Shown: positions 1-64,000, counted from the first letter of the stretch. The stretch is DNA of 64,000 bases from an uncultured Gammaproteobacteria bacterium (GCA_964612105.1 CAZTEU010000001.1:4047-68046), one strand, 5' to 3'. A program made the numbers and translations. The notes: generated by a model not told the origin, from the sequence alone.

Positions 1-16
1 AGTTCCAGAAAAAGAT

Positions 17-1063
17 TTGCCAGTCATCCTTCCAGATGATGTGGATTTTAAGCCAACAGGGGAGTCACCACTAAATTATTCAAAAGATTATAACAAGGGG
101 GTAGAAAAGAAGTACGGAAAAGGTTGGAAGAGAGAACCAGACACACTGGATACGTTTATGTGTTCTAGTTGGTATTTCTTTAGGTATCTAGATCCAAATA
201 ACAATAAAGAGTTTGCATCTAAAGAGCAATTAAAAAAATGGATGCCTGTAGATTTTTACCTAGGTGGTGCAGAACATGTTAACGGACACTTATTGTATGC
301 TCGTTTCTTCACCAAAGTATTACATGATGCGGGTTATATAGATTTTGACGAGCCTTTTGCAGTTAATAGGCACCAGGGATTAATTCTTGGGGCAGATCAT
401 AAGAAAATGAGTAAGAGGTGGGGAAATGTTGTTAATCCAACAGACGTTGTAAATGAATATGGTGCAGACACTTGTAGGATGTATGAGATGTTTATGGGTC
501 CGCTAGAAGACGCAAAACCATGGGACACAAACGGAGTAAAGGGTGTAAGAAGGTTTTTGGAAAAGGTGTGGAAGTTGAGAGACAAGGTTGGAGGAGAGAC
601 AGATGAATCTGAAAAAGTATTGCATAAGACAGTAAAAAAAGTTACAGAAGATCTAGATAGGTTAAGTTACAATACTGCAATTGCAAAATTAATGGAGCTG
701 GTAAATGTGTGGGTAAAGCAAAAGAGTATTCCTAAGGATAGTTTTGGAACGTTTATAAAAATGCTTTCACCGTTTGCTCCTCATATGGCAGAGGAGTTGT
801 GGAGTGAGTTGGAAAATAAGAAGTCTATATCATCAGAAAAATGGCCAAAGTTTGATACTAAATTAATAAAAGAAGACATAATTACACTAGCTGTACAAGT
901 GAATGGGAAGGTGCGTGCGACAGTGGAAGTTCCAGCAGATATTTCTGAGAAAGATGCAGAGAAAGAGGCTTTATCTAATGATAATGTAAAAAAATGGTTG
1001 GAAGGAAAAAAACCAAAAAAAGTTATATACATAAAGGGTAAACTAGTTTCTATAGTTACATAG
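17..1063 (+). CDS. leuS: Leucyl-tRNA synthetase, C-terminal portion (5' end lies outside the window)
   Basis: The KMSKRWGNVVNP class-I KMSKS motif is followed by the anticodon-binding/C-terminal domain of LeuS. The ORF runs in from the window edge. Confidence 0.9.
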   Translation: MPVILPDDVDFKPTGESPLNYSKDYNKGVEKKYGKGWKREPDTLDTFMCSSWYFFRYLDPNNNKEFASKEQLKKWMPVDFYLGGAEHVNGHLLYARFFTKVLHDAGYIDFDEPFAVNRHQGLILGADHKKMSKRWGNVVNPTDVVNEYGADTCRMYEMFMGPLEDAKPWDTNGVKGVRRFLEKVWKLRDKVGGETDESEKVLHKTVKKVTEDLDRLSYNTAIAKLMELVNVWVKQKSIPKDSFGTFIKMLSPFAPHMAEELWSELENKKSISSEKWPKFDTKLIKEDIITLAVQVNGKVRATVEVPADISEKDAEKEALSNDNVKKWLEGKKPKKVIYIKGKLVSIVT

Positions 1064-1081
1064 CAATTAAAAGGAGGGGGT

Positions 1082-2527
1082 ATGTTGGAGGACATATTAA
1101 AATCAAAAAGCAAAAGATTCATAGTCTTTTGTTTTTGTTTTCTTTTGGGAGTTGCAATTGCCTCTCTTTTAGAAATTACAAATCGTACATATATCCTAAT
1201 ATGTTCTTTTATTTTTGTAACATTATTAATTGCATATTGGGATAATAAAAGAAAAATGTTTTTTGTTATTTGTCTGTTATTATTATTTCTAGGCATGTCT
1301 CGTTATACTATTTCTTTTCCAGAAAAGAGAATAAGGGAAACAAAAAAAGAGGTTGTTGGATATATTTCTGCAGAGCCAGATGTTCGTATGGATGGTGTGC
1401 GGTACATTGTTATGACAGAAGATATTGGGCGTGTTTATGTAAAATCCTTTTTATATCCAAGATACAATTATGGAGATACGTTAAAACTAAAATGCAATAT
1501 ACAAATACCAGAGCAGATAGAGGATTTTCGTTATGATATGTACCTAGCGCGTTATAAAGTGTTTGCAATTTGTGGAAATGGATTTATTACGGATATTGGA
1601 GAGATAGATGGGTCATTTATTTTAAGAAATATTTATTTGTTTAAGAATATAATAGCAAAGAAGATTAACTTGCTTTGGCACGAACCACACGCAAGTTTTA
1701 TGGCTGGACTTTTATACGGCTATCGTGGGGGATTGGGGAGTCTCAATGAATTATTTAGTAGAACAGGTGTTACACACATTGTGGCTATCTCTGGATATAA
1801 CATAACAATTATTTCTACGATCCTATCTAGCATATTAGTCCAATTATCTATTCCAAGAAAAAAAGCTTTTTATTTTATAGTTTCTGGGATTACTGTTTTT
1901 GTTATCTTTGCTGGACTAAGTGCATCTGTAGTAAGGGCAGGTGTAATGGGAATTGTTGTTCTAATGGCAAGGCAGTCAGGTAGATCTTCACGTGTAGGAA
2001 ATGTTCTTGTCCTTACTGCTGTAATTATGACAGTACAAAACCCATTAATACTAATGTGGGATGCTGGTTTCCAACTCTCTTTCATTTCTACTTTAGGTCT
2101 GGTGTATGTAAGCCCTTTGTTTTCTACTTCTTTTAAGAAGATTCCAGAGACTCTTGGGCTTCGTGAGTCTATAGAAGCTACGCTTTCCGCAACCATTGCA
2201 ACACTTCCACTTATACTTTTTCAGTTTAAAAGACTTTCTGTTGTGGCTGTAATAGTAAATGTTCTTATATTATGGATAATCCCACTTCTTATGTTGCTTG
2301 GATTTCTAGCTGTTGTAATGAGCTTCATTTTTATTCCACTTGCAAATATTATTGCATGGCTTGCTTGGGTTGGATTAAGTTATATTATTTTTATTGTGAA
2401 GTGGTTTGCCGGCCTTAGTTTTGCTGCGGTGGATATACAGATTCCGTGGTGGGGGATGGTAGTTTCTTATCTATTAATTATTTATATGTGCAAAAGACCA
2501 AACAAAAAAACACCTTTCGGTGTCTAG
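1082..2527 (+). CDS. comEC: ComEC/Rec2 competence channel, N-terminal membrane part (DUF4131 plus competence domain)
   Basis: Polytopic membrane protein with the ComEC N-terminal architecture. A strong SD (GGAGGGGG) lies 4 nt upstream of the ATG. It ends in a TAG that is followed by a GC-rich insert. Confidence 0.75.
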   Translation: MLEDILKSKSKRFIVFCFCFLLGVAIASLLEITNRTYILICSFIFVTLLIAYWDNKRKMFFVICLLLLFLGMSRYTISFPEKRIRETKKEVVGYISAEPDVRMDGVRYIVMTEDIGRVYVKSFLYPRYNYGDTLKLKCNIQIPEQIEDFRYDMYLARYKVFAICGNGFITDIGEIDGSFILRNIYLFKNIIAKKINLLWHEPHASFMAGLLYGYRGGLGSLNELFSRTGVTHIVAISGYNITIISTILSSILVQLSIPRKKAFYFIVSGITVFVIFAGLSASVVRAGVMGIVVLMARQSGRSSRVGNVLVLTAVIMTVQNPLILMWDAGFQLSFISTLGLVYVSPLFSTSFKKIPETLGLRESIEATLSATIATLPLILFQFKRLSVVAVIVNVLILWIIPLLMLLGFLAVVMSFIFIPLANIIAWLAWVGLSYIIFIVKWFAGLSFAAVDIQIPWWGMVVSYLLIIYMCKRPNKKTPFGV

Positions 2528-2854
2528 TTAATTATTTAGTTTTGACTCACCGGAGACCAACCTAGACGCGCGTTTGCGTTTTGGTTGGTCTCCGGTTCGT
2601 CAGAGTCTCCTTTCGTTGCGTGACAACTAGCTAGTGTCAGGGGCATAGCGGAGGTACATGATGTACTTTTGATGTCGTTACCGACTCTGGTGTGATAGCT
2701 CTACCCTACGGGAGGGTAAGAGTTATGTGCGCCAGGGGGTCACGCGACCCTTCATGCTGTTCTCCAGGTGTAGCATGGTTTGTGCACGCGGATGTGCTAT
2801 AGGCAAGCTTGGCTGGGAAAGTATAGCACAAAATAGTCGCTATGTCAAGGTCTT
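2528..2854 (+). ncRNA. GC-rich highly structured noncoding element (candidate ribozyme, intron or sRNA) between the two comEC halves
   Basis: 327 nt at roughly 55% GC against about 35% in the flanks. A 14-bp perfect stem CCGGAGACCAACC...GGTTGGTCTCCGG with a 20-nt loop. A long-range CAGAGTC/GACTCTG pairing. The GTACATgATGTAC and GGGTCacgcGACCC hairpins. An 8-bp GTGCTATA/TATAGCAC stem. No ORF. Confidence 0.4.
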
Positions 2855-3739
2855 ATGAGTGATAAAATAGAAAAAATAGCTTATTTTAGCCTAATTCTAC
2901 TAATTGTGGTTTTGGTCCTAATTTGGTTTATAAGGGAAAAACAGCCTGTGGATAACTCAAATATGCTAAAAATCACTTTTTTGGATATTGGACAGGGTGA
3001 TGCTACATTTATTGAATTTCCTAGCGGTGAACAGATGTTAATTGACTGTGCGATAGACGCTGTGGTTGTGGAAGCACTTGGTCGAACTATGGATTTTTAT
3101 GATAGGACAATTGATTATCTTGTTGTAACGCATCCAGACTTAGATCACTACGGTGGGTGTGCAGATGTTCTATATCGTTTTAATATTAAACATATTATTT
3201 ATAATGGTTTTCAGAAACCAAATAGTGGAGTGTGGAATGGATTTATGGATGCAGTAGAAAAAGAAATAGACCAGGGTGCCGAATATATAATTGCAGATAA
3301 TGTTTTTGATTTGAAAGTTGATGATGTGTACATTTCCTATTTGTTTCCAGACAGGCCTGTAGATGTGGAGGATACAAATAACAATACCTCAATTGTAATG
3401 CGTATAAGTTATGGCGAGCAGGATGTGTTATTAACTGCTGATGCTGAAAAAGAGTTAGAACAATATCTTGTCGATGTCTATGATAATGAGCTGGATGTCG
3501 AAATATTAAAAGTTGGACACCATGGCTCATTAACATCTAGTATTTTAGAATTCCTGGGAGTTACATCGCCAAAGGATGCGATAATATCTTCTGGTGAAGA
3601 AAATAATTTTGGACATCCATCTGCTCGTATTATTAAGAGAATTGAACGTAAAGGTGTAAACATTTGGCGAACAGACCAACAAGGTGATATAATAGCTGAG
3701 ATTTATCCACAATTATATACAATCAACTCAAGTAAATAA
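2855..3739 (+). CDS. comEC: ComEC C-terminal part: transmembrane helix plus metallo-beta-lactamase domain
   Basis: ITFLDIGQGDA and VVTHPDLDHYGG MBL motifs, as found in the ComEC C-terminal domain. Same reading frame as 1082..2527. Confidence 0.8.
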   Translation: MSDKIEKIAYFSLILLIVVLVLIWFIREKQPVDNSNMLKITFLDIGQGDATFIEFPSGEQMLIDCAIDAVVVEALGRTMDFYDRTIDYLVVTHPDLDHYGGCADVLYRFNIKHIIYNGFQKPNSGVWNGFMDAVEKEIDQGAEYIIADNVFDLKVDDVYISYLFPDRPVDVEDTNNNTSIVMRISYGEQDVLLTADAEKELEQYLVDVYDNELDVEILKVGHHGSLTSSILEFLGVTSPKDAIISSGEENNFGHPSARIIKRIERKGVNIWRTDQQGDIIAEIYPQLYTINSSK

Positions 3740-3741
3740 TT

Positions 3742-5148
3742 ATGAAAAAAGCATTATTTTTTGGAGTAGTCTTTTCGTTTCTTATTCTCATAGGTTCTGC
3801 TTCTGCTGAATCTTTTAATTTTTGGGTAAGTAACAACATACTCCTATCTCCAGGTGAGCATTTTGCCGGTGATACAGTAAACGTATACACTGTTGTTGTT
3901 AATAACAACTTTGATAATTTGACTTCTAAAGTGGAATTCCTAAACCATGGAAAAGTTATAGGTAGTACTTCTGTGTCTAATCTAAGTTTTGAAGAAGCAA
4001 AGCAAGTAAAAATAGGATATAAACTACCCGCAGGAAAACAGGAGTTTGCAGTACGCCTTTCTAATGTGCGTGTAGTAGAAGACAGCTCATCAAGATCTTT
4101 GTCATCTGAAGAGGTGGCAACATTTGATTCACAAGCAGTTTTTGATATAGATATTGACACAGATAATGACGATATTGGTGATAAGAAAGATCCTGATGAT
4201 GATAATGATGGGCTTAGTGACTCAGAAGAATATGAAATTGGATCTGACAAAAAGAAGGTAGACACAGATGGGGACACAATAAATGACAAGATTGAGGTAG
4301 ACAGAGGTCTAGATCCTACGAAATCAGATACAGATGGGGATGGTGTAAAGGATAATAAAGACCTGTTCCCAATCGACAAAGGAGAATGGGTTGATGCAGA
4401 TGGAGATGGAATTGGTGACAACAGCGATCCAGATGATGATAATGATGGATTAAGCGATAAAGATGAAAAGAAGTTGGGCAGTGATCCACACAAGGCAGAC
4501 ACAGATGGTGACGGGTTAAGCGACTCTGAAGAGAAAAAATATGGTAGCAGTCCTACAAAATCTGACACGGATGGTGATGGTATAGATGATAAGACGGAAG
4601 TTGCCAATAAGACAAATCCAGCAAATGCTGATTCAGACAATGATGGACTTAGTGACTCACAGGAAGTTCAATACAAGACAGATCCAAATAATAAGGATTC
4701 AGATGGTGATGGACTTAATGATGGAGAGGAGATAAAAAAAGGAACCAATCCTCTCAAAGAGGATTCAGATGGTGATGGTGTTCCAGATTTGACTGATATG
4801 TTTCCTTTAGATGAGAATGAGTCTGTCGATACAGACTTGGATGGAATAGGGAATAACGCAGATGAAGATGATGACAATGATGGACTAAGTGATAAAGAAG
4901 AGGAAGAGAAGGGGACAGATCCATTACTTTCAGATACAGATGATGATGGTGTTTCTGATGCTGATGAAGTGAAAGATGGGACAGACCCGCTAGAAGGGGA
5001 CACAGATGGAGATGGAACGAAGGACTCAAAAGATGATGATCCTTTGGTTCCTTCCAAGTTTAATAAAAAGCGTGCGGTCGGAATTGGGGCGTTAATCTCA
5101 TTTATACTAGCTGTTGGATTCTACGGAGCATATAGCGTTAAGAAATAA
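3742..5148 (+). CDS. Secreted Ca-binding protein with about 14 thrombospondin type-3-like repeats and a C-terminal TM anchor
   Basis: Signal peptide. Repeated DxDxDGxxDxxE / DTDGDG motifs. Ends in the hydrophobic helix AVGIGALISFILAVGFYGAYSVKK. Confidence 0.6.
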   Translation: MKKALFFGVVFSFLILIGSASAESFNFWVSNNILLSPGEHFAGDTVNVYTVVVNNNFDNLTSKVEFLNHGKVIGSTSVSNLSFEEAKQVKIGYKLPAGKQEFAVRLSNVRVVEDSSSRSLSSEEVATFDSQAVFDIDIDTDNDDIGDKKDPDDDNDGLSDSEEYEIGSDKKKVDTDGDTINDKIEVDRGLDPTKSDTDGDGVKDNKDLFPIDKGEWVDADGDGIGDNSDPDDDNDGLSDKDEKKLGSDPHKADTDGDGLSDSEEKKYGSSPTKSDTDGDGIDDKTEVANKTNPANADSDNDGLSDSQEVQYKTDPNNKDSDGDGLNDGEEIKKGTNPLKEDSDGDGVPDLTDMFPLDENESVDTDLDGIGNNADEDDDNDGLSDKEEEEKGTDPLLSDTDDDGVSDADEVKDGTDPLEGDTDGDGTKDSKDDDPLVPSKFNKKRAVGIGALISFILAVGFYGAYSVKK

Positions 5149-5150
5149 TT

Positions 5151-5840
5151 ATGAAAAAAAGGATTATAATTTCCGTAGGTGGTTCTATTGTTATTCCAAC
5201 AACAGGTTTTAATGTCTCTTTTCTAAAGAAATTTCGTCAATTAATAATAAAACATGTAAAAAAAGGGAATGAGTTTATCCTAGTAATAGGGGGTGGTTCT
5301 ACATGCAGGGACTATCAGCAGGCAGCAAAAAAGGTTCAACCAAAACTATCAGATAAGGACTTGGATTGGATAGGTATTCACACAACACGATTTAATGCAC
5401 AGTTTGTAAGATACCTATTTAAAGACATTTCTGCAGAGGAAATTATCACAGACCCACATAAGACAGTAAAAACAAAAAAACCTATAATCATAGGTGCTGG
5501 ATATGAGCCAGGACACTCAACAGATATGGATGCTGTATTGTTAGCCAAAAAATACAATGCTAAAACTGTAATTAATCTTTCTAATATAGATTACGTATTT
5601 ACAAAGGACCCTAGTAAATACAGAGACGCCAAAAAGATAAAAGAAATAGATTGGAAGACTTTTCGCAAAGATATTGTTGGAAATAAGTGGGATCCAGGAA
5701 AGAATGCACCTTTTGATCCTATAGCTAGTAGAGAGGCAGAGAAAATTGGTTTAACAGTATCAATTTTGCGTGGTACAAATCTTAAAGAGGTAGGCAATGC
5801 AATTTCTGGAAAAAACTTTAAAGGAACAATAATAAAATAA
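5151..5840 (+). CDS. pyrH: Amino-acid-kinase family protein, archaeal-type UMP kinase-like
   Basis: IISVGGSIV...LVIGGGSTCRDY...DWIGIHTTRFNAQF matches the archaeal UMPK pattern (GGSV...GGG.AR.Y...IGI..TRLNA). Confidence 0.55.
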   Translation: MKKRIIISVGGSIVIPTTGFNVSFLKKFRQLIIKHVKKGNEFILVIGGGSTCRDYQQAAKKVQPKLSDKDLDWIGIHTTRFNAQFVRYLFKDISAEEIITDPHKTVKTKKPIIIGAGYEPGHSTDMDAVLLAKKYNAKTVINLSNIDYVFTKDPSKYRDAKKIKEIDWKTFRKDIVGNKWDPGKNAPFDPIASREAEKIGLTVSILRGTNLKEVGNAISGKNFKGTIIK

Positions 5841-5876
5841 AAAAATTCCAGACTTATATCTGGGTTTTTAATATAG

Positions 5877-6578
5877 TTATAATTTTGTAAACCTAAGCTT
5901 AATAATAACCAGGAAGAATTCCACTATATCTTTTTTTGATAATTTTGACTTCCCCTCTTGTCTGTCTATGAAGGAAACTGGAACTTCACTTATTAAAAAA
6001 CCGGCTTTTTGGGTTCTATAGAGCATCTCTTCTTGAAATGCATAGCCATTACTCCTTATTTCATTTAGTTTGATACTTTCCAAAACTCTCCTCTTGTAAC
6101 ACCTAAAACCAGATGTAACATCCTTTGCCTTTAGACCAAGTAGTGTCCTTGAAAGCCACATGGCTCCATTACTCATGAATTTTCTTATCCAACCCCACCC
6201 AATTATTCTACCCCCCTCAATTTTCCGCGAACCTATCACTAAATCGTAATCATTTCCTGTCTTATACAGTAGGGGAATGTCATCTGGATCATGTGAAAAG
6301 TCTGCATCCATTTCAAATATATGAGTGGCTCCAATGTCTAGAGCACGTCTAAATCCAGCAATATATGCAGATCCGAGCCCAAACTTACCTTTACGCTCTA
6401 TTAAGGAAACTGGATACTGAGCCTGTAATGACTTAACAACATTAGCTGTACCATCTGGTGAGCTATCATCTACAACAATTATTTCAAGATTTTCAACTCC
6501 ATTAGAAAAAATTCTAGTAATCAGTTTACCTATATTGTCTCTTTCATTATAAGTTGGTATAACTATAATTGGCTTCAC
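5877..6578 (-). CDS. GT2-family polyprenyl-phosphate glycosyltransferase (Dpm1/GtrB-like)
   Basis: PTYNERDNIGKL...IIVVDDSSPDGT, a DxD glycosyltransferase-2 N-terminus. Confidence 0.75.
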   Translation of the reverse strand: MKPIIVIPTYNERDNIGKLITRIFSNGVENLEIIVVDDSSPDGTANVVKSLQAQYPVSLIERKGKFGLGSAYIAGFRRALDIGATHIFEMDADFSHDPDDIPLLYKTGNDYDLVIGSRKIEGGRIIGWGWIRKFMSNGAMWLSRTLLGLKAKDVTSGFRCYKRRVLESIKLNEIRSNGYAFQEEMLYRTQKAGFLISEVPVSFIDRQEGKSKLSKKDIVEFFLVIIKLRFTKL

Positions 6579-6632
6579 AACTATTGATAATTTAGCTAAA
6601 TTATGTAACTATAAACATAATTATTTTACCCC

Positions 6633-7772
6633 TTGGTCATGGACAAGTCAACATATAAAATCTACTCGCAGTCTGGGGAAGCATGGGATGCCATGTACGA
6701 CGAGATTGCGAAAGCTAAAAAATCAGTATACTGGGAGCTTTTTATTTTTGTAGATGACAAAGAGGGAAATAGGTTCTTCGATTTATTGCAGAATAAATCT
6801 AGAAATGGTGTGGATGTAAAAATAATTGTAGATTCTTTGGGTAGTTTTGGTCTTTCAAGGAAAACCGTTAATAAACTAAAAAAAACAGGGGTAGATATAA
6901 GATTCTTTCATGAAAGAAAAAATAGGTATAGAGGAATATGGAAGAAGATGATATCTCGTACTCACAGGAAGATTCTTGTTGTTGATGAAGAAGTTGGCTT
7001 CATTGGTGGGGTAAATATACAGGCTTCCATGAAGGAGTGGTTAGATATTCATGTAAGAATAGAAGGAAATCCTGTTCATTCACTACTTAGGGCGTTCGCA
7101 AAAATGTATATCATATGTGGTGGCCCAAAGAAAAACGTAAAACACCTACTAAAATATAAGTTTAGGGTAAAGCAAGATTTTGTAGATTTTATATATGATG
7201 ATGCTGGTACAAAAAAATCCCTTGCTAGGAAGAAATACACAGAAGCCCTACTAAAAGCTAGGGAGCGTGTAATACTATTCTCTCCCTACTACTTCCCAGA
7301 CAAGAAATTCATGCACGCGCTTTGGAAGGCCAGGAAGAGGGGGGTCAGGGTGGATTTGTTGATTCCATATCGTACAGATGTCCGTATTGCAACGTATGCT
7401 GGGTATGCATGGCTCTCCCTTATGAAGAAATTGGGAGTGAAAGTTCATATGACAGATAAAATGATGCATGGAAAAGGTGTTGTTATGGATGATGAATGGG
7501 CAATGGTAGGTAGTAGTAATATAGATCATGGCAGTTTTTTTGATAACTATGAAGCCAATATACACAGTAGTGATCACAATTTTGTATCTGACCTCAAAAA
7601 CACTATCCAAGGATGGATGTCGTTATCTAAAAAACTTGATGATATATTGTGGGAAAAAAGGGGTAGATTACAGAAATTTAAGGAATGGATAGCTGTAAAG
7701 TTATATACAATATGGTATCCAGATTTTGACTCTTCTAATATTAAAAATAGCAATAATAAAAAGAAGAAATAA
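6633..7772 (+). CDS. Phospholipase D / cardiolipin synthase-like protein with two HKD motifs
   Basis: HRKILVVDEEVGFIGGVNI and MHGKGVVMDDEWAMVGSSNID. Confidence 0.7.
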   Translation: MVMDKSTYKIYSQSGEAWDAMYDEIAKAKKSVYWELFIFVDDKEGNRFFDLLQNKSRNGVDVKIIVDSLGSFGLSRKTVNKLKKTGVDIRFFHERKNRYRGIWKKMISRTHRKILVVDEEVGFIGGVNIQASMKEWLDIHVRIEGNPVHSLLRAFAKMYIICGGPKKNVKHLLKYKFRVKQDFVDFIYDDAGTKKSLARKKYTEALLKARERVILFSPYYFPDKKFMHALWKARKRGVRVDLLIPYRTDVRIATYAGYAWLSLMKKLGVKVHMTDKMMHGKGVVMDDEWAMVGSSNIDHGSFFDNYEANIHSSDHNFVSDLKNTIQGWMSLSKKLDDILWEKRGRLQKFKEWIAVKLYTIWYPDFDSSNIKNSNNKKKK

Positions 7773-7854
7773 TTTTATCCACAAGCTTTAAGTTCAATAT
7801 CTACTGCTATAATGGTATAATCATTGCAGTAGATATTTTTTATCCAAAATATTT

Positions 7855-8289
7855 GTGTTAAACAAAAGAAAGAAGGACGAACTTCATTTTTCTGTTTCTG
7901 TTCCAACGCTTATCTCACTAGTGGCTTTGGTTGTTGTGTTGCTTGTGGCTTGGAAACTTTTTGATAATCCTAACAATTTAACTACAGACAATACAAGTAA
8001 AACTACTGTAGAAGAGAATATTCTCAAAGGTGATAGCTCAGACTATTTAGATATTGAAGCAACAGATTCTAATTCCAAGTCTATTGTAGAGGCAGTTTCA
8101 AAGCACATACTCCTTCCAAAGGGGAATATTGAAATACACACAATAAAAGATATTGATTTACTTAGAGAAAAAGGACCTACACTTTTTCAGTTCGCGAAGA
8201 ACGGCGATAAAATGCTAGTCAGCAAGAATAGAATAATAATTTTTGATCCGGAATTAGACAAGGTTGTAGATGTAATTAGACCACAATAA
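7855..8289 (+). CDS. Hypothetical membrane-anchored protein
   Basis: N-terminal TM helix; no recognisable motif. Confidence 0.4.
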   Translation: MLNKRKKDELHFSVSVPTLISLVALVVVLLVAWKLFDNPNNLTTDNTSKTTVEENILKGDSSDYLDIEATDSNSKSIVEAVSKHILLPKGNIEIHTIKDIDLLREKGPTLFQFAKNGDKMLVSKNRIIIFDPELDKVVDVIRPQ

Positions 8290-8331
8290 TACTAAATATT
8301 TTAATTAGTCATTAATTTAATATATATATAT

Positions 8332-9189
8332 ATGACATATCATAGAGCTTTATTGCAGAGAAGCTCAACAAAAGTATGGCTTGTTGCTGTACTTATAGCC
8401 TCTGCTTTAATTATGTTGCTACCTATGGCTTCTGCCTCAGCAGCAACAACAGTAGGAAACAATGTTTCTGTTGGTGGAACACTTGCCGCGACAGGTGCAA
8501 CAACACTAAACGGAGCTGTTACACTTGGTGATGCTACAGGAGATAGTATAACAGTAAGAGGAAGGTTAGCAGCGGATTTAGATCCAAATGCTGATAATAG
8601 TATTAACTTAGGTGCGTTTGGACTAGCATATTCAGACATATATGCATCTGGTACCATTTACCTATCATCAGTGAATGTACTGGAGAATGGAAATATTACA
8701 TTCGGAACAAGTACAAGTAACACAATCACTCCAACAGCAAGATTTGCAGGAGACTTAGACCCTAGCACAAACAACGCAAGAGACTTTGGTCTGTTTGGTA
8801 ATGCTTGGAATGATTTATTTGCCTCTGGTACAGTTTACGCTGGAGTATACGAGGGAGTTGCGACGTCCACATTCAACGAACAAAGTGGTGACTACGACTT
8901 TAGAGTAGAGTCAAACAATAAAACTCACGCATTATTTGTAGACGCAGGTAATGATCTTGTATCATTCGGTTCAACAACGCCAAACAGTGAATATGGTATA
9001 GACTTCCACAACAATGGAGCAACAAGTTCAATAGCAATCTCATCAGCTGGGTCGTACACAGGCGGATGTCTTGCAATTGAGATGGTTAATGGGGGATTCT
9101 TATTCCTGTACGCAGACGCAGGGGGTAGATTTGTAACATCGACTGGAATATTAGGAAGTGCAGAAGATTGTACTCAGGGAGACGAATAA
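8332..9189 (+). CDS. Secreted hypothetical protein with two roughly 60-aa internal repeats
   Basis: Signal peptide. Repeat units RGRLAADLDPNADNSINLGAFGLAYSDIYASGTIY and ARFAGDLDPSTNNARDFGLFGNAWNDLFASGTVY. A (TA)7 tract lies immediately upstream. Confidence 0.5.
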   Translation: MTYHRALLQRSSTKVWLVAVLIASALIMLLPMASASAATTVGNNVSVGGTLAATGATTLNGAVTLGDATGDSITVRGRLAADLDPNADNSINLGAFGLAYSDIYASGTIYLSSVNVLENGNITFGTSTSNTITPTARFAGDLDPSTNNARDFGLFGNAWNDLFASGTVYAGVYEGVATSTFNEQSGDYDFRVESNNKTHALFVDAGNDLVSFGSTTPNSEYGIDFHNNGATSSIAISSAGSYTGGCLAIEMVNGGFLFLYADAGGRFVTSTGILGSAEDCTQGDE

Positions 9190-9210
9190 TACAGAACGTA
9201 AACAACTACT

Positions 9211-10581
9211 ATGAAAAAAATATTAATCATTATAGCTGTTCTGTTGTTTACCCCATCCGCTGCTTTTGCATACAACACTGTTACTGCAGACGATAGCCTA
9301 ATGTCATTCTCTTTATCAGATACTGGAAATACATATACCTTAGGGCTGAATTCAAGAATAGACTCTTTCACTGTGAATAGTGGATCAATAGAACTTACTG
9401 CTGCAGCAAATTCAATGTTTGTTATTACATCCTCGGATAGGAATGATTTTTCCATAGGAGGAAGTAATTGTACTTTACAACAGAGAACCTGTTCTTCATC
9501 TGAATCATCAATTACTGTAGACTGTTTAGCTGATGTAGCAAGTCATACAATTACTATTACACCTTCTGGAACATGTTCTTCAGATGATGACGTAAATTTA
9601 CAAACAGCAGGCGGTGGAGGTTCTTCAGGTGGCGGTGGAGGTGGAGGAGGTTCTTCCTCAGGCTCTTCGGAGTCTTCAGATGAGCCGGCAGCACAGTCAG
9701 TTTCATTCAAGATAGGTTCACCGGTGATATTGAATTTAGCGCCTGGAGTTAGTCACAAAGCGACAGTATCATCCGCAACTGATTCAGAAGTGTCTCTAAC
9801 AATAGAATCAGATCCTATAGATTTGACCCTAGCAAAGAATGAGAGCAAGGATTTGGACACAGACAGTGATGGAAAAAATGATCTTAGGGTACTATATCAA
9901 GGTCTTGACAATGGTAAACCAAAACTTGTGTTTACAGTAATTGCTGTTGATAAGGATGGAGATGCAAAGCCGGTTCTTATCAAGAAGAAAGTGGATGGTT
10001 GTGCTCTAGACAAGGAAACAGCTTACAAGCACAGTAAATCAAGATCTGTTTACTACGTTACCAAGGACTGTACAAAAAGAGCGTTTAAGAATCCAAAAAT
10101 ATTCTTTACCTACTTTGATTCTTGGGGTGATGTAAAGGTGGCTGATAAAACAACACTTGAGGGTATTTCGGATGATGAGTTAGACTTCATGCCATGGGGA
10201 CCAAAATTTGATCCTCAGTACGGAGCACTTGTAAAGGTTACATCAGATCCAAAGGTTTACCTATTACTTGGTACAACAAGGTATTGGATAACTTCAGAAG
10301 ATGTATTTAACACACTAAAATACTCATGGAATTGGATTGAAGACATTGCTGACTCCCTTCTTGCTAAATACACAGAAGGAAGCGAGATAACAGATACAAC
10401 AAAGCATCCAGATCACACTTTGGTCAAGTATAAGAATGATCCAAAGACATATAAGCTTGAGGATGGAAAGAAAAGACATATTAAGGATGAGAAGGCTTTC
10501 GTGAAGCTTAAATACAGATGGGATCGCATTGTGACAATAGATGATAGTGAAACATATCCAGATGGAGAGCAGTTAGAATAG
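9211..10581 (+). CDS. Secreted protein with a Gly/Ser linker and three C-terminal roughly 50-aa repeats (the same repeat family as in 46650..48899)
   Basis: Signal peptide. GGGGSSGGGGGGGGSSSGSS linker. Repeats of the form PK(V/T)Y..G..R..I.....F..LKY.W..I..I. Confidence 0.55.
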   Translation: MKKILIIIAVLLFTPSAAFAYNTVTADDSLMSFSLSDTGNTYTLGLNSRIDSFTVNSGSIELTAAANSMFVITSSDRNDFSIGGSNCTLQQRTCSSSESSITVDCLADVASHTITITPSGTCSSDDDVNLQTAGGGGSSGGGGGGGGSSSGSSESSDEPAAQSVSFKIGSPVILNLAPGVSHKATVSSATDSEVSLTIESDPIDLTLAKNESKDLDTDSDGKNDLRVLYQGLDNGKPKLVFTVIAVDKDGDAKPVLIKKKVDGCALDKETAYKHSKSRSVYYVTKDCTKRAFKNPKIFFTYFDSWGDVKVADKTTLEGISDDELDFMPWGPKFDPQYGALVKVTSDPKVYLLLGTTRYWITSEDVFNTLKYSWNWIEDIADSLLAKYTEGSEITDTTKHPDHTLVKYKNDPKTYKLEDGKKRHIKDEKAFVKLKYRWDRIVTIDDSETYPDGEQLE

Positions 10582-10591
10582 TACAGACATT

Positions 10592-10622
10592 AAAAAGCCC
10601 CGAGAAATCGGGGCTTTTTTAA
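10592..10622. terminator. Bidirectional intrinsic terminator between convergent genes
   Basis: AAAAAGCCCCGAgaaaTCGGGGCTTTTTT. Confidence 0.6.
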
Positions 10623-10630
10623 TTGTATAT

Positions 10631-11074
10631 TTATGATATACCCTCTATTTTGAATTTCCTACTTTCTTTGTCAGAGTATTCGATGTGTATACGTATTACA
10701 TTTCTATTTGTTAACAGGCTACTTGGTACTTTTTCTGGCCACTCAATCAAGGTGATAGTATTCAATTTCCCAATATAATCTTCTATACCAACGTCAATTA
10801 ACTCTTTCTCTTCCTTTAATCTATATGTATCTATGTGTACTAGCCTCTCAACGCCCTTATTTTGGCCTGTAAGCTCGTATAACTGCATAATAGCAAACGT
10901 AGGACTTGTAATGTTTTCCTCAACCCCCAGAGCCTTTGCGAGCCCTTTAACAAAGGTTGTTTTTCCAGCTCCAAGTTCTCCATAAAGTAGAACAATATCA
11001 CCACCGTTTAGCTTATTTGCTACATCAGATGCAATTTCTGTCGTTGACTTTATAGAATTAGAAGTAATTTCCAT
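10631..11074 (-). CDS. tsaE: tRNA t6A biosynthesis ATPase TsaE (YjeE)
   Basis: GELGAGKTTFVKG P-loop; about 147 aa. Confidence 0.8.
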   Translation of the reverse strand: MEITSNSIKSTTEIASDVANKLNGGDIVLLYGELGAGKTTFVKGLAKALGVEENITSPTFAIMQLYELTGQNKGVERLVHIDTYRLKEEKELIDVGIEDYIGKLNTITLIEWPEKVPSSLLTNRNVIRIHIEYSDKESRKFKIEGIS

Positions 11075-11076
11075 AA

Positions 11077-12348
11077 TTAGTTAGGAAGAGGAAAGCTTTT
11101 GCTCATATCCTTTACTTCTTGATGTATTACTTCCAATTCCGAATCATTGTCTATATTATTTAATGCTCGGTCGATAAGACCTGCAATTACACGCATCTCA
11201 TCCTCTTTCATACCACGAGTTGTTAATGCAGGTGTTCCCATGCGTATCCCAGATGGGTCGAATGGTTTACGAGGATCAAAAGGAACAGTATTCTTATTTA
11301 CAGTAATTCCAGCTTTACCAAGCGCTTTTTCTCCCTGTTGTCCGGAAATGTTCTTGTTGTTTAGGTCTATAAGAAGAAGATGATTATCTGTTCCACCTGT
11401 CACAAGTTCGTAGCCTTTTTGTACAAGCTCTTGCTCCAGTGTTTTTGCATTTTTAATAATCTGACTTGCATATTCTTTAAACCCTGGTTGCATTGCTTCC
11501 TTTAGTGCAACAGCGATTGCAGCGGTCTGATGATTGTGTGGTCCACCTTGTAATCCAGGGATGATTGCCCTGTCAATTAGACTTGGGATATTTTCCTTTG
11601 TCTTTTCTACCTTTTTTAGAGGTGTTGATGGGTTTCCATTTGACATAATAAGGGCACCACGAGGACCACGTAGTGTTTTATGTGTAGTTGTAGTTATAAC
11701 ATCTGCAATTCCAGCAGGAGATGGATGAACACCTCCAACAATTAGTCCTGCGATGTGACTTATATCTGCAAGTAGATAAGCACCTACCTCATCTGCAATT
11801 TCCTTATACACTTCCCATTCGTAGATTCTAGGGTATGCTGTAGCACCTACAACAATAAGTTTTGGTTTATGCTCTTGTGCAAGCTTACGCATACCATCCA
11901 CATCAATATAGCCATCCTTACGTGCTGTGTATTGTACGCTTTTATAAACTGTTCCAGAAAAATTCACCTTCAATCCGTGGGTCATATGTCCACCATGGTA
12001 TAACTTTAGGCCCATAACTGTATCTCCTGGCTCCATGAGAGCATAATAAACAGCCATATTAGCAGGTGAACCAGAGTAAGCCTGCACATTAGCGTGTGTC
12101 ACACCAAAAAGCTCTTTTGCACGGTCACGTGCAAGATTTTCTACAACATCTACATTTTCGCATCCCCCATAATACCGTATTCCAGGGTATCCTTCTGAAT
12201 ATTTGTCTGTCAGTCTAGACCCTAGTGCTTCTAGAACAGCACCAGATGTGTGGTTTTCTGATGGTATCATCTCCAAGCCCTCAGCTTGTCGCAAGGCCTC
12301 TTTCTCTATTAGGTTGTAGATATCTGGATCTGATTGTTTTAGATTCAT
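11077..12348 (-). CDS. glyA: Serine hydroxymethyltransferase
   Basis: Full-length SHMT with the TTTTHKTLRGPRG PLP-lysine region. Confidence 0.95.
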   Translation of the reverse strand: MNLKQSDPDIYNLIEKEALRQAEGLEMIPSENHTSGAVLEALGSRLTDKYSEGYPGIRYYGGCENVDVVENLARDRAKELFGVTHANVQAYSGSPANMAVYYALMEPGDTVMGLKLYHGGHMTHGLKVNFSGTVYKSVQYTARKDGYIDVDGMRKLAQEHKPKLIVVGATAYPRIYEWEVYKEIADEVGAYLLADISHIAGLIVGGVHPSPAGIADVITTTTHKTLRGPRGALIMSNGNPSTPLKKVEKTKENIPSLIDRAIIPGLQGGPHNHQTAAIAVALKEAMQPGFKEYASQIIKNAKTLEQELVQKGYELVTGGTDNHLLLIDLNNKNISGQQGEKALGKAGITVNKNTVPFDPRKPFDPSGIRMGTPALTTRGMKEDEMRVIAGLIDRALNNIDNDSELEVIHQEVKDMSKSFPLPN

Positions 12349-12433
12349 AAAATATTAACTTTATTTGATGTATTTTAGTTGTGGTATAAATAGGATAGCA
12401 AAGTATTTGTGCTACATCAACAGTGAGTGGAAA

Positions 12434-14161
12434 TTACATCTCTTTTATTACATAAGTGCCCATTTTTTTGTAGCCAAATTTCTTATAATAATCACGTACT
12501 CCAACCCCGGATATTACAGCAAGTTTATTATATTCATTTTCCTTTGTAATCTTTTCTGCAGCCTCTATAAGCTTCTTCCCAAGCCCTTTATGTTGTGAAG
12601 CTAACTCACTACGATCTCCAACTCTTACTAAAGTTCCATAAACATGGAGTTCCCTAATAAATGCAACACCCTTAATTTCTGGAATTAGGTCAAATAGTTC
12701 TTGTGAGTATGTGCTGTCCGGTATTCTAAGCCTTAGAAAGCCATAAACAGCCCTGCGGTTCTTGTCCTCAAAACTAAGGAAATATTCCTCACCTCCATCT
12801 GTTTCATATCTATCCACAAATAGAACCGGTTCACTAGTAATGTCTATATTTTTTTCCTGTCTTCCAATTTCCCTACAACGCAGACAAAGACAGCGTTTTC
12901 CATCTCTTTCTAACTCTTTAGATAGTTCCTCACGTAAGTTTGTGATTGAGTTTCCAGCATAGATTTCATTTGTTGGTATATCACGTATTAAACGAGATAT
13001 TCTACAGTATCTTGGAGTTAGTAATTTCATTTCTATAAGAGCCTTAAATAGCTCCTTCTCATCGTATGGTTTATATTTTCCATCTTTCCACCATTGGTAT
13101 AATTCTGCTGATTCCAGCACAGTGTTAGGGTATATCTTAATCATATCCGGCTTTAATCCTGGGTCTTCGAAGATGGTTTTATACATCTCGATATCATGTT
13201 TTGGTGTACTTCCTGGAAGATCTGGCATAAAGTGTAAATCAACCTTAAAACCAGCATTACGCAGTAAGCGCATTGCTCTTTTAAACTCCCGTACTGTATG
13301 TCCTCGTTTTACTAATTTTAATATTTCATCATCTGGAGCTTGTAAGCCTAATTCTATTCTAGTACACCCCTGCTGACGCATGTGGTAAATTGTTTTTGGA
13401 GAGATGGAATCTGGACGTGTTTCTAAAGTAATTCCAATTATTCTGTATCTAGCAGTTTCATTTTTTGTCTGCTCCTTTTCAACAATTTCTTTAAGCTCTT
13501 CTAAAGATTTATTAACAAAATCTTCTTCACAACTTTCTCCAATTGGTATTTCTTGAGATAAATCATTGCACGCTTTAAATGATTCATATATAAACCAGTA
13601 TTGATATTTTATTGGATATGCATTCCACGTTCCACCTTTAACTATAAATTCAATCTTATCTGCCTCATGACCATTCCTTTCTAACATCTTAATTCTCCTT
13701 TGCATCTGTTGATATGGAGAAAAATCAAGCCCTAGAGCTCTTGCTGCTGCAGGCTCGCTTGCAAGATAACTTTTTGGCATCCTTGCCTCTGTGGGGCAGT
13801 AAACACACTGACCCGGACAGTCATATGGTTTTACTAGGGAAGTAATAATAGATACTCCAGATAGACTTCTAATTGATGATTTTTTAAGAAAACTCTCAAA
13901 CAGCTCATTCTTTACTATCCTTTTCTTTTTGAGTAAACTCTGGTAGGCTGAAATAAACTCACGATTAGCCGGGCGTTGCATCTTTCTCTTACCGCAAGAA
14001 CGTCTCGCTACACTATTAAAATCATTACGAGTCTTCGGATTCGTTTCTATAACCTCTAGAAGTATATCTTCTAAGGTTTCTAAATTTGTTGTGTTTTCAA
14101 ACATGGATAAAGATAATGTAAAACAACTTATACAAATGAATCGCACCACATACAATGACAT
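12434..14161 (-). CDS. Elp3-like radical SAM plus GNAT acetyltransferase (tRNA wobble-uridine modification family)
   Basis: CPGQCVYCP radical-SAM cysteine triad, then a C-terminal GNAT domain. Length 575 aa, typical of Elp3. Confidence 0.8.
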   Translation of the reverse strand: MSLYVVRFICISCFTLSLSMFENTTNLETLEDILLEVIETNPKTRNDFNSVARRSCGKRKMQRPANREFISAYQSLLKKKRIVKNELFESFLKKSSIRSLSGVSIITSLVKPYDCPGQCVYCPTEARMPKSYLASEPAAARALGLDFSPYQQMQRRIKMLERNGHEADKIEFIVKGGTWNAYPIKYQYWFIYESFKACNDLSQEIPIGESCEEDFVNKSLEELKEIVEKEQTKNETARYRIIGITLETRPDSISPKTIYHMRQQGCTRIELGLQAPDDEILKLVKRGHTVREFKRAMRLLRNAGFKVDLHFMPDLPGSTPKHDIEMYKTIFEDPGLKPDMIKIYPNTVLESAELYQWWKDGKYKPYDEKELFKALIEMKLLTPRYCRISRLIRDIPTNEIYAGNSITNLREELSKELERDGKRCLCLRCREIGRQEKNIDITSEPVLFVDRYETDGGEEYFLSFEDKNRRAVYGFLRLRIPDSTYSQELFDLIPEIKGVAFIRELHVYGTLVRVGDRSELASQHKGLGKKLIEAAEKITKENEYNKLAVISGVGVRDYYKKFGYKKMGTYVIKEM

Positions 14162-14801
14162 TGCGGATCAGTTTTCTGGTACACGTGATTATCTGTGGGA
14201 TGATTTGCAGGAATTGAGTAAGTTCATTGTACCAAACTCGCGTGTTTTAGACATAGGGTGTGGTAACGGGAGATTATACCAGCTTGCTGAGAAAAATCAA
14301 GCTAAGTTTGTTGGTGTTGATCAAAGTGAAAAACTGATTGAGTTTGCAATAGAAAAGTTCCCAAAAGCCGAATTTGTGGTATCAGAAATGAATTTTCTAC
14401 CATTTAAAGATAATTCTTTTGATTTAATACTTGCTATTGCTTCACTTCATCATATTCCTTCAGAAGAAATGAGACAAAAAGCACTTGAGGAAATGAAGCG
14501 TGTTATAACAAAAAAAGGTACAATAATACTCTTAAATTGGAATATGTTCGGGGATTGGGTACAGAACAAAGTGCAGAAAGGGGACTATAATGAGTTTGAA
14601 CCTGGAGAGTTTATAGTTCCATGGAGAGATGGATCCAAGAAAAACTATGGAGATAGGTATTACCATGGATTTACTCCGGAAGAAATAGAAAAACTTTGCA
14701 AAAAAGTAGGACTTACTATACAAGAGCAATATTTCACAAAAAGAGGGGAGAGGTCTGAGGGTAGAGATGGCGATAATATAATTTCTATTGTCCAGAAATA
14801 A
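14091..14801 (+). CDS. Class I SAM-dependent methyltransferase; the true start is probably an internal Met about 14136
   Basis: VLDIGCGNGRL motif I. The annotated 5' end overlaps the divergent Elp3-like gene by 70 nt. Confidence 0.75.
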   Translation: MFSNMDKDNVKQLIQMNRTTYNDIADQFSGTRDYLWDDLQELSKFIVPNSRVLDIGCGNGRLYQLAEKNQAKFVGVDQSEKLIEFAIEKFPKAEFVVSEMNFLPFKDNSFDLILAIASLHHIPSEEMRQKALEEMKRVITKKGTIILLNWNMFGDWVQNKVQKGDYNEFEPGEFIVPWRDGSKKNYGDRYYHGFTPEEIEKLCKKVGLTIQEQYFTKRGERSEGRDGDNIISIVQK

Positions 14802-15666
14802 CACACGCAACAGGACCATTGCACTTCCAACCGCTCTTAGTAGCCTTCATTATTCCAGCAATCCCAAGAGCACTGTTAGTAGAAATAGAAAGTTTTGTTG
14901 TTTCTCTTACAAGTTTTTGGGCTTTTCTTATTTCTTCATCATTTATTACCCAACCAGCACCACTGGTATTTTTTATTAGTCCAACAAGTGAGCTTTTCCT
15001 GTGTGCAACATTGTCTACAATTGCACCAGCAAGAGATTTGTCTGTTTTTTCAAAATTATTATCAAACTCTTCAGCAATAGGGTGACTTGCTGTGGTTTGT
15101 GCAATATGAATTTGAATTGGTTTTTCTAGGTCTACAAATGTCTTTGCAATTGCTTCAGCAGAAGTTCCTGATGATGTGGGAATAAATACAGCACATAGGT
15201 TAGGTATTTTTACTAACTCTTGTGCAAGTGGAATATATCCCTCTAAAGCAATATTATCAGTAGATTGTCGTAAAGACTTTGCAGAACCATCTTTATCTAT
15301 CTGAAACGCCATTTGTTTGGGCTTCTCGACCTGCTCTATAGTTATAGCATCTGTCTCTTTGGATTCTTTTAACTTCATCAACTTCCTATCCTCAATTTTA
15401 TTACCAACAAAAACCCTGAGTGTAATTCTCTTGTCTGGATTGTTTTTATTATGCTGTTCTGTTGCCATTATTCCAGCTAATCCAGCATTTCCAGACGAGG
15501 AAATAACAAAGTCACGTATACCCCCTTTAACATAATTCTTAATCATGAATGGTATAGATCTACCTTTGTGAGATTTAAACTTATGCAGGTCTTCTCTCTT
15601 GAGATATATTTCTGATAGCCCAAGTGCTTTTGCAAGTTGTGGATATGATTGTTGTGGGGTTTTCAT
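14785..15666 (-). CDS. PLP-dependent fold-type II enzyme (threonine synthase / cysteine synthase-like)
   Basis: YLKREDLHKFKSHKGRS resembles the LNPTGSFKDRG lysine motif. A Gly-rich loop SSSGNAGLAG is present. Confidence 0.55.
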   Translation of the reverse strand: MKTPQQSYPQLAKALGLSEIYLKREDLHKFKSHKGRSIPFMIKNYVKGGIRDFVISSSGNAGLAGIMATEQHNKNNPDKRITLRVFVGNKIEDRKLMKLKESKETDAITIEQVEKPKQMAFQIDKDGSAKSLRQSTDNIALEGYIPLAQELVKIPNLCAVFIPTSSGTSAEAIAKTFVDLEKPIQIHIAQTTASHPIAEEFDNNFEKTDKSLAGAIVDNVAHRKSSLVGLIKNTSGAGWVINDEEIRKAQKLVRETTKLSISTNSALGIAGIMKATKSGWKCNGPVACVISGQ

Positions 15667-15709
15667 AGGTAGTTGAAAGTTTTCTCATCTTAGTATACAC
15701 TGTATCTGT

Positions 15710-15874
15710 ATGAAACTTATTTGTCCAGAATGCAAAAATGATGTTGACCTATCACAGCACCCAGATTTAAAGGCAGAACAAGTAATTGAATGTCAGATGT
15801 GCGGAATAACCCTAGGTGTTACAAACATTAATGGAGATAATGTAGAGGTCGAAATCGTAGACGAGGGAAAATAA
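15710..15874 (+). CDS. 54-aa zinc-ribbon protein resembling the LysW/ArgW amino-group carrier protein; absent from the ORF track
   Basis: MKLICPECKNDVDLSQHPDLKAEQVIECQMCGITLGVTNINGDNVEVEIVDEGK. Shares the CPEC...CxxCG...LEV/LGV pattern and acidic tail of LysW, but ends in Lys rather than Glu. Confidence 0.4.
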   Translation: MKLICPECKNDVDLSQHPDLKAEQVIECQMCGITLGVTNINGDNVEVEIVDEGK

Positions 15875-15895
15875 TCTATACCCTCAGACTTTCCA

Positions 15896-15925
15896 TAAAA
15901 GCCGAAAACTCTTCCGGCTTTTTGT
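15896..15925. terminator. Bidirectional terminator hairpin
   Basis: AAAAGCCGaaaactcttcCGGCTTTTT. Confidence 0.5.
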
Positions 15926-15933
15926 ATTTCTTA

Positions 15934-17319
15934 TTAAGAAAGCTTATCCACAACCTGCTCAATCATATTCCTAAAGCTGTGAGAACCAAGGAAAACAACA
16001 ACATCTCCATCTTTTGTTGACTCTCTAATATATTTTACCAATTCTTCATCGCCATCAATATATTTTACATTTTTCTGAGTTTTAGAAATTATATCAGCTA
16101 GTTGCTCCCCATTCATTGGCTTATCAGAATCATTTGGGTCTACTTTTAATTTAGTAAGACGTGGGATTATTACTTCATCTGCATTTATAAATGCATCTGC
16201 ATACCCCTCTTCACTCTGAGATCTACGATTGCCTGTATTAGGCTCAAAGACAGCAACTACTCTTCCTTTATAAAGATTTTTTAAGGTTTTTAGTACTGCA
16301 GTAGCTTTGCTTGGTGAGTGTGCTATATCATCATACACATCAACAACACCTAAGCTTCTTTTCTGTAAACGACGCTTCATTCCTTTGAAAGTATTAATTG
16401 TGGATATAATATTTTCAGGTTTCATGCCAATCGTTATTGCCATTGCAAAGCACCCTGTAATATTATCTGCATTATATTCACCAATTATTGGAGATTCTAT
16501 ATTATATGTACTACCATTATTTATAATCTTAAAAGATAGTTTTTCTTTAGTCTGGACAACGTCTGTGTATTGGAAATCATTATCTTTCTCTTTTCCATAT
16601 GAAATATATGATCCAGATATTTTATCTCCAATTACAGATAGAGCTTTTTCTGAGATTACCATTACACCATCCTCATTTATTGAGTTTGCAAGTCCTATAA
16701 ATGCTTCTATGTATTTTTCTTCTGTTGGATATACATCTGCATGATCCCACACGATAGATGTAAGTAATAGATGAGAAGGGGAGTAGTGTGCAAATTTTGG
16801 ACTATTGTCCCACCTAGATGTTTTGTATTCATCTCCCTCAACAACGCTCCACTGTGAATCTTCTTGTATATTAGCTGGAGCAAGATCATTTATGCTTATT
16901 CCACCAAACATGTGATTAATCTTCTCGTTATTCTGAGTAAGAATCCATGTCATTAGAGTAGAGGTTGTAGATTTTCCATAAGTACCTGCACATACTATTG
17001 ATTTTTCTTTTATAAGAAACTCTGCAACAACCTCCGGATATGACTTGTACGGAATATTGTTTTCTTTTATATATAACAACTCTGGGTTTTTTGACCCTGC
17101 TACATTTCCTACAACTACTAAATCCGGTACACTTTCTGCTGTCATTTTTTCTGGATGCCAACCTGGATAGAAATTAATTCCAGCCTCTCTAAGATTATCC
17201 GAAACAGGAGGATAGAAACCTTTATCACTACCTGTCACTTTGTATCCCAACTTCTGGAATGCAATAGCAAGGGCACTCATTGCAACCCCGCATATTCCTA
17301 TGAAATGAATATGTTTCAT
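15934..17319 (-). CDS. Mur ligase family (MurC / Mpl-like UDP-N-acetylmuramate ligase)
   Basis: IGICGVAMSALA N-terminus, YPPVS, and the GTYGKSTTSTLM P-loop. Confidence 0.8.
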   Translation of the reverse strand: MKHIHFIGICGVAMSALAIAFQKLGYKVTGSDKGFYPPVSDNLREAGINFYPGWHPEKMTAESVPDLVVVGNVAGSKNPELLYIKENNIPYKSYPEVVAEFLIKEKSIVCAGTYGKSTTSTLMTWILTQNNEKINHMFGGISINDLAPANIQEDSQWSVVEGDEYKTSRWDNSPKFAHYSPSHLLLTSIVWDHADVYPTEEKYIEAFIGLANSINEDGVMVISEKALSVIGDKISGSYISYGKEKDNDFQYTDVVQTKEKLSFKIINNGSTYNIESPIIGEYNADNITGCFAMAITIGMKPENIISTINTFKGMKRRLQKRSLGVVDVYDDIAHSPSKATAVLKTLKNLYKGRVVAVFEPNTGNRRSQSEEGYADAFINADEVIIPRLTKLKVDPNDSDKPMNGEQLADIISKTQKNVKYIDGDEELVKYIRESTKDGDVVVFLGSHSFRNMIEQVVDKLS

Positions 17320-17963
17320 AGCTGTGCCTTTAGTTTGTCTAAATCTGTTTGCCAGTTTTCTCCATCAAACCATTCCAACCCCTTAAACTGCAATTTATAA
17401 GTATCTGTTGGTCTTTGGAATGAGCCTAAATAAATATATTCCTTACCTTTCTCCTTTGCATACTCAATTGCTTTTACCATCATGCTCATTCCAATATTTT
17501 TATTTTCATAATTGAGGTTGTAAAAAGGGTAGGAATAGTGGATTATTTTATCTGTTTCTTTTGCAATAGAATAACCTTGTGTTTTTTTGTCTGAAAAAAT
17601 AAATAGAAGATTGAAGTTATGTTCACCCTCTAGTAGTTCTTTCATTTTATTTGCGCTAAAAGTTCCCTCACCAAACTTTGTTTCGTAAAAATCTTTTCCT
17701 AGTTTTCCTATCTCCCAAGAATAATTGCTGTATGGAAGCGGGGAAATGGACATAGAAATCTCTTCTGTTTTTCTTAGCACCCTTTTATTCTCAGAAGAAA
17801 GTTCAAACTTATTCAAATCAACACGCACGCTCCTTGTTTGGTCCATTGCACCTTTGCTTTTGCGTGTAAAAACACAACCCTCGTTATATAGAGAGTTTAT
17901 ATTTTCATAAGAAAAATCAGTAATAATTTTTTCTTCATCATTGAAACGAAAGTAATCTGCCAT
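17316..17963 (-). CDS. ATE_C-domain aminoacyl-tRNA--protein transferase-like (Bpt-like)
   Basis: The C-terminal YIYLGSFQRPTDTYKLQFKGLEWFDGENW resembles the Bpt/ATE motif YVYLGYWI...NYK.RFRPLE..DG.W. The N-terminal Cys motif is absent. Confidence 0.5.
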   Translation of the reverse strand: MADYFRFNDEEKIITDFSYENINSLYNEGCVFTRKSKGAMDQTRSVRVDLNKFELSSENKRVLRKTEEISMSISPLPYSNYSWEIGKLGKDFYETKFGEGTFSANKMKELLEGEHNFNLLFIFSDKKTQGYSIAKETDKIIHYSYPFYNLNYENKNIGMSMMVKAIEYAKEKGKEYIYLGSFQRPTDTYKLQFKGLEWFDGENWQTDLDKLKAQL

Positions 17964-17969
17964 AAGAGA

Positions 17970-19139
17970 TTAGTATAGGGCTATCCAGATACCCAGTAAA
18001 ACTGCACCTGCGTGGATAATCCAAAAACGCATAACGGTTTTTTCTTCACTCCATCCACGAAGTTCAAAATGGTGGTGAATTGGAGCCATCTTAAATATTC
18101 TTCTTCCTAACAGATACCTACCAGCAAGTTGTATGATTACAGACAATAGCTCTACGTAGAAAATAAAACCAAGGAGGGGTAATAGTAACATCTTGTTTAT
18201 AACAATTGCATTTATTGCTAAAAGAGCTCCTAAACCAAGAGAACCAACATCTCCCATCTGGAAACGTGCAGGTTTTACATTAAAATATGTGTAAGTAAGC
18301 AACGCACCTGCTGTAGTAGAGTTTAGTACGGCTAGTTCCTGATAACCAAACAACCAACTAAGGAGAGTAAGTGCAGAGAAGGTTGTTATAAGAGCTCCAC
18401 CTGCAAGTCCATCCATACCGTCTGCAACGTTAACAGCATTTGCAGTAAACATAACAAACAGGATAATGAGAGGAATAATCCACCACCCTATATTTACAAA
18501 TCCATCGAAAGGAATATATATCTCACGCCAATGCTCTCCCAGCTTAAAATACACCCACCAAGCTGTAATAGCTCCGGCAACAAACTGCAATAATAGTTTT
18601 TCGTGCACATGTACTCCTTTTCCTGGGTGGGAACCCAACCAAAGAGATGTGCGCTTAAAGACAGACCATGGGAAGGTTATAACAAGCCAAACTCTCTGTT
18701 TCCAGTCCTTATGTACTTTAATTAGTTTAATTACCTGAGATACTTTCCTGTTTCTTCGTCTGTGACCGTAAATATGCAATATATCATCTAATCCTCCCAA
18801 GAGTGATGCTAACAGCATTACCCCGATAGGTACCCATGTAAAACTACGATCCCAATTGAATAGATATGTAATAACTGTCACAGTAACAATAACTAGAAGA
18901 CCTCCCATTATTGGAATTCCATGCTTATGAGAGCGTCCTTTTATAGATAGTGTGGGGTCAAACTCACTTCTACGTGTTATTTTATACCTATATAATATTT
19001 TGATAAGAAGAGGAGCCCACACGAAGGCAACAACACACGAAACAAGACCATATGTAATGGTCGTTAGAAGTGTATCTATTTGTGGGAGGAATTGCTCCAT
19101 AAACAGAGAGAATATAGCAGAAATTGGCGAAAAAAGCAA
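17970..19139 (-). CDS. mraY: Phospho-N-acetylmuramoyl-pentapeptide transferase
   Basis: NAVNVADGMDGLAGG and the MraY-specific PIHHHFE motif. Confidence 0.85.
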   Translation of the reverse strand: MLFSPISAIFSLFMEQFLPQIDTLLTTITYGLVSCVVAFVWAPLLIKILYRYKITRRSEFDPTLSIKGRSHKHGIPIMGGLLVIVTVTVITYLFNWDRSFTWVPIGVMLLASLLGGLDDILHIYGHRRRNRKVSQVIKLIKVHKDWKQRVWLVITFPWSVFKRTSLWLGSHPGKGVHVHEKLLLQFVAGAITAWWVYFKLGEHWREIYIPFDGFVNIGWWIIPLIILFVMFTANAVNVADGMDGLAGGALITTFSALTLLSWLFGYQELAVLNSTTAGALLTYTYFNVKPARFQMGDVGSLGLGALLAINAIVINKMLLLPLLGFIFYVELLSVIIQLAGRYLLGRRIFKMAPIHHHFELRGWSEEKTVMRFWIIHAGAVLLGIWIALY

Positions 19140-19165
19140 GAAATGTGGAAATATTTGTTACTTAC

Positions 19166-19194
19166 AGAAAATCGCTTGACTTTTGTATTTTAAT
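19166..19194 (+). promoter_or_regulatory. Sigma70-like promoter upstream of the GC-rich orphan gene
   Basis: TTGACT, a 17-nt spacer, TATAAT, all in AT-rich sequence. Confidence 0.45.
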
Positions 19195-19326
19195 AGTATA
19201 TAATCCCGCTCGTTCAAATAGGGGGGTGAACACTCGCCCTTTTCATATGCCTTAGTCCTGTAGAAGACAGGGCAAAGGCTTCACCCAGCACTCCACAAAG
19301 TGCTTTGACTAGAGGAAAAATACAGG

Positions 19327-20283
19327 ATGACTACCACCCAGCAAAGGTTTGAGTTCGGAAATGGAATTCAAGCAGACGTGCTCGCAAACGCACTCAGAGG
19401 CTCATCAGCGATGCTACTCGCAAGAAGCGGGGACACTATCGGAGCGCATGCAATCCATCGTCCAGACGGAGCAGGTCTGCAAGACCCGCCGTCGGACATC
19501 GAAGACTCCGTGCTCTTCTCCACCGGCCTGAGGTTCGTCCCGGGAGGAATCTCCCTCATCGGCTTCACGCCAACTGGCACAAACGGATTCGAAGCATGTC
19601 TCGACGCATTCGACGGCGAGCTCATCCGTCAGTTCGGGGACACGGAGGACACCATCCTCCAGCACTTCTTCACGGCGCCCACAAGGCTGATCACACGACG
19701 ACAGATTCGCGCCTATGCCACGGTTGATGGTAGCCGGAAGCAGATCTTCAAGAACGAGCGCATCACCTGTGGTGATATCGAGCAACAAGATGATGATCTG
19801 AATGCCGCATGCATCGCAATCAGCGACGGACGCAGTCGTCACCGCCTCCTGAAGGTCAATCCCATTACGGGACGAACCATCGAGGCTGCCGGCTTCGCCA
19901 GTGCGATCAAGCACGTCAAGATCAGCCCGAACGGGTTCGTCTACGTGACGCTCACAGACGGAACACTGCGAATCTGCGGTTTCTACCGCAATCGCGTTGA
20001 TTTCAACCGAGTCGGCTCGATTCACCACGTGCGCAAGGTCGTGTTGCTCAAGGGACAGCAACTCGCCATTCTGGGCTCTGGTCGCCATCTCCTCCGAATC
20101 CTGAGCTACGGCTCTCACATCAAGAGGATCTCACTCGAAATCCCGGGATGCATGTCTGAGGAAAACACTGTGGCTCTCGGCTTCAGCGGATGTCATCCGG
20201 TCATCGTCGATCGGTCCACCGGTGTGACAGCGTTCCTCCCGCCGATCTCGGACATCGTTCCTCTCAACTGTCATTCGAACTGA
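19327..20283 (+). CDS. Orphan 318-aa protein encoded in a GC-rich (about 57%) island; no recognisable domain
   Basis: A long ORF whose composition contrasts sharply with the flanks. The antisense ORF 19414..20118 is a GC artefact. No signal peptide. Confidence 0.5.
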   Translation: MTTTQQRFEFGNGIQADVLANALRGSSAMLLARSGDTIGAHAIHRPDGAGLQDPPSDIEDSVLFSTGLRFVPGGISLIGFTPTGTNGFEACLDAFDGELIRQFGDTEDTILQHFFTAPTRLITRRQIRAYATVDGSRKQIFKNERITCGDIEQQDDDLNAACIAISDGRSRHRLLKVNPITGRTIEAAGFASAIKHVKISPNGFVYVTLTDGTLRICGFYRNRVDFNRVGSIHHVRKVVLLKGQQLAILGSGRHLLRILSYGSHIKRISLEIPGCMSEENTVALGFSGCHPVIVDRSTGVTAFLPPISDIVPLNCHSN

Positions 20284-20501
20284 CCCTCGCTGGGTGGCCT
20301 GGCACCCCCGTCCTCGGTTTTGTGGCCTTGGATGGGGGTGCTGGGCGTATCTCTTAAACATACCAATATCCGATTTTATCGGATGAGGTTGTCTAGTGAT
20401 ACACCGGCTGTACCAAAGTACAGCCAGAATTCTGGATATATAACTATGTTGTATAACCAGAATTACCCTGTACATACAGTGTACAGGGTAATTATAACCA
20501 C

Positions 20502-20530
20502 TTGACAATTTGCTCCTTTATGATTATAAT
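20502..20530 (+). promoter_or_regulatory. Consensus sigma70 promoter for rpmG
   Basis: TTGACA, a 17-nt spacer, TATAAT. Confidence 0.55.
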
Positions 20531-20580
20531 GATGGAGCTTTTGAAATGAATATACTATGTCACAAGACAACATGATAAAA

Positions 20581-20712
20581 ATGGAGTGTAAGGATTGTAA
20601 ACGTACAAATTATTTTTCCAGAAAAAATAAGAAGGTGATTAAGGATCGCCTAGAACTTAAAAAGTTCTGTAAGTTCTGCAAAAAACATTCACTCCACAAA
20701 GAAACAAAGTAA
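20581..20712 (+). CDS. rpmG: 50S ribosomal protein L33 (43 aa, below the ORF-track cutoff)
   Basis: [43 protein letters not shown], a zinc-ribbon L33. Confidence 0.85.
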
Positions 20713-20736
20713 TCCCGTAAGCGGGATTTCTTTGTT
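20711..20736 (+). terminator. Intrinsic terminator after rpmG
   Basis: ATCCCGtaagCGGGAT then a T-tract. Confidence 0.5.
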
Positions 20737-20777
20737 AGCTTGATTGTATGGTATTTTGTGTGTAAAATAGTTTACAT

Positions 20778-20848
20778 GGGCGCGTCGTATAGTGGTAGTA
20801 CATGGGTCTCCAAAACCTATAGCGGGAGTTCGATTCTCTCCGCGCCTG
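20778..20848 (+). tRNA. tRNA-Trp (anticodon CCA)
   Basis: Cloverleaf with acceptor GGGCGCG/CGCGCCT, anticodon loop CTCCAAA, and T-loop GGGAGTTCGATTCTCTC. Confidence 0.85.
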
Positions 20849-20887
20849 CATAAAACCCAACATTAGTTGTGGTTTTTTGTAAACTAG

Positions 20888-21550
20888 CTACCACTCAATA
20901 GGTGCCTGTAGGGTAGAAATTAAATAGTCATTGGTTTTACTAAAATGCTTACATCCAAAGAATCCACGGTGTGCAGACAGGGGAGAGGGGTGTGGTGCTT
21001 CTAAGATGTAGTGTTTAATTCGGTCAATAATCTGACCTTTTTTTTGTGCATAAGAACCCCACAGCAAGAATACAACATTCTCTTTCTCGTCAGATATTTT
21101 CTTAATTACAGCATCTGTAAACTCTTCCCAACCTTTTCCTTGGTGAGAACCTGCACGGTGTGCTTGTACAGTTAATGTTGCATTAAGTAATAACACCCCT
21201 TGTTTAGTCCAACGATTTAGATTACCACTTGCAGGAGTCTCAATTCCTAAATCTTCCCCAATTTCTTTATACATGTTTCTAAGAGATGGTGGAATTTGTA
21301 CGTTTTCGTTTACAGAAAAGCATAGACCGTGTGCTTGTCCTGTTCCATGGTATGGGTCCTGCCCAAGTATTACCACTCTCACGTTATCAAAAGGGCATGC
21401 GTTAAAAGCATGAAATATCTGTTTTGGGGGTGGGTATACGGTTGTTCTTATGTACTCTCCTTTTACATAGGAACTCAAATCTTTGAAATATTGCTTTTCG
21501 AACTCATCATTTAACCTGCCTTTCCAAGATTCATGGATGTTTACACTCAT
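20888..21550 (-). CDS. ung: Uracil-DNA glycosylase (family 1)
   Basis: GQDPYHGTGQAHGLCFSV and HPSPLS motifs. Confidence 0.9.
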   Translation of the reverse strand: MSVNIHESWKGRLNDEFEKQYFKDLSSYVKGEYIRTTVYPPPKQIFHAFNACPFDNVRVVILGQDPYHGTGQAHGLCFSVNENVQIPPSLRNMYKEIGEDLGIETPASGNLNRWTKQGVLLLNATLTVQAHRAGSHQGKGWEEFTDAVIKKISDEKENVVFLLWGSYAQKKGQIIDRIKHYILEAPHPSPLSAHRGFFGCKHFSKTNDYLISTLQAPIEW

Positions 21551-21737
21551 ATTATTTGCATTATAGCAGGGATTTTACTCCGTGCAAGTACTAAAATGCA
21601 AAAAAGTAAACGATTTGTTTACTTTTATGTGTTTTTTGATGAGTCTATTAGACTGATTTTTGTTCCTAATACAAAATAATTGTGTATCTGCGCACAAGCC
21701 ATGTTGGTTTGTGACGACAGGTCGCCCCAAGGAGGGG

Positions 21738-22292
21738 ATGATGTTTGGGAAAAAAGTGTTTGTTCTGATGGTCGCATCTGCGCTGTTCGTTGGCTGTATG
21801 GCCGAGACCGAGGAAGATCTTCCTACCACGAAGCAGATTCAGGGCTCTGTCGCATACCAAGGTGTCGCGGTGGCAGGAGCTGAGGTGGTCGCGACAACCG
21901 GAGATGAGCCGGATTCGCCAAGCTTCGCAAGTGCATCGGATGATCTGGGCCACTTCTCGCTGGAGATGCCGAAAGATCTTCCGATCTGCAAAGTGCAGGC
22001 CGCTGTCGAACTCGATGGCAAGTTGCTTATTGGTGAAGCTCTGGATCCTGGCGAGTTGGACCCAATCGAGCTGAGGGAATTCACTGAGGAAGAGGCACAA
22101 GAAGCCCAGAAATCCTTCGATCTGGAGGTGGAAGGAGTCAGTACCTTTGTTGGGTACAAAGGGTGGGGTTGTGCGTGTCACAAGCAAGGCAAGTACTTCG
22201 GGAAGCTCTGCTGTGGCTACTACGAACTGAAAAAGCCTCAGAACGCAACCTTCTGCTCCATCCCACTACCGTTTGTCTGCTACTGGAAGTAG
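21738..22292 (+). CDS. GC-rich island lipoprotein with a Cys-rich C-terminus
   Basis: AAGGAGG SD, then MMFGKKVFVLMVASALFVGC (a lipobox). The C-terminal GWGCACHKQGKYFGKLCCGYYELKKPQNATFCSIPLPFVCYWK carries 8 Cys. I take the start at 21738, not the ORF-track 21660. Confidence 0.5.
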   Translation: MMFGKKVFVLMVASALFVGCMAETEEDLPTTKQIQGSVAYQGVAVAGAEVVATTGDEPDSPSFASASDDLGHFSLEMPKDLPICKVQAAVELDGKLLIGEALDPGELDPIELREFTEEEAQEAQKSFDLEVEGVSTFVGYKGWGCACHKQGKYFGKLCCGYYELKKPQNATFCSIPLPFVCYWK

Positions 22293-22309
22293 CATTCCAC
22301 TCTTTGATA

Positions 22310-22347
22310 GGGAGGGGTAGTAAAAACTACCCCTCCTTTCTTCTTTT
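22310..22347 (+). terminator. Intrinsic terminator after the lipoprotein gene
   Basis: GGGAGGGGTAGtaaaaaCTACCCCTCC then TTTCTTCTTTT. Confidence 0.6.
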
Positions 22348-22349
22348 AC

Positions 22350-22500
22350 TAACATAGCAAGCGCAGACCTACGTCGGATGAACCTATGTCTACAAAGGGA
22401 TACCTGTTCGGTAAGAGAACACAACGACCTCAAGGGAGTCGGTCCGCTTTCGAGCGGATTGACTCCTGGTCGTCGATTCACACACTACACGTGTGTTTTT
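22350..22500 (+). ncRNA. Candidate small structured RNA (GC-rich, nested stems, UUCG tetraloop, own terminator)
   Basis: CGACC..GGGAGTC[TCCGCTttcgAGCGGA]GACTCC.GGTCG nested helices. Ends with a CACACactacacGTGTG hairpin and T7. Confidence 0.3.
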
Positions 22501-22514
22501 TTATTAAGTAGTTT

Positions 22515-23906
22515 TTGATTTCATGGTATAATAATGCTATGACAAAACAAAAAACAAAAAAGCTTCCCAAAAAAGCCTATGTTCTTACGGTAGACATGGG
22601 TTATGGTCACCAACGTGCTGTACACCCATTAAAAGATATCGCTACAAATCCTGTGGGTTGGAAAGGTAATCCTATAATCTCGGCAAATAATTATCCGGGA
22701 ATTCCAAAGAGCGATCGTAAGAAATGGGAGGGAAGCAGAAAACTTTATGAAACAATTTCTAGAATGAAACACACTCCAATCATTGGTAATTGGATTTTTG
22801 GTGCGATGGACCATTTTCAGAAAATACAACCGTTTTACCCAAAGAGAGATTTATCAAAGCCAATAATGCAGGTAAAACAAATCTATAAAATGATTAGAAA
22901 GGGTTGGGGAAAAGCCCTTATAGATGAGCTTAATAAAAAACCTCTTCCACTTGTCACATCTTTTTTTGCAACAGCCTTTTTTGCAGAGGAGCATGGATAT
23001 AAGGGAGAAATATATTGTTTGTGCACTGACACGGATATTTCACGTGCTTGGGTTGCACTCAATCCTAAAAAAAGTAGAATAAAATATTTTGCACCAAACA
23101 AAAGAGTAAAAGAGCGTCTTGGTTTGTATGGAGTAAAAACAAGTAATATATATATAACTGGTTTTCCTCTACCAAAAGAAAATATTGGAGGAAGAAATCT
23201 GGAAATATTAAAGAGTTCTATTGGTTGTAGGATTAGCAATCTAGATCCAAATAATAGGTATCAGAGGAAATACGAAAAAACACTTAATCAATTTCTTGGG
23301 GCCCGTTATTGCAATATGCATGCAGACCATAAATTAACCATTACCTTTGCTGTTGGTGGTGCTGGAGCACAAAGAGAAATTGGAGCAGAGATTTTAGAAA
23401 GTTTGCATGATTATATAGACAAGGGAGAAGTTAACCTAAATCTTGTTGCTGGATCTCGTGCAGACGTGTACGAGTATTACTACAATGTTGTAAAAGATCT
23501 GCATTTAGAAAAAAAGCATGGGGGTAGTGTTAAAATAGTTTACAACGAGGATAAGTTAAAATATTTTGATGAGTTTAATGAGATTTTACTCACAACAGAT
23601 GTGCTTTGGACTAAACCAAGTGAACTGTCATTCTACTCTGGGCTTGGTATTCCTATTATTATGGCGCCAACAATTGGATCGCAAGAGGTGTTTAATCGTA
23701 CGTGGTTACATTCGATTGGTTCTGGTATGGAACAGGAAGATCCACGACACTGCAATGAATGGCTCTTCGATTGGTTGGAGTCTGGGTGGTTAGCGCAGGC
23801 AGCGATGGAAGGCTTCTTGGATGCGCCTAGAATGGGGGCATACCACATAGAGGACATTGTATTAAAAGGAAAAAAGAGTGAGATAGAAGATATGCATCTA
23901 ATGTAA
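22515..23906 (+). CDS. GT-B glycosyltransferase, MGDG-synthase/UgtP-like (GT28-like)
   Basis: The N-terminal VLTVDMGYGHQRA resembles the G.GH..A motif of MGDG synthase/UgtP. Length 463 aa. Confidence 0.45.
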   Translation: MISWYNNAMTKQKTKKLPKKAYVLTVDMGYGHQRAVHPLKDIATNPVGWKGNPIISANNYPGIPKSDRKKWEGSRKLYETISRMKHTPIIGNWIFGAMDHFQKIQPFYPKRDLSKPIMQVKQIYKMIRKGWGKALIDELNKKPLPLVTSFFATAFFAEEHGYKGEIYCLCTDTDISRAWVALNPKKSRIKYFAPNKRVKERLGLYGVKTSNIYITGFPLPKENIGGRNLEILKSSIGCRISNLDPNNRYQRKYEKTLNQFLGARYCNMHADHKLTITFAVGGAGAQREIGAEILESLHDYIDKGEVNLNLVAGSRADVYEYYYNVVKDLHLEKKHGGSVKIVYNEDKLKYFDEFNEILLTTDVLWTKPSELSFYSGLGIPIIMAPTIGSQEVFNRTWLHSIGSGMEQEDPRHCNEWLFDWLESGWLAQAAMEGFLDAPRMGAYHIEDIVLKGKKSEIEDMHLM

Positions 23907-23907
23907 T

Positions 23908-24816
23908 ATGTTTTGGTTTTTTATAGCAATTATAGGGTATACAGCGCAATCGCTTGTTTTTGTTTTAGACAAAATAATATTATCTAAATCTCTTGGTAAG
24001 CCGGTTGTTTATACTTTTTATTCAACTATATATTTCTTTGGAGCACTTTTAGCATTTCCGTTTGGAGTGGAATTGTTAAATAGTGGTTTTGATTGGTTTA
24101 TGGCACTTGTTTCTGGTCTGAGTTTTGGTCTAGCGCTTTGGACAATGTTTGTTGCAGTAAAGAAAGGGGAGGCAAGCCACATAAACCCATTTATTGGAGC
24201 TGTAATAACAATTGCGACCTATGGTATGTCTACCTTGTTCCTGTCTGAGAACTTGTCATCTGTACAAATTGCAGGCATGAGTATTCTGGTTTTCGCTTCG
24301 CTTCTTCTTTCTTTTGAAAAAAGTAAAAAATATTCTGGAGTCCACATTGGATTTTTGTGGGCAGTAATTTCTGGACTGTTTTTTGCACTTTCACATGTAA
24401 GTGCAAAGTATATTTATGATATATATCCATTTTTGACAGGGTTTGTATGGACACGTGCAACCACAGGGCTTTTGGGATTGTTTGTACTATTTTTTCCTTC
24501 TGTGCGTAAAGCACTTAGTCCAAAAAAGAAAAAAAGTAAGACTTTTGCAAAACGTCACAAACTAGGAATTATTGTTGTGGATAAGTTGCTTGCACTTGTG
24601 GCAATAGTTGCAATACAGTATGCGATTGCAATTGGAAGTGTGACCCTGGTAAATGCAATGAGTGGTCTGCAGTTTGCACTCATGTTTATTATTGTTTACT
24701 TGTCTACTCGTTTCGTGCCAAAAGTATTTAAAGAATATTTCACAAAGAAAGAACTAGCTGTGCAAACAATAGCTGTTATTCTTGTTGTGTTAGGTAGTGC
24801 TCTATTTGTATTATGA
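23908..24816 (+). CDS. DMT/EamA-like polytopic membrane protein (about 10 TM)
   Basis: Hydropathy. Overlaps neighbouring genes in an operon. Confidence 0.45.
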   Translation: MFWFFIAIIGYTAQSLVFVLDKIILSKSLGKPVVYTFYSTIYFFGALLAFPFGVELLNSGFDWFMALVSGLSFGLALWTMFVAVKKGEASHINPFIGAVITIATYGMSTLFLSENLSSVQIAGMSILVFASLLLSFEKSKKYSGVHIGFLWAVISGLFFALSHVSAKYIYDIYPFLTGFVWTRATTGLLGLFVLFFPSVRKALSPKKKKSKTFAKRHKLGIIVVDKLLALVAIVAIQYAIAIGSVTLVNAMSGLQFALMFIIVYLSTRFVPKVFKEYFTKKELAVQTIAVILVVLGSALFVL

Positions 24817-25805
24817 ATGTAATTTTTAAAATATTGTTGATTGTGGTTGGGGTTGTACTGTTTTTGTATATTATTTTTATATTGTTTAGTTTTAAAAAAT
24901 TTCCTGTTGAGTATGGTATTAGCTTTAATCAAAATCATGCATCTTCTCTTGGTCTAGACTGGAGAGAAACATATGATGCAATGTTGGGAGATCTAAAACC
25001 TAAACACGTTCGTATTGCAGCAATGTGGAGTGAGGTTGAAAAAACAAAATATGAATATAATTTTGATGATGTAGATTGGATGATTGGGAGGGCACACGAC
25101 GAGGGTGTAAAAGTTATACTAGTTGTTGGTCAGAAAGCACCACGGTGGCCAGAGTGTCATGTTCCTGACTGGATAGGGGAGTACACATCTAGTGGGGCAG
25201 CTGCTCATTTACGTGAGTATGTTAGAAGAACAGTTGAACGTTATAAGGATCATCCTGCTCTGGATATGTGGCAGATTGAGAACGAACCTTTTATAAGATT
25301 CACTTTTGGAGAATGTGCTGGTTATAAGAAAGATTTAATTTATGATGAGATAGGTATTGTACGTGATTTAGATCCAGATAGAAAAATTATCATTACAGAT
25401 AGTGGTGAGCTCAGTACATGGTGGAAATCTACACGCACAGGTGATATTTTTGGAACAACACTTTACAGAGTTGTACGGACTCCAAATGGACACATTTTTA
25501 CTTACGACTGGTTACCAGCTGGATTTTATAGATTGAAATCAAGAGCACTTGGAAGAAGTTATGATGAGTTTTTTGTTTCTGAGCTTCAAGCTGAGCCTTG
25601 GTTTAGTGACGCTAGTGCTCAAAATACCCCGATTGAGGAGCAGGAAAATACTATGAATCCAAAAAGGCTACAAAAGCACTTAGATGTTGCTTCAAAAGTT
25701 GGAGCTTCGCGGGTATATTTGTGGGGAGTAGAGTGGTGGTATTGGATGAAAAAAACTCAGAATAATTCTGAGTACTGGGATCTAATTAAAAATAGTATAA
25801 ATTAA
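24813..25805 (+). CDS. Membrane-anchored glycoside hydrolase, clan GH-A (GH5-like)
   Basis: N-terminal TM helix. WQIENEP acid/base Glu motif. Confidence 0.5.
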   Translation: MNVIFKILLIVVGVVLFLYIIFILFSFKKFPVEYGISFNQNHASSLGLDWRETYDAMLGDLKPKHVRIAAMWSEVEKTKYEYNFDDVDWMIGRAHDEGVKVILVVGQKAPRWPECHVPDWIGEYTSSGAAAHLREYVRRTVERYKDHPALDMWQIENEPFIRFTFGECAGYKKDLIYDEIGIVRDLDPDRKIIITDSGELSTWWKSTRTGDIFGTTLYRVVRTPNGHIFTYDWLPAGFYRLKSRALGRSYDEFFVSELQAEPWFSDASAQNTPIEEQENTMNPKRLQKHLDVASKVGASRVYLWGVEWWYWMKKTQNNSEYWDLIKNSIN

Positions 25806-25825
25806 AAAAAGTGCCGAGGCACTTG

Positions 25826-25899
25826 TGCACGCCAAGGGATTCGAACCCCTGACCCCCTCGGTGTAAACGAGGTGCTCTAACCAACTGAGCTAGGCGTGC
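25826..25899 (-). tRNA. tRNA-Val (anticodon TAC)
   Basis: Minus-strand read GCACGCCTAGCTCAGTTGGTTAGAGCACCTCGTTTACACCGAGGGGGTCAGGGGTTCGAATCCCTTGGCGTGCA. Perfect 7-bp acceptor stem. Confidence 0.85.
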
Positions 25900-25940
25900 A
25901 TGCGGAAAAGTATATCTAAAAACCAAAAATTTGTCAACAT

Positions 25941-27134
25941 ATGTTTGGATACAAATATAAGAGAGAAAAATACAACCCACAACTTGTAAAACATCATGGG
26001 ATTTTTCGTAGACAACTGTCTCTGTGGGAGGGAATGTCCTTAATACTAAGTGGTACCATTGGAGCAGGAATGTTAGCTATCCCATATGCTGTAGCTCAGG
26101 TAGGAATTGGGATAGGTTTAACTTATCTACTAGTAATAGGTCTTCTGATGATAGGACTCAATCTTATGATTGGAGAAGTGTCAGTAAGGACAAAAGCTCG
26201 GTTCCAAATCCCAGGTCTTGCAAGGAAATATCTTGGAAAGACAATGGGCAAATTCATGACACTCATCATTTTCTTCATGGTTTTTGGTGTGCAGGTTGTT
26301 TATATAATTGGAGTTGGAGAATCATTGGATGCGCTGGTTGGTGGTGGTGCGTTTAAGTGGGGAATAATATTCTTCCTGTTTGCAATGATTCCAATATATA
26401 TAGGATTACGTACCATAAAAATAGTGGAATTATTATTGATGGTATTAATACTTATTATAATTACATTTATTGCGGGATCAGCCATTCCAGAAATACATTT
26501 TGACTATTTTAAGCATGTTAGTTTTGCATCACTACTGTTGCCGTATGGTGTTATTTTGTTTGGTTATCATGGGGTCTCAGCTGTACCGGAAGCACATAGT
26601 TTACTGGTAAAAAAACCTGTTGTGTTTAAGAAAGCAATAATATACTCCGGATTGATTACGATGGTTATATACATGTTATTTTCTATTGTGGCTGTTGGTG
26701 TGATGGGAACTAGCACATCAGAAATTGCAACTATTGGTTTGGGGGAGAGGTTGGGTCCTCATATAATGTGGCTTGGAAACCTTTTTGCTTTACTTGCTAT
26801 GGGCACTAGCTTTTTAATGAACGGAGTTGCTGCACGAGACTCTTTCGTGTGGGATTATAAGGTGAATAAGTGGATTGCAAGTACAATAATAGGTATTGTT
26901 CCACTTACTCTATTTGTGTTTGGTCTAAGACAGTTTATAGAAGTACTAGATATAGTTGGAGGAGTTTTTGTTAGTACAGAAATGCTCTTATTGATAGTTA
27001 TTTATTGGAGAGCAAAACAAATTGGGGATTTGGATGTTGGAAAATACAAATTACACCATGTTGTTTTGTTAGCAGGTGTTCTTGTGGTAGCATTAACCAT
27101 TGGAGCTATATACAGTGTGATAAATATCTTCTAA
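25941..27134 (+). CDS. Amino acid permease (APC-superfamily transporter, about 11 TM)
   Basis: Polytopic hydropathy typical of the AAAP/APC fold. Confidence 0.6.
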   Translation: MFGYKYKREKYNPQLVKHHGIFRRQLSLWEGMSLILSGTIGAGMLAIPYAVAQVGIGIGLTYLLVIGLLMIGLNLMIGEVSVRTKARFQIPGLARKYLGKTMGKFMTLIIFFMVFGVQVVYIIGVGESLDALVGGGAFKWGIIFFLFAMIPIYIGLRTIKIVELLLMVLILIIITFIAGSAIPEIHFDYFKHVSFASLLLPYGVILFGYHGVSAVPEAHSLLVKKPVVFKKAIIYSGLITMVIYMLFSIVAVGVMGTSTSEIATIGLGERLGPHIMWLGNLFALLAMGTSFLMNGVAARDSFVWDYKVNKWIASTIIGIVPLTLFVFGLRQFIEVLDIVGGVFVSTEMLLLIVIYWRAKQIGDLDVGKYKLHHVVLLAGVLVVALTIGAIYSVINIF

Positions 27135-27136
27135 GG

Positions 27137-27165
27137 TTGACAAAAACCACTATTTGTTCTACAAT
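27137..27165 (+). promoter_or_regulatory. Sigma70-like promoter for metK
   Basis: TTGACA, a 17-nt spacer, TACAAT. Confidence 0.5.
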
Positions 27166-27182
27166 CAGTACAAATTAATTAA

Positions 27183-27336
27183 GTTCTCAGATGGTGTTCG
27201 TTGTTGGTTGGTCCTATACAGACTAGTAGGCATTTGCCTGTCTAATCCGCATTACTGCTCAACAACGTCCGACCCTGATCATTCAGGGCGTCTATCTTCG
27301 AGAACATCCCGTATTTTGGGATGATTTTTATTCTCT
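27183..27336 (+). promoter_or_regulatory. Structured metK leader: closing stem GTTCTC/GAGAAC, then an intrinsic terminator (riboswitch-like; possibly SAM-responsive, class undetermined)
   Basis: P1-like stem at 27183-27188 / 27300-27305 encloses about 110 nt with internal CGTTGTTGG/CTCAACAACG pairing. The ATCCCgtatttTGGGAT hairpin plus a T-tract lies immediately 5' of the metK ATG. Confidence 0.35.
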
Positions 27337-28545
27337 ATGGCAGAGAAACAGTTTTTTACCTCAGAATCTGTGACTGAGGGACACCCAGACAAAATCTGTG
27401 ATCAGATCTCAGATGCTGTTTTGGATGCAGTATTAAAAGATGATCCAGATGGAGCATGTTGCTGTGAGGTTTTCACTACAACTGGACTTGTTGTTGTTGG
27501 TGGGGAAATTACAACGAAAACATATGTAGATATTCCAGCTATTGTCCGTGGAACCCTAAAAGACATTGGATATGTAAATCCAGACTACGGTATAGACTAC
27601 AAGAGCTGTGGTGTTATGGTTGCTGTTGACGAACAAAGTCCAGACATAGCACAAGGAGAAAAAGAGACAGATGGAAGTCACAAAGCACAAGGGGCAGGGG
27701 ATCAGGGTATGATGTTTGGGTATGCATGTAAAGAAACCCCAGAACTTATGCCACTTCCAATAATGTTGGCACATGGAATTACAAAAAGACTTTCACGTGT
27801 TCGTAAGAAAGGCGAGATTCCTTATTTACGTCCAGATGGAAAGAGTCAGGTTACTGTTGAGTATGAGAATGGTCAGCCAAAGCGAGTAGATGCTGTTGTT
27901 GTTGCTGCTCAACACGATCCAGGCATAACATTAGAACAATTACGAGAGGATATTAAGAGGGATGTGATACAGCCTGTATGTGGTCAGTATGTTGACGAGA
28001 ATACAAAATACTATATAAACGAGACTGGTACATTTATCATTGGTGGACCACAGGGAGATACTGGGGTTACAGGTAGAAAGGTTATAGTAGATACATATGG
28101 TGGAATGGGTCGCCATGGTGGCGGGGCGTTTTCTGGAAAAGTTCCAAACAAACAGGATCGCTCTGGTGCATATATGGCACGTTATATTGCAAAGAATATT
28201 GTTGCAGCGGATCTAGCAGATCGCTGTGAAGTACAACTTTCATATGCAATTGGTTTTCCTGAACCTATTAGTGTATTAGTTGAGACGTTTGGAACAATAA
28301 AATGTGATGAGGACAAACTAGTAGAAGCTGTGCGATCTGTATTTGACCTAACACCAGCAGGAATAATTAAGCAATTAGACCTAAAACGTCCAATGTACAA
28401 AGAAACAGCTGCATATGGGCACTTTGGACGCGAAGAGTTTTCCTGGGAGAGAAAGGACAAAGTGGAAGCGCTCAAAGAAGCAGTATCTACAAGTGGGCCT
28501 ACATGCACCTGCAATGTTCCATCCCATACTGGGTCTCACACATAA
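27337..28545 (+). CDS. metK: S-adenosylmethionine synthetase
   Basis: [26 protein letters not shown], full length. Confidence 0.95.
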
Positions 28546-28556
28546 AAAACAATTAA

Positions 28557-28584
28557 AAAATCCCGATTTCTCGGGATTTTTTAA
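28557..28584. terminator. Bidirectional terminator after metK
   Basis: AAAAAATCCCGAtttcTCGGGATTTTTT. Confidence 0.65.
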
Positions 28585-28703
28585 TTTCTTCTTCTGCAAA
28601 TACATTTGCAAGAAAAGGAACGTATGCACATGGTGTACGTACGCCCCGCCCCCTCCGTTGGAGACTCGTCGTCCATGTGCATGCTGGTCACCCCCCTTTG
28701 ATG

Positions 28704-29231
28704 TCAGCGGTTGTCCGAGATGGTGTCCATCCACTCGATGTTCTTCGCTTTCGGCTTGATTGCTGGGTTCAGGCGAACCCGTAGCGTCTTCTTGTCGACC
28801 TTAGGAACCATCTGGCTGGTACGCTTGGTCTCGGGCTCCGCACATCTCTCAACCTGGGCAGGTGTCGGCTTCCTCCTCTCCCCAGTTTTGATGTTTCTTC
28901 TGTGCTGAAGGTCGAGCTGTTCTCGTTGTCTTCTTCTCTCGATTCTCCACACTAGGATTCCCAAGAGAAATACCACTAGAACGCCACCAAGCGTCATCAG
29001 GAAGAAATGGCTCTTGGTCTGCCCAAGTCTTCGCCAAATCCCACTGGATCCACCAAAGGCCAATGCCCAGTCACTGTAACCGAGCATCAGGAAGAAACAG
29101 ACTGTGACAATCAAGTCACGGATCCACTCCATTGTTCTCTGTGTCATTGCGCCCTCCTGCGCTGACCGCTGTACGGTCGGGTTTGTGTCCTTAGGACGCG
29201 TTTTTATATCATAAGTATGCCAATTTGTCAA
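28704..29231 (-). CDS. Small 2-TM membrane protein encoded in a GC-rich island; the start is probably an internal Met
   Basis: GC-rich ORF. Two hydrophobic helices. Arg-rich C-terminus. Confidence 0.4.
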   Translation of the reverse strand: MTNWHTYDIKTRPKDTNPTVQRSAQEGAMTQRTMEWIRDLIVTVCFFLMLGYSDWALAFGGSSGIWRRLGQTKSHFFLMTLGGVLVVFLLGILVWRIERRRQREQLDLQHRRNIKTGERRKPTPAQVERCAEPETKRTSQMVPKVDKKTLRVRLNPAIKPKAKNIEWMDTISDNR

Positions 29232-29283
29232 GCTTTGTCAAGTAAAAATCGCTCAAATGAGCAAAATATGATATAATCTGTAC

Positions 29284-30084
29284 ATGACAGTAATGCAAGC
29301 CTTAATACTAGGGATTATTCAAGGTCTAACAGAGTTTCTCCCAATATCGTCATCTGGGCACCTTGTTTTTGTACCAAAACTACTTGGATGGGCAGACCAA
29401 GGGCTTAGTTTTGATGTGGTAGTGCATGTAGGCTCTTTATTAGCTGTAATAGTGTATTTTAGAAGGAGATTATGGACTCTTACAAAAGGACTATTCGGAA
29501 GTAATAAAGCTACAAAAAAAGAGAGAAAACTTGCTTGGTATATTCTCCTTACAATCATTCCAGCAGGTATTGTAGGGTTTTTATTTGGTGATTGGATAGA
29601 ACTTAATTTACGATCCACAAGATTAATTGCTTTTGGGCTTATATTTTGGGGTGTCATGCTCGGTTTTGTAGACACAGTTTCTTCTAGGATTAAGAAGAAA
29701 AAAACGCTCGATGAAACAAGTTGGCAGACATCTCTATTTATTGGTCTTGCGCAAGCAATAGCACTAATCCCGGGAACAAGTAGGTCTGGAATAACAATGA
29801 CAGCAGGTCTTGCGGGTAAGATGAGCAAAGAGTCTGCTGCGGAATTTTCTTTTCTAATGTCAGTACCAATAATAGCACTAGCTGGAGCTCTTAAGATAAC
29901 AGAACTGATAAAGGTTGGATTAGAAGGCTTCTCTATCACAACCCTTTCTGTTGGGTTTGCTGCTTCTGCAGTATCTGGTTTTTTGGCTATAAAACTTTTG
30001 TTGGGGATAGTAAGGCGTTGGAATTTTATGCCTTTTGTTTTTTATAGAATTATTATTGGTTTGTTGATATTAATTTATGTATAA
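29284..30084 (+). CDS. uppP: Undecaprenyl-diphosphate phosphatase
   Basis: LTEFLPISSSGHL and SRSGITMT motifs. Confidence 0.9.
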   Translation: MTVMQALILGIIQGLTEFLPISSSGHLVFVPKLLGWADQGLSFDVVVHVGSLLAVIVYFRRRLWTLTKGLFGSNKATKKERKLAWYILLTIIPAGIVGFLFGDWIELNLRSTRLIAFGLIFWGVMLGFVDTVSSRIKKKKTLDETSWQTSLFIGLAQAIALIPGTSRSGITMTAGLAGKMSKESAAEFSFLMSVPIIALAGALKITELIKVGLEGFSITTLSVGFAASAVSGFLAIKLLLGIVRRWNFMPFVFYRIIIGLLILIYV

Positions 30085-31090
30085 GAACAAGAACAAACCA
30101 AAAGTTGTTACTGTACTAGGTGCTGGTAATTTTGGAACAGCAATTTCACAAGTACTAGCAGAGAATGGGCATCGTGTAAATTTATGGAATTGGGAGCAAG
30201 ATCACTTACCACTTAAGCAGATAGAAAAGTACCACGAGAACAAGAAATACATGCCTGGTATTAAGCTTTTGAAGAATATCGTTCCAATGTACAGGTTAGA
30301 TATGGCATTGCATGCTACAAATGCTGTATTTTTTGCTGTACCAAGTATGTCTATGGAGCATGTTGTCTCTTTTGCCTCTAGAAGTATTGAATCAAAAAGT
30401 ATATTAGTAAATTTATCAAAAGGACTGCATCCAGAGTTACATAAGCCAATGTCCTCAATTATAGGAAAACATGTTAGGCCTGCATTAAAAAAGAAAATAG
30501 TAACTATTTCAGGACCTGCAGTGGCTGAACAACTAATTCATCACCATGTTTCGATGATGAATATCGCTGGAAAAAACAGAGGTTCTGTAAATCAAGTTAA
30601 GAACATACTGGAAAATGATTTTGTAAAACTAGTACCTGTAAAAGATATGATAGGTATAGAAGTCGCTGGATCTTTCAAGAATGTATACGCAGTACTTATG
30701 GGCGTGTGTGATGGGATGAAGCATGGACTAAACACAAAAGCTGGTCTATTAGCTTTTGCTATGTCAGAAATTGGAGATGTTGTTCATGCGCTTGGTGGAA
30801 AAAGAAAAACAGCACATGAGCTTGCAGGATTAGGAGACCTCGTTGGAACTGCCTTTTCTCAGTACAGTAGAAATAGACAATTCGGTGAGTATATAGGAAA
30901 AGGTCTATCAAGGAAGAAAGCCCTCTCCAAGATGAAACAAACTGTAGAAGGTATAAATGCAACACACTGCCTTCATTCAATTGCCAAGAAAAATGGAATT
31001 AAGCTTCCTTTGGCGTCTCTGGTGTATTCAATGGTGTTTGGCAGAGGGGATGCTCGTAAAAAGATGCAAAATTTCCTAAAAAAACTATAA
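30077..31090 (+). CDS. gpsA: NAD(P)H-dependent glycerol-3-phosphate dehydrogenase
   Basis: VLGAGNFGTAI Rossmann fold; GpsA length. Confidence 0.85.
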   Translation: MYKNKNKPKVVTVLGAGNFGTAISQVLAENGHRVNLWNWEQDHLPLKQIEKYHENKKYMPGIKLLKNIVPMYRLDMALHATNAVFFAVPSMSMEHVVSFASRSIESKSILVNLSKGLHPELHKPMSSIIGKHVRPALKKKIVTISGPAVAEQLIHHHVSMMNIAGKNRGSVNQVKNILENDFVKLVPVKDMIGIEVAGSFKNVYAVLMGVCDGMKHGLNTKAGLLAFAMSEIGDVVHALGGKRKTAHELAGLGDLVGTAFSQYSRNRQFGEYIGKGLSRKKALSKMKQTVEGINATHCLHSIAKKNGIKLPLASLVYSMVFGRGDARKKMQNFLKKL

Positions 31091-31129
31091 TTGACAGGAC
31101 TTTGATTTGTGATAGTATAGCTGGCTAAT

Positions 31130-32614
31130 ATGGAAATAAAGAAACTATTCAAAACTATACAGAAAGTAAGCAAGAAAACATCTACCGATGTATATATTGT
31201 TGGTGGCTTTGTGAGGGATTTGCTTTTATTCGGAAAAAAGTATCAAGCAAAAGATATAGATTTTGTTGTTCTTGGTAGTGGATTAGAGTTTGCAAAGGAA
31301 TTTGACAGTGCAGTCAAGCAATCAGGCTCTTTAGTAGAGTTTGAGGATTTTGATACTGCTCGCTATGTCTTTGTAAAAGAGGATAAAAAAGGAAAAATTA
31401 TAGAAAAATTAGAAATAGAATTTGCAGGAGCTCGTAGTGAAGAATACAAGAAAATGTCACGTAAACCAAAAGTAGAACCAGCAACCCTAGAAAAAGATCT
31501 TTCACGTCGTGATTTTACAGTGAATGCAATGGCTCTTCCTATTTCTATATTTTCAAAAGGAGTTCCTTCAGATAAGGTAATAATGGAAAATCTAATAGAC
31601 CCATACGGCGGAACTAAAGACTTACAAAAAAAGGTAATCAAAACACCACTAAATCCAGATGAAACTTTTTCAGATGATCCACTAAGAATGCTACGAGCAG
31701 TTAGATTTGCATCTCAATTAGATTTCAAGATAGACAAAAAGACGTACAAATCAATAAAAGACTCTTCGTCCCGTCTTAGTATTATTTCTAAAGAAAGGGT
31801 GCAGGAAGAATTCTTTAAACTACTTGCAACAAAAAAACCTGTAGTTGGATTAGAGTTGTTACATGATAGTAAGCTATTCTTGGAGTTTATTCCAGAAATA
31901 AATGATCTAGAAGGAGTGGAAGAGGTAAAAGGCTACGCACATAAAGATAACCTATCACATACTTTCGCTGTGGTAGAAAATATATCACAATATACGGATA
32001 ATACTTTACTGAGGCTTGCAGGGCTTTTACATGACATTGCAAAGCCCAAAACAAAAAAACTAGAAAAAGGAAGAGGGTGGACCTTTGATATGCATGAGCA
32101 TCTTGGAAAGAAAATGGTAAGAGATATAGGAAAGAGGCTTAGAATGAAGAAAAGTGATACAGAGTATGTTGCAAATCTAGTTAGATGGCATCTGCAACCA
32201 ATATCCCTAATGGATGACGGAGTAACAGACAGTGCAGTCCGTCGCTTAGTTGTAAATTTAAAGGATGATTTAGATGATCTTCTACTACTGTGCAGGAGTG
32301 ATATAACTACAGGTAATCAGAAGAAAAAAAAGCGAAGACTAAAGAACTATGATGTATTAGAAAAAAGAATAGCTGAGGTGAATGAAAAGGATCAATTAAG
32401 GGCGTTTCAATCACCATTACGAGGCGAAGAGATAATGAAGCTTACAGGACTAAAACCAGGACCAACAGTAGGTAGAATTAAAAAAGCCATAGAAGAAGCT
32501 ATTCTAGATGGGGACATAAAGAATGAGTATAAAGCATCAAAAAAGTATTTCGAGAAGATAAAAGATAAGCTTATGAGAGATGTAGAGGGGTGGGAAATAG
32601 AAAAGAACAAATAA
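31130..32614 (+). CDS. cca: CCA-adding tRNA nucleotidyltransferase with HD domain
   Basis: IVGGFVRDLLL, HD motif HDIAKP. Confidence 0.85.
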   Translation: MEIKKLFKTIQKVSKKTSTDVYIVGGFVRDLLLFGKKYQAKDIDFVVLGSGLEFAKEFDSAVKQSGSLVEFEDFDTARYVFVKEDKKGKIIEKLEIEFAGARSEEYKKMSRKPKVEPATLEKDLSRRDFTVNAMALPISIFSKGVPSDKVIMENLIDPYGGTKDLQKKVIKTPLNPDETFSDDPLRMLRAVRFASQLDFKIDKKTYKSIKDSSSRLSIISKERVQEEFFKLLATKKPVVGLELLHDSKLFLEFIPEINDLEGVEEVKGYAHKDNLSHTFAVVENISQYTDNTLLRLAGLLHDIAKPKTKKLEKGRGWTFDMHEHLGKKMVRDIGKRLRMKKSDTEYVANLVRWHLQPISLMDDGVTDSAVRRLVVNLKDDLDDLLLLCRSDITTGNQKKKKRRLKNYDVLEKRIAEVNEKDQLRAFQSPLRGEEIMKLTGLKPGPTVGRIKKAIEEAILDGDIKNEYKASKKYFEKIKDKLMRDVEGWEIEKNK

Positions 32615-32640
32615 ATCCAGACCTACGTCTGGATTTTTGA
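32614..32640 (+). terminator. Terminator after cca
   Basis: AAATCCAGACctacgGTCTGGATTTTT. Confidence 0.6.
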
Positions 32641-32781
32641 TACAAAAAAATGGCTATTGCCATAACGTTTATTTTATTGAACCACGAGCCGGGACCATAC
32701 TACGCATTCGCAGTGATGATCCCGGCTCGGGTAACAGGCGCCAGATACCCCGCAGGTATCCTTGTGGTCGCCGGTCAGCGG

Positions 32782-32855
32782 TCGGGTGGGCTGGATTTGA
32801 ACCAGCGACCTTGAGCTTTGTAGGCTCACACTCTACCTGACTGAGCTACCCCCCG
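32782..32855 (-). tRNA. tRNA whose apparent anticodon is ACA (it would read Cys UGU); identity needs checking
   Basis: Minus-strand read CGGGGGGTAGCTCAGTCAGGTAGAGTGTGAGCCTACAAAGCTCAAGGTCGCTGGTTCAAATCCAGCCCACCCGA. Anticodon stem TGAGC/GCTCA, loop CTACAAA. T-arm GCTGGTTCAAATCCAGC. Confidence 0.7.
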
Positions 32856-32882
32856 AAAAAAGAACAAAGAACAATTAATCAA

Positions 32883-33063
32883 GCGGAACCCCCCAACCAG
32901 TGCGTCATCCGACTGTCCGCATGGAGGAGGGGTTCCGCTGTGCCAGCGGTGTTTTGCAAGCTACGGACTCCCGCAACCAGCCCTCAGGTGACTACCATGT
33001 GAGGCTACCGCTGGAACGAAGTGGTGGAGGGATTAGAACCCTTGTGCTTCGACGACTCACCAC
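32883..33063 (-). other. GC-rich structured flank of the tRNA: a 10-bp inverted repeat, and a tRNA-like minihelix with an acceptor-like stem and T-arm-like hairpin
   Basis: GCGGAACCCC...36 nt...GGGGTTCCGC at 32883-32938. GTGGTGG[AGGGattagaaCCCT]...TCACCAC at 33021-33063. On the minus strand the hairpin loop reads TTCTAAT, which is T-loop-like. Confidence 0.3.
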
Positions 33064-33179
33064 GGTACGAAGATTACGAAAATCATTTTACATTATGAAT
33101 ATAAAACTGTCAAACAGTATTTATTAACATATACACAATACATTGCTTTTGTGCGTAAAATCTAGTACAATATGCATAT

Positions 33180-33887
33180 ATGATAGAACTCTGGAATATA
33201 TACTTATACCAGCCTGTATTTAATTTGCTTATCTGGATTTATTCAAATTGGACAGATCAAAATCTAGGCTGGGCTATTGTTTATCTTACAGTGCTACTAC
33301 GTGGTGCGCTTCTACCTCTAACTGTAATTCAGCATATGAAGCAGGCAAGAAACGAGAGCTTGGGAGAAGATGTAATGAAACTCCAGAAGGAGTTGCACAA
33401 CGATGAAGTTCTAAAGAAACAGGAGATTAGGAAGCTACTTAAGAGAAAGAAAGTGAGTCCGTGGGCAAAGTTCGTGTCCTTAGGAATACAAGGTTTGGTA
33501 TTGTTACTACTTTATCAAGTATTCCTCAATGGAATAACAGGAGAGAAGCTTTTTAGTACGCTCTATTCATCTGTAGACTTTCCTGGTAAAATAAACGCAA
33601 TGTTCTACGGTTTTGATCTTGGAGTAAGGGATGTAATTTGGGCAGCTGTAGTGGGACTCTTGCTCTTTGCTGAGAATTACTATCACGCGATAAAAGCAAA
33701 GAGAATGTTTCAGAAAACAGACCTAAGTTATTTTGTGCTTTTTCCACTGGCTGTATTCGTAGCACTTTGGGCACTACCAATGGTTAAATCCTTGTTCGTA
33801 TTGACTTCAATGCTATTTTCCATTATTATTGGCTTGTTTTTATCACTACTTATTAAACCAATTAAACCAAAGAAAAAAACAGCCTAG
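33180..33887 (+). CDS. yidC: YidC/Oxa1-family membrane insertase (short form)
   Basis: Conserved N-terminal region LIWIYSNW...AIVYLTVLLRGALLPL. About 5 TM. Confidence 0.65.
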   Translation: MIELWNIYLYQPVFNLLIWIYSNWTDQNLGWAIVYLTVLLRGALLPLTVIQHMKQARNESLGEDVMKLQKELHNDEVLKKQEIRKLLKRKKVSPWAKFVSLGIQGLVLLLLYQVFLNGITGEKLFSTLYSSVDFPGKINAMFYGFDLGVRDVIWAAVVGLLLFAENYYHAIKAKRMFQKTDLSYFVLFPLAVFVALWALPMVKSLFVLTSMLFSIIIGLFLSLLIKPIKPKKKTA

Positions 33888-33899
33888 TAAAGTAAATAT

Positions 33900-34490
33900 A
33901 TGTCACAGTCCTTAGATAAATTAATGTATTCCTTCGTCATGGAGGATGTCCTAAAGGGAATATTTATATATGTTCCACCTGGATATGTTGCTTGTGTATA
34001 TGATCTTGGTAGGGGAGTACTAAAGAAAGTACTCACACCAGGACTACACTTCAAGATACCATTCTGGCAAAAAGCGAAGCTTTTTAACACACAGACCTTG
34101 GAATATAGTATTTCTCGGGATTTTAATCCAGAGAATGAAAAAGCGCTTGGAGATATTCCAATTGCAGCTGTAACACAGGATAATAAGAGAATCGGAGTTG
34201 AGGGTGCAATCCTACTAAGACTAGACATACACCAGATTCCAGCTATATGGCAGACAATCGGTGAAGACTTTATAGCTAAAATTATTAGACCAACCGTTAG
34301 AAGTAGGATAAGGATGGTTGCAAGTAGGTTCGATAACAAAGAAATTGTTGGTCCAAAAAGAGATGCTGTAGAAACAGAACTCAAGAACGAGCTTGAAAGG
34401 ATATTCTACTCCAGAGGAATTTATGTAGAAAATGTCCTCCTGAGCGAGGTAGCGAGTGTAGAGGAGTTTAAAAGAACAGCCAAAGAGTAA
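33900..34490 (+). CDS. SPFH/band-7 domain protein
   Basis: Band-7 core (IAAVTQDNKRIGVEGAILLRL). Confidence 0.65.
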   Translation: MSQSLDKLMYSFVMEDVLKGIFIYVPPGYVACVYDLGRGVLKKVLTPGLHFKIPFWQKAKLFNTQTLEYSISRDFNPENEKALGDIPIAAVTQDNKRIGVEGAILLRLDIHQIPAIWQTIGEDFIAKIIRPTVRSRIRMVASRFDNKEIVGPKRDAVETELKNELERIFYSRGIYVENVLLSEVASVEEFKRTAKE

Positions 34491-34492
34491 AT

Positions 34493-34527
34493 AAGAAAAA
34501 AATCCCTTAAATAAGGGGTTTTTTAGT
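34493..34527 (+). terminator. Intrinsic terminator
   Basis: AAAAAAATCCCTTAaataAGGGGTTTTTT. Confidence 0.55.
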
Positions 34528-34553
34528 TACAGAAAAGTAGTTATCCACAGTAT

Positions 34554-34607
34554 TTGACAGGTATTTGCACCCATGGTATATTATCACTCGTCAATCAAGA
34601 GTGATAA
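34554..34607 (+). promoter_or_regulatory. hrcA promoter (TTGACA-17-TATATT) with a CIRCE-like inverted repeat (34581..34607) as HrcA operator
   Basis: TTATCACTC-N9-GAGTGATAA against the CIRCE consensus TTAGCACTC-N9-GAGTGCTAA. Confidence 0.7.
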
Positions 34608-34608
34608 T

Positions 34609-35289
34609 ATGACAGAACGCCAGAAACAACTTCTACAACTAATAACAGAATATTATATTGAGACTGCAGAGCCGGTAGGTTCTCAGATGTTAGTTGAATC
34701 TAATATTTTAGATGTTAGTGGGGCAACTGTACGTAATGATATGAGAGCTCTAGAAGAAGCAGGTTTTTTGACTCATCCACATACTTCTGCTGGTCGTGTT
34801 CCGACTCCAATGGGATATGAGTTCTACTCAGAACACATAATGAATAAACCGGAAGTACACAAAGAGTTAAGTGATTTATGTACAGACATAGCAAGTAGGG
34901 CAGATAATGAGCATCATGCTCTTAAGCAAAGTGCCAAAGAAATTGCAGAAATTGCGAATACTGCTGTTATTATGAGTCTGGGAGAGCAGAGTGTGTATTA
35001 CACAGGACTATCTCTACTGTTTGCTCAACCAGAATTTGTAGATCGTTCAATGTCATTAAATGTATCTGCTATGTTTGATAGGTGTGAACAGATACTCCCA
35101 GAAATTTTTGAGAAAGTAAATGAAGAACCAACAATATTTATTGGAAAAAATAATCCACTTGGCGATATGTGTGGAACAGTTGTTGGAAAAATAGGAAAAA
35201 ACAACTTATGTGCAATTGTTGGACCAACTAGAATGGATTATGAAAAGAATAGTCATCTAATACATACCATTCAAAAAATATTTGAATAA
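34609..35289 (+). CDS. hrcA: Heat-inducible transcription repressor HrcA (start at MTERQKQ; the ORF-track start 34573 lies inside the operator)
   Basis: MTERQKQLLQLITEYYIETAEPVGSQ winged-helix N-terminus. Confidence 0.85.
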   Translation: MTERQKQLLQLITEYYIETAEPVGSQMLVESNILDVSGATVRNDMRALEEAGFLTHPHTSAGRVPTPMGYEFYSEHIMNKPEVHKELSDLCTDIASRADNEHHALKQSAKEIAEIANTAVIMSLGEQSVYYTGLSLLFAQPEFVDRSMSLNVSAMFDRCEQILPEIFEKVNEEPTIFIGKNNPLGDMCGTVVGKIGKNNLCAIVGPTRMDYEKNSHLIHTIQKIFE

Positions 35290-35291
35290 TT

Positions 35292-36173
35292 ATGAATAAA
35301 AAAGACAGAAAACTTCCTCGCGCAACAACAGGAATATATATAGTAAATAAGAATGGAGAAATCCTACTTGCTCGTTCCAGTAAATGGAATGATTTACTTG
35401 TTCCACCAGGTGGTCATATAGAATACGGTGAGCCAATTATAGATTGTGTTGTTAGAGAGGCCAAAGAGGAAACCGGACTAGATGTAAAAAATGCTTCACT
35501 GTTGACTGTAATAGACATGATTGAACCAGAGAACTTTAACGCGTATACCACCCACTTTGTAGGACTACAGTTCCGCGCAGAGGTGGATAATCATGAAGAT
35601 GTTGTACTTGAAGAGCGTGAGTTACAGGATTACGAGTGGCTATTGCCAGAAGAAATAGTAAAAAGAGATGACGTGGAAGATTTGTCCAAAAAAATAGTTC
35701 AAGAGTACTTTGTAGATAGTACTCCAGAAAAAATAGACTCATTAAAAATTCAGCTAAATGAATTCAAGGAAGGGTGGAAGAGAGCCCAGGCAGATTATCA
35801 AAATCTGCACAAAAGTGTGGAGGATAATAGGAGTGAACTTGTAAGATTAAGTGAGCTACAGATTCTAAATGAGTTTTTACCAATATTGGATAATTTTAAG
35901 AAGTGTTTTAACTCAGTACCAGAAGACGATAAGCAGTGGGAGAATTGGAAAAAGGGTGTTGAATATATAATGAAACAATTCTCAGACGTAATGAAAGCAC
36001 ATAATATAGAAGATATAAGTACAGTAGGAAAGAAGTTTGATCCAGAGCTACATGAAGCAGTAGGAGAAGAAGAATCAGAAGAAAAAGAGGGGGTTGTAAT
36101 AAGAGAGGTAGACGCTGGATATACAATGAAAGGAAAAGTAATAAAAGTGGCAAAAGTAATTGTATCTAAATAA
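35292..36173 (+). CDS. grpE: Nudix hydrolase domain fused to GrpE nucleotide-exchange factor
   Basis: N-terminal GGHIEYGEPIIDCVVREAKEETGL Nudix box (aa about 30-140). C-terminal GrpE coiled-coil and beta-domain (...GKKFDPELHEAV...VIREVDAGYTMKGKVIKVAKV). Confidence 0.75.
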   Translation: MNKKDRKLPRATTGIYIVNKNGEILLARSSKWNDLLVPPGGHIEYGEPIIDCVVREAKEETGLDVKNASLLTVIDMIEPENFNAYTTHFVGLQFRAEVDNHEDVVLEERELQDYEWLLPEEIVKRDDVEDLSKKIVQEYFVDSTPEKIDSLKIQLNEFKEGWKRAQADYQNLHKSVEDNRSELVRLSELQILNEFLPILDNFKKCFNSVPEDDKQWENWKKGVEYIMKQFSDVMKAHNIEDISTVGKKFDPELHEAVGEEESEEKEGVVIREVDAGYTMKGKVIKVAKVIVSK

Positions 36174-36189
36174 TCAATAATATATTCAT

Positions 36190-36615
36190 ATGACACTAGT
36201 AAGATATTCCCCCAATTGGGATCCGTTCGAAGAAATGGCGGAGCTAATGAGAGGTTCACACTCACGCTCATACATGCCAGCAATGGATATGTACGAAGAA
36301 AAAGATAGCATAGTTGTAAAAACACCACTTGCAGGAATTAATCCAGATAATGTGCAAGTAAGTGTGGAAAAAGGAGTGGTAACAATACAAGGAGAATCAA
36401 AAAAAGAACATGAGGTAGATGATAAGAACTATTACAGAAAAGAAATCAGAGGCGGTTCATTCTTTAGACAAGTAGTACTTCCAACTGCGGTAAAGGAAAA
36501 AGATGTAAAAGCGGAATTTGAGGATGGAGTACTAAAAATAACATGCCCGAAAAAAGAAGAAGAAAAAGCTAAACAAATTAATGTAAAAATAATCAAGAAA
36601 TCTAATAAAAAATAA
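36190..36615 (+). CDS. Hsp20/alpha-crystallin small heat-shock protein
   Basis: Alpha-crystallin domain; about 141 aa. Confidence 0.8.
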   Translation: MTLVRYSPNWDPFEEMAELMRGSHSRSYMPAMDMYEEKDSIVVKTPLAGINPDNVQVSVEKGVVTIQGESKKEHEVDDKNYYRKEIRGGSFFRQVVLPTAVKEKDVKAEFEDGVLKITCPKKEEEKAKQINVKIIKKSNKK

Positions 36616-36618
36616 TAT

Positions 36619-38580
36619 ATGTCAAAGATTCTAGGAATAGACCTTGGAACAACAAATAGCTGTATGGCTATAGTGGAGGGTGGACAACCAAAGGTATTAG
36701 AAAACAAAGAGGGGAACAGAACTACACCATCTATTGTGGCTGTATCAAAAACAGGAGAACGTCTGGTAGGTCAGCTAGCAAAAAGACAAGCTGTAACAAA
36801 TCCACAAAACACACTCCATTCTGTAAAGCGTCTTATCGGACGTAGAATTAATGATGCAGAGGTACAGGATGTGAAGAAACACGCACCGTACGAAATTTCT
36901 GCTGATGGCGAGCGTGTAAAAGTAAAAATAGGAGACAAGACTCACACACCACCAGAAATAGCTGCTATGGTATTGCAGAAACTAAAAGCAGATGCTGAAG
37001 AAAAAACAGGTGAAAAAATAGAAGAAGCGGTTATTACTGTTCCAGCGTACTTTGATGATTCACAGCGCCAAGCTACTAAAGCAGCTGGAGAAATAGCCGG
37101 ACTAAAAGTAAGTAGGATTATTAACGAACCTACAGCAGCAGCTTTTGCTTATGGTTTTGATAAGAAGAATGATCAGAAGATAGTGGTATATGATTTGGGA
37201 GGTGGAACTTTCGATGTTTCTGTATTGGAGATTTCACATGATAGTGAGGACAACGCTTCAACTGTAGAGGTTAAGGCTACAAGTGGTGATACACACCTTG
37301 GTGGTGACGACTTTGACAAGAAGATTATTGATTGGATATTGGATGAATTTAAGAAGGTAGAAGGAATTGACTTATCCTCAGACCCATTAAGTCTACAACG
37401 TGTAAAGGACGCCGCTGAGAAGGCAAAAATTGAGCTCTCAAGCACTCCGGAGACAGAAATCAATGAACCATTCATAACAAGCGGGGCAGAAGGTCCCAAG
37501 CACCTAAATCTAAAACTTTCCCGCGCTAAGCTAGAAGATCTTGTTGCGGAACTAACAGAAAAGACAATGCGTCCTGTAGAAAAGGCACTTGCAGACTCTG
37601 GATATAGTAAGTCAGAAATTGATGAAGTAATTCTGGTTGGTGGAATGACACGTATGCCATTGATTCAGAACAAAGTAGAAGAGTTTTTTGGTAAGAAACC
37701 AAATGTAAGTGTTAACCCAGACGAAGTAGTATCAATTGGTGCAGCAATACAAGCCGGACAGCTACAAGGTGACCTAGGGCAAGACATTCTTCTTCTAGAT
37801 GTTACTCCGCTTTCACTTGGGCTAGAAACATTGGGAAGTGTTTCTACAAAACTTATAGAAAAAAACACAACAATTCCAACAAGTAAATCACAAGTATTTT
37901 CTACTGCAGCAGATAGTCAACCAAGTGTAAAAGTACATGTGTTACAAGGAGAGCGTGAGATGGCAGCAGACAATAAGTCTCTCGGTAGATTTATTCTAGA
38001 CGGACTTCCACCTGCACCACGCGGAGTTCCTCAAATTGAAGTTACATTTGATATAGACGCTAATGGGATATTAAATGTTTCTGCCAAAGATAAAGGCACG
38101 GGAAAAGAGCAGAGTATTCGTATAGAGGCATCAAGTGGTCTTTCTGATGAAGAAATTGAAAAGATGAAAAAAGATGCGGAAGCTCACGCAGATGATGATA
38201 AAAAGAAACGTGAGTTAATAGATGTGCGTAACACAGCAGATACAATGGTGTATACTACAGAAAAAATGATGAAAGATGTGGAAGAGAAGAAAATAGAAAT
38301 TACAGATGAAGAAAAGAAAGCTGTAGAAGATGCTCTCACAAAGATGAAAGAATTAAAGGACGGAGAGGATTTAGAAGCTATCAAAAGTGCATCTGAAGAA
38401 CTCTCAAAAGCAGGTCAGGCAGTTGGTATGAAAATGTACCAGGCTGAACAAGCAAAAGCAGGGGAAGGTAATCCAGAAGCCCCAAAAGAAGGTGAGAATG
38501 AAGAAAAGAAAGAAGAGGCTGTAGAGGGTGAGGTAGTAGATGATTCATCTGCTGGTACAGATGAAGAAAAAAGTGCATAA
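36619..38580 (+). CDS. dnaK: Chaperone DnaK (Hsp70)
   Basis: [18 protein letters not shown], full length 653 aa. Confidence 0.97.
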
Positions 38581-38645
38581 TGATAAGACATGTTGCCTCA
38601 CAGTATAATGTGGGGCAAACGTTTTAACATTAAGACAAATATATT

Positions 38646-39218
38646 ATGTCAAACTCCGACAAAGGGAGAGGAACAGGGCCAAAACCAGACGTTGGCCACT
38701 TCGCATCAGTAGAACAAAGAGATTTAAAACAAAGAATCACAGAATTCCAAGCGCACTTTAGGTCTCTTATTGAAAAAGTAAAATCTGGGGAATTTGCAGA
38801 TAAACCAATCTTGGACTTAGAAAACATGATTGATAATCTAGGGGAAAAAGAATTAAAAGTATGGGAACAGTATGAAAGTATGCTTGTGGGGATTGTCCGT
38901 CGTTTTGAAGGCGTGGAGCAGAGCGAAGAAGAGAGAAGTAGAGGCCACAAGGTAGTTAATCCAGACACCAATCCGCTGTACGAACATATTCAGAATGGCA
39001 CCACTGGTAATTTTAAAGAATGGGCAAGGAATAGGTGGGGAACCACAAAGACATTGCTGTCTGGTTATAGAGAATCAGATGATCAACAAGAAAAAGAAGA
39101 AATAGCACAAGATTTACTAACAGAAGCAAGACGTTATTTAGACGAAGATTTATATAAAAGCCTGACAGAAGTAGAAGAAGTGGGGGTGGAGGAAATAAGT
39201 GGGGATAGTGAAGAGTAA
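38646..39218 (+). CDS. Acidic hypothetical protein inserted between dnaK and dnaJ
   Basis: 190 aa. No motif. Glu/Asp-rich C-terminus. Confidence 0.4.
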   Translation: MSNSDKGRGTGPKPDVGHFASVEQRDLKQRITEFQAHFRSLIEKVKSGEFADKPILDLENMIDNLGEKELKVWEQYESMLVGIVRRFEGVEQSEEERSRGHKVVNPDTNPLYEHIQNGTTGNFKEWARNRWGTTKTLLSGYRESDDQQEKEEIAQDLLTEARRYLDEDLYKSLTEVEEVGVEEISGDSEE

Positions 39219-39235
39219 TCCAACAGCTAACAATT

Positions 39236-39511
39236 ATGTCCAAAGACTATTACAAAATCTTAGGTGTAGAAAAAAGTGCATCTCAAAAAGATATAAAGAG
39301 TTCGTTCTATAGTCTTAAAAAAGGAGTAGATCCTGAAAGTGACCCATACAAAGACCTATATCAGGCCTATGTGGTAATTAGTAATCCTAAACTTAGAGAG
39401 AAGTATGATTTATATGGAGAAACGTATGAAGATAGGCCGAAGAAATTTTCTGACTGGCTGTACGGAACTGGAATATCAGAGCTTGGGGATATAATAGATT
39501 TATTAGATTAG
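39236..39511 (+). CDS. J-domain-like protein lacking the HPD motif, derived from a duplication of the dnaJ 5' end
   Basis: The first roughly 50 nt are about 85% identical to the dnaJ start ([13 protein letters not shown]). The HPD position reads KKGVDPESD. Confidence 0.55.
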
Positions 39512-39513
39512 AC

Positions 39514-40605
39514 ATGTCCAAAGACTACTATAAAATTTTAGGCGTAGAAAAAAAAGCAACTCAAGAAGAAATTAAAAAGACTTTCAGAAAACTGGCTCAC
39601 AAATATCATCCAGACAAAAAAACAGGTGATGAGGCAAAGTTCAAGGAAGTAAATGAGGCTTACCAAGTTCTTGGGGACGAAAAGAAGCGCCAGCAATACG
39701 ACCAGTTTGGATCTAACTTTGACCAACAAGGTGGTTTTGGTGGTGGAATGGGCTGGGATGACTTCATGCGTGCAACAAGAGGTGGAGGAGGCTTCTCTGG
39801 TAATTTTGGTGGTGTAGATTTAGGGGATATATTTGGTGATATATTTGGATTTGGTGGACGCTCACGTGGAAACCGTAAAGCAAGAGGTCGTGATATACAA
39901 GTGGATGTTGAGATAGATTTCAAAGATGCTGTGTATGGCACAGAAAAACAAATACATCTTGCAAAACACAATGCTTGTAATGACTGTAATGGAAGTGGTG
40001 GACAGCCAGGATCTGGAACAGAAACGTGTAAAGAATGTAATGGACAGGGGCAAGTTATGCGTGTTCAGAGGACAATACTTGGTGCCATGCAGACAGCAAG
40101 TGCCTGCACAAGCTGTAGCGGAAGAGGACAAATAATTAAAGAAAAATGCAAAAAGTGCAACGGGCATGGTGCATTACGAGAAAATACAGAGATAAGTATA
40201 AAGATTCCAGCAGGGATAGATGATGGACAGTCCATTAGACTATCAGGAAAAGGGGAGTACCCTGGACAAGGCGGTGTGGCTGGAGATTTATATGTGCAAA
40301 TTCATGTAAAGGCAGACAAAAAGTTTAAACGCGATGGTTATGATATATTAAGCGAAACGACAATTTCATATCCACAAGCTGTTTTGGGTGACCAGATAAA
40401 AATACAAACAGTAGATGGTGAAAAAACACTTGTCATTCCTGCAGGAACCCAATCTCATCAGAAGTTTAGACTAAAAGATCTTGGGGTGACACACCTAAAT
40501 GGAAGTAGTCGTGGTAGTCAGTACATTACAGTTGTAGTGGATGTGCCCAAGAAAGTAAATAAAAAGACAAGAAAGTTGATTGAGGAATTAAAAAAAGAAA
40601 TATAA
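39514..40605 (+). CDS. dnaJ: Chaperone DnaJ
   Basis: J domain with HPD, a G/F region, and four CxxCxGxG zinc-finger repeats. Confidence 0.95.
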
Positions 40606-40652
40606 ACAATAATTATTGGATTATCCACAGATGATACAGAATTTTAGCAGTT

Positions 40653-40680
40653 AAATGAGTGCAACTTCACTCATTTTTTG
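40653..40680 (+). terminator. Terminator after dnaJ
   Basis: AAATGAGTGcaacttCACTCATTTTTT. Confidence 0.55.
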
Positions 40681-40689
40681 ATAATATAA

Positions 40690-41040
40690 ATACAACTTCA
40701 ACCCATAACCGGAGACCTACTCCATGCCACCAGGACTAGTAAGAGACTACTCGTTCAGACCAACAGCAATGCACAGGAAGTGCATGATGCAGGGATGTCG
40801 AGGATCTCGAGGGGGGTGTGTGCATTGCAGACACACTGGCTTCAAGCTTTCAAAGTCGGAGATTCGAGAGATCGATAATTCCGAACGGAGAAGCAGAAGG
40901 CGGCGTCGAATGCGCTAGACCCATGGTTCCAGGCAAAAACAACTAGTGGGGTTGAAGATGCAAAAGGACATTGTTTCGACCCCGACCTTTTACTTTGATT
41001 ACTCAATGTAAAAGTTAGGGGATAGGTCGAAGCAAACATA
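40690..41040. other. About 350-nt noncoding region with moderately elevated GC and several hairpins; candidate ncRNA
   Basis: No convincing ORF; the 64-aa ORF 40724..40918 is Arg-rich and low-complexity. GTGTGTGcattgcagaCACACT and TCGAGgatcTCGA stems. Ends at the AAAGAACCCGGttGGGTTCTTTTTTT terminator (41041..41066). Confidence 0.25.
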
Positions 41041-41064
41041 AAAGAACCCGGTTGGGTTCTTTTT

Positions 41065-42567
41065 TTACATGAATTTTGGTAGCTTTAGTCTGTGGAACAC
41101 CCTGTACAGTATAGTTATGGTGCGATCGAATATATTTGGAGGTTTCATAATATATGTAGCAGAAAATACTACAAATAGTAGTCCAAACACGTGAAATAAT
41201 GCAGGTGCTGTAATGTTCATAACTAGAAAACTTACCAGCCCTGCCAATAAACCAACATAAAAATCATGGTAATCAGCAACAGACCTAGTTTTCTGTATTA
41301 ATTGAAAGGCTAGTAGTAGCAATATAACTATGTATGTTCCGGCACCAAGCAGTCCAAGTTCTGTCCACATTTCTAAATACCCCCAATCAAACTGATTTGT
41401 TTCTTTAAGCTCGAGTGTAGAAGGGTCTGTATACTTTACTGTTGCACCAAGTCCATGACCAAAGAAAGGTCTTTCTTCAATCTTTCTCAAGATTGGATCT
41501 AGTAGTGTCATGCGTATGTTAGAACTTGTCTCGATTGTTGGAGAGGAAATACTCAATAACCTTACCCCAAACAATTGCCAACCTGTAGAGGTAAGATTGC
41601 TAGCGACAAGGCTTATACATGTGAAAGAGGCAATAAGTAGAACTATTAAAAATGCACACTCTTTTATCCACTCAATGATCTTATGTTTCCATAATAGAAC
41701 TATAAGCCCAGCACCAAGAGCAAGGAAATAACCACGTGAAAGATTAAGTGCAAGTACTAACATGCAAGAGAACAGCAAATATCTCCACAATGTGTGGTGC
41801 TTTTCATCACGCATTAGTAGTGATGCTATGATTAGTGAGATAGGAACCATTAATAGATGTTCCGGTAGAACTACCCTAAAAAAACCATTACCCATATCTG
41901 TAATTTTACCCATTGATATGTTTCTCAACCATGCATAGAAATCACCATGTATAGAAGCTAAATCAGCTGAGAATGTTATAAATATTATAAGTGATAATAT
42001 AGCCGACCCAATGATGAATACAGTTAGTAATCTTACAAGATATTCATGTGAGTCTTCCTCCTGAAACAGATGATATGCTGGTAGTAATAAGATTAAATAC
42101 ATGTATGGAACAATGTCTTGCGCTATGTTAATGACATTGTGTCCATTCCAAAAACCAAGTCCAATAGCTACTATTAAAAATATGAAAAACGGAAACCCTA
42201 TATAATAAGCACTATTACGTATATGTAACCTCTCCCTGAGATTTTTATTTGCAAGTGTTTGTGATGCCCAAAGCATCAAAAATATAATTGTAAGTACACT
42301 CCTTAAAGATAGTCCCAATAAATCAAGAAAATGCCCAGCTCCACCAAGTAGTATTTCACCAATAAGGACGTACCAAGCCCACTTTGGATTTTCATAATAC
42401 AAAATTCCGAAAGCCATTATTACAAGGAACATGAGTATTCCCTGTGCAATAGGATGATCTACAATAAACCAGGATAGTAATCTTAACCCAAAAAAAGCAA
42501 AAAACAGCCAAAGCGTCTGCCTATCAAAAAAAATAGATTTGGATGTAAGCCTAAATTGATAAAACAT
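41065..42567 (-). CDS. O-antigen ligase / Wzy_C-like polytopic membrane protein
   Basis: 12 or more TM helices with a periplasmic loop FFGHGLGATVKY. Confidence 0.45.
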   Translation of the reverse strand: MFYQFRLTSKSIFFDRQTLWLFFAFFGLRLLSWFIVDHPIAQGILMFLVIMAFGILYYENPKWAWYVLIGEILLGGAGHFLDLLGLSLRSVLTIIFLMLWASQTLANKNLRERLHIRNSAYYIGFPFFIFLIVAIGLGFWNGHNVINIAQDIVPYMYLILLLPAYHLFQEEDSHEYLVRLLTVFIIGSAILSLIIFITFSADLASIHGDFYAWLRNISMGKITDMGNGFFRVVLPEHLLMVPISLIIASLLMRDEKHHTLWRYLLFSCMLVLALNLSRGYFLALGAGLIVLLWKHKIIEWIKECAFLIVLLIASFTCISLVASNLTSTGWQLFGVRLLSISSPTIETSSNIRMTLLDPILRKIEERPFFGHGLGATVKYTDPSTLELKETNQFDWGYLEMWTELGLLGAGTYIVILLLLAFQLIQKTRSVADYHDFYVGLLAGLVSFLVMNITAPALFHVFGLLFVVFSATYIMKPPNIFDRTITILYRVFHRLKLPKFM

Positions 42568-42576
42568 GTACGTGCA

Positions 42577-43494
42577 TTAAACTAAAACTGCACCATCAAA
42601 GTTTTTTATTCCATTAGCAAATGTTTCCGCATCCATTTTTGTTTTACCTTCAAGTTGTAACTTTTCAACAAGAATAGATCCATTTGCACAACCAATCTCT
42701 ATTGTACCATGTTTTACACTCACTGCGCCAGGTGAAATAGTCCTTTTTCCTGGTTTTATTTTAAGAAGTTTGATTCTTTTGTCATTCCAAGAAGTCCATA
42801 CTCCAGGCCATGGAGTCAGTGCACGATACTGATTATATATTTCTAAAGCATTTTTATTCCAATCAACTTTTCCGTCCTCACGCACAAATCGCTTACACAC
42901 CTTAGACTCACTGTCATTCTGTGGAATTCTGGTTAACTCACCTCCAATATATTTTAATAGAGTATTTGGTAGTATATTTATTGCTTCGGTTGCCAATTTA
43001 TTTTCTATATCCGAAAACATGTCATTTTCATCTATAGAAACCTTTGACTGCACCAGAATATCCCCGGTGTCCATTCCCTCATCCATAACCATAATTGTGA
43101 TGCCGGTTTCTTTTTCACCATTCAATATTGCTGATTGTATAGGCGATGCCCCTCGATATTTTGGCAATAGAGACGTGTGAACATTTACAACACCATGTTT
43201 TGGAGATTGTAGTATAGAAGTTGGAATCATCTGACCGTATTGCGCAAGTATTGCTATATCGAATTCAGTTGGAAGATTATAATTCTTAATTACTTTTGGC
43301 TGTTCCACTTTTATATTGTGCTTCTCTGCAAGTATTTTTATGGGTGGAGACTGTATTTCCTTTTTTCTTCCTACAGGTTTGTCTGGTTGTGTTATAACTA
43401 AACTAATATTAATTTCTGGACTGTCTATAAGTCCCTCTAAAATTTTTACTGCAAAATTGTGTGTTCCAATGAACACTGCATTTATCTTTCGCAT
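42577..43494 (-). CDS. fmt: Methionyl-tRNA formyltransferase (start probably at MRKINAVFIG)
   Basis: HTSLLPKYRGASPIQSAILNGEKETGITIM. Confidence 0.85.
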   Translation of the reverse strand: MRKINAVFIGTHNFAVKILEGLIDSPEINISLVITQPDKPVGRKKEIQSPPIKILAEKHNIKVEQPKVIKNYNLPTEFDIAILAQYGQMIPTSILQSPKHGVVNVHTSLLPKYRGASPIQSAILNGEKETGITIMVMDEGMDTGDILVQSKVSIDENDMFSDIENKLATEAINILPNTLLKYIGGELTRIPQNDSESKVCKRFVREDGKVDWNKNALEIYNQYRALTPWPGVWTSWNDKRIKLLKIKPGKRTISPGAVSVKHGTIEIGCANGSILVEKLQLEGKTKMDAETFANGIKNFDGAVLV

Positions 43495-43495
43495 A

Positions 43496-43999
43496 TTATA
43501 CAGATACAGCAGGCTTCTTATCTGACGGATCCACTGTGTACACATCCTTTGCTTTATCTACAAACAGAATTCCATCAAGGTGATCTACTTCATGTTGAAC
43601 AACTCTTGCAAAGAAGTTTTTTGCTACAAATGTAATCTCTTTTCCTTCTTTGTCTAGTGCACTCACTGTAATGTCTTTATATCTTTTTACTTTTCCATAA
43701 GTATATGGAACAGATAAGCAACCTTCGGCATCCCACACAGTTTTACGGCTGTTCTTCTCCCACACCGGATTAAATAAAACTAAATCTTTCTTTAGGCTTT
43801 TATCTGCCTCTTTTCCAATAATACACAATCTAATATTCTTTCCAACTTGTGGAGCAGCAAGACCAACGCCATCATCTTCATACATTGTTGGTATCATTTT
43901 AGAAATCAGTGTTTGTGTTTCATCAGACAACAAAAAATCACGATCTACCTCTATAGAACGCTCCCTAAGTGATTTTGTTGGTGATTTTAATATTTCCAT
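43496..43999 (-). CDS. def: Peptide deformylase
   Basis: GVGLAAPQVG, EGCLSVP, HEVDHLDG. Confidence 0.9.
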   Translation of the reverse strand: MEILKSPTKSLRERSIEVDRDFLLSDETQTLISKMIPTMYEDDGVGLAAPQVGKNIRLCIIGKEADKSLKKDLVLFNPVWEKNSRKTVWDAEGCLSVPYTYGKVKRYKDITVSALDKEGKEITFVAKNFFARVVQHEVDHLDGILFVDKAKDVYTVDPSDKKPAVSV

Positions 44000-44000
44000 T

Positions 44001-45854
44001 TTATCTGTTTAGTAATCCATTTGGGTGCGGATCCACTTTCCAGGCATCTGGTATCATTTCGTTTAGCCAGTTCAGATTACTCTTCCACAAAAGCGCATCC
44101 GATTTAACAACTATAGTATACCAAAACTTTCCTCTGTAGTAACCTGGGTGCATTTCTACAGGATGTAACATCTTAATACTTTTTTTCTCTTTTGTCAATG
44201 CTTGCGATATCTTTTGGTAAATCTTGTTGGTATGTTCTTTTGCTAATTTTGGATTTGCATTTCCATAAAAATATCTAACCAGGTAACTGTAAGGGGGGTA
44301 TAGCAGGGATCTTCTTAGGTTTAAATCTGTCCTATAGAACCTGTCAGGCTCATATATTGACCGGAATAGAATATGATCTGGAGAACTTGTTTGTATAATT
44401 AGTTGGGTATTACTTTTTTTATAATAAGAGAGTGTAGAAAGTATGTGCCAAGCATTTTCTGCTGAATAATACTCTGGAATATGTAATTGTTGGTCAATAT
44501 TCACAATAATAATAGCATCCAACTCATCTAACTTAATTTGAGAAAGTGCTGAGCCTGTCCCTACAAATATTATTGGATTGTCACTTTTTTTTATTTCAAC
44601 ATCTTTATCAACACAAACAACCTCTCTTAGGTCTCCTTTATTTTGTAATTCTCTAACTGTGTGAGCAACCTTCTCTATACCTACACCATGTAATTTCATA
44701 GTACCAAACGTACAGGATGGGCATGATGTATGTAAAGTAGAAATTGTCTTGCAGTAATTACATGAGACTTTTCCTGCTTTATAAAAAATCATGGGTAATT
44801 CACACTGCTTGCACCTGTGAGTGTAGCCACATTTATTACACTTCATAGACGTGGCATATCCCTTTCTATTCATGTACAGAAGTATATTCCCCTGTGTTTC
44901 TCTAATGATATTCTGTGCACGGTTTGAAAGAGGGGAGTAGTTTTGCCCAAATCTCTCAGCATTCATATCTTCCACCTGAGCATTTATGTTTCTAAGTTTT
45001 ATATCCTGCAACTTGTCAAAATACCCCTTATGAATTGCAAAGTATGACTCTAAACTCGGGGAGTAACTCATAAAATGCAGTTTTGCACCATATTCCTCAG
45101 ACAGTATTTTTACTACATCGTGTACATGAAATCTTGGTGCTTGGTCCCAATGCTTGTGCTCCCTGTCATGCTCATAATCAATCACAATGCTATTTATCTC
45201 CTGTAAAGGAAGGAATACAGCACTACGGGTTCCAATTATTACTGAATAATCATTATTCCTAATTCTTATCCAGTTTGTAAATTTGTCTTTTTGAGAAAGT
45301 TCTGAATGCCATAGAACAGTTCTACTTTGCTCTTCTTTTGTAAGTAGATTATATGCAGAGGAGATCTTAGAAATCTCTGGAACAAAAATCAATGTTTTGT
45401 TAGTAACTGTTTTAGAATAGGTAGTCCTGTGTTCATCTTCATCAACATACAGATGGTATGTTGGTAATTTATTTTCAATTAAGTTGTCCGCTGTGCTTTG
45501 AGGGCTATCTGTAATATCAATTTTGCCTAGCTTTCTTTTTTGTAATGGAGGTAGCATCATTCTAGTAATGACAGATGGTGACACTTTGTATAATTTGGAG
45601 AGTGTTTTTATTAGGTATAATTGTCTGACAGACAAAAGCGTACTTTCTTGAACTATACCTAAAATTTCTTTTGTATTATTACTACGCTCTTTCTCTGCAA
45701 AGTCAAAAACAAGTCCTAATATTTGGGACTTGCGAAATGGTATATTTACCAGCTGTCCTTTTTTTATTTTGTTCCTCAGGCTATCTGGAACTCTGTAATC
45801 AAAAAAACTTATGGACGCAGGCAGGCGACGAATTGGAATTACTTGGACAACCAT
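44001..45854 (-). CDS. priA: Primosomal protein N' (PriA) homolog with degenerate helicase ATPase motifs
   Basis: N-terminal 3'-DNA-binding domain (VVQVIPIRRLPASISFFDYRVP). CxxC...CxxC zinc ribbon. Walker A GVTGSGKTEVY is replaced by YVDEDEHRTTY, and the DEEH box by DYEH. Confidence 0.7.
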   Translation of the reverse strand: MVVQVIPIRRLPASISFFDYRVPDSLRNKIKKGQLVNIPFRKSQILGLVFDFAEKERSNNTKEILGIVQESTLLSVRQLYLIKTLSKLYKVSPSVITRMMLPPLQKRKLGKIDITDSPQSTADNLIENKLPTYHLYVDEDEHRTTYSKTVTNKTLIFVPEISKISSAYNLLTKEEQSRTVLWHSELSQKDKFTNWIRIRNNDYSVIIGTRSAVFLPLQEINSIVIDYEHDREHKHWDQAPRFHVHDVVKILSEEYGAKLHFMSYSPSLESYFAIHKGYFDKLQDIKLRNINAQVEDMNAERFGQNYSPLSNRAQNIIRETQGNILLYMNRKGYATSMKCNKCGYTHRCKQCELPMIFYKAGKVSCNYCKTISTLHTSCPSCTFGTMKLHGVGIEKVAHTVRELQNKGDLREVVCVDKDVEIKKSDNPIIFVGTGSALSQIKLDELDAIIIVNIDQQLHIPEYYSAENAWHILSTLSYYKKSNTQLIIQTSSPDHILFRSIYEPDRFYRTDLNLRRSLLYPPYSYLVRYFYGNANPKLAKEHTNKIYQKISQALTKEKKSIKMLHPVEMHPGYYRGKFWYTIVVKSDALLWKSNLNWLNEMIPDAWKVDPHPNGLLNR

Positions 45855-45855
45855 G

Positions 45856-46647
45856 TTAGAAAACGAACTGTCCTGTAAGATAACCAACCCCAAATGGATG
45901 TTCGTAACACAACAGCTCAAATTTATGGTTCATGTTATGTAGTATGCCAGAACCGATTAGCATGGTGCGATATCCAGTCTGATCTGCATTCTTTATAACA
46001 GATGGCTTTATTAACAGAAGATCTTCTAGCTTGCTTGTCTGCAATGCTTCTATAACAGCCTCATCGAATACCTCACCATCTTCATGATAGCCACCCGGAG
46101 CATCCTCTGTCAATGTGTGAGATAGTACGCTGGAGATTATTACAGCTATTCTTTTTTCAGATGACAGTATTGATTCCTTCAATAATTTACCAAATTTTAC
46201 GTGTTCTTCAGGTGATAAATCACTAAATCCAATGGGTAAAACATGTACATCACTCATTTCTGACGCTAAAAGATGTAGTGGAACAGAACAACCTAAACAT
46301 AGAGGATCTTGAGAATCTAGTTGTACTTTTACATCGTGCTCACTTGCTTCATGAGCTATTTTTGATGCCAGTACAGGCTCTCCTTTCCAACTCTCTGAAA
46401 CATTTACATTACCAAACGAGGAAAAGTCTGTGCTAAACTCTTCATGAGCATTTATTGTAAATGAATTCTCATGTAATCCAGCATGTGGTGATAGCACAAC
46501 AATAACATCTGGCTTAGAAGCTTCTAATTTTTCCTTAAGTGCTGTAATTGCTTCGTGTGTTTTTGTAAGTTTTTCTTGTTGCTCCTTTCCAATTTCTGGA
46601 ATAAGAAGAGGGGAGTGTGGTATTACTGCTGTGAATACAAGTGACAT
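45856..46647 (-). CDS. LigB-family (class III extradiol dioxygenase / Memo-like) protein
   Basis: AVIPHSPLLIP and VLSPHAG His motifs. Confidence 0.4.
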   Translation of the reverse strand: MSLVFTAVIPHSPLLIPEIGKEQQEKLTKTHEAITALKEKLEASKPDVIVVLSPHAGLHENSFTINAHEEFSTDFSSFGNVNVSESWKGEPVLASKIAHEASEHDVKVQLDSQDPLCLGCSVPLHLLASEMSDVHVLPIGFSDLSPEEHVKFGKLLKESILSSEKRIAVIISSVLSHTLTEDAPGGYHEDGEVFDEAVIEALQTSKLEDLLLIKPSVIKNADQTGYRTMLIGSGILHNMNHKFELLCYEHPFGVGYLTGQFVF

Positions 46648-46649
46648 AA

Positions 46650-48899
46650 TTAGAAATTGTTTACTGCCCAGCGTGCTATGTTTTCTGGTTCATTAAATCT
46701 TATTGAATAATTTGGATTTCCCATAGTAATTATTATAAACTTCTTACCATCTCTATTTCTTTCTACTAGCATCACCAATCCTGCGCCAGCTTCGTCTAGA
46801 TATCCTGTTTTACTTGCGAGAATATTAAATGGCAATCCTGATTTCTTTGTTAATTTGTTACTATTTGTGTCGTAGTGATTTTTTCTTTTATCACTCTCTG
46901 TATATACCTTTTCATATGCGTAGGATGTTGTTCCAAGGTATTTTTTAACATCCGCATTCTTAACAGCCTTTCTAAATATTGTAACGTAATCTCTGGCTGT
47001 AGACTTTGTCTCTAAGCTTTCTCCTGTAACATCTGAGAAGGTTGTGTTGTCTAGCCCCCAATCATCTGCCTGCTTGTTCATTCTCTCTATAAATGCGTTT
47101 CGGTTTGGCTCTACGCTAGACACAGCCATATTTACAGGTGTATTTAGTGACGAAACGAGCATAGCAGAGAGTAGATCTTTGTTCAAGACCTGGTCTCCAA
47201 CACCTATGTTGTATCTGTGATATGTCGCTTTATGCTTGTTTGGGCTATAGCTTACAGAGCTTTGTAACATTAGACCCTCTTTAAAGAGTCTATAAGCTGT
47301 CATAACTTTAGTAAATGATGCAATTGGTCTTACGTCATCTACATTTTTTCCAGCCAATATTTCTCCGGTCTCATAGTCGGCTATAGCATAATTGTTTATC
47401 TGTGTTTCATACTTATTTCCAATATATTTCACTTCTTTTGGGGGAGTACTCCACATCTTTCCATTCTCCACTCTTTCATATGTAATGTTTGATTCTACTT
47501 GTGCAATTTCTGCAGAAGGTACATTTGTATTAATAACCGGACGTTTTAGGTATACTGGTTGACCTGTTTCATGAGCCATTCCTGCAAAGGTATTTATCCA
47601 CACAATATTGTCCCATTTAAATCCTAGACCTGTGAACACGTCTTCAGAAACGATATGCCTCTTTTTACCATGCTCAACAACATATATGCTATTCTCTCCC
47701 TCAATTCCAAATAATGTACCATCTTTTAATAGAACTTTTGGTCCGGAGATAAGTGTTCCTAATGTAATAGCGGAAGCTACCTCAGTCTGCAGTTGTGGGT
47801 AATTTACACTGGCTATACGCTCATCGTAGACTGGGAAGTATTGGTTATCCTTTATGTAATAAAGAGACTGGTTTTCTTTAACACGAACAAGACGACCTTG
47901 TGGATTTGTTGTTGCTGTGATAACTGGACCTTTTGAGTAGTGAGAAATATCTGAGTAGGTTACAGATATAATTTCATCTGGATGATATCCTAACTGACGA
48001 ACCGTATCATTAGACTGGAATGGACGTAACATGTCATCATCTAGTAAATAGTATTTACTACCTTGTTTTAACACTGCATAGTTTGGTAAAGAAATATTTC
48101 TACCTGTCTCATAATTACTTAATTCACTTGTAGGAACCTCAATAATAAGATTCGGATTAAACCTACTTGTTAAGGCAGACATGTTCTTAAATGGATATTT
48201 TATCTTATCCTTTACAAGATAAACAACAGAGTCACCGGTAGCTTTCATAAGAGTCCCATCTGGATACACCTGGTCAAACCACCTCTGCCACAAAGTCCAA
48301 AAATTCTTGTTACCTTGTATATGAGGAGTGTATGTGTATAGGAAAGCTGTGGCATGATTTGCCGGCTGTACAGTATTACCATCTATGGAATATGCAATAT
48401 TAGCTCTCTTTATCCACTTTTCCCTAGTATAGTTATCATAATACCAGCGTATAATTGCTGCCGCACTGTCCACCTGCGTACCCAACCCCCTGTGTTTTTG
48501 TAAACTAGGATCGTTCATGCTACAGCTATCACATATTCCATAACCTGTAGCCCAATCTAATTGTTTTTGTGTAGGAGAATTTTCTGTAACAAGACTCTGC
48601 TCCTTCTGTAGTTTTACAAGAAGATACTTGGGATTAATCCTATGCTCCTTAGATGCTCTAGAAATAATATCTGGGATGTCACGGACATCTCCATCCTTAT
48701 CCGGAACCTTTAGTGTACTAATCGCCCCTCCTTTATCATCCAAAAATGCCTCAATGTCCTCACGATTCATCGAATTATATGCTGTCATCTCTTCATCCGA
48801 GATAAGATAATTGGGATTAAAATCCTCTTCACCAAGAGTAAGAGAGGGAGACAGAACGAGTCCCAAAACCAGAATACTTAAAAAATATTTTGAATTCAT
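46650..48899 (-). CDS. Secreted D-Ala-D-Ala carboxypeptidase (S11 / PBP5-like) C-terminal domain fused to four N-terminal roughly 55-aa repeats
   Basis: ASFTKVMT (SxxK), SSLN (SxN) and KTGY motifs. N-terminal repeats such as SIYVVEHGKKRHIVSEDVFTGLGFKWDNIVWIN. Confidence 0.7.
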   Translation of the reverse strand: MNSKYFLSILVLGLVLSPSLTLGEEDFNPNYLISDEEMTAYNSMNREDIEAFLDDKGGAISTLKVPDKDGDVRDIPDIISRASKEHRINPKYLLVKLQKEQSLVTENSPTQKQLDWATGYGICDSCSMNDPSLQKHRGLGTQVDSAAAIIRWYYDNYTREKWIKRANIAYSIDGNTVQPANHATAFLYTYTPHIQGNKNFWTLWQRWFDQVYPDGTLMKATGDSVVYLVKDKIKYPFKNMSALTSRFNPNLIIEVPTSELSNYETGRNISLPNYAVLKQGSKYYLLDDDMLRPFQSNDTVRQLGYHPDEIISVTYSDISHYSKGPVITATTNPQGRLVRVKENQSLYYIKDNQYFPVYDERIASVNYPQLQTEVASAITLGTLISGPKVLLKDGTLFGIEGENSIYVVEHGKKRHIVSEDVFTGLGFKWDNIVWINTFAGMAHETGQPVYLKRPVINTNVPSAEIAQVESNITYERVENGKMWSTPPKEVKYIGNKYETQINNYAIADYETGEILAGKNVDDVRPIASFTKVMTAYRLFKEGLMLQSSVSYSPNKHKATYHRYNIGVGDQVLNKDLLSAMLVSSLNTPVNMAVSSVEPNRNAFIERMNKQADDWGLDNTTFSDVTGESLETKSTARDYVTIFRKAVKNADVKKYLGTTSYAYEKVYTESDKRKNHYDTNSNKLTKKSGLPFNILASKTGYLDEAGAGLVMLVERNRDGKKFIIITMGNPNYSIRFNEPENIARWAVNNF

Positions 48900-49071
48900 A
48901 ACAAAATTTATTTGTATTAATTATACCATATTATAATAAATAACATTAACTGGATAAAATAACTATTATTTAACTTTGTCCACGACAAGCTATGTGCTAT
49001 CCTTGTAGTAGGAAACGAACAGCTCTCATTAAGGATATGGGGGTGATACACAACCAAAACAGGGGGAACCG

Positions 49072-49422
49072 ATGGGACATAAAAAACCTGAGTCAGACTT
49101 CGACCTTCATTTTGTAACAGCCTCTCCATTTCAAAAGTGGCTGGACAAGATAAACCCAGAAACTGCATTGTTGTTGGCAACCTTTTGGAACTGTATGATG
49201 GTAGTCATCTTATCTGCACCTCTCATCTGGGTAACCACTGACATGGATATGAGCTCTTCCATCGTATACGTTGCGGAGTATTGGTCTGAGTTTGCCCTCT
49301 TTATGATTGCGGCATTGGCACAACTCGCTATTCTCCTCATAGCAATGATTTCGTCTGTTCTGGCCTTCTCTGGACTTCTTTATCTGCTCGATAGGGTGTG
49401 CATGCGCTGTTCCAAATCCTGA
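49072..49422 (+). CDS. Small 3-TM membrane protein in a GC-elevated islet
   Basis: ORF in a region of about 48% GC, followed by a terminator near 49505..49540. Confidence 0.3.
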   Translation: MGHKKPESDFDLHFVTASPFQKWLDKINPETALLLATFWNCMMVVILSAPLIWVTTDMDMSSSIVYVAEYWSEFALFMIAALAQLAILLIAMISSVLAFSGLLYLLDRVCMRCSKS

Positions 49423-49588
49423 GTCCTCTCCGACCTACGGTCGTTGTACGCCGAACTGATTCGCTTCATGCGACAGCCAAGCGTCATGCGTGGGTCGGAA
49501 CAGTTCAAAAAAACACCAACAATGGTGTTTTTTTGTTTTATGCTCGTATTTACTTGATTTTTTAGCCAAATTTGTTACTATTAGTACT

Positions 49589-50260
49589 ATGAGTAAAGCA
49601 ATATTCTACATCGTAGCAACACCAATAGGTAATTTGGGAGATATGAGTCTCAGGGGAGTTGAGGTTCTTAAAGAAGTAGACACCGTGCTATGTGAAGACA
49701 CACGTGTAACAAAAAAGCTGTTAGCTTATTATAATATAGGAACAAAAACGTTGAGTTACCACCAGCATAGCTCAGAAAAGAAGATGGGAGAAATTGTGGA
49801 CTTACTTAATGGTGGAAACTCTCTAGCATTGGTTACAGATGCAGGTACACCAGGTATTAGTGATCCTGGTGGTGTGTTGATTGAATACATAGTAAAGAAT
49901 GCTCCAGATATAGACATTGTTCCAGTTCCAGGAGCTTCTGCTGTAGTTACAGCACTCAGTGTATCTGGTTTTCCTACAGACAAGTTTTTGTTTCTAGGTT
50001 TTCCTCCTCATAAGAACAAGAGAAAGAAGTTTTTTGAAGAAGTTGCTGAGTCAAAACATACGGTTGCATTTTATGAATCTAATCATAGGATAAAGAAAGC
50101 ATTAAAGGAATTGAGCGATATGTTAGGTGGTGATAGGAAAGTATGTGTTTGTAGGGAGCTTACAAAGAAGTTTGAAAGCACATACAGAGGAACAATAGAA
50201 GAGATTATGGAAATGGATATACCAGAAAAAGGGGAATTCGTTGTAGTTATAAGAAGATAA
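49589..50260 (+). CDS. rsmI: 16S rRNA (cytidine1402-2'-O)-methyltransferase RsmI
   Basis: IFYIVATPIGNLGDMSLRGVEVLKEVDTVLCEDTR, a tetrapyrrole-methylase fold. Start taken at MSKAIFY. Confidence 0.85.
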   Translation: MSKAIFYIVATPIGNLGDMSLRGVEVLKEVDTVLCEDTRVTKKLLAYYNIGTKTLSYHQHSSEKKMGEIVDLLNGGNSLALVTDAGTPGISDPGGVLIEYIVKNAPDIDIVPVPGASAVVTALSVSGFPTDKFLFLGFPPHKNKRKKFFEEVAESKHTVAFYESNHRIKKALKELSDMLGGDRKVCVCRELTKKFESTYRGTIEEIMEMDIPEKGEFVVVIRR

Positions 50261-50269
50261 ACAATTAAT

Positions 50270-51769
50270 ATGAACAAGTATTACATAACAACCACACTTC
50301 CATATGTGAATGCAGAGCCTCACATTGGTTTTGCGTTGGAAATTATTCAGGCAGATGTTATAGCACGCTACCAGAGGCTTTTGGGTAAGGAAGTAGTTTT
50401 TAATACAGGTACTGATGAACACGGATTAAAGATTTACAGAAACGCAAAAGAAGTTGGAATTGATACTCAAGAATATGCAGATATAAACGCAAAGAAATTT
50501 GATAACCTAAAAGAAGCCCTTAACTTGAGTTATACAAGTTTTATCCGTACTACAGATGAACACCATGTAAAATCTGCACAGGAATTTTGGAAACTCTGTG
50601 AAAAAAATGGAGATATTTATAAGAAGAAGTACCAGGTTAAGTATTGTGTTGGTTGTGAGTTGGAAAAGACAGACTCAGAATTGGAAAATGATAAATGTCC
50701 AATTCATCCAACATACGAATTGGAATTAATTGATGAGGAAAACTATTTTTTTAAGTTTTCTAATTATCAAGAGAAGTTGTTAGAACTCTATGATAGCAAT
50801 AAAGATTTTGTAATACCGGAACACAGATTAAATGAGATAAAAGCATTTACAGAAAGAGGGTTGCAAGACTTTAGTATTTCTAGGCTAAAAGAAAAATTAC
50901 CGTGGGGGGTACCAGTACCAGGCGATGAAGAACACGTCATGTATGTATGGTTTGATGCGCTTACAAATTATATTTCTACACTAGGTTGGCCAGAAGATGG
51001 GAAGAATTTTAAAGATTTCTGGCCAGGCGTGCAGGTTGCTGGAAAAGATAATCTAAGGCAACAGTCTGCTATGTGGCAAGCAATGTTGCTATCTGCAGGT
51101 CTTCCAACATCTAAACAGGTGTTTATACACGGATTTATTACTTCTGAAGGACAGAAAATGAGTAAAAGTGTTGGAAATGTAGTAGACCCTATGCAAAAAG
51201 TAGAGGAGTACGGAACAGATGCTGTACGATTCTACTTGCTTGGGGCATTACCAAGTTATGATGATGGTGATTTCTCAAAGAAACGTTTTGAGGAGTTTTA
51301 TACAGCTCACCTAGTGAATGGAATAGGTAACCTAACATCTAGGATTCTTACAATGGCAGAAAAATATTCAGATAAAATTGCAGAAAATGCTGATGATATT
51401 TTTGATACAAAAACATTCTGGAAGAATTATGAAGATGCTATAAATGTTTTTGATTTTGAAAAAGCTGTGCGTACAGTTAATGACTTAGTTTCTGTATGTG
51501 ATCAGGAGATATCTAAGGAGAAACCATGGGAGAAAGAAAAGGCTGGAGAGGATATATCTGAATTTATATACCAACTTATAGAATGCTTAAGACATATTGG
51601 TTTAGGTTTACTTCCTATTGTTCCAAAGGCAGGGGAATCTATCTTGAACCAACTTGGAATTAATCCAGATGAGTTGTCTACACTGGACAAGGAAAAAGTG
51701 TGGGGTAAAACACAGAAAAGTGCTATACTAAAAAAAGGAGAACAACTATTTCCAAGATTAACAAAATAA
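50270..51769 (+). CDS. metG: Methionyl-tRNA synthetase
   Basis: PYVNAEPHIGF (HIGH region) and KMSKSVGN. Confidence 0.95.
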   Translation: MNKYYITTTLPYVNAEPHIGFALEIIQADVIARYQRLLGKEVVFNTGTDEHGLKIYRNAKEVGIDTQEYADINAKKFDNLKEALNLSYTSFIRTTDEHHVKSAQEFWKLCEKNGDIYKKKYQVKYCVGCELEKTDSELENDKCPIHPTYELELIDEENYFFKFSNYQEKLLELYDSNKDFVIPEHRLNEIKAFTERGLQDFSISRLKEKLPWGVPVPGDEEHVMYVWFDALTNYISTLGWPEDGKNFKDFWPGVQVAGKDNLRQQSAMWQAMLLSAGLPTSKQVFIHGFITSEGQKMSKSVGNVVDPMQKVEEYGTDAVRFYLLGALPSYDDGDFSKKRFEEFYTAHLVNGIGNLTSRILTMAEKYSDKIAENADDIFDTKTFWKNYEDAINVFDFEKAVRTVNDLVSVCDQEISKEKPWEKEKAGEDISEFIYQLIECLRHIGLGLLPIVPKAGESILNQLGINPDELSTLDKEKVWGKTQKSAILKKGEQLFPRLTK

Positions 51770-51770
51770 T

Positions 51771-52316
51771 ATGGGCATCTTTGACGTTACTTTGCTAACC
51801 ATCATAGCAGGCTTTGGCTTGTTTGGATTGTGGTTTGGGCTAATACACACAATTGGCTCCCTAATAGGAACACTATTAGGAGCATTCCTTGCTGGTAGGT
51901 ATTATGAACCAATGGCAGATTGGCTTGCTGGGGTTACTGGTTGGGAAGGAAATGTACCAGAGGTTGTAATGTTTATTGTTGCGTTTATTGTAATTAATAG
52001 GCTAGTTGGATTTGCCTTCTGGATAATAGATAGAATGTTTAAGGTTGTTACAATTTTACCATTCATGAATTCCTTAAACAGAATTTTAGGTGCTATTGCT
52101 GGTGTTTTTGAGGGAGTAATAACACTTGGTTTAATTCTTTACTTCATAGAAAGATTTCCTTTATCTGAAAAAGTAATGGAAATGATGGCAACATCTGTGG
52201 TTTCCCCAATACTTGTAACAGTTGCTGGAGTTCTTCTACCGCTTCTGCCTGAGGCGCTAAAAGCACTACAGTCTAGTGTTGATTACATAGAAAATATTGT
52301 TCTTGAGCAGATATGA
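51771..52316 (+). CDS. CvpA-family membrane protein
   Basis: Four TM helices with a CvpA-like N-terminus. Confidence 0.5.
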   Translation: MGIFDVTLLTIIAGFGLFGLWFGLIHTIGSLIGTLLGAFLAGRYYEPMADWLAGVTGWEGNVPEVVMFIVAFIVINRLVGFAFWIIDRMFKVVTILPFMNSLNRILGAIAGVFEGVITLGLILYFIERFPLSEKVMEMMATSVVSPILVTVAGVLLPLLPEALKALQSSVDYIENIVLEQI

Positions 52317-54139
52317 GCATAAGGTTGTTAGGTATCCTATTGTCTGTACTATTAATAAATGGGTGTGGTTTTTCACCTTTTTATTTTTCTCAAAGTGCAG
52401 AATTTAATTTGGAATTTAGTAAAGAAAAAGAATACCAGTATGCCGGACCTTGGGATACAGAAATATATGAAGTGTCGTACAAGCGTGCAGAGAGAATAGA
52501 ACCTCTAGCTATCAAAGAAGAAATTAAAGGTGGAATTGTACCTCACCATCTAATGTCAGGACACTCAATTGCGGAGTTTTTTGAAACAATAAAAAAAGAT
52601 AGCCCATCGACAATTGTATTAATTGGTCCTAATCATTTCATGAGAGGGCAATCTTCTATAATTACAACAATGTTAGATTGGAAAACTCCATATGGTGATA
52701 TTAGAACAGACAAGAAAATTACTAATAAATTAGTAAAAGATGGTGTGCTAAAAGTAGATGAGGAAGTTATTAAAGAAGAACATAGTGTTTACTCATTAAC
52801 TAGCTTTATAGCAAGGTCTGTCCCAAAAGCAAGGGTTGTTTCTATAATTATAAAGGAAGACGCAAAAGACGATGAACTAAATAGACTAGTAGACTCCCTG
52901 AAGGAATATTCACCAAAAGATACAGTTTTTGTTGGCTCTATCGACTTCTCACATTATCAGACACCGGAGGTGGCTCAGTTTCATGATGACCTCTCGATTA
53001 ATGTAATTAAAAGTTTTGATTACCCCAGAATTAATAGTACAGAGATAGATTCACATAAGACTCTATACACAATATTAAAATTAATGGAATTAGGAGGGAA
53101 TCAGCGAATAGTAGCAGAAAGACATACAAATTCTGCGCTTGTTGTTGGTGACAAGGGTGGTAAAAATACAACTTCGCATTATATTCCATATTTTGCAAAA
53201 GGCGAGCCAGAAACAGAGAAATCAATTAGCCTCTTATTTTTTGGGGACATGATGCTGGATAGAAATGTAAAGAACAGGATAGATAAAAATGAGGGTGGAG
53301 ACTATCTTTTTAGGGAGCTTGCTGGGATAGAGAATAGGTTTTTTACAGGGATGGACCTAGTTCATGCAAATCTAGAGGGTCCTTTTGCTAATTACAGACG
53401 AGAAACAACAAAAGAAATTGCTTTTCGATTCAATCCAACATTACTTCCAACATTAAAAAAATATAATTTTGATATATTTACTTTAGCCAACAATCATTCA
53501 TTAGATATGGGTCATGCTGGCTTTGCTGAAGGGAAGAAAAATCTAGAAGAATATGGTTTTGATTATTATGGTGAGCAATTAAAAGTTAGTGAAGACAGTT
53601 TACTTACAAAAGAGATTGCTGGAAAGAAGATAGGATTTATTGGACTTAATGATACAAACACTCCGATTAATGAAACTAAAGTTAAAGCTCTTATTAAAGA
53701 CACAAAAGAGAAGGTGGATTATGTAATTATAAATGTACACTGGGGAGCAGAGTATATCCCAACCTCGCAAAAAAGAAGCAAGTATCTAGCACACTTATTT
53801 GTGGATGCCGGAGCAGATGTAATTATTGGGCACCACCCTCATGTTGTGCAAGAAATGGAAATATATAAAGACAAGCCAATATTCTATTCCTTAGGAAATT
53901 TTGTTTTTGATCAGTATTTTTCTATCCCAACTCAACAGTCAATCGGAGTTGGATTAATTCTAAAAAATGAAGATACTTCCGTGTACGTTTTCCCTTTCGA
54001 AGGGGAAGAAAGCCAAATTAGACAAATGCCATATGAAAAAGGTGAGAAATTCATGCAAGATTTTATTGACAAAAGCCGTCTAGATGGATATAATTTCAAT
54101 GATTTTTCACTAAAAATAAACAAATATGAGCAAAAATAA
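52313..54139 (+). CDS. Fusion of Memo-like (AmmeMemoRadiSam system protein B-like) domain with CapA-type metallophosphatase domain
   Basis: GGIVPHHLMSGH...LIGPNHF (Memo-like). LLFFGDMMLDRNV, ANNHSLDMGHAGF and GHHPHVVQE...YSLGNF (CapA/PGA_cap). Confidence 0.55.
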   Translation: MSIRLLGILLSVLLINGCGFSPFYFSQSAEFNLEFSKEKEYQYAGPWDTEIYEVSYKRAERIEPLAIKEEIKGGIVPHHLMSGHSIAEFFETIKKDSPSTIVLIGPNHFMRGQSSIITTMLDWKTPYGDIRTDKKITNKLVKDGVLKVDEEVIKEEHSVYSLTSFIARSVPKARVVSIIIKEDAKDDELNRLVDSLKEYSPKDTVFVGSIDFSHYQTPEVAQFHDDLSINVIKSFDYPRINSTEIDSHKTLYTILKLMELGGNQRIVAERHTNSALVVGDKGGKNTTSHYIPYFAKGEPETEKSISLLFFGDMMLDRNVKNRIDKNEGGDYLFRELAGIENRFFTGMDLVHANLEGPFANYRRETTKEIAFRFNPTLLPTLKKYNFDIFTLANNHSLDMGHAGFAEGKKNLEEYGFDYYGEQLKVSEDSLLTKEIAGKKIGFIGLNDTNTPINETKVKALIKDTKEKVDYVIINVHWGAEYIPTSQKRSKYLAHLFVDAGADVIIGHHPHVVQEMEIYKDKPIFYSLGNFVFDQYFSIPTQQSIGVGLILKNEDTSVYVFPFEGEESQIRQMPYEKGEKFMQDFIDKSRLDGYNFNDFSLKINKYEQK

Positions 54140-56237
54140 ATGGAAAGGTTTTTTAGATATAATTAACGGACAGAGTGATAAGTTAGTTACCTATATCTTT
54201 GCATTTAGTATAGTATTCGTAGTGATTATTTATGCATTGGTAATCCTTGGTATAACTATTGGTAAAACTACAATAAAATTACATTATTTAAAGGATACAA
54301 AGGTTTCTACAGATGATTCTAAAACTTACAATGACGAAGGGGTGGTATTTGATCAATATGCGCTTGAAAATGCAGGAACTCCAAAATATCTTGATTACCT
54401 GAATAATAATAACTCTGGAAAAATATATACAGTAGGCCCACCTATGAGAGGTCAGAATGTTCTTGGTGAGTGGACAGCAAACGAGAATGAGTATAGAGAA
54501 TATACTTTAAAAAGTGATGTTACAGGCACAAGGCTTTCTATTAAAATAGATTGGGAGAAATATGGTAAACCACTCTCAAAGAGGAATATAAATAAAGTTA
54601 TAGAAAAGGTTGGTGGCATTTCTGAGGAAGGTCAGAAGTATCTAGATAATCTAGATACAGAATACGGTGATTGCTATTACGACGAGTTCTTCGTACCAGA
54701 AGACGAAAAGGAGAAAATTAGATGTGGAATAAGAATATGGGAGGCGGGTACAGTTACAGCGCCAGACAAGATTGCTGGAAGCAAAGTATACTATATTGGT
54801 TATACAGTACCAGGGATGGGGGTATTCGAGGAAGTTACTACTGCCTTTTTAAGTGAGGATCTTAATAAATTTGTCTTCTTAAAACAAGGTGGTACGGGAG
54901 AATACGATGCTAACGGGCTAACATACAATATCGCAGCGGCAGAACTTTTTGATGGATATATAACATATAATGCTGAGGAATATTACGACACTCCAGAGAA
55001 AATATTAATTCCCAATACAAACTCCCACCTAAAATACTATGGACAAAGAACATCTCCTTGGGATGTTTTGGCAAAAGATAATGGAAATGACAAGAAAGTT
55101 TTTACAGATTTTGAAGCTGGAGATGTTATGTTTGATGGAAGTTCACACTACACGTACAAGTCAAACGGCAATTCATTCAATTATATATTTGTTCCTCCAT
55201 TTCTTAGTCATGAAGATTATAATGAAAAAGATTTTTATAGAGCAGGATATGTAAGTGATATAGTTTGGAGCAAAAAGGGTGAGAGTAATGCAGAATTATT
55301 TCAGATTGGAGGAGATATTACATATGGCGGATGTTCATCAGGGATAGACTCACTTGACTCAAATATTGTAAATGGAAAGAAATGGTTTGATGAGTCTTAT
55401 TTAGAAGAAGTTGGAAAGACAAAATATGGTGGTGGAATATACGAGTTTGCAGAAAAGTACAGAAAAACTAGTGAGATATATGATGATTTATATAAATTTG
55501 GGATGACAGCTAGGATGTACAGAGAATTAGATCCAGACTTTGAGGACATATCAGAATCAAAAAAACGAGTACTCTTCCAAGAAGACACTCCAATAATATT
55601 CTGGAAGGATTATTTGGGCAACTGGAGATCCTATTACAAAGACACATATCAGACAGCTGCAGAATGTGGGAAACCCGTGATCTATCTTTACCCGGAAGAA
55701 ATAACAGATGTGCGTGTGCAAGTGGAACCAAATGGAGGTTTGACATACGTAGACCCGGCGTATCCAGAGGATGGTTGGTTTGTGCGTGCAGAGCCTAATG
55801 GAACAATATACAATTATGAAAATGACACAGAATATCCATATTTATTCTGGGAGGGTCATGCGGACGGAATAAGTGTCCCAGAAGAAGGATTTGTAATGTC
55901 TAATGAGGAGGTACCAGTGCAGATGAGAGATTTATTAGTGGAGGCAGGGCTTAACAGCGTAGAAACAGAAGATTTTATGGATTTTTGGGAGGATTATCTA
56001 ATGGTAAAACCATACGTGTTTGTTACCTTCGTTTCTCAACGCGAATTTGATATTGCTGTACCACTAAATGTAGAACCAAAACCAGACTATGTACACAGAC
56101 TATTCATGTACTACGAACCACTTGATAGACCTAAAGAAGTAGAACCATTAAGAATTAGTGTCCCAGAGCGCCACGGCTTCTCTGTAATAGAATGGGGTGG
56201 AGGTACTCATCATATAGATATACAAGATGCTCGTTGA
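54126..56237 (+). CDS. Large membrane-anchored hypothetical protein (703 aa)
   Basis: One N-terminal TM helix, then a large extracytoplasmic domain with no recognised motif. Confidence 0.4.
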   Translation: MSKNKWKGFLDIINGQSDKLVTYIFAFSIVFVVIIYALVILGITIGKTTIKLHYLKDTKVSTDDSKTYNDEGVVFDQYALENAGTPKYLDYLNNNNSGKIYTVGPPMRGQNVLGEWTANENEYREYTLKSDVTGTRLSIKIDWEKYGKPLSKRNINKVIEKVGGISEEGQKYLDNLDTEYGDCYYDEFFVPEDEKEKIRCGIRIWEAGTVTAPDKIAGSKVYYIGYTVPGMGVFEEVTTAFLSEDLNKFVFLKQGGTGEYDANGLTYNIAAAELFDGYITYNAEEYYDTPEKILIPNTNSHLKYYGQRTSPWDVLAKDNGNDKKVFTDFEAGDVMFDGSSHYTYKSNGNSFNYIFVPPFLSHEDYNEKDFYRAGYVSDIVWSKKGESNAELFQIGGDITYGGCSSGIDSLDSNIVNGKKWFDESYLEEVGKTKYGGGIYEFAEKYRKTSEIYDDLYKFGMTARMYRELDPDFEDISESKKRVLFQEDTPIIFWKDYLGNWRSYYKDTYQTAAECGKPVIYLYPEEITDVRVQVEPNGGLTYVDPAYPEDGWFVRAEPNGTIYNYENDTEYPYLFWEGHADGISVPEEGFVMSNEEVPVQMRDLLVEAGLNSVETEDFMDFWEDYLMVKPYVFVTFVSQREFDIAVPLNVEPKPDYVHRLFMYYEPLDRPKEVEPLRISVPERHGFSVIEWGGGTHHIDIQDAR

Positions 56238-57072
56238 TTCACATTGCCACATTCAATTTAAGGCTTTTAACAATGACCGTAATGAGGTCATTGTTAAGTG
56301 TGCAGAAAATAATATAGTAATGAATGTGGTGGGGACACAGGCGGATACCAGTAAATTAGCAGTGGAACTTGCTGAGAAATATGACAATATATATGCAACC
56401 GTTGGGCTTCATCCGATACAGAAGTATGTAATTCCTGTAAAAGAAGAAGATACAAGTTTTACAGCCAGAGGTGAAGACTTTGATTTTGATTTCTATGATA
56501 ATCTGATTAAAAGTTCTAAAAAAGTAATAGCTGTAGGGGAGACAGGTCTGGATAAGTATCATATTCCAAAAGATAAAACCTCAGAAGAAATCTTTGAAAA
56601 ACAAAAAGAAACTTTTCTTCAACATTACAAACTTGCAGAGAAAAACAATTTACCACTTGTTATTCATGTGCGCGATGCACACGAAGAAATGCTTTCTGTA
56701 ATTGAAGAGCTTCCAAAACCTGTAAGAGGTACAATTCATTGCTTTTCTGGAAATAGGGAGCAGGCAGAGCGATATGTCGACGCAGGACTTTATCTAGGTT
56801 TTACTGGAGTTATAACATTCCCTCCTAAAAAAACTAATCCAAAACCTCAGAATGATTTGATTGATGTTATAAAAAACATGCCATTGGATAAAATATTAAT
56901 AGAAACAGATGCCCCATATCTTGCTCCACAGGCATATAGAGGAAAAAGATGCGAACCTTGGATGGTTGGAGAGTGTGCGAAAAAGGTAGTAGAGATTCGC
57001 GGTATAAAAGAAGAGGAGGTAGAAAAAATTACAGTGGAAAACACAAAGAGGTTATTTTCTAAAATTAAGTAA
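56227..57072 (+). CDS. tatD: TatD-family metal-dependent hydrolase
   Basis: MLVDSHCHIQF plus later His/Asp/Glu motifs (IHVRDAHEE, ETDAPYL). Confidence 0.8.
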   Translation: MLVDSHCHIQFKAFNNDRNEVIVKCAENNIVMNVVGTQADTSKLAVELAEKYDNIYATVGLHPIQKYVIPVKEEDTSFTARGEDFDFDFYDNLIKSSKKVIAVGETGLDKYHIPKDKTSEEIFEKQKETFLQHYKLAEKNNLPLVIHVRDAHEEMLSVIEELPKPVRGTIHCFSGNREQAERYVDAGLYLGFTGVITFPPKKTNPKPQNDLIDVIKNMPLDKILIETDAPYLAPQAYRGKRCEPWMVGECAKKVVEIRGIKEEEVEKITVENTKRLFSKIK

Positions 57073-57083
57073 TACAACAATTC

Positions 57084-57353
57084 ATGCCAATACTTCCAGA
57101 AGATCCAAAAGATAGGAAATATGCAATACTTGGAATAAAGATAGCAGGGGATTTTGGTGCAACCTTAGCTGTCCCAATAGTGGTTTTTGTGGTGGTGGCT
57201 CAGTGGCTCGCTCAGAAGTATGGTTTAGGGTTGTGGATAACTATTTTAGCTTTTGTGCTAGCAGCCTCACTTTCTGCTAGTATTATTGTAAGGAAGGCAA
57301 AGATGTACGGAAAACAGTATCAGGATTTAGATACAGATACCAAAGAAAACTAG
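57084..57353 (+). CDS. Small 2-TM protein preceding F0 set 1 (AtpZ/AtpI/AtpR-like accessory subunit)
   Basis: 89 aa, two hydrophobic helices, placed immediately upstream of atpB. Confidence 0.35.
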   Translation: MPILPEDPKDRKYAILGIKIAGDFGATLAVPIVVFVVVAQWLAQKYGLGLWITILAFVLAASLSASIIVRKAKMYGKQYQDLDTDTKEN

Positions 57354-57354
57354 T

Positions 57355-58134
57355 ATGGAGATACATATCCCAACATTAGCTCCTGAGGTTATATTTAATC
57401 TGGGGCCTATTGCCATAACAAATACTTTGATTAATACATGGATAGCAATTATTTTGTTCCTTCTCTTGGCATATGCGCTTAGAGGGAAGATTAAAATGAA
57501 GCCCGGTAAACTACAGAATGCTTGTGAACATGTCCTAGAATTGTTATTTCCTTATTTTGATCAGGTAACAGGTGATAGGAAGAAAACAATTAGGTTTTTA
57601 CCTGTAGTGGGCTCTATCTTCTTTTTTATATTACTGTCTAATTGGTTGGGGTTAATTCCAGGTACAGGCAGTATTAGTGTTGGGCACAACTTCTTACTAC
57701 GACCTGCTAATTCAGATTTAAACCTAACTGTGGCAATGGCACTAGTTGCAGTAATCTCCTCACACCTATTTGGTTTTATTACAATTGGGGTATTTACACA
57801 TGTAGGCAAATTTTTACAATTTGGTGGATTTATTAAAAGTCTTAAAAAAGGGCCGATTGCAATATTTACAGCAATAATAGAATTTGGTGTAGGTATTCTA
57901 GAGATTATTAGTGAGATTGCAAAAATATTATCTTTGTCTCTACGTTTGTTTGGAAATATATTTGCTGGCGAAGTGCTAATTTCTGTAATAGGTGCACTAG
58001 TAGCTTTTCTGGTTCCAACTCCTTTTATGCTTTTAGAGCTACTTGTTGGCTTGATACAAGCATCCGTATTTGCTATGTTAACTTTGGTGTATTTAACGGT
58101 TGCAAGTGAAATGCCCCATGGTTCGCATGATTAA
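57355..58134 (+). CDS. atpB: ATP synthase F0 subunit a, copy 1
   Basis: LSLSLRLFGNIFAGEVL with the conserved Arg. Confidence 0.9.
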   Translation: MEIHIPTLAPEVIFNLGPIAITNTLINTWIAIILFLLLAYALRGKIKMKPGKLQNACEHVLELLFPYFDQVTGDRKKTIRFLPVVGSIFFFILLSNWLGLIPGTGSISVGHNFLLRPANSDLNLTVAMALVAVISSHLFGFITIGVFTHVGKFLQFGGFIKSLKKGPIAIFTAIIEFGVGILEIISEIAKILSLSLRLFGNIFAGEVLISVIGALVAFLVPTPFMLLELLVGLIQASVFAMLTLVYLTVASEMPHGSHD

Positions 58135-58215
58135 TTATTGTATTTATTAAGATTCCATCCGCGAGGTTAAAAATCATTCCCACTCGGCCGGCTCTGGAGT
58201 TATAACAAAAACCGT

Positions 58216-58449
58216 ATGTTTCAAGGACTAGATCACGCATCCGTAGTGGTGCTAGCGAAGGCATTTACTATTGGTATTGGTAGTATAGGGCCTGCCTTTG
58301 CTATTGGAAGACTTGTGGCCAAGGCAATGGAAGCTATTGGTAGAAATCCAGGAGCAGCTGGAAAAGTATTCGTTCCCATGCTTCTTGGGGCTGCTTTTGC
58401 AGAGGCAATTGCAATTTATGCACTTGTTGTTGTGTTTACACTTAAATAA
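58216..58449 (+). CDS. atpE: ATP synthase F0 subunit c, copy 1 (H+-type ion site)
   Basis: Hairpin c-subunit. Ion site AFAEAIAIY with no Ser/Thr after Glu, and no Gln/Glu in helix 1. Confidence 0.85.
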   Translation: MFQGLDHASVVVLAKAFTIGIGSIGPAFAIGRLVAKAMEAIGRNPGAAGKVFVPMLLGAAFAEAIAIYALVVVFTLK

Positions 58450-58452
58450 TTC

Positions 58453-59061
58453 TTGTCGCAAGACACTAAAAGTCTGAATATGGCGACAGAAATACACATT
58501 GATGAACATGTAGCTGAAGATGGAGTAGAGGTTCATACTACAGTGGAATCTCATGGCGCTGCAGCTGATGAAGGTGTTTTAGCATCACTTGGACTAAATG
58601 CCCAGTTGTTTGGTTTTCAGGTGCTCAATTTTGCAATAGTGGTGCTTGTACTATGGTTTTTAATACTAAAACCTCTTGTAAAGCAGATGGAAGAGAGAAA
58701 AACTCTTGTAGATGAGAGTATAGACAATGCAAAAGAGGCAGAAGTTAACCTAGAAATGAGCAAAAAGAAGTATGAAGAGTCCTTAGATAAAGCTAAAACC
58801 GAGGCAAATAAGATTGTAGAAAAAGCTCATGATGATGCAAGACAGCACGCAGAAGGTGTAAAAACGAGAGCTAAGGAAGAGATAGAGCAGTTAATTGACA
58901 AAGCAAAGAATGATATTAGGGATCAAAGGGTACACATGGTCGATGAAATAAAAGAGGAGACTCTAGGCCTTGTTGTAAGGATATCTGAGAAATTCTTAGC
59001 AACAAAGGTAGATAAAGAGTCAGATACTAAGATAATTGAAGAAATTGTAAAGAATATATAA
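58453..59061 (+). CDS. atpF: ATP synthase F0 subunit b, copy 1
   Basis: N-terminal TM helix, then a long charged coiled coil. Confidence 0.8.
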   Translation: MSQDTKSLNMATEIHIDEHVAEDGVEVHTTVESHGAAADEGVLASLGLNAQLFGFQVLNFAIVVLVLWFLILKPLVKQMEERKTLVDESIDNAKEAEVNLEMSKKKYEESLDKAKTEANKIVEKAHDDARQHAEGVKTRAKEEIEQLIDKAKNDIRDQRVHMVDEIKEETLGLVVRISEKFLATKVDKESDTKIIEEIVKNI

Positions 59062-59133
59062 TATAACTAGATTTGAGCTAAGATAAGATACATTTTACCT
59101 GCTACACTTATACACAAAAATTAAAAAAAACAT

Positions 59134-59161
59134 TGACAAAATTGCGCAACTTCTATATAAT
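59134..59161 (+). promoter_or_regulatory. Sigma70-like promoter between F0 set 1 and set 2
   Basis: TTGACA, a 16-nt spacer, TATAAT. Confidence 0.45.
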
Positions 59162-59177
59162 AGTTGCGCTTTTATTT

Positions 59178-59471
59178 ATGACAGATAGTAAATTAGAACA
59201 AAAAAGAGAGGAACTGAGGCATAAGACATTTAAGCTTATGTTGAGGGTCCTTATTATATTTGGAATACCAGCTATTATTGCTTATTTTGCAGGTAATCAT
59301 CTAGATAGTACATACAATATGCGTCCATACGGCTCATTAATAGCAATTATGGTTGCACTAACAATATCGTGGATTATTACTTTTAGGATGTATGTAAAAT
59401 TAAATAGAGAGTTTCGTAGTCTAAGATCAGCTCAGGAGAAAGAAATTGAGGAGGAAGAGAAATCAATATAA
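59178..59471 (+). CDS. Small 2-TM protein preceding F0 set 2 (AtpI/AtpR-like); start taken at the internal ATG downstream of the promoter
   Basis: Two hydrophobic helices. Same position relative to atpB as in set 1. Confidence 0.35.
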   Translation: MTDSKLEQKREELRHKTFKLMLRVLIIFGIPAIIAYFAGNHLDSTYNMRPYGSLIAIMVALTISWIITFRMYVKLNREFRSLRSAQEKEIEEEEKSI

Positions 59472-59473
59472 AT

Positions 59474-60253
59474 ATGTTATTTAGTGTAAAAGCAGAACAA
59501 GCACCCATAAGACCAGAGACAATTTTTAATATCGGATCTCTAGATATAACAAACGCAATGATTTTGGGTGTAATAATAACAATTGGTTTTACATTTTTTT
59601 CCCTGTACATAAGAAAAAGAAGAAAACTTGTACCATCAAAATTTCAGACTATATTAGAAATTACAGTACAAAGCTTTCTCAATTTATTAGAACAGATTGC
59701 TGGATCAAAAAAAGCAGCAAGGACACTTCTTCCACTTGTAGGGACAATATTCTTGTTTTTTGGTGTTTCAAACCTTATAGGATTAATTCCGGGTGTTACA
59801 GCTTTCACATACAATGGAGCACCTTTGCTTAGAACACCTACAAATGATTTCAACATGACATTTAGTATTGCTCTTGCTATGATTATACTTACACAGGTTG
59901 TGAGTATTAAGGAATTTGGACTTTTTGGGCACCTTGGTAAGTTTATTAAAGTGAAAGAAGTTATAGTTGGGTTTAGGCATGGGTTTAAAAGTGGAATAAT
60001 GTCTATTGTAGATTTTGTTCTAGGGTTACTGGATATAATTTCAGAAATTGCAAAAGTGTTCTCACTTTCGCTAAGGCTGTTTGGAAATATGTATGCTGGA
60101 GAAGTGTTGATGGTTGTTCTACTGGGAGCATTTGCAGTTGCTGTGCCAAGTATTTGGTTAGCTATGAACCTACTTGTGGGAGTATTGCAGGCAATGGTAT
60201 TTGGAGCACTTACAGCTGCGTATTATGGACTGGCTGTACAAAAAATGGAGTAA
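59474..60253 (+). CDS. atpB: ATP synthase F0 subunit a, copy 2
   Basis: FSLSLRLFGNMYAGEVL. Confidence 0.85.
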   Translation: MLFSVKAEQAPIRPETIFNIGSLDITNAMILGVIITIGFTFFSLYIRKRRKLVPSKFQTILEITVQSFLNLLEQIAGSKKAARTLLPLVGTIFLFFGVSNLIGLIPGVTAFTYNGAPLLRTPTNDFNMTFSIALAMIILTQVVSIKEFGLFGHLGKFIKVKEVIVGFRHGFKSGIMSIVDFVLGLLDIISEIAKVFSLSLRLFGNMYAGEVLMVVLLGAFAVAVPSIWLAMNLLVGVLQAMVFGALTAAYYGLAVQKME

Positions 60254-60284
60254 ATAAATTTAACTTAATTAATAATATAAATAT

Positions 60285-60500
60285 ATGGAAGTAGAAGCAG
60301 CACACCTTATCGCAAAAGGGCTTTGTACAATTACCATGGGAGGTTCTGGTATTGGTGAGGGATACCTCATAGGAAAGGCTTTAGAAGCTATTGGACGAAA
60401 CCCTAAAGTAGAGGGTAATATATTTCCAAAGATGTTTATTGGAGTTGCATTAGCAGAGTCCACTGCTATTTACGCTCTAGTTGCATTCTTTATTATCTAA
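60285..60500 (+). CDS. atpE: ATP synthase F0 subunit c, copy 2 (Na+-type ion site)
   Basis: GIGEGYLIGKALEAIGRNP...ALAESTAIYALV. The E-S-T...Y signature matches Na+-binding c-subunits (for example I. tartaricus AESTGIYSLV), with Glu in place of the helix-1 Gln. Confidence 0.85.
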   Translation: MEVEAAHLIAKGLCTITMGGSGIGEGYLIGKALEAIGRNPKVEGNIFPKMFIGVALAESTAIYALVAFFII

Positions 60501-60557
60501 AGTAGATTGTGTAGCCCTGGCGCTCAGGGCCACATAGATGTATAGTAGATAATCAAT

Positions 60558-61061
60558 ATGCAGTTTATATTAGAAAACTTAGGAAAAATAGGATTTGAGT
60601 GGAAAATGGCTCTTTTTAACCTTGTAAACTTCCTTATTCTTTTTTGGATACTTAAGAGGTATTTCTTCAAGCCAATTGTTGCTACAATAGACGAAAGACA
60701 GGCAAAGGCTAAAGAGAGTATGGATAATTTCCAAAGAGCCAAGACAGAACTTCAGTTAGCTGAGAAGAGGGCACAAGATATTGTAGATGAGGCAAAAGTC
60801 GAATCGAACAAGATAATTTCCAAATCACATGATGATGGAAAAGAACTTGGTCAGAATTTGCGTTTGCGTGCTAAAGAGGAGATTGAAAAGGTGATTGATC
60901 AGGCTAAACAAAATATAGAGGTAGATAGAAAGAAAATGAGAGAGGAGCTAAAAAAAGAGACTGCTGGACTTGTGGTTTCTGCTGTAGAAAAAGTAATTGA
61001 TACAAAATTAGATAAAAAAAGTGATGAAAAGATTGTAAAAGAAGCAATAGTGCAACTATAA
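60558..61061 (+). CDS. atpF: ATP synthase F0 subunit b, copy 2
   Basis: TM helix plus coiled coil. Confidence 0.75.
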   Translation: MQFILENLGKIGFEWKMALFNLVNFLILFWILKRYFFKPIVATIDERQAKAKESMDNFQRAKTELQLAEKRAQDIVDEAKVESNKIISKSHDDGKELGQNLRLRAKEEIEKVIDQAKQNIEVDRKKMREELKKETAGLVVSAVEKVIDTKLDKKSDEKIVKEAIVQL

Positions 61062-61062
61062 T

Positions 61063-61452
61063 ATGCCAAAGTTAATCCCCCAACAATATGCTAAACTACT
61101 GTATGGACTAACCAAAGGTCTTGAGGGGAAGAAACTGGATAGTGCTGTGAGGGTTTTTGCGGACTACCTTAAAAAGGAACAGTCATTATCTAAAGTGGAT
61201 TACATCTTAAAACACTTTGAATCTTACGCAAAAGAAAAGGAAGGAATAACTCAGATTAGTATTACAGGAGCTAGGAAATTGTCTACTGAATCAGTTGATG
61301 AAATTAAAAAATCGTTTGGAAAGAACGTAGAAACTGTTACCGGCACCGATAAATCGTTAATAGGTGGAGTTATAGTCAGAACAAAAAACACTATTTTAGA
61401 TGGAAGTATAAGAACCCAATTACAAAATCTTAAAAGAAAAATGTCTAAATAA
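61063..61452 (+). CDS. atpH: ATP synthase F1 subunit delta (OSCP), short form
   Basis: Position between b and alpha. 129 aa with the helical OSCP N-domain. Confidence 0.65.
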
Positions 61453-62948
61453 TGCATATGTCATATACAGATACAGTGATCAGCGCACTTAAAAAGCACA
61501 TAGACGAATTTAAAAGCGACGTGAATATAGAGGAAGTAGGTACAGTCATGGAAGTTAAGGATGGTATTGCAAGAGTAGATGGACTAACAAGTTGTCAATC
61601 GCAAGAAATGCTAGAGTTTCCGGGAGGGACGCACGGAATTGCTCTTAACCTAGAGGAAGAAACAGTTGGTGCTGTTATATTAGGACCTTTTTCACACATT
61701 AAAGAAGGGGACACAGTAAAAAGAACGAAGAAAATCATGTCTGTACCTGTTGGAGACGCTTTAATTGGAAGGGTTGTTAACTCACTTGGACAGGCTATAG
61801 ATGGGGAGGGTGATATAAAAACAAACGAATCCGCACCAATTGAAAAAGTTGCTCCTGGTGTAATGACACGTGAACCTGTTAATCGTCCATTACAGACCGG
61901 TGTTAAAGCAATCGATGCTCTAATTCCAATTGGACGAGGACAACGTGAACTTATTATTGGGGATCGTCAGACAGGAAAAACAGCGATTGCAATAGATACA
62001 ATTCTTAATCAAAAAGGACAAGATGTAATTTGTATATATGTTGCTGTAGGTCAGAAAGAGTCTAAGGTTGCTCGCCTTGTTGCTAAACTAAAAGAGGGTG
62101 GAGCCATGGATTACACGACAGTTGTTGTTGCAGGTGCATCAGAACCAGCCCCTATGAGTTATATTGCTCCATATTCTGGTGTTACAATGGCAGAATACTT
62201 CTCAGGAAAAGGAAAAGATGTATTAATAATTTATGATGATTTAACACGTCAGGCATGGGCATATCGTGAAATGTCATTACTATTACGTCGTCCACCAGGA
62301 CGTGAGGCATATCCAGGTGATGTTTTTTATCTTCACTCTAGACTTTTAGAACGTGCATGTAACCTAAATGAAGAAAATGGTGGTGGTTCTATTACAGCTC
62401 TACCTATTATAGAAACACAGGGTGGTGATATTTCTGCATATATTCCTACAAACGTAATTTCCATTACAGACGGACAAATCTTTCTAGAAACAGACCTATT
62501 CTATCGTGGAATTAGACCAGCGCTAAATGTTGGACTTTCTGTGTCTCGTGTTGGTGGTTCTGCTCAGATTAAGCCAATGAAAAAAGTAGCTGGAAGTATG
62601 AAACTTGCACTAGCTCAGTTTAGAGAATTAGAAGCATTTGCTCAGTTTGCAAGTGATTTGGATGCAGAAACTAAGTCACAGATTGACAGGGGGCGTAGAA
62701 TTACAGAGATGTTAAAACAGCCACAGTACGAACCATTACCTGTAGAACAGCAGGTTGCTTCAATTTTTGCTGTAGATAGGGGCTACTTTGATGATATAGA
62801 TGTTAATGATGTAACAAAGAAAGAGGCTGAGTTTATTTCATTTATGACAAAAAGCAAAGGAAAACTACTAGAGAAAATTTCCTCTGGAGAATGGGATGAG
62901 AAAGTGGAGACAGAACTTAAATCAGCCTGTGAAGAATTCAAGAAATAG
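61452..62948 (+). CDS. atpA: ATP synthase F1 subunit alpha
   Basis: GDRQTGKTA Walker A; full length. Confidence 0.97.
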
Positions 62949-62960
62949 CCTTTCTTAATT

Positions 62961-63920
62961 ATGGCAGTTAATACAAAAGCAATTAAGAGACGTATAAAAT
63001 CTGTTACAAACACCAAGAAAATTACAAAGGCTATGGAGATGGTGTCAGCAGCAAAAATGCGTAAATCAGTAGACGCAACACTCAATACTAGAGTGTATGC
63101 AATGCTTGGTCGTGAGCTTTTGGAAAAACTATCTGGACTGCACGGAGGCGGAAATGCACCACTTCTAGAGGTGCGCTCTGTACAAAATGTTCTCGTTGTT
63201 GTAATAACATCAAACAGAGGACTTTGTGGGAGTTTTAACACAAATGTTACAAAGAGGGCGCAGAAATTAATATCTGAAATAAAAGATTTTGCTGCGCAGA
63301 CAACTGAAGATGGTGAGACGCTAGAACCCAAAGGAAAAATAAATGTAAAAGTAGTAGGTCTTGGAAAGAAAAGTGTGGGATTTGCAAAAAGAAATGAGCT
63401 AGAGCTTGTTGGTGTTTTTGATGAACTCAGAGAGAAGCCGGACTTTGATGATATCTTACCTATCACAAAAATAATGATGGATGGCTATAAGGAAGGCACA
63501 TACGACAAGGTTTTTGTTGTATATACGGACTATGTTTCAAGTATTGTACAGGAAACTAAAATTAGACAACTATTACCACTAAAAAAGCAACATATTGATG
63601 AGATGATTAAAGAACTCGGTAAAAACGAGGAGGAAAAGGAAATTCTTGATGACTTTCATATTGACACAGCAATATTAGAGCCAAGAATAGACGATATTAT
63701 AAATATTGTTATACCAAGATTGGTTGAGATACAGTTATACCAATCAATATTGGAAAGCGCAGCTAGTGAACACAGTGCTCGTATGCTTGCTATGAAAAGC
63801 GCAAGCGAAGCTGCAGAAGAAATGATAGACTCACTAACACTAACATACAACAAAGGTCGACAAGCAGCAATTACACAGGAAATTGCAGAAATAGCTGGTG
63901 GGGCAGCTGCTCTAGAATAA
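62961..63920 (+). CDS. atpG: ATP synthase F1 subunit gamma
   Basis: N- and C-terminal conserved gamma helices (ITKAMEMVSAAKMRK...AAITQEIAEIAGGAAAL). Confidence 0.9.
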   Translation: MAVNTKAIKRRIKSVTNTKKITKAMEMVSAAKMRKSVDATLNTRVYAMLGRELLEKLSGLHGGGNAPLLEVRSVQNVLVVVITSNRGLCGSFNTNVTKRAQKLISEIKDFAAQTTEDGETLEPKGKINVKVVGLGKKSVGFAKRNELELVGVFDELREKPDFDDILPITKIMMDGYKEGTYDKVFVVYTDYVSSIVQETKIRQLLPLKKQHIDEMIKELGKNEEEKEILDDFHIDTAILEPRIDDIINIVIPRLVEIQLYQSILESAASEHSARMLAMKSASEAAEEMIDSLTLTYNKGRQAAITQEIAEIAGGAAALE

Positions 63921-64000
63921 TTTGGCGCTTGACACCTGGTAAATTTTATCAGATGTTAATCGCTAAAATGTTAAATAATAATGATTATGAATAAAGGAAA

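Follow-up and report, generated by a model that had tools for sequence, protein, structure and literature searches.

The locus studied here is an F-type ATPase operon in the genome of a marine member of Candidatus Magasanikbacteria (Patescibacteria/CPR). In the window, by which we mean the whole stretch of 64,000 nucleotides that was analysed, positions 57084-61061 hold two complete F0 cassettes, each made up of genes for a small two-transmembrane (2-TM) protein and for subunits a, c and b, and these are followed by one δ-α-γ set. The genes and signals are listed below.

54066..54094, + strand: sigma-70-type consensus TTGACA-17-TATAAT (12/12), ~32 nt upstream of a 703-aa ORF that overlaps TatD
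56227..57072, + strand: TatD-family hydrolase, the left flank of the atp locus, conserved in all three genome classes
57084..57353, + strand: s1, opening gene of cassette 1; 89 aa, two TM helices, AtpQ / 'ATPase gene 1' family (PF09527 score 26.5 bits, cutoff 26.6)
57355..58134, + strand: a1, F0 subunit a, the predicted H+-type partner (PF00119, E = 2.1e-40)
58216..58449, + strand: c1, F0 subunit c with a predicted H+-type site, from the residues aligned to ligand positions
58453 (TTG start) or 58480 (ATG)..59061, + strand: b1, F0 subunit b (PF00430)
59133..59161, + strand: perfect 12/12 TTGACA-17-TATAAT ahead of cassette 2 and F1
59178..59471 (alternative start TTG 59133), + strand: s2, opening gene of cassette 2; 97 aa, two TM helices (PF09527 matched only weakly, E = 0.011)
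59474..60253, + strand: a2, F0 subunit a, the predicted Na+-type partner (PF00119, E = 2.6e-40)
60285..60500, + strand: c2, F0 subunit c, 71 aa, with a complete two-carboxylate Na+ ligand set
60558..61061, + strand: b2, F0 subunit b, 167 aa, with delta directly downstream
61063..61452, + strand: delta (OSCP), short 129-aa form, single copy common to both cassettes (PF00213, E = 1.6e-21)
61452..62948, + strand: F1 alpha, single copy
62961..63920, + strand: F1 gamma, single copy; beta and epsilon lie beyond the window end

The gene order is s-a-c-b, s-a-c-b, delta-alpha-gamma-beta-epsilon, and the TatD stop codon lies 11 nt upstream of s1. A preliminary description of this DNA had proposed two complete paralogous F0 modules in front of a single F1 set, and both parts of that proposal hold. 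All eight F0 ORFs are where it had placed them, and Pfam assigns PF00119 (a), PF00137 (c) and PF00430 (b) to both paralogs each, with E-values of 1e-15 to 1e-40. On the source contig (L001), beta and epsilon are found just past the window end and are followed by unrelated genes, so that there is only one F1, with one copy of each gene; delta, alpha and gamma in the window and beta and epsilon on the contig belong to the same operon. Both c proteins have two TM helices, a helix-2 carboxylate and the R-N/Q-P loop of F0 subunit c, and b1 (193-202 aa in total) has an acidic N-terminal extension of ~45 aa ahead of its TM helix. Orthologues of s1 sit upstream of a1 in relatives that carry cassette 1 only, and s2 is conserved upstream of a2 in those that carry cassette 2 only.

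That one set might be an assembly-duplicated artefact had been raised in advance as an observation that would overturn this picture. Independent assemblies of this organism (ENA, JGI and Logan) show the same layout, as do two other organisms, one of which is represented by a chromosome-level record of 1.23 Mb, and assembly duplication is thereby excluded. The two F0 sets are old paralogs. They are only 39% (a), 50% (c, over 52 residues) and 40% (b) identical, similarity between s1 and s2 is not detectable, and DNA-level repetition between the cassettes amounts to a 50-nt stretch of 70% identity. Since the junction features are also conserved among the double-cassette genomes, there is a negligible chance that assembly or binning has collapsed two related populations into a chimeric contig.

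The two c subunits differ at their ion-binding sites. In the ring of F. nucleatum, Na+ is bound by Glu32, Val63 (backbone O), Glu65, Ser66, Thr67 (via water) and Tyr70 (Schulz et al. 2013, PMC3692424). HMMER aligns c2 with no gaps to the Na+ ring structures of F. nucleatum (3ZK1) and I. tartaricus (1YCE), and c2 carries E25, L56 (backbone), E58, S59, T60 and Y63 at these positions, and thus has every ligand by which we recognize a Na+ ring (Gln or Glu32, the backbone of residue 63, Glu65, Ser66, Thr67 and Tyr70). The motif GIGEGY...ALAESTAIYALV singled out in the preliminary description is present, and the suggested alignment to characterised rings places its E-S-T...Y residues and the helix-1 carboxylate on ion-site positions. 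The gap-free alignment of c1 to 1YCE puts I30, F61, E63, A64, I65 and Y68 at I. tartaricus positions 32, 63, 65, 66, 67 and 70, which is the pattern of H+ rings, with a helix-2 Glu and non-polar residues at Na+ ligand positions 32, 66 and 67. The motif AFAEAIAIY, also noted earlier, is present in c1, and the Na+ ligands are absent. The best PDB matches of c1 include the Spirulina and chloroplast H+ rings, and the top match of c2 is 4BEM (A. woodii). Based upon I30/E63/A64/I65/Y68, c1 is called an H+-type ring, and c2 is a Na+-type ring, the coupling ion being a prediction in both cases. These signatures are stable among relatives: subunits c next to an a2-type a (n=85) have E..ESTxxY in 83 examples and Q..ESTxxY in two, and Magasanikbacteria c1 sequences (n=20) have I..EAIxxY in all but one, which has I..ESIxxY. 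The exact AFAEAIAIYALVVVFTL motif is retained in c1. A comparable sequence prediction has failed before, which counts against a pair of ion-specific motors: the two-carboxylate ring of the B. pseudomallei N-ATPase, which has E-T-M and not E-S-T, had been expected to select Na+ but proved H+-specific when measured.

Subunit a follows the same division. The essential Arg, reported earlier for both copies, is indeed kept in each of these PF00119 proteins, as R197 in a1 and R201 in a2, which align to E. coli R210 in the LSLRLFGN helix; the Asn214 and Gln252 equivalents are kept as well. At the positions equivalent to E. coli E196 and H245, a1 has Glu183 and Glu228, and a2 has Asp187 and Asn232. 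Subunits a that are paired with an H+ c have Glu/Glu at these two positions; in the a2 family, the first is Asp in 99% and the second is mostly Asn. Independent Na+-type operons show Asp and Gly (L014, L020 and L021), and further ones have Asp/Gly (L177) or Asn/Asn (L178). In these alignments, subunit a covaries with the type of c at two channel positions.

The cassettes also appear to differ in their transcription. The 12/12 consensus ahead of cassette 2 and F1, which the preliminary description had recognized as an internal promoter, is conserved in relatives: it matches at 12, 12 and 11 of 12 positions in the three double genomes, with a 17-nt spacer, and most of the cassette-2-only loci listed have a 10-11 of 12 match with the same spacer, usually 13-28 nt from s2, where coding controls reach 8-9 of 12. 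This promoter is orthologous to the one from which cassette-2-only genomes natively read the operon. Cassette 1 lacks a promoter of its own in the double genomes, in contrast to cassette-1-only genomes. Genes from 54126 to 59061 overlap or are tightly spaced, and the consensus at 54066..54094 is a candidate promoter for a transcription unit that would end with F0 cassette 1. A hairpin with a U-run lies 3′ of b1 in two of the three double genomes (L007, -12.8 kcal/mol, z = -3.2; L169, -8.4 kcal/mol, z = -1.9). No terminator-like hairpin was found after b1 in the window, and a cassette 1 transcript would therefore read into cassette 2 here. Cassette 2 and F1 would thus be driven by their native promoter and cassette 1 would be read from the upstream TatD unit; with the terminator-like hairpin in two of three double genomes, this arrangement makes separate regulation of the putative H+ motor possible.

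The synteny comparison proposed in the preliminary description shows that each cassette is the sole F0 in many relatives. Cassette 1 alone is found at 10 loci (L009, L010, L016, L017, L023, L170 and L173-L176) and cassette 2 alone at about 82 (L008, L171 and 80 metagenome loci), and both occur together in only three related lineages; among 36 evaluable metagenome loci, none has cassette 1 upstream of cassette 2. Such rarity would also be expected if the double state were transient. In the double genomes, the host genes alpha, gamma, delta and TatD group with those of cassette-2-only genomes, and on the F1 tree the two types of cassette are intermingled. Possession of both cassettes might be ancestral and retained, or it might be an intermediate of cassette exchange between relatives. 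All four cassette 1 genes are intact in the three double-cassette lineages. Between these genomes dS is saturated, and each of the eight F0 genes has a dN/dS of 0.03-0.25. The values of cassette 1 lie within the span of cassette 2 and overlap those of F1 genes; by this measure, both cassettes are under purifying selection. Relative to alpha, F0 rates are close to those in single-cassette genomes, with b1 and c1 somewhat above their rates in cassette-1-only genomes. The fastest-evolving part is b1, and there is no sign that it has co-adapted to the shared delta (at the C-terminus, where delta is bound, b1-b2 identity is 0.29 in double genomes versus 0.34 for cassette-1-only genomes). Together with the missing terminator after b1 in the window, these features of b1 count against two functional motors.

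We consider it probable that this locus encodes two alternative F0 motors, one H+-type and one Na+-type, that share one F1, with ion specificity, co-assembly and F1 sharing standing as predictions from sequence. The cell would build two isoforms with delta, alpha, beta, gamma and epsilon in common: in one, a1, b1 and a c1 ring would join F1 to move H+, and in the other, a2, b2 and a c2 ring would join it to move Na+. As CPR bacteria in general live by fermentation and have no respiratory chains, the enzyme would probably serve to pump out H+ and Na+ at the expense of ATP, or to tap either gradient, without a separate Na+ pump. Because relatives carry one motor or the other, the organism looks like a cell in which one enzyme can be powered by either of two ions, and like a living intermediate of ion switching. 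More tentatively, it is possible that the coupling ion of Magasanikbacteria has switched between H+ and Na+ repeatedly as entire F0 cassettes were gained and lost next to an unchanging F1, with the double-F0 genomes as a viable, separately regulating intermediate. If so, rotary ATPases would have a concrete, loss-free way to change between Na+ and H+, and a minimal genome would have an option other than carrying a second complete enzyme.

These genomes could instead be caught in the middle of a replacement, with only cassette 2 in physiological use and cassette 1 an expendable passenger that is being lost. The grouping of the host genes with cassette-2-only genomes would fit such a history, as would a cassette 1 without its own promoter beside a cassette 2 whose strong promoter is coupled directly to F1, the somewhat raised rates of b1 and c1, and the rarity of the double state. 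However, small CPR genomes are generally thought to shed unused genes fast, and cassette 1 has stayed intact in three lineages in spite of saturated synonymous sites and with low dN/dS, while c1 keeps its motif and a1 keeps the Arg, Asn, Gln and both Glu residues. We therefore regard a passenger cassette as unlikely.

Two further alternatives accept both cassettes as functional. Both motors might be H+-coupled in vivo and differ in c-ring stoichiometry (gear ratio), pH optimum or preferred direction (synthase versus pump), in which case the ESTxxY of c2 would not confer physiological use of Na+. The failed prediction for the Burkholderia ring is in keeping with this, as are the names of many cassette-2-only relatives (CG_4_10, ACD_48C), which we take to denote groundwater or aquifer MAG series. 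Yet c2 has every ligand of the verified F. nucleatum site, including the Ser and Thr that are missing from the Burkholderia ring, the ligand set is conserved in 85/85 subunits c paired with an a2-type a, and matching channel substitutions in subunit a occur in independent Na+-type lineages, so that H+ coupling of both motors seems quite improbable. Alternatively, the sets could mix, forming a heteromeric c1/c2 ring and/or a b1-b2 heterodimer, as with cyanobacterial b/b′, and giving a blended H+ and Na+ drive. Heteromeric rings from different c genes of one operon exist in A. woodii, the source of the top c2 match, b/b′ heterodimers are common in other phyla, and c1 and c2 have the same loop sequence (EAIGRNP) at the contact with gamma and epsilon. 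Each cassette is nevertheless complete and the sole F0 in many relatives, where homodimeric b and homomeric rings must suffice; two distinct a subunits are retained, with channel residues that match their own c; and c1 and c2 share just half of the 52 aligned residues and differ in the packing faces of their outer helices. Mixed assembly is thus very unlikely in our judgement.

Among known systems, the two alternative motors proposed here invite comparison with the N-ATPase, a complete second enzyme with its own alpha, beta, gamma and epsilon, encoded in a separate atpDCQRBEFAG operon with AtpR and a long b and without delta (PMC2881411), for which Na+ extrusion in marine or saline organisms has been proposed as the role (Dibrova, Galperin & Mulkidjanian 2010, PMC2881411). 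As in genomes with an N-ATPase and a regular F-ATPase, H+-type and predicted Na+-type motors of the F family occur in one genome, the Na+-type c has Glu in both helices, as is usual there, and a small PF09527 membrane protein precedes a. Here, however, F0 alone is doubled, in tandem within one operon, and delta is present. The loose resemblance to N-ATPase operons seen in the preliminary description does not survive closer comparison, and N-ATPase identity was rejected. No ORF in the locus resembles AtpR (3-TM, two membrane Arg), s1 and s2 being 2-TM proteins without an AtpR-family match among NCBIfam and Pfam models at E <= 0.1; the atpDCQRBEFAG order with its own alpha, beta, gamma and epsilon is not found at the locus; and neither b1 nor b2 has a C-terminal extension of the N-ATPase kind. 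The NCBIfam models for alternate F1F0 subunits score cassettes 1 and 2 far below cutoff (a, 77 and 70 bits against 302; c, 49 and 39 against 131; b, 56 and 60 against 225).

The closest precedent for a doubled F0 with a single F1, and the only other one that we found described in the literature, is Desulfococcus oleovorans. The parts of a 215-genome survey that deal with it report an ectopic full extra set of a, c and b and no second F1, in this one species, possibly acquired by transfer from Thermotogae, and do not take up differences in ion sites (Koumandou & Kossida 2014, PMC4154653). Unlike the extra set described there, those of Magasanikbacteria lie in tandem within the operon, carry contrasting ion signatures and occur in three lineages, with both single states common in relatives. 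The c11 ring of F. nucleatum (3ZK1, PMC3692424) has the same two-carboxylate ligand set as c2 at the same aligned positions, but it belongs to an organism with a single F0, and c2, with Na+ use predicted, is shorter and lacks the C-terminal extension. In the Na+ F1Fo of Acetobacterium woodii (PDB 4BEM), several c paralogs likewise share one atp operon with one F1. They are combined in a single hybrid ring that works with one a and one b, and Na+ is bound at every active site, whereas here the whole set of a, c and b is present twice, with differing ion signatures. A functional parallel is offered by the dual flagellar stators of Bacillus and Shewanella, in which H+-driven MotAB and Na+-driven MotPS or PomAB act on one rotor. 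Although they belong to an unrelated protein family and machine, and the comparison is by analogy only, these are likewise two exchangeable ion-specific membrane modules serving one shared rotary machine, which makes either gradient usable.

Upstream of the F1 genes lie two F0 cassettes, cassette 1 (s1-a1-c1-b1) and cassette 2 (s2-a2-c2-b2), in which s denotes a small 2-TM protein. An ORF map drawn over 54000-64000 places the following features in this region, with the genes from TatD to gamma closely packed and all on the + strand:

56227-57072, + strand: TatD (ORF map)
57084-57353, + strand: s1, 89 aa (PF09527, AtpQ / 'gene 1', 26.5 bits against a cutoff of 26.6)
57355-58134, + strand: a1 (F-type family in Pfam and NCBIfam, strong score)
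58216-58449, + strand: c1 (F-type family in Pfam and NCBIfam, strong score)
58453 or 58480-59061, + strand: b1 (F-type family in Pfam and NCBIfam, strong score)
between 59061 and 59178: b1-s2 spacer, 71-116 nt (ORF map)
59178-59471, + strand: s2 (weak PF09527 match, E = 0.011)
59474-60253, + strand: a2 (F-type family in Pfam and NCBIfam, strong score)
60285-60500, + strand: c2 (F-type family in Pfam and NCBIfam, strong score)
60558-61061, + strand: b2 (F-type family in Pfam and NCBIfam, strong score)
61063-61452, + strand: delta (ORF map)
61452-62948, + strand: alpha (ORF map)
62961-63920, + strand: gamma (ORF map)

On the 90-kb source contig (L001), gamma is followed by beta and epsilon and then only by unrelated genes, and there is therefore exactly one F1. 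Hence the arrangement proposed in the preliminary description, two complete F0 sets with a single F1, is borne out by the ORF map, the Pfam and NCBIfam scores, and the presence of beta and epsilon on this contig. The 64-kb window otherwise carries typical CPR (Patescibacteria) housekeeping genes, and no respiratory, Na+-pump or Na+-cycle genes were found within it.

The same description had raised the question of whether the doubling might be an artefact. An assembly error or a recent duplication is ruled out by the divergence of the paralogs, which are 39% (a1/a2), 50% (c1/c2) and 40% (b1/b2) identical, with no detectable similarity between s1 and s2. At the DNA level the cassettes share a single repeat, 50 nt long with 70% identity, which lies over conserved c-loop codons. 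Moreover, ENA, JGI and Logan assemblies, which are independent of one another, show the same layout for this organism, and it recurs in two further organisms, represented by L007 (a chromosome-level record of 1.23 Mb, GCA_965231005.1) and L169 (a Logan contig). The doubling is thus real.

Two structural features of the stalk subunits were also observed. The 129-aa delta matches only positions 62-172 of the OSCP profile, and the N-terminal part of its alpha-binding domain therefore seems to be missing. Delta ORFs of about 126-143 aa occur in all Patescibacteria loci seen (L008-L028 and L089-L176) except L026, at 179 aa, and those of Proteobacteria loci are longer, at about 180-230 aa. In two other loci, L178 has a delta of 91 aa and L177 has no separately called delta, although its 595-aa alpha may be a delta-alpha fusion. 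In addition, b1 and its orthologues carry a hydrophilic, acidic and His-rich extension of about 45 aa ahead of the TM helix (58453-58620), absent from b2, which would face the outside of the cell if b has its usual topology.

The two c subunits have contrasting ion-site signatures. The Na+ ligands of the Fusobacterium nucleatum ring are Glu32, the backbone oxygen of Val63, Glu65, Ser66, a water held by Thr67, and Tyr70 (PMC3692424). As c2 aligns without gaps both to this ring (3ZK1) and to that of I. tartaricus (1YCE), its residues E25, L56, E58, S59, T60 and Y63 fall on the F. nucleatum ligand positions at an offset of 7. Every ligand is present, and the proposal that the copy-2 c residues fall on Na+-site positions is thereby supported. 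The helix-1 Glu that c2 shares corresponds to the 'two-carboxylate' variant described for F. nucleatum (PMC3692424). In its own gap-free alignment to 1YCE, c1 has I30, E63, A64, I65 and Y68 at the ligand positions and, because I30, A64 and I65 stand there, is without any polar ligand. These signatures are stable across all loci collected: c subunits next to an a2-type a read E..ESTxxY in 83 of 85 cases and Q..ESTxxY in the other two, and all but one of 20 c1-type subunits from Magasanikbacteria read I..EAIxxY, the exception being I..ESIxxY. As a caution, the N-ATPase ring of B. pseudomallei was predicted to be Na+-selective but was measured to be H+-specific; that ring has E-T-M..Y and so is without two ligands that c2 possesses. 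From the signatures we predict that cassette 1 is of the H+ type and cassette 2 of the Na+ type, with statements on function to be read as predictions from sequence.

The a subunits differ in parallel with their c partners. Positions were assigned with E. coli a as the ruler, using what we take to be its correct sequence, in which the key residues fell at the expected numbers. Arg210, Asn214 and Gln252 (E. coli numbering) are conserved in all a subunits compared. The equivalent of Glu196 is Glu in 100% of a subunits paired with an H+-type c, and is Asp both in 99% of the a2 family and in independent CPR operons with a Na+-type c (L014, L020 and L021). The equivalent of His245 is Glu in 100% of the H+ partners, mostly Asn in a2, and Gly in those three operons. 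An exhaustive search of representatives showed that a2-like subunits make up a broad lineage, which extends to about 35% identity and is marked by Asp/Arg/Ser, Gly or Asn, and that a1-like representatives are marked by Glu/Arg/Glu. Two distant a2-like members, 39-41% identical to a2, could be placed on contigs, and beside both is a Na+-type c whose helix 1 contains ..AEAY.. or ..GEGR.. and whose helix 2 contains LVESTAIY. Since a distant a2-like a is again paired with a Na+-type c, cassette 2 belongs to an old F0 lineage whose a and c subunits changed in concert. The changes from Glu to Asp and from Glu to Asn, Gly or Ser in the channel suggest that a and c may determine ion choice together. 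The c motif and the two a positions form a marker pair for annotating Na+-type F0 in CPR genomes.

Both a1 and a2 have their homologues in Candidatus Magasanikbacteria and other Patescibacteria. Among the related loci collected, both cassettes occur only in the window, L007 and L169. Cassette 1 alone is present in 10 loci (L009, L010, L016, L017, L023, L170 and L173-L176). Cassette 2 alone is present in L008, L171 and all of the best 80 of at least 348 metagenome loci matching c2; within these best 80, none of the 36 loci with at least 2.3 kb of sequence ahead of the first cassette-2 gene has cassette 1 in that stretch. This c2-based scan covered one collection and detects only c2-bearing loci, and about 20 of the 80 loci listed by a gamma-based scan of genome contigs are from Patescibacteria. 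The gene order is TatD-s2-a2-c2-b2-delta in cassette-2-only genomes and TatD-s1-a1-c1-b1-delta in several cassette-1-only genomes; putting these two orders together gives precisely that of the double genomes. Since many genomes have one or the other cassette as their sole F0, each is sufficient for a working enzyme with such an F1.

Several of these relatives have additional genes within or directly after the F1 genes. In the cassette-1-only loci L174 (11633-12484) and L175 (10134-11255), a Na+/H+ exchanger gene (PF00999) directly follows epsilon and may represent a different solution, linking the proton and sodium gradients. A peptidyl-prolyl isomerase gene lies between beta and epsilon in L171 (16119-16784; cassette 2 only) and in the cassette-1-only loci L174 (10084-10734), L175 (8960-9640) and L176 (12266-12910), and is a synteny marker common to both F0 types. 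Patescibacteria-type atp operons and flanks are also seen in L009, L010, L016, L018, L020, L023 and L024, and the organism label of these records, 'MAG TPA_asm: uncultured Gammaproteobacteria bacterium', appears to be wrong.

The history of the cassettes was examined with neighbour-joining trees (corrected p-distances, 200 bootstraps), with F1 serving as a proxy for host phylogeny. The double genomes form a single clade (100%) in the alpha+gamma tree, whose supported backbone comprises, in succession, clade A (cassette 2 only, 97.5%), a cassette-1-only group (94.5%), and a group (99.5%) of the cassette-1-only L170 with sub-clade B, which holds many cassette-2-only genomes and the double genomes. 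The alpha-only tree also puts the cassette-1-only L174-L176 inside sub-clade B, a placement given without a bootstrap value. The cassette types therefore interleave on the F1 tree. In the a tree, a2 of the double genomes forms a clade (95%) nested within cassette-2-only diversity, and their a1 lies within the Magasanikbacteria a1 clade (100%), near L170 and L173-L176.

This pattern would fit a long-lived double ancestor from which one cassette was lost repeatedly. Alternatively, related genomes may have exchanged cassettes through recombination in their conserved flanking regions, the double state being an intermediate. At supported nodes the a1, a2 and alpha+gamma trees agree with one another, which fits both repeated loss and cassette transfer. 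Among the double genomes, alpha is 86-88%, gamma 83-85% and TatD 68-69% identical, and all three are closest to those of cassette-2 genomes and L173-L176. Their a1 subunits are 77-80% identical, no closer than to a1 of L173-L176 (77-81%), as could result from transfer or from cassette 1 having evolved faster in the double lineage. As for the deeper origin of cassette 2, the a2 family branches outside every other CPR a subunit sampled (bootstrap 99.5%) despite its raw similarity being highest to Magasanikbacteria a1, and either an ancient duplication or a transfer could account for it.

Neither cassette looks like a decaying copy. Synonymous sites are saturated between the three double genomes (pS 0.58-0.82), and dN/dS is 0.03-0.25 in all eight F0 genes, compared with 0.04-0.11 in alpha and gamma. 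Strongly relaxed selection on one cassette was not seen, and both show only a modest speed-up relative to alpha: the rates in double versus single-cassette genomes are 1.73 versus 1.55 for a1 and 2.10 versus 1.96 for a2, which are about equal, with c and b somewhat faster in double genomes and b1 the most relaxed (3.8 versus 2.3). No co-adaptation of b1 to the shared delta was detected in its C-terminal 45 residues compared with b2 (0.29 in double and 0.34 in cassette-1-only genomes).

Two perfect sigma-70 consensus promoters are present near the cassettes:

59133-59161, + strand: TTGACA-17-TATAAT, perfect consensus match, ahead of s2
54066-54094: second perfect (12/12) consensus, about 32 nt ahead of a 703-aa ORF

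The first of these, already reported as an internal promoter before set 2, is conserved in most of the compared loci of double and cassette-2-only genomes, with a 17-nt spacer, 10-12 of 12 matches and a distance of 13-28 nt from s2. Of the 12 consensus positions, 12, 12 and 11 match in the three double genomes and mostly 10-11 in cassette-2-only genomes, compared with 8-9 in coding-sequence controls. The motif is thus no special feature of double genomes, and we predict that it natively drives the operon of cassette 2 and F1. For cassette 1 of the double genomes we found no promoter of its own (best match 8-9/12 near s1), and s1 starts 3-12 nt past the TatD stop in all three; the cassette-1-only loci L009, L010 and L016 have a 10/12 promoter 17-26 nt upstream of s1. 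The second promoter lies inside the 3′ end of a 608-aa Memo/PGA_cap gene, and the 703-aa ORF overlaps TatD, so that a transcription unit of the 703-aa gene, TatD and cassette 1 plausibly starts here. By a rough base-composition estimate, scanning both strands of 8 kb would give a perfect match with a chance of about 0.02, whereas the two promoters here lie within 5 kb of each other. A hairpin with a U-run follows b1 in L007 (-12.8 kcal/mol, z = -3.2) and L169 (-8.4 kcal/mol, z = -1.9), and none was detected after b1 of the window (z = -0.3). Separate regulation of the two motors is plausible from these signals but not uniform across the three genomes.

The 608-aa gene, a Memo + PGA_cap fusion, and the 703-aa gene, which is without a Pfam domain in the contig annotation, occupy 52313-56237 between CvpA and TatD. 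Neither lies at this position in L007, L169 or the single-cassette relatives, and the pair has the appearance of an insertion immediately before the atp locus. Elsewhere in the window, a 'tRNA-Cys' (32780-32855, - strand; ARAGORN and Rfam) has the anticodon loop CUACAAA, giving the anticodon ACA, an acceptor-stem G-A mismatch and what appears to be an A discriminator base; A34 is unusual in bacterial tRNAs other than tRNA-Arg, and the tRNA-Cys discriminator is typically U. Within the hrcA-grpE-dnaK-dnaJ cluster, GrpE (35292-36173) has an N-terminal NUDIX hydrolase domain (PF00293, residues 9-137) ahead of its GrpE part (144-293). At 3742-5148, beside ComEC-like and metallo-beta-lactamase-fold genes, lies the gene for a probable Ca2+-binding surface protein of 468 aa that has six bacterial thrombospondin type-3 repeats (PF18884).

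In these genomes both F0 cassettes are complete, conserved and under selection, their ion-site signatures contrast and their a-channel residues match the c type, and we infer that the cassettes would provide two isoforms of one enzyme built on a shared F1. Because CPR bacteria are generally fermentative, ATP hydrolysis probably drives one motor to export H+ and the other to export Na+. Alternatively, the cell might use whichever ion gradient is available. Bioenergetics has long asked by what route rotary ATPases change their coupling ion and which of Na+ and H+ coupling is the older. At this locus the ion types do not differ as point mutants of one motor; they are two old and complete F0 lineages, with a, c and b coevolving, each able to work with the same kind of F1, and both are present in three genomes. 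The docking of two different F0 motors by one F1 thus becomes testable with few genes, as does the maintenance of proton and sodium gradients from ATP by a near-minimal, respiration-free cell.

Searches of the open-access literature yielded no description of two tandem F0 sets that contrast in their ion sites and precede one F1, or of a Na+-type F0 in Magasanikbacteria. The loose resemblance to N-ATPase operons noted in the preliminary description was abandoned, as was an N-ATPase origin of either cassette: neither has its own F1 or an AtpR, the operon includes delta, b has no extension, and scores with the alternate-F1F0 models fall far short of the cutoffs. The nearest described case, from a genome survey, is that of Desulfococcus oleovorans, which has a second, ectopic F0 complement (PMC4154653). 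For the Na+ motor, the likeness is to the two-carboxylate ring of F. nucleatum, whose ligands c2 matches. A. woodii has several c genes in one operon, yet all of their products enter one hybrid ring. A functional analogy to two F0 motors on one F1 is provided by the dual H+ and Na+ stators of bacterial flagella.
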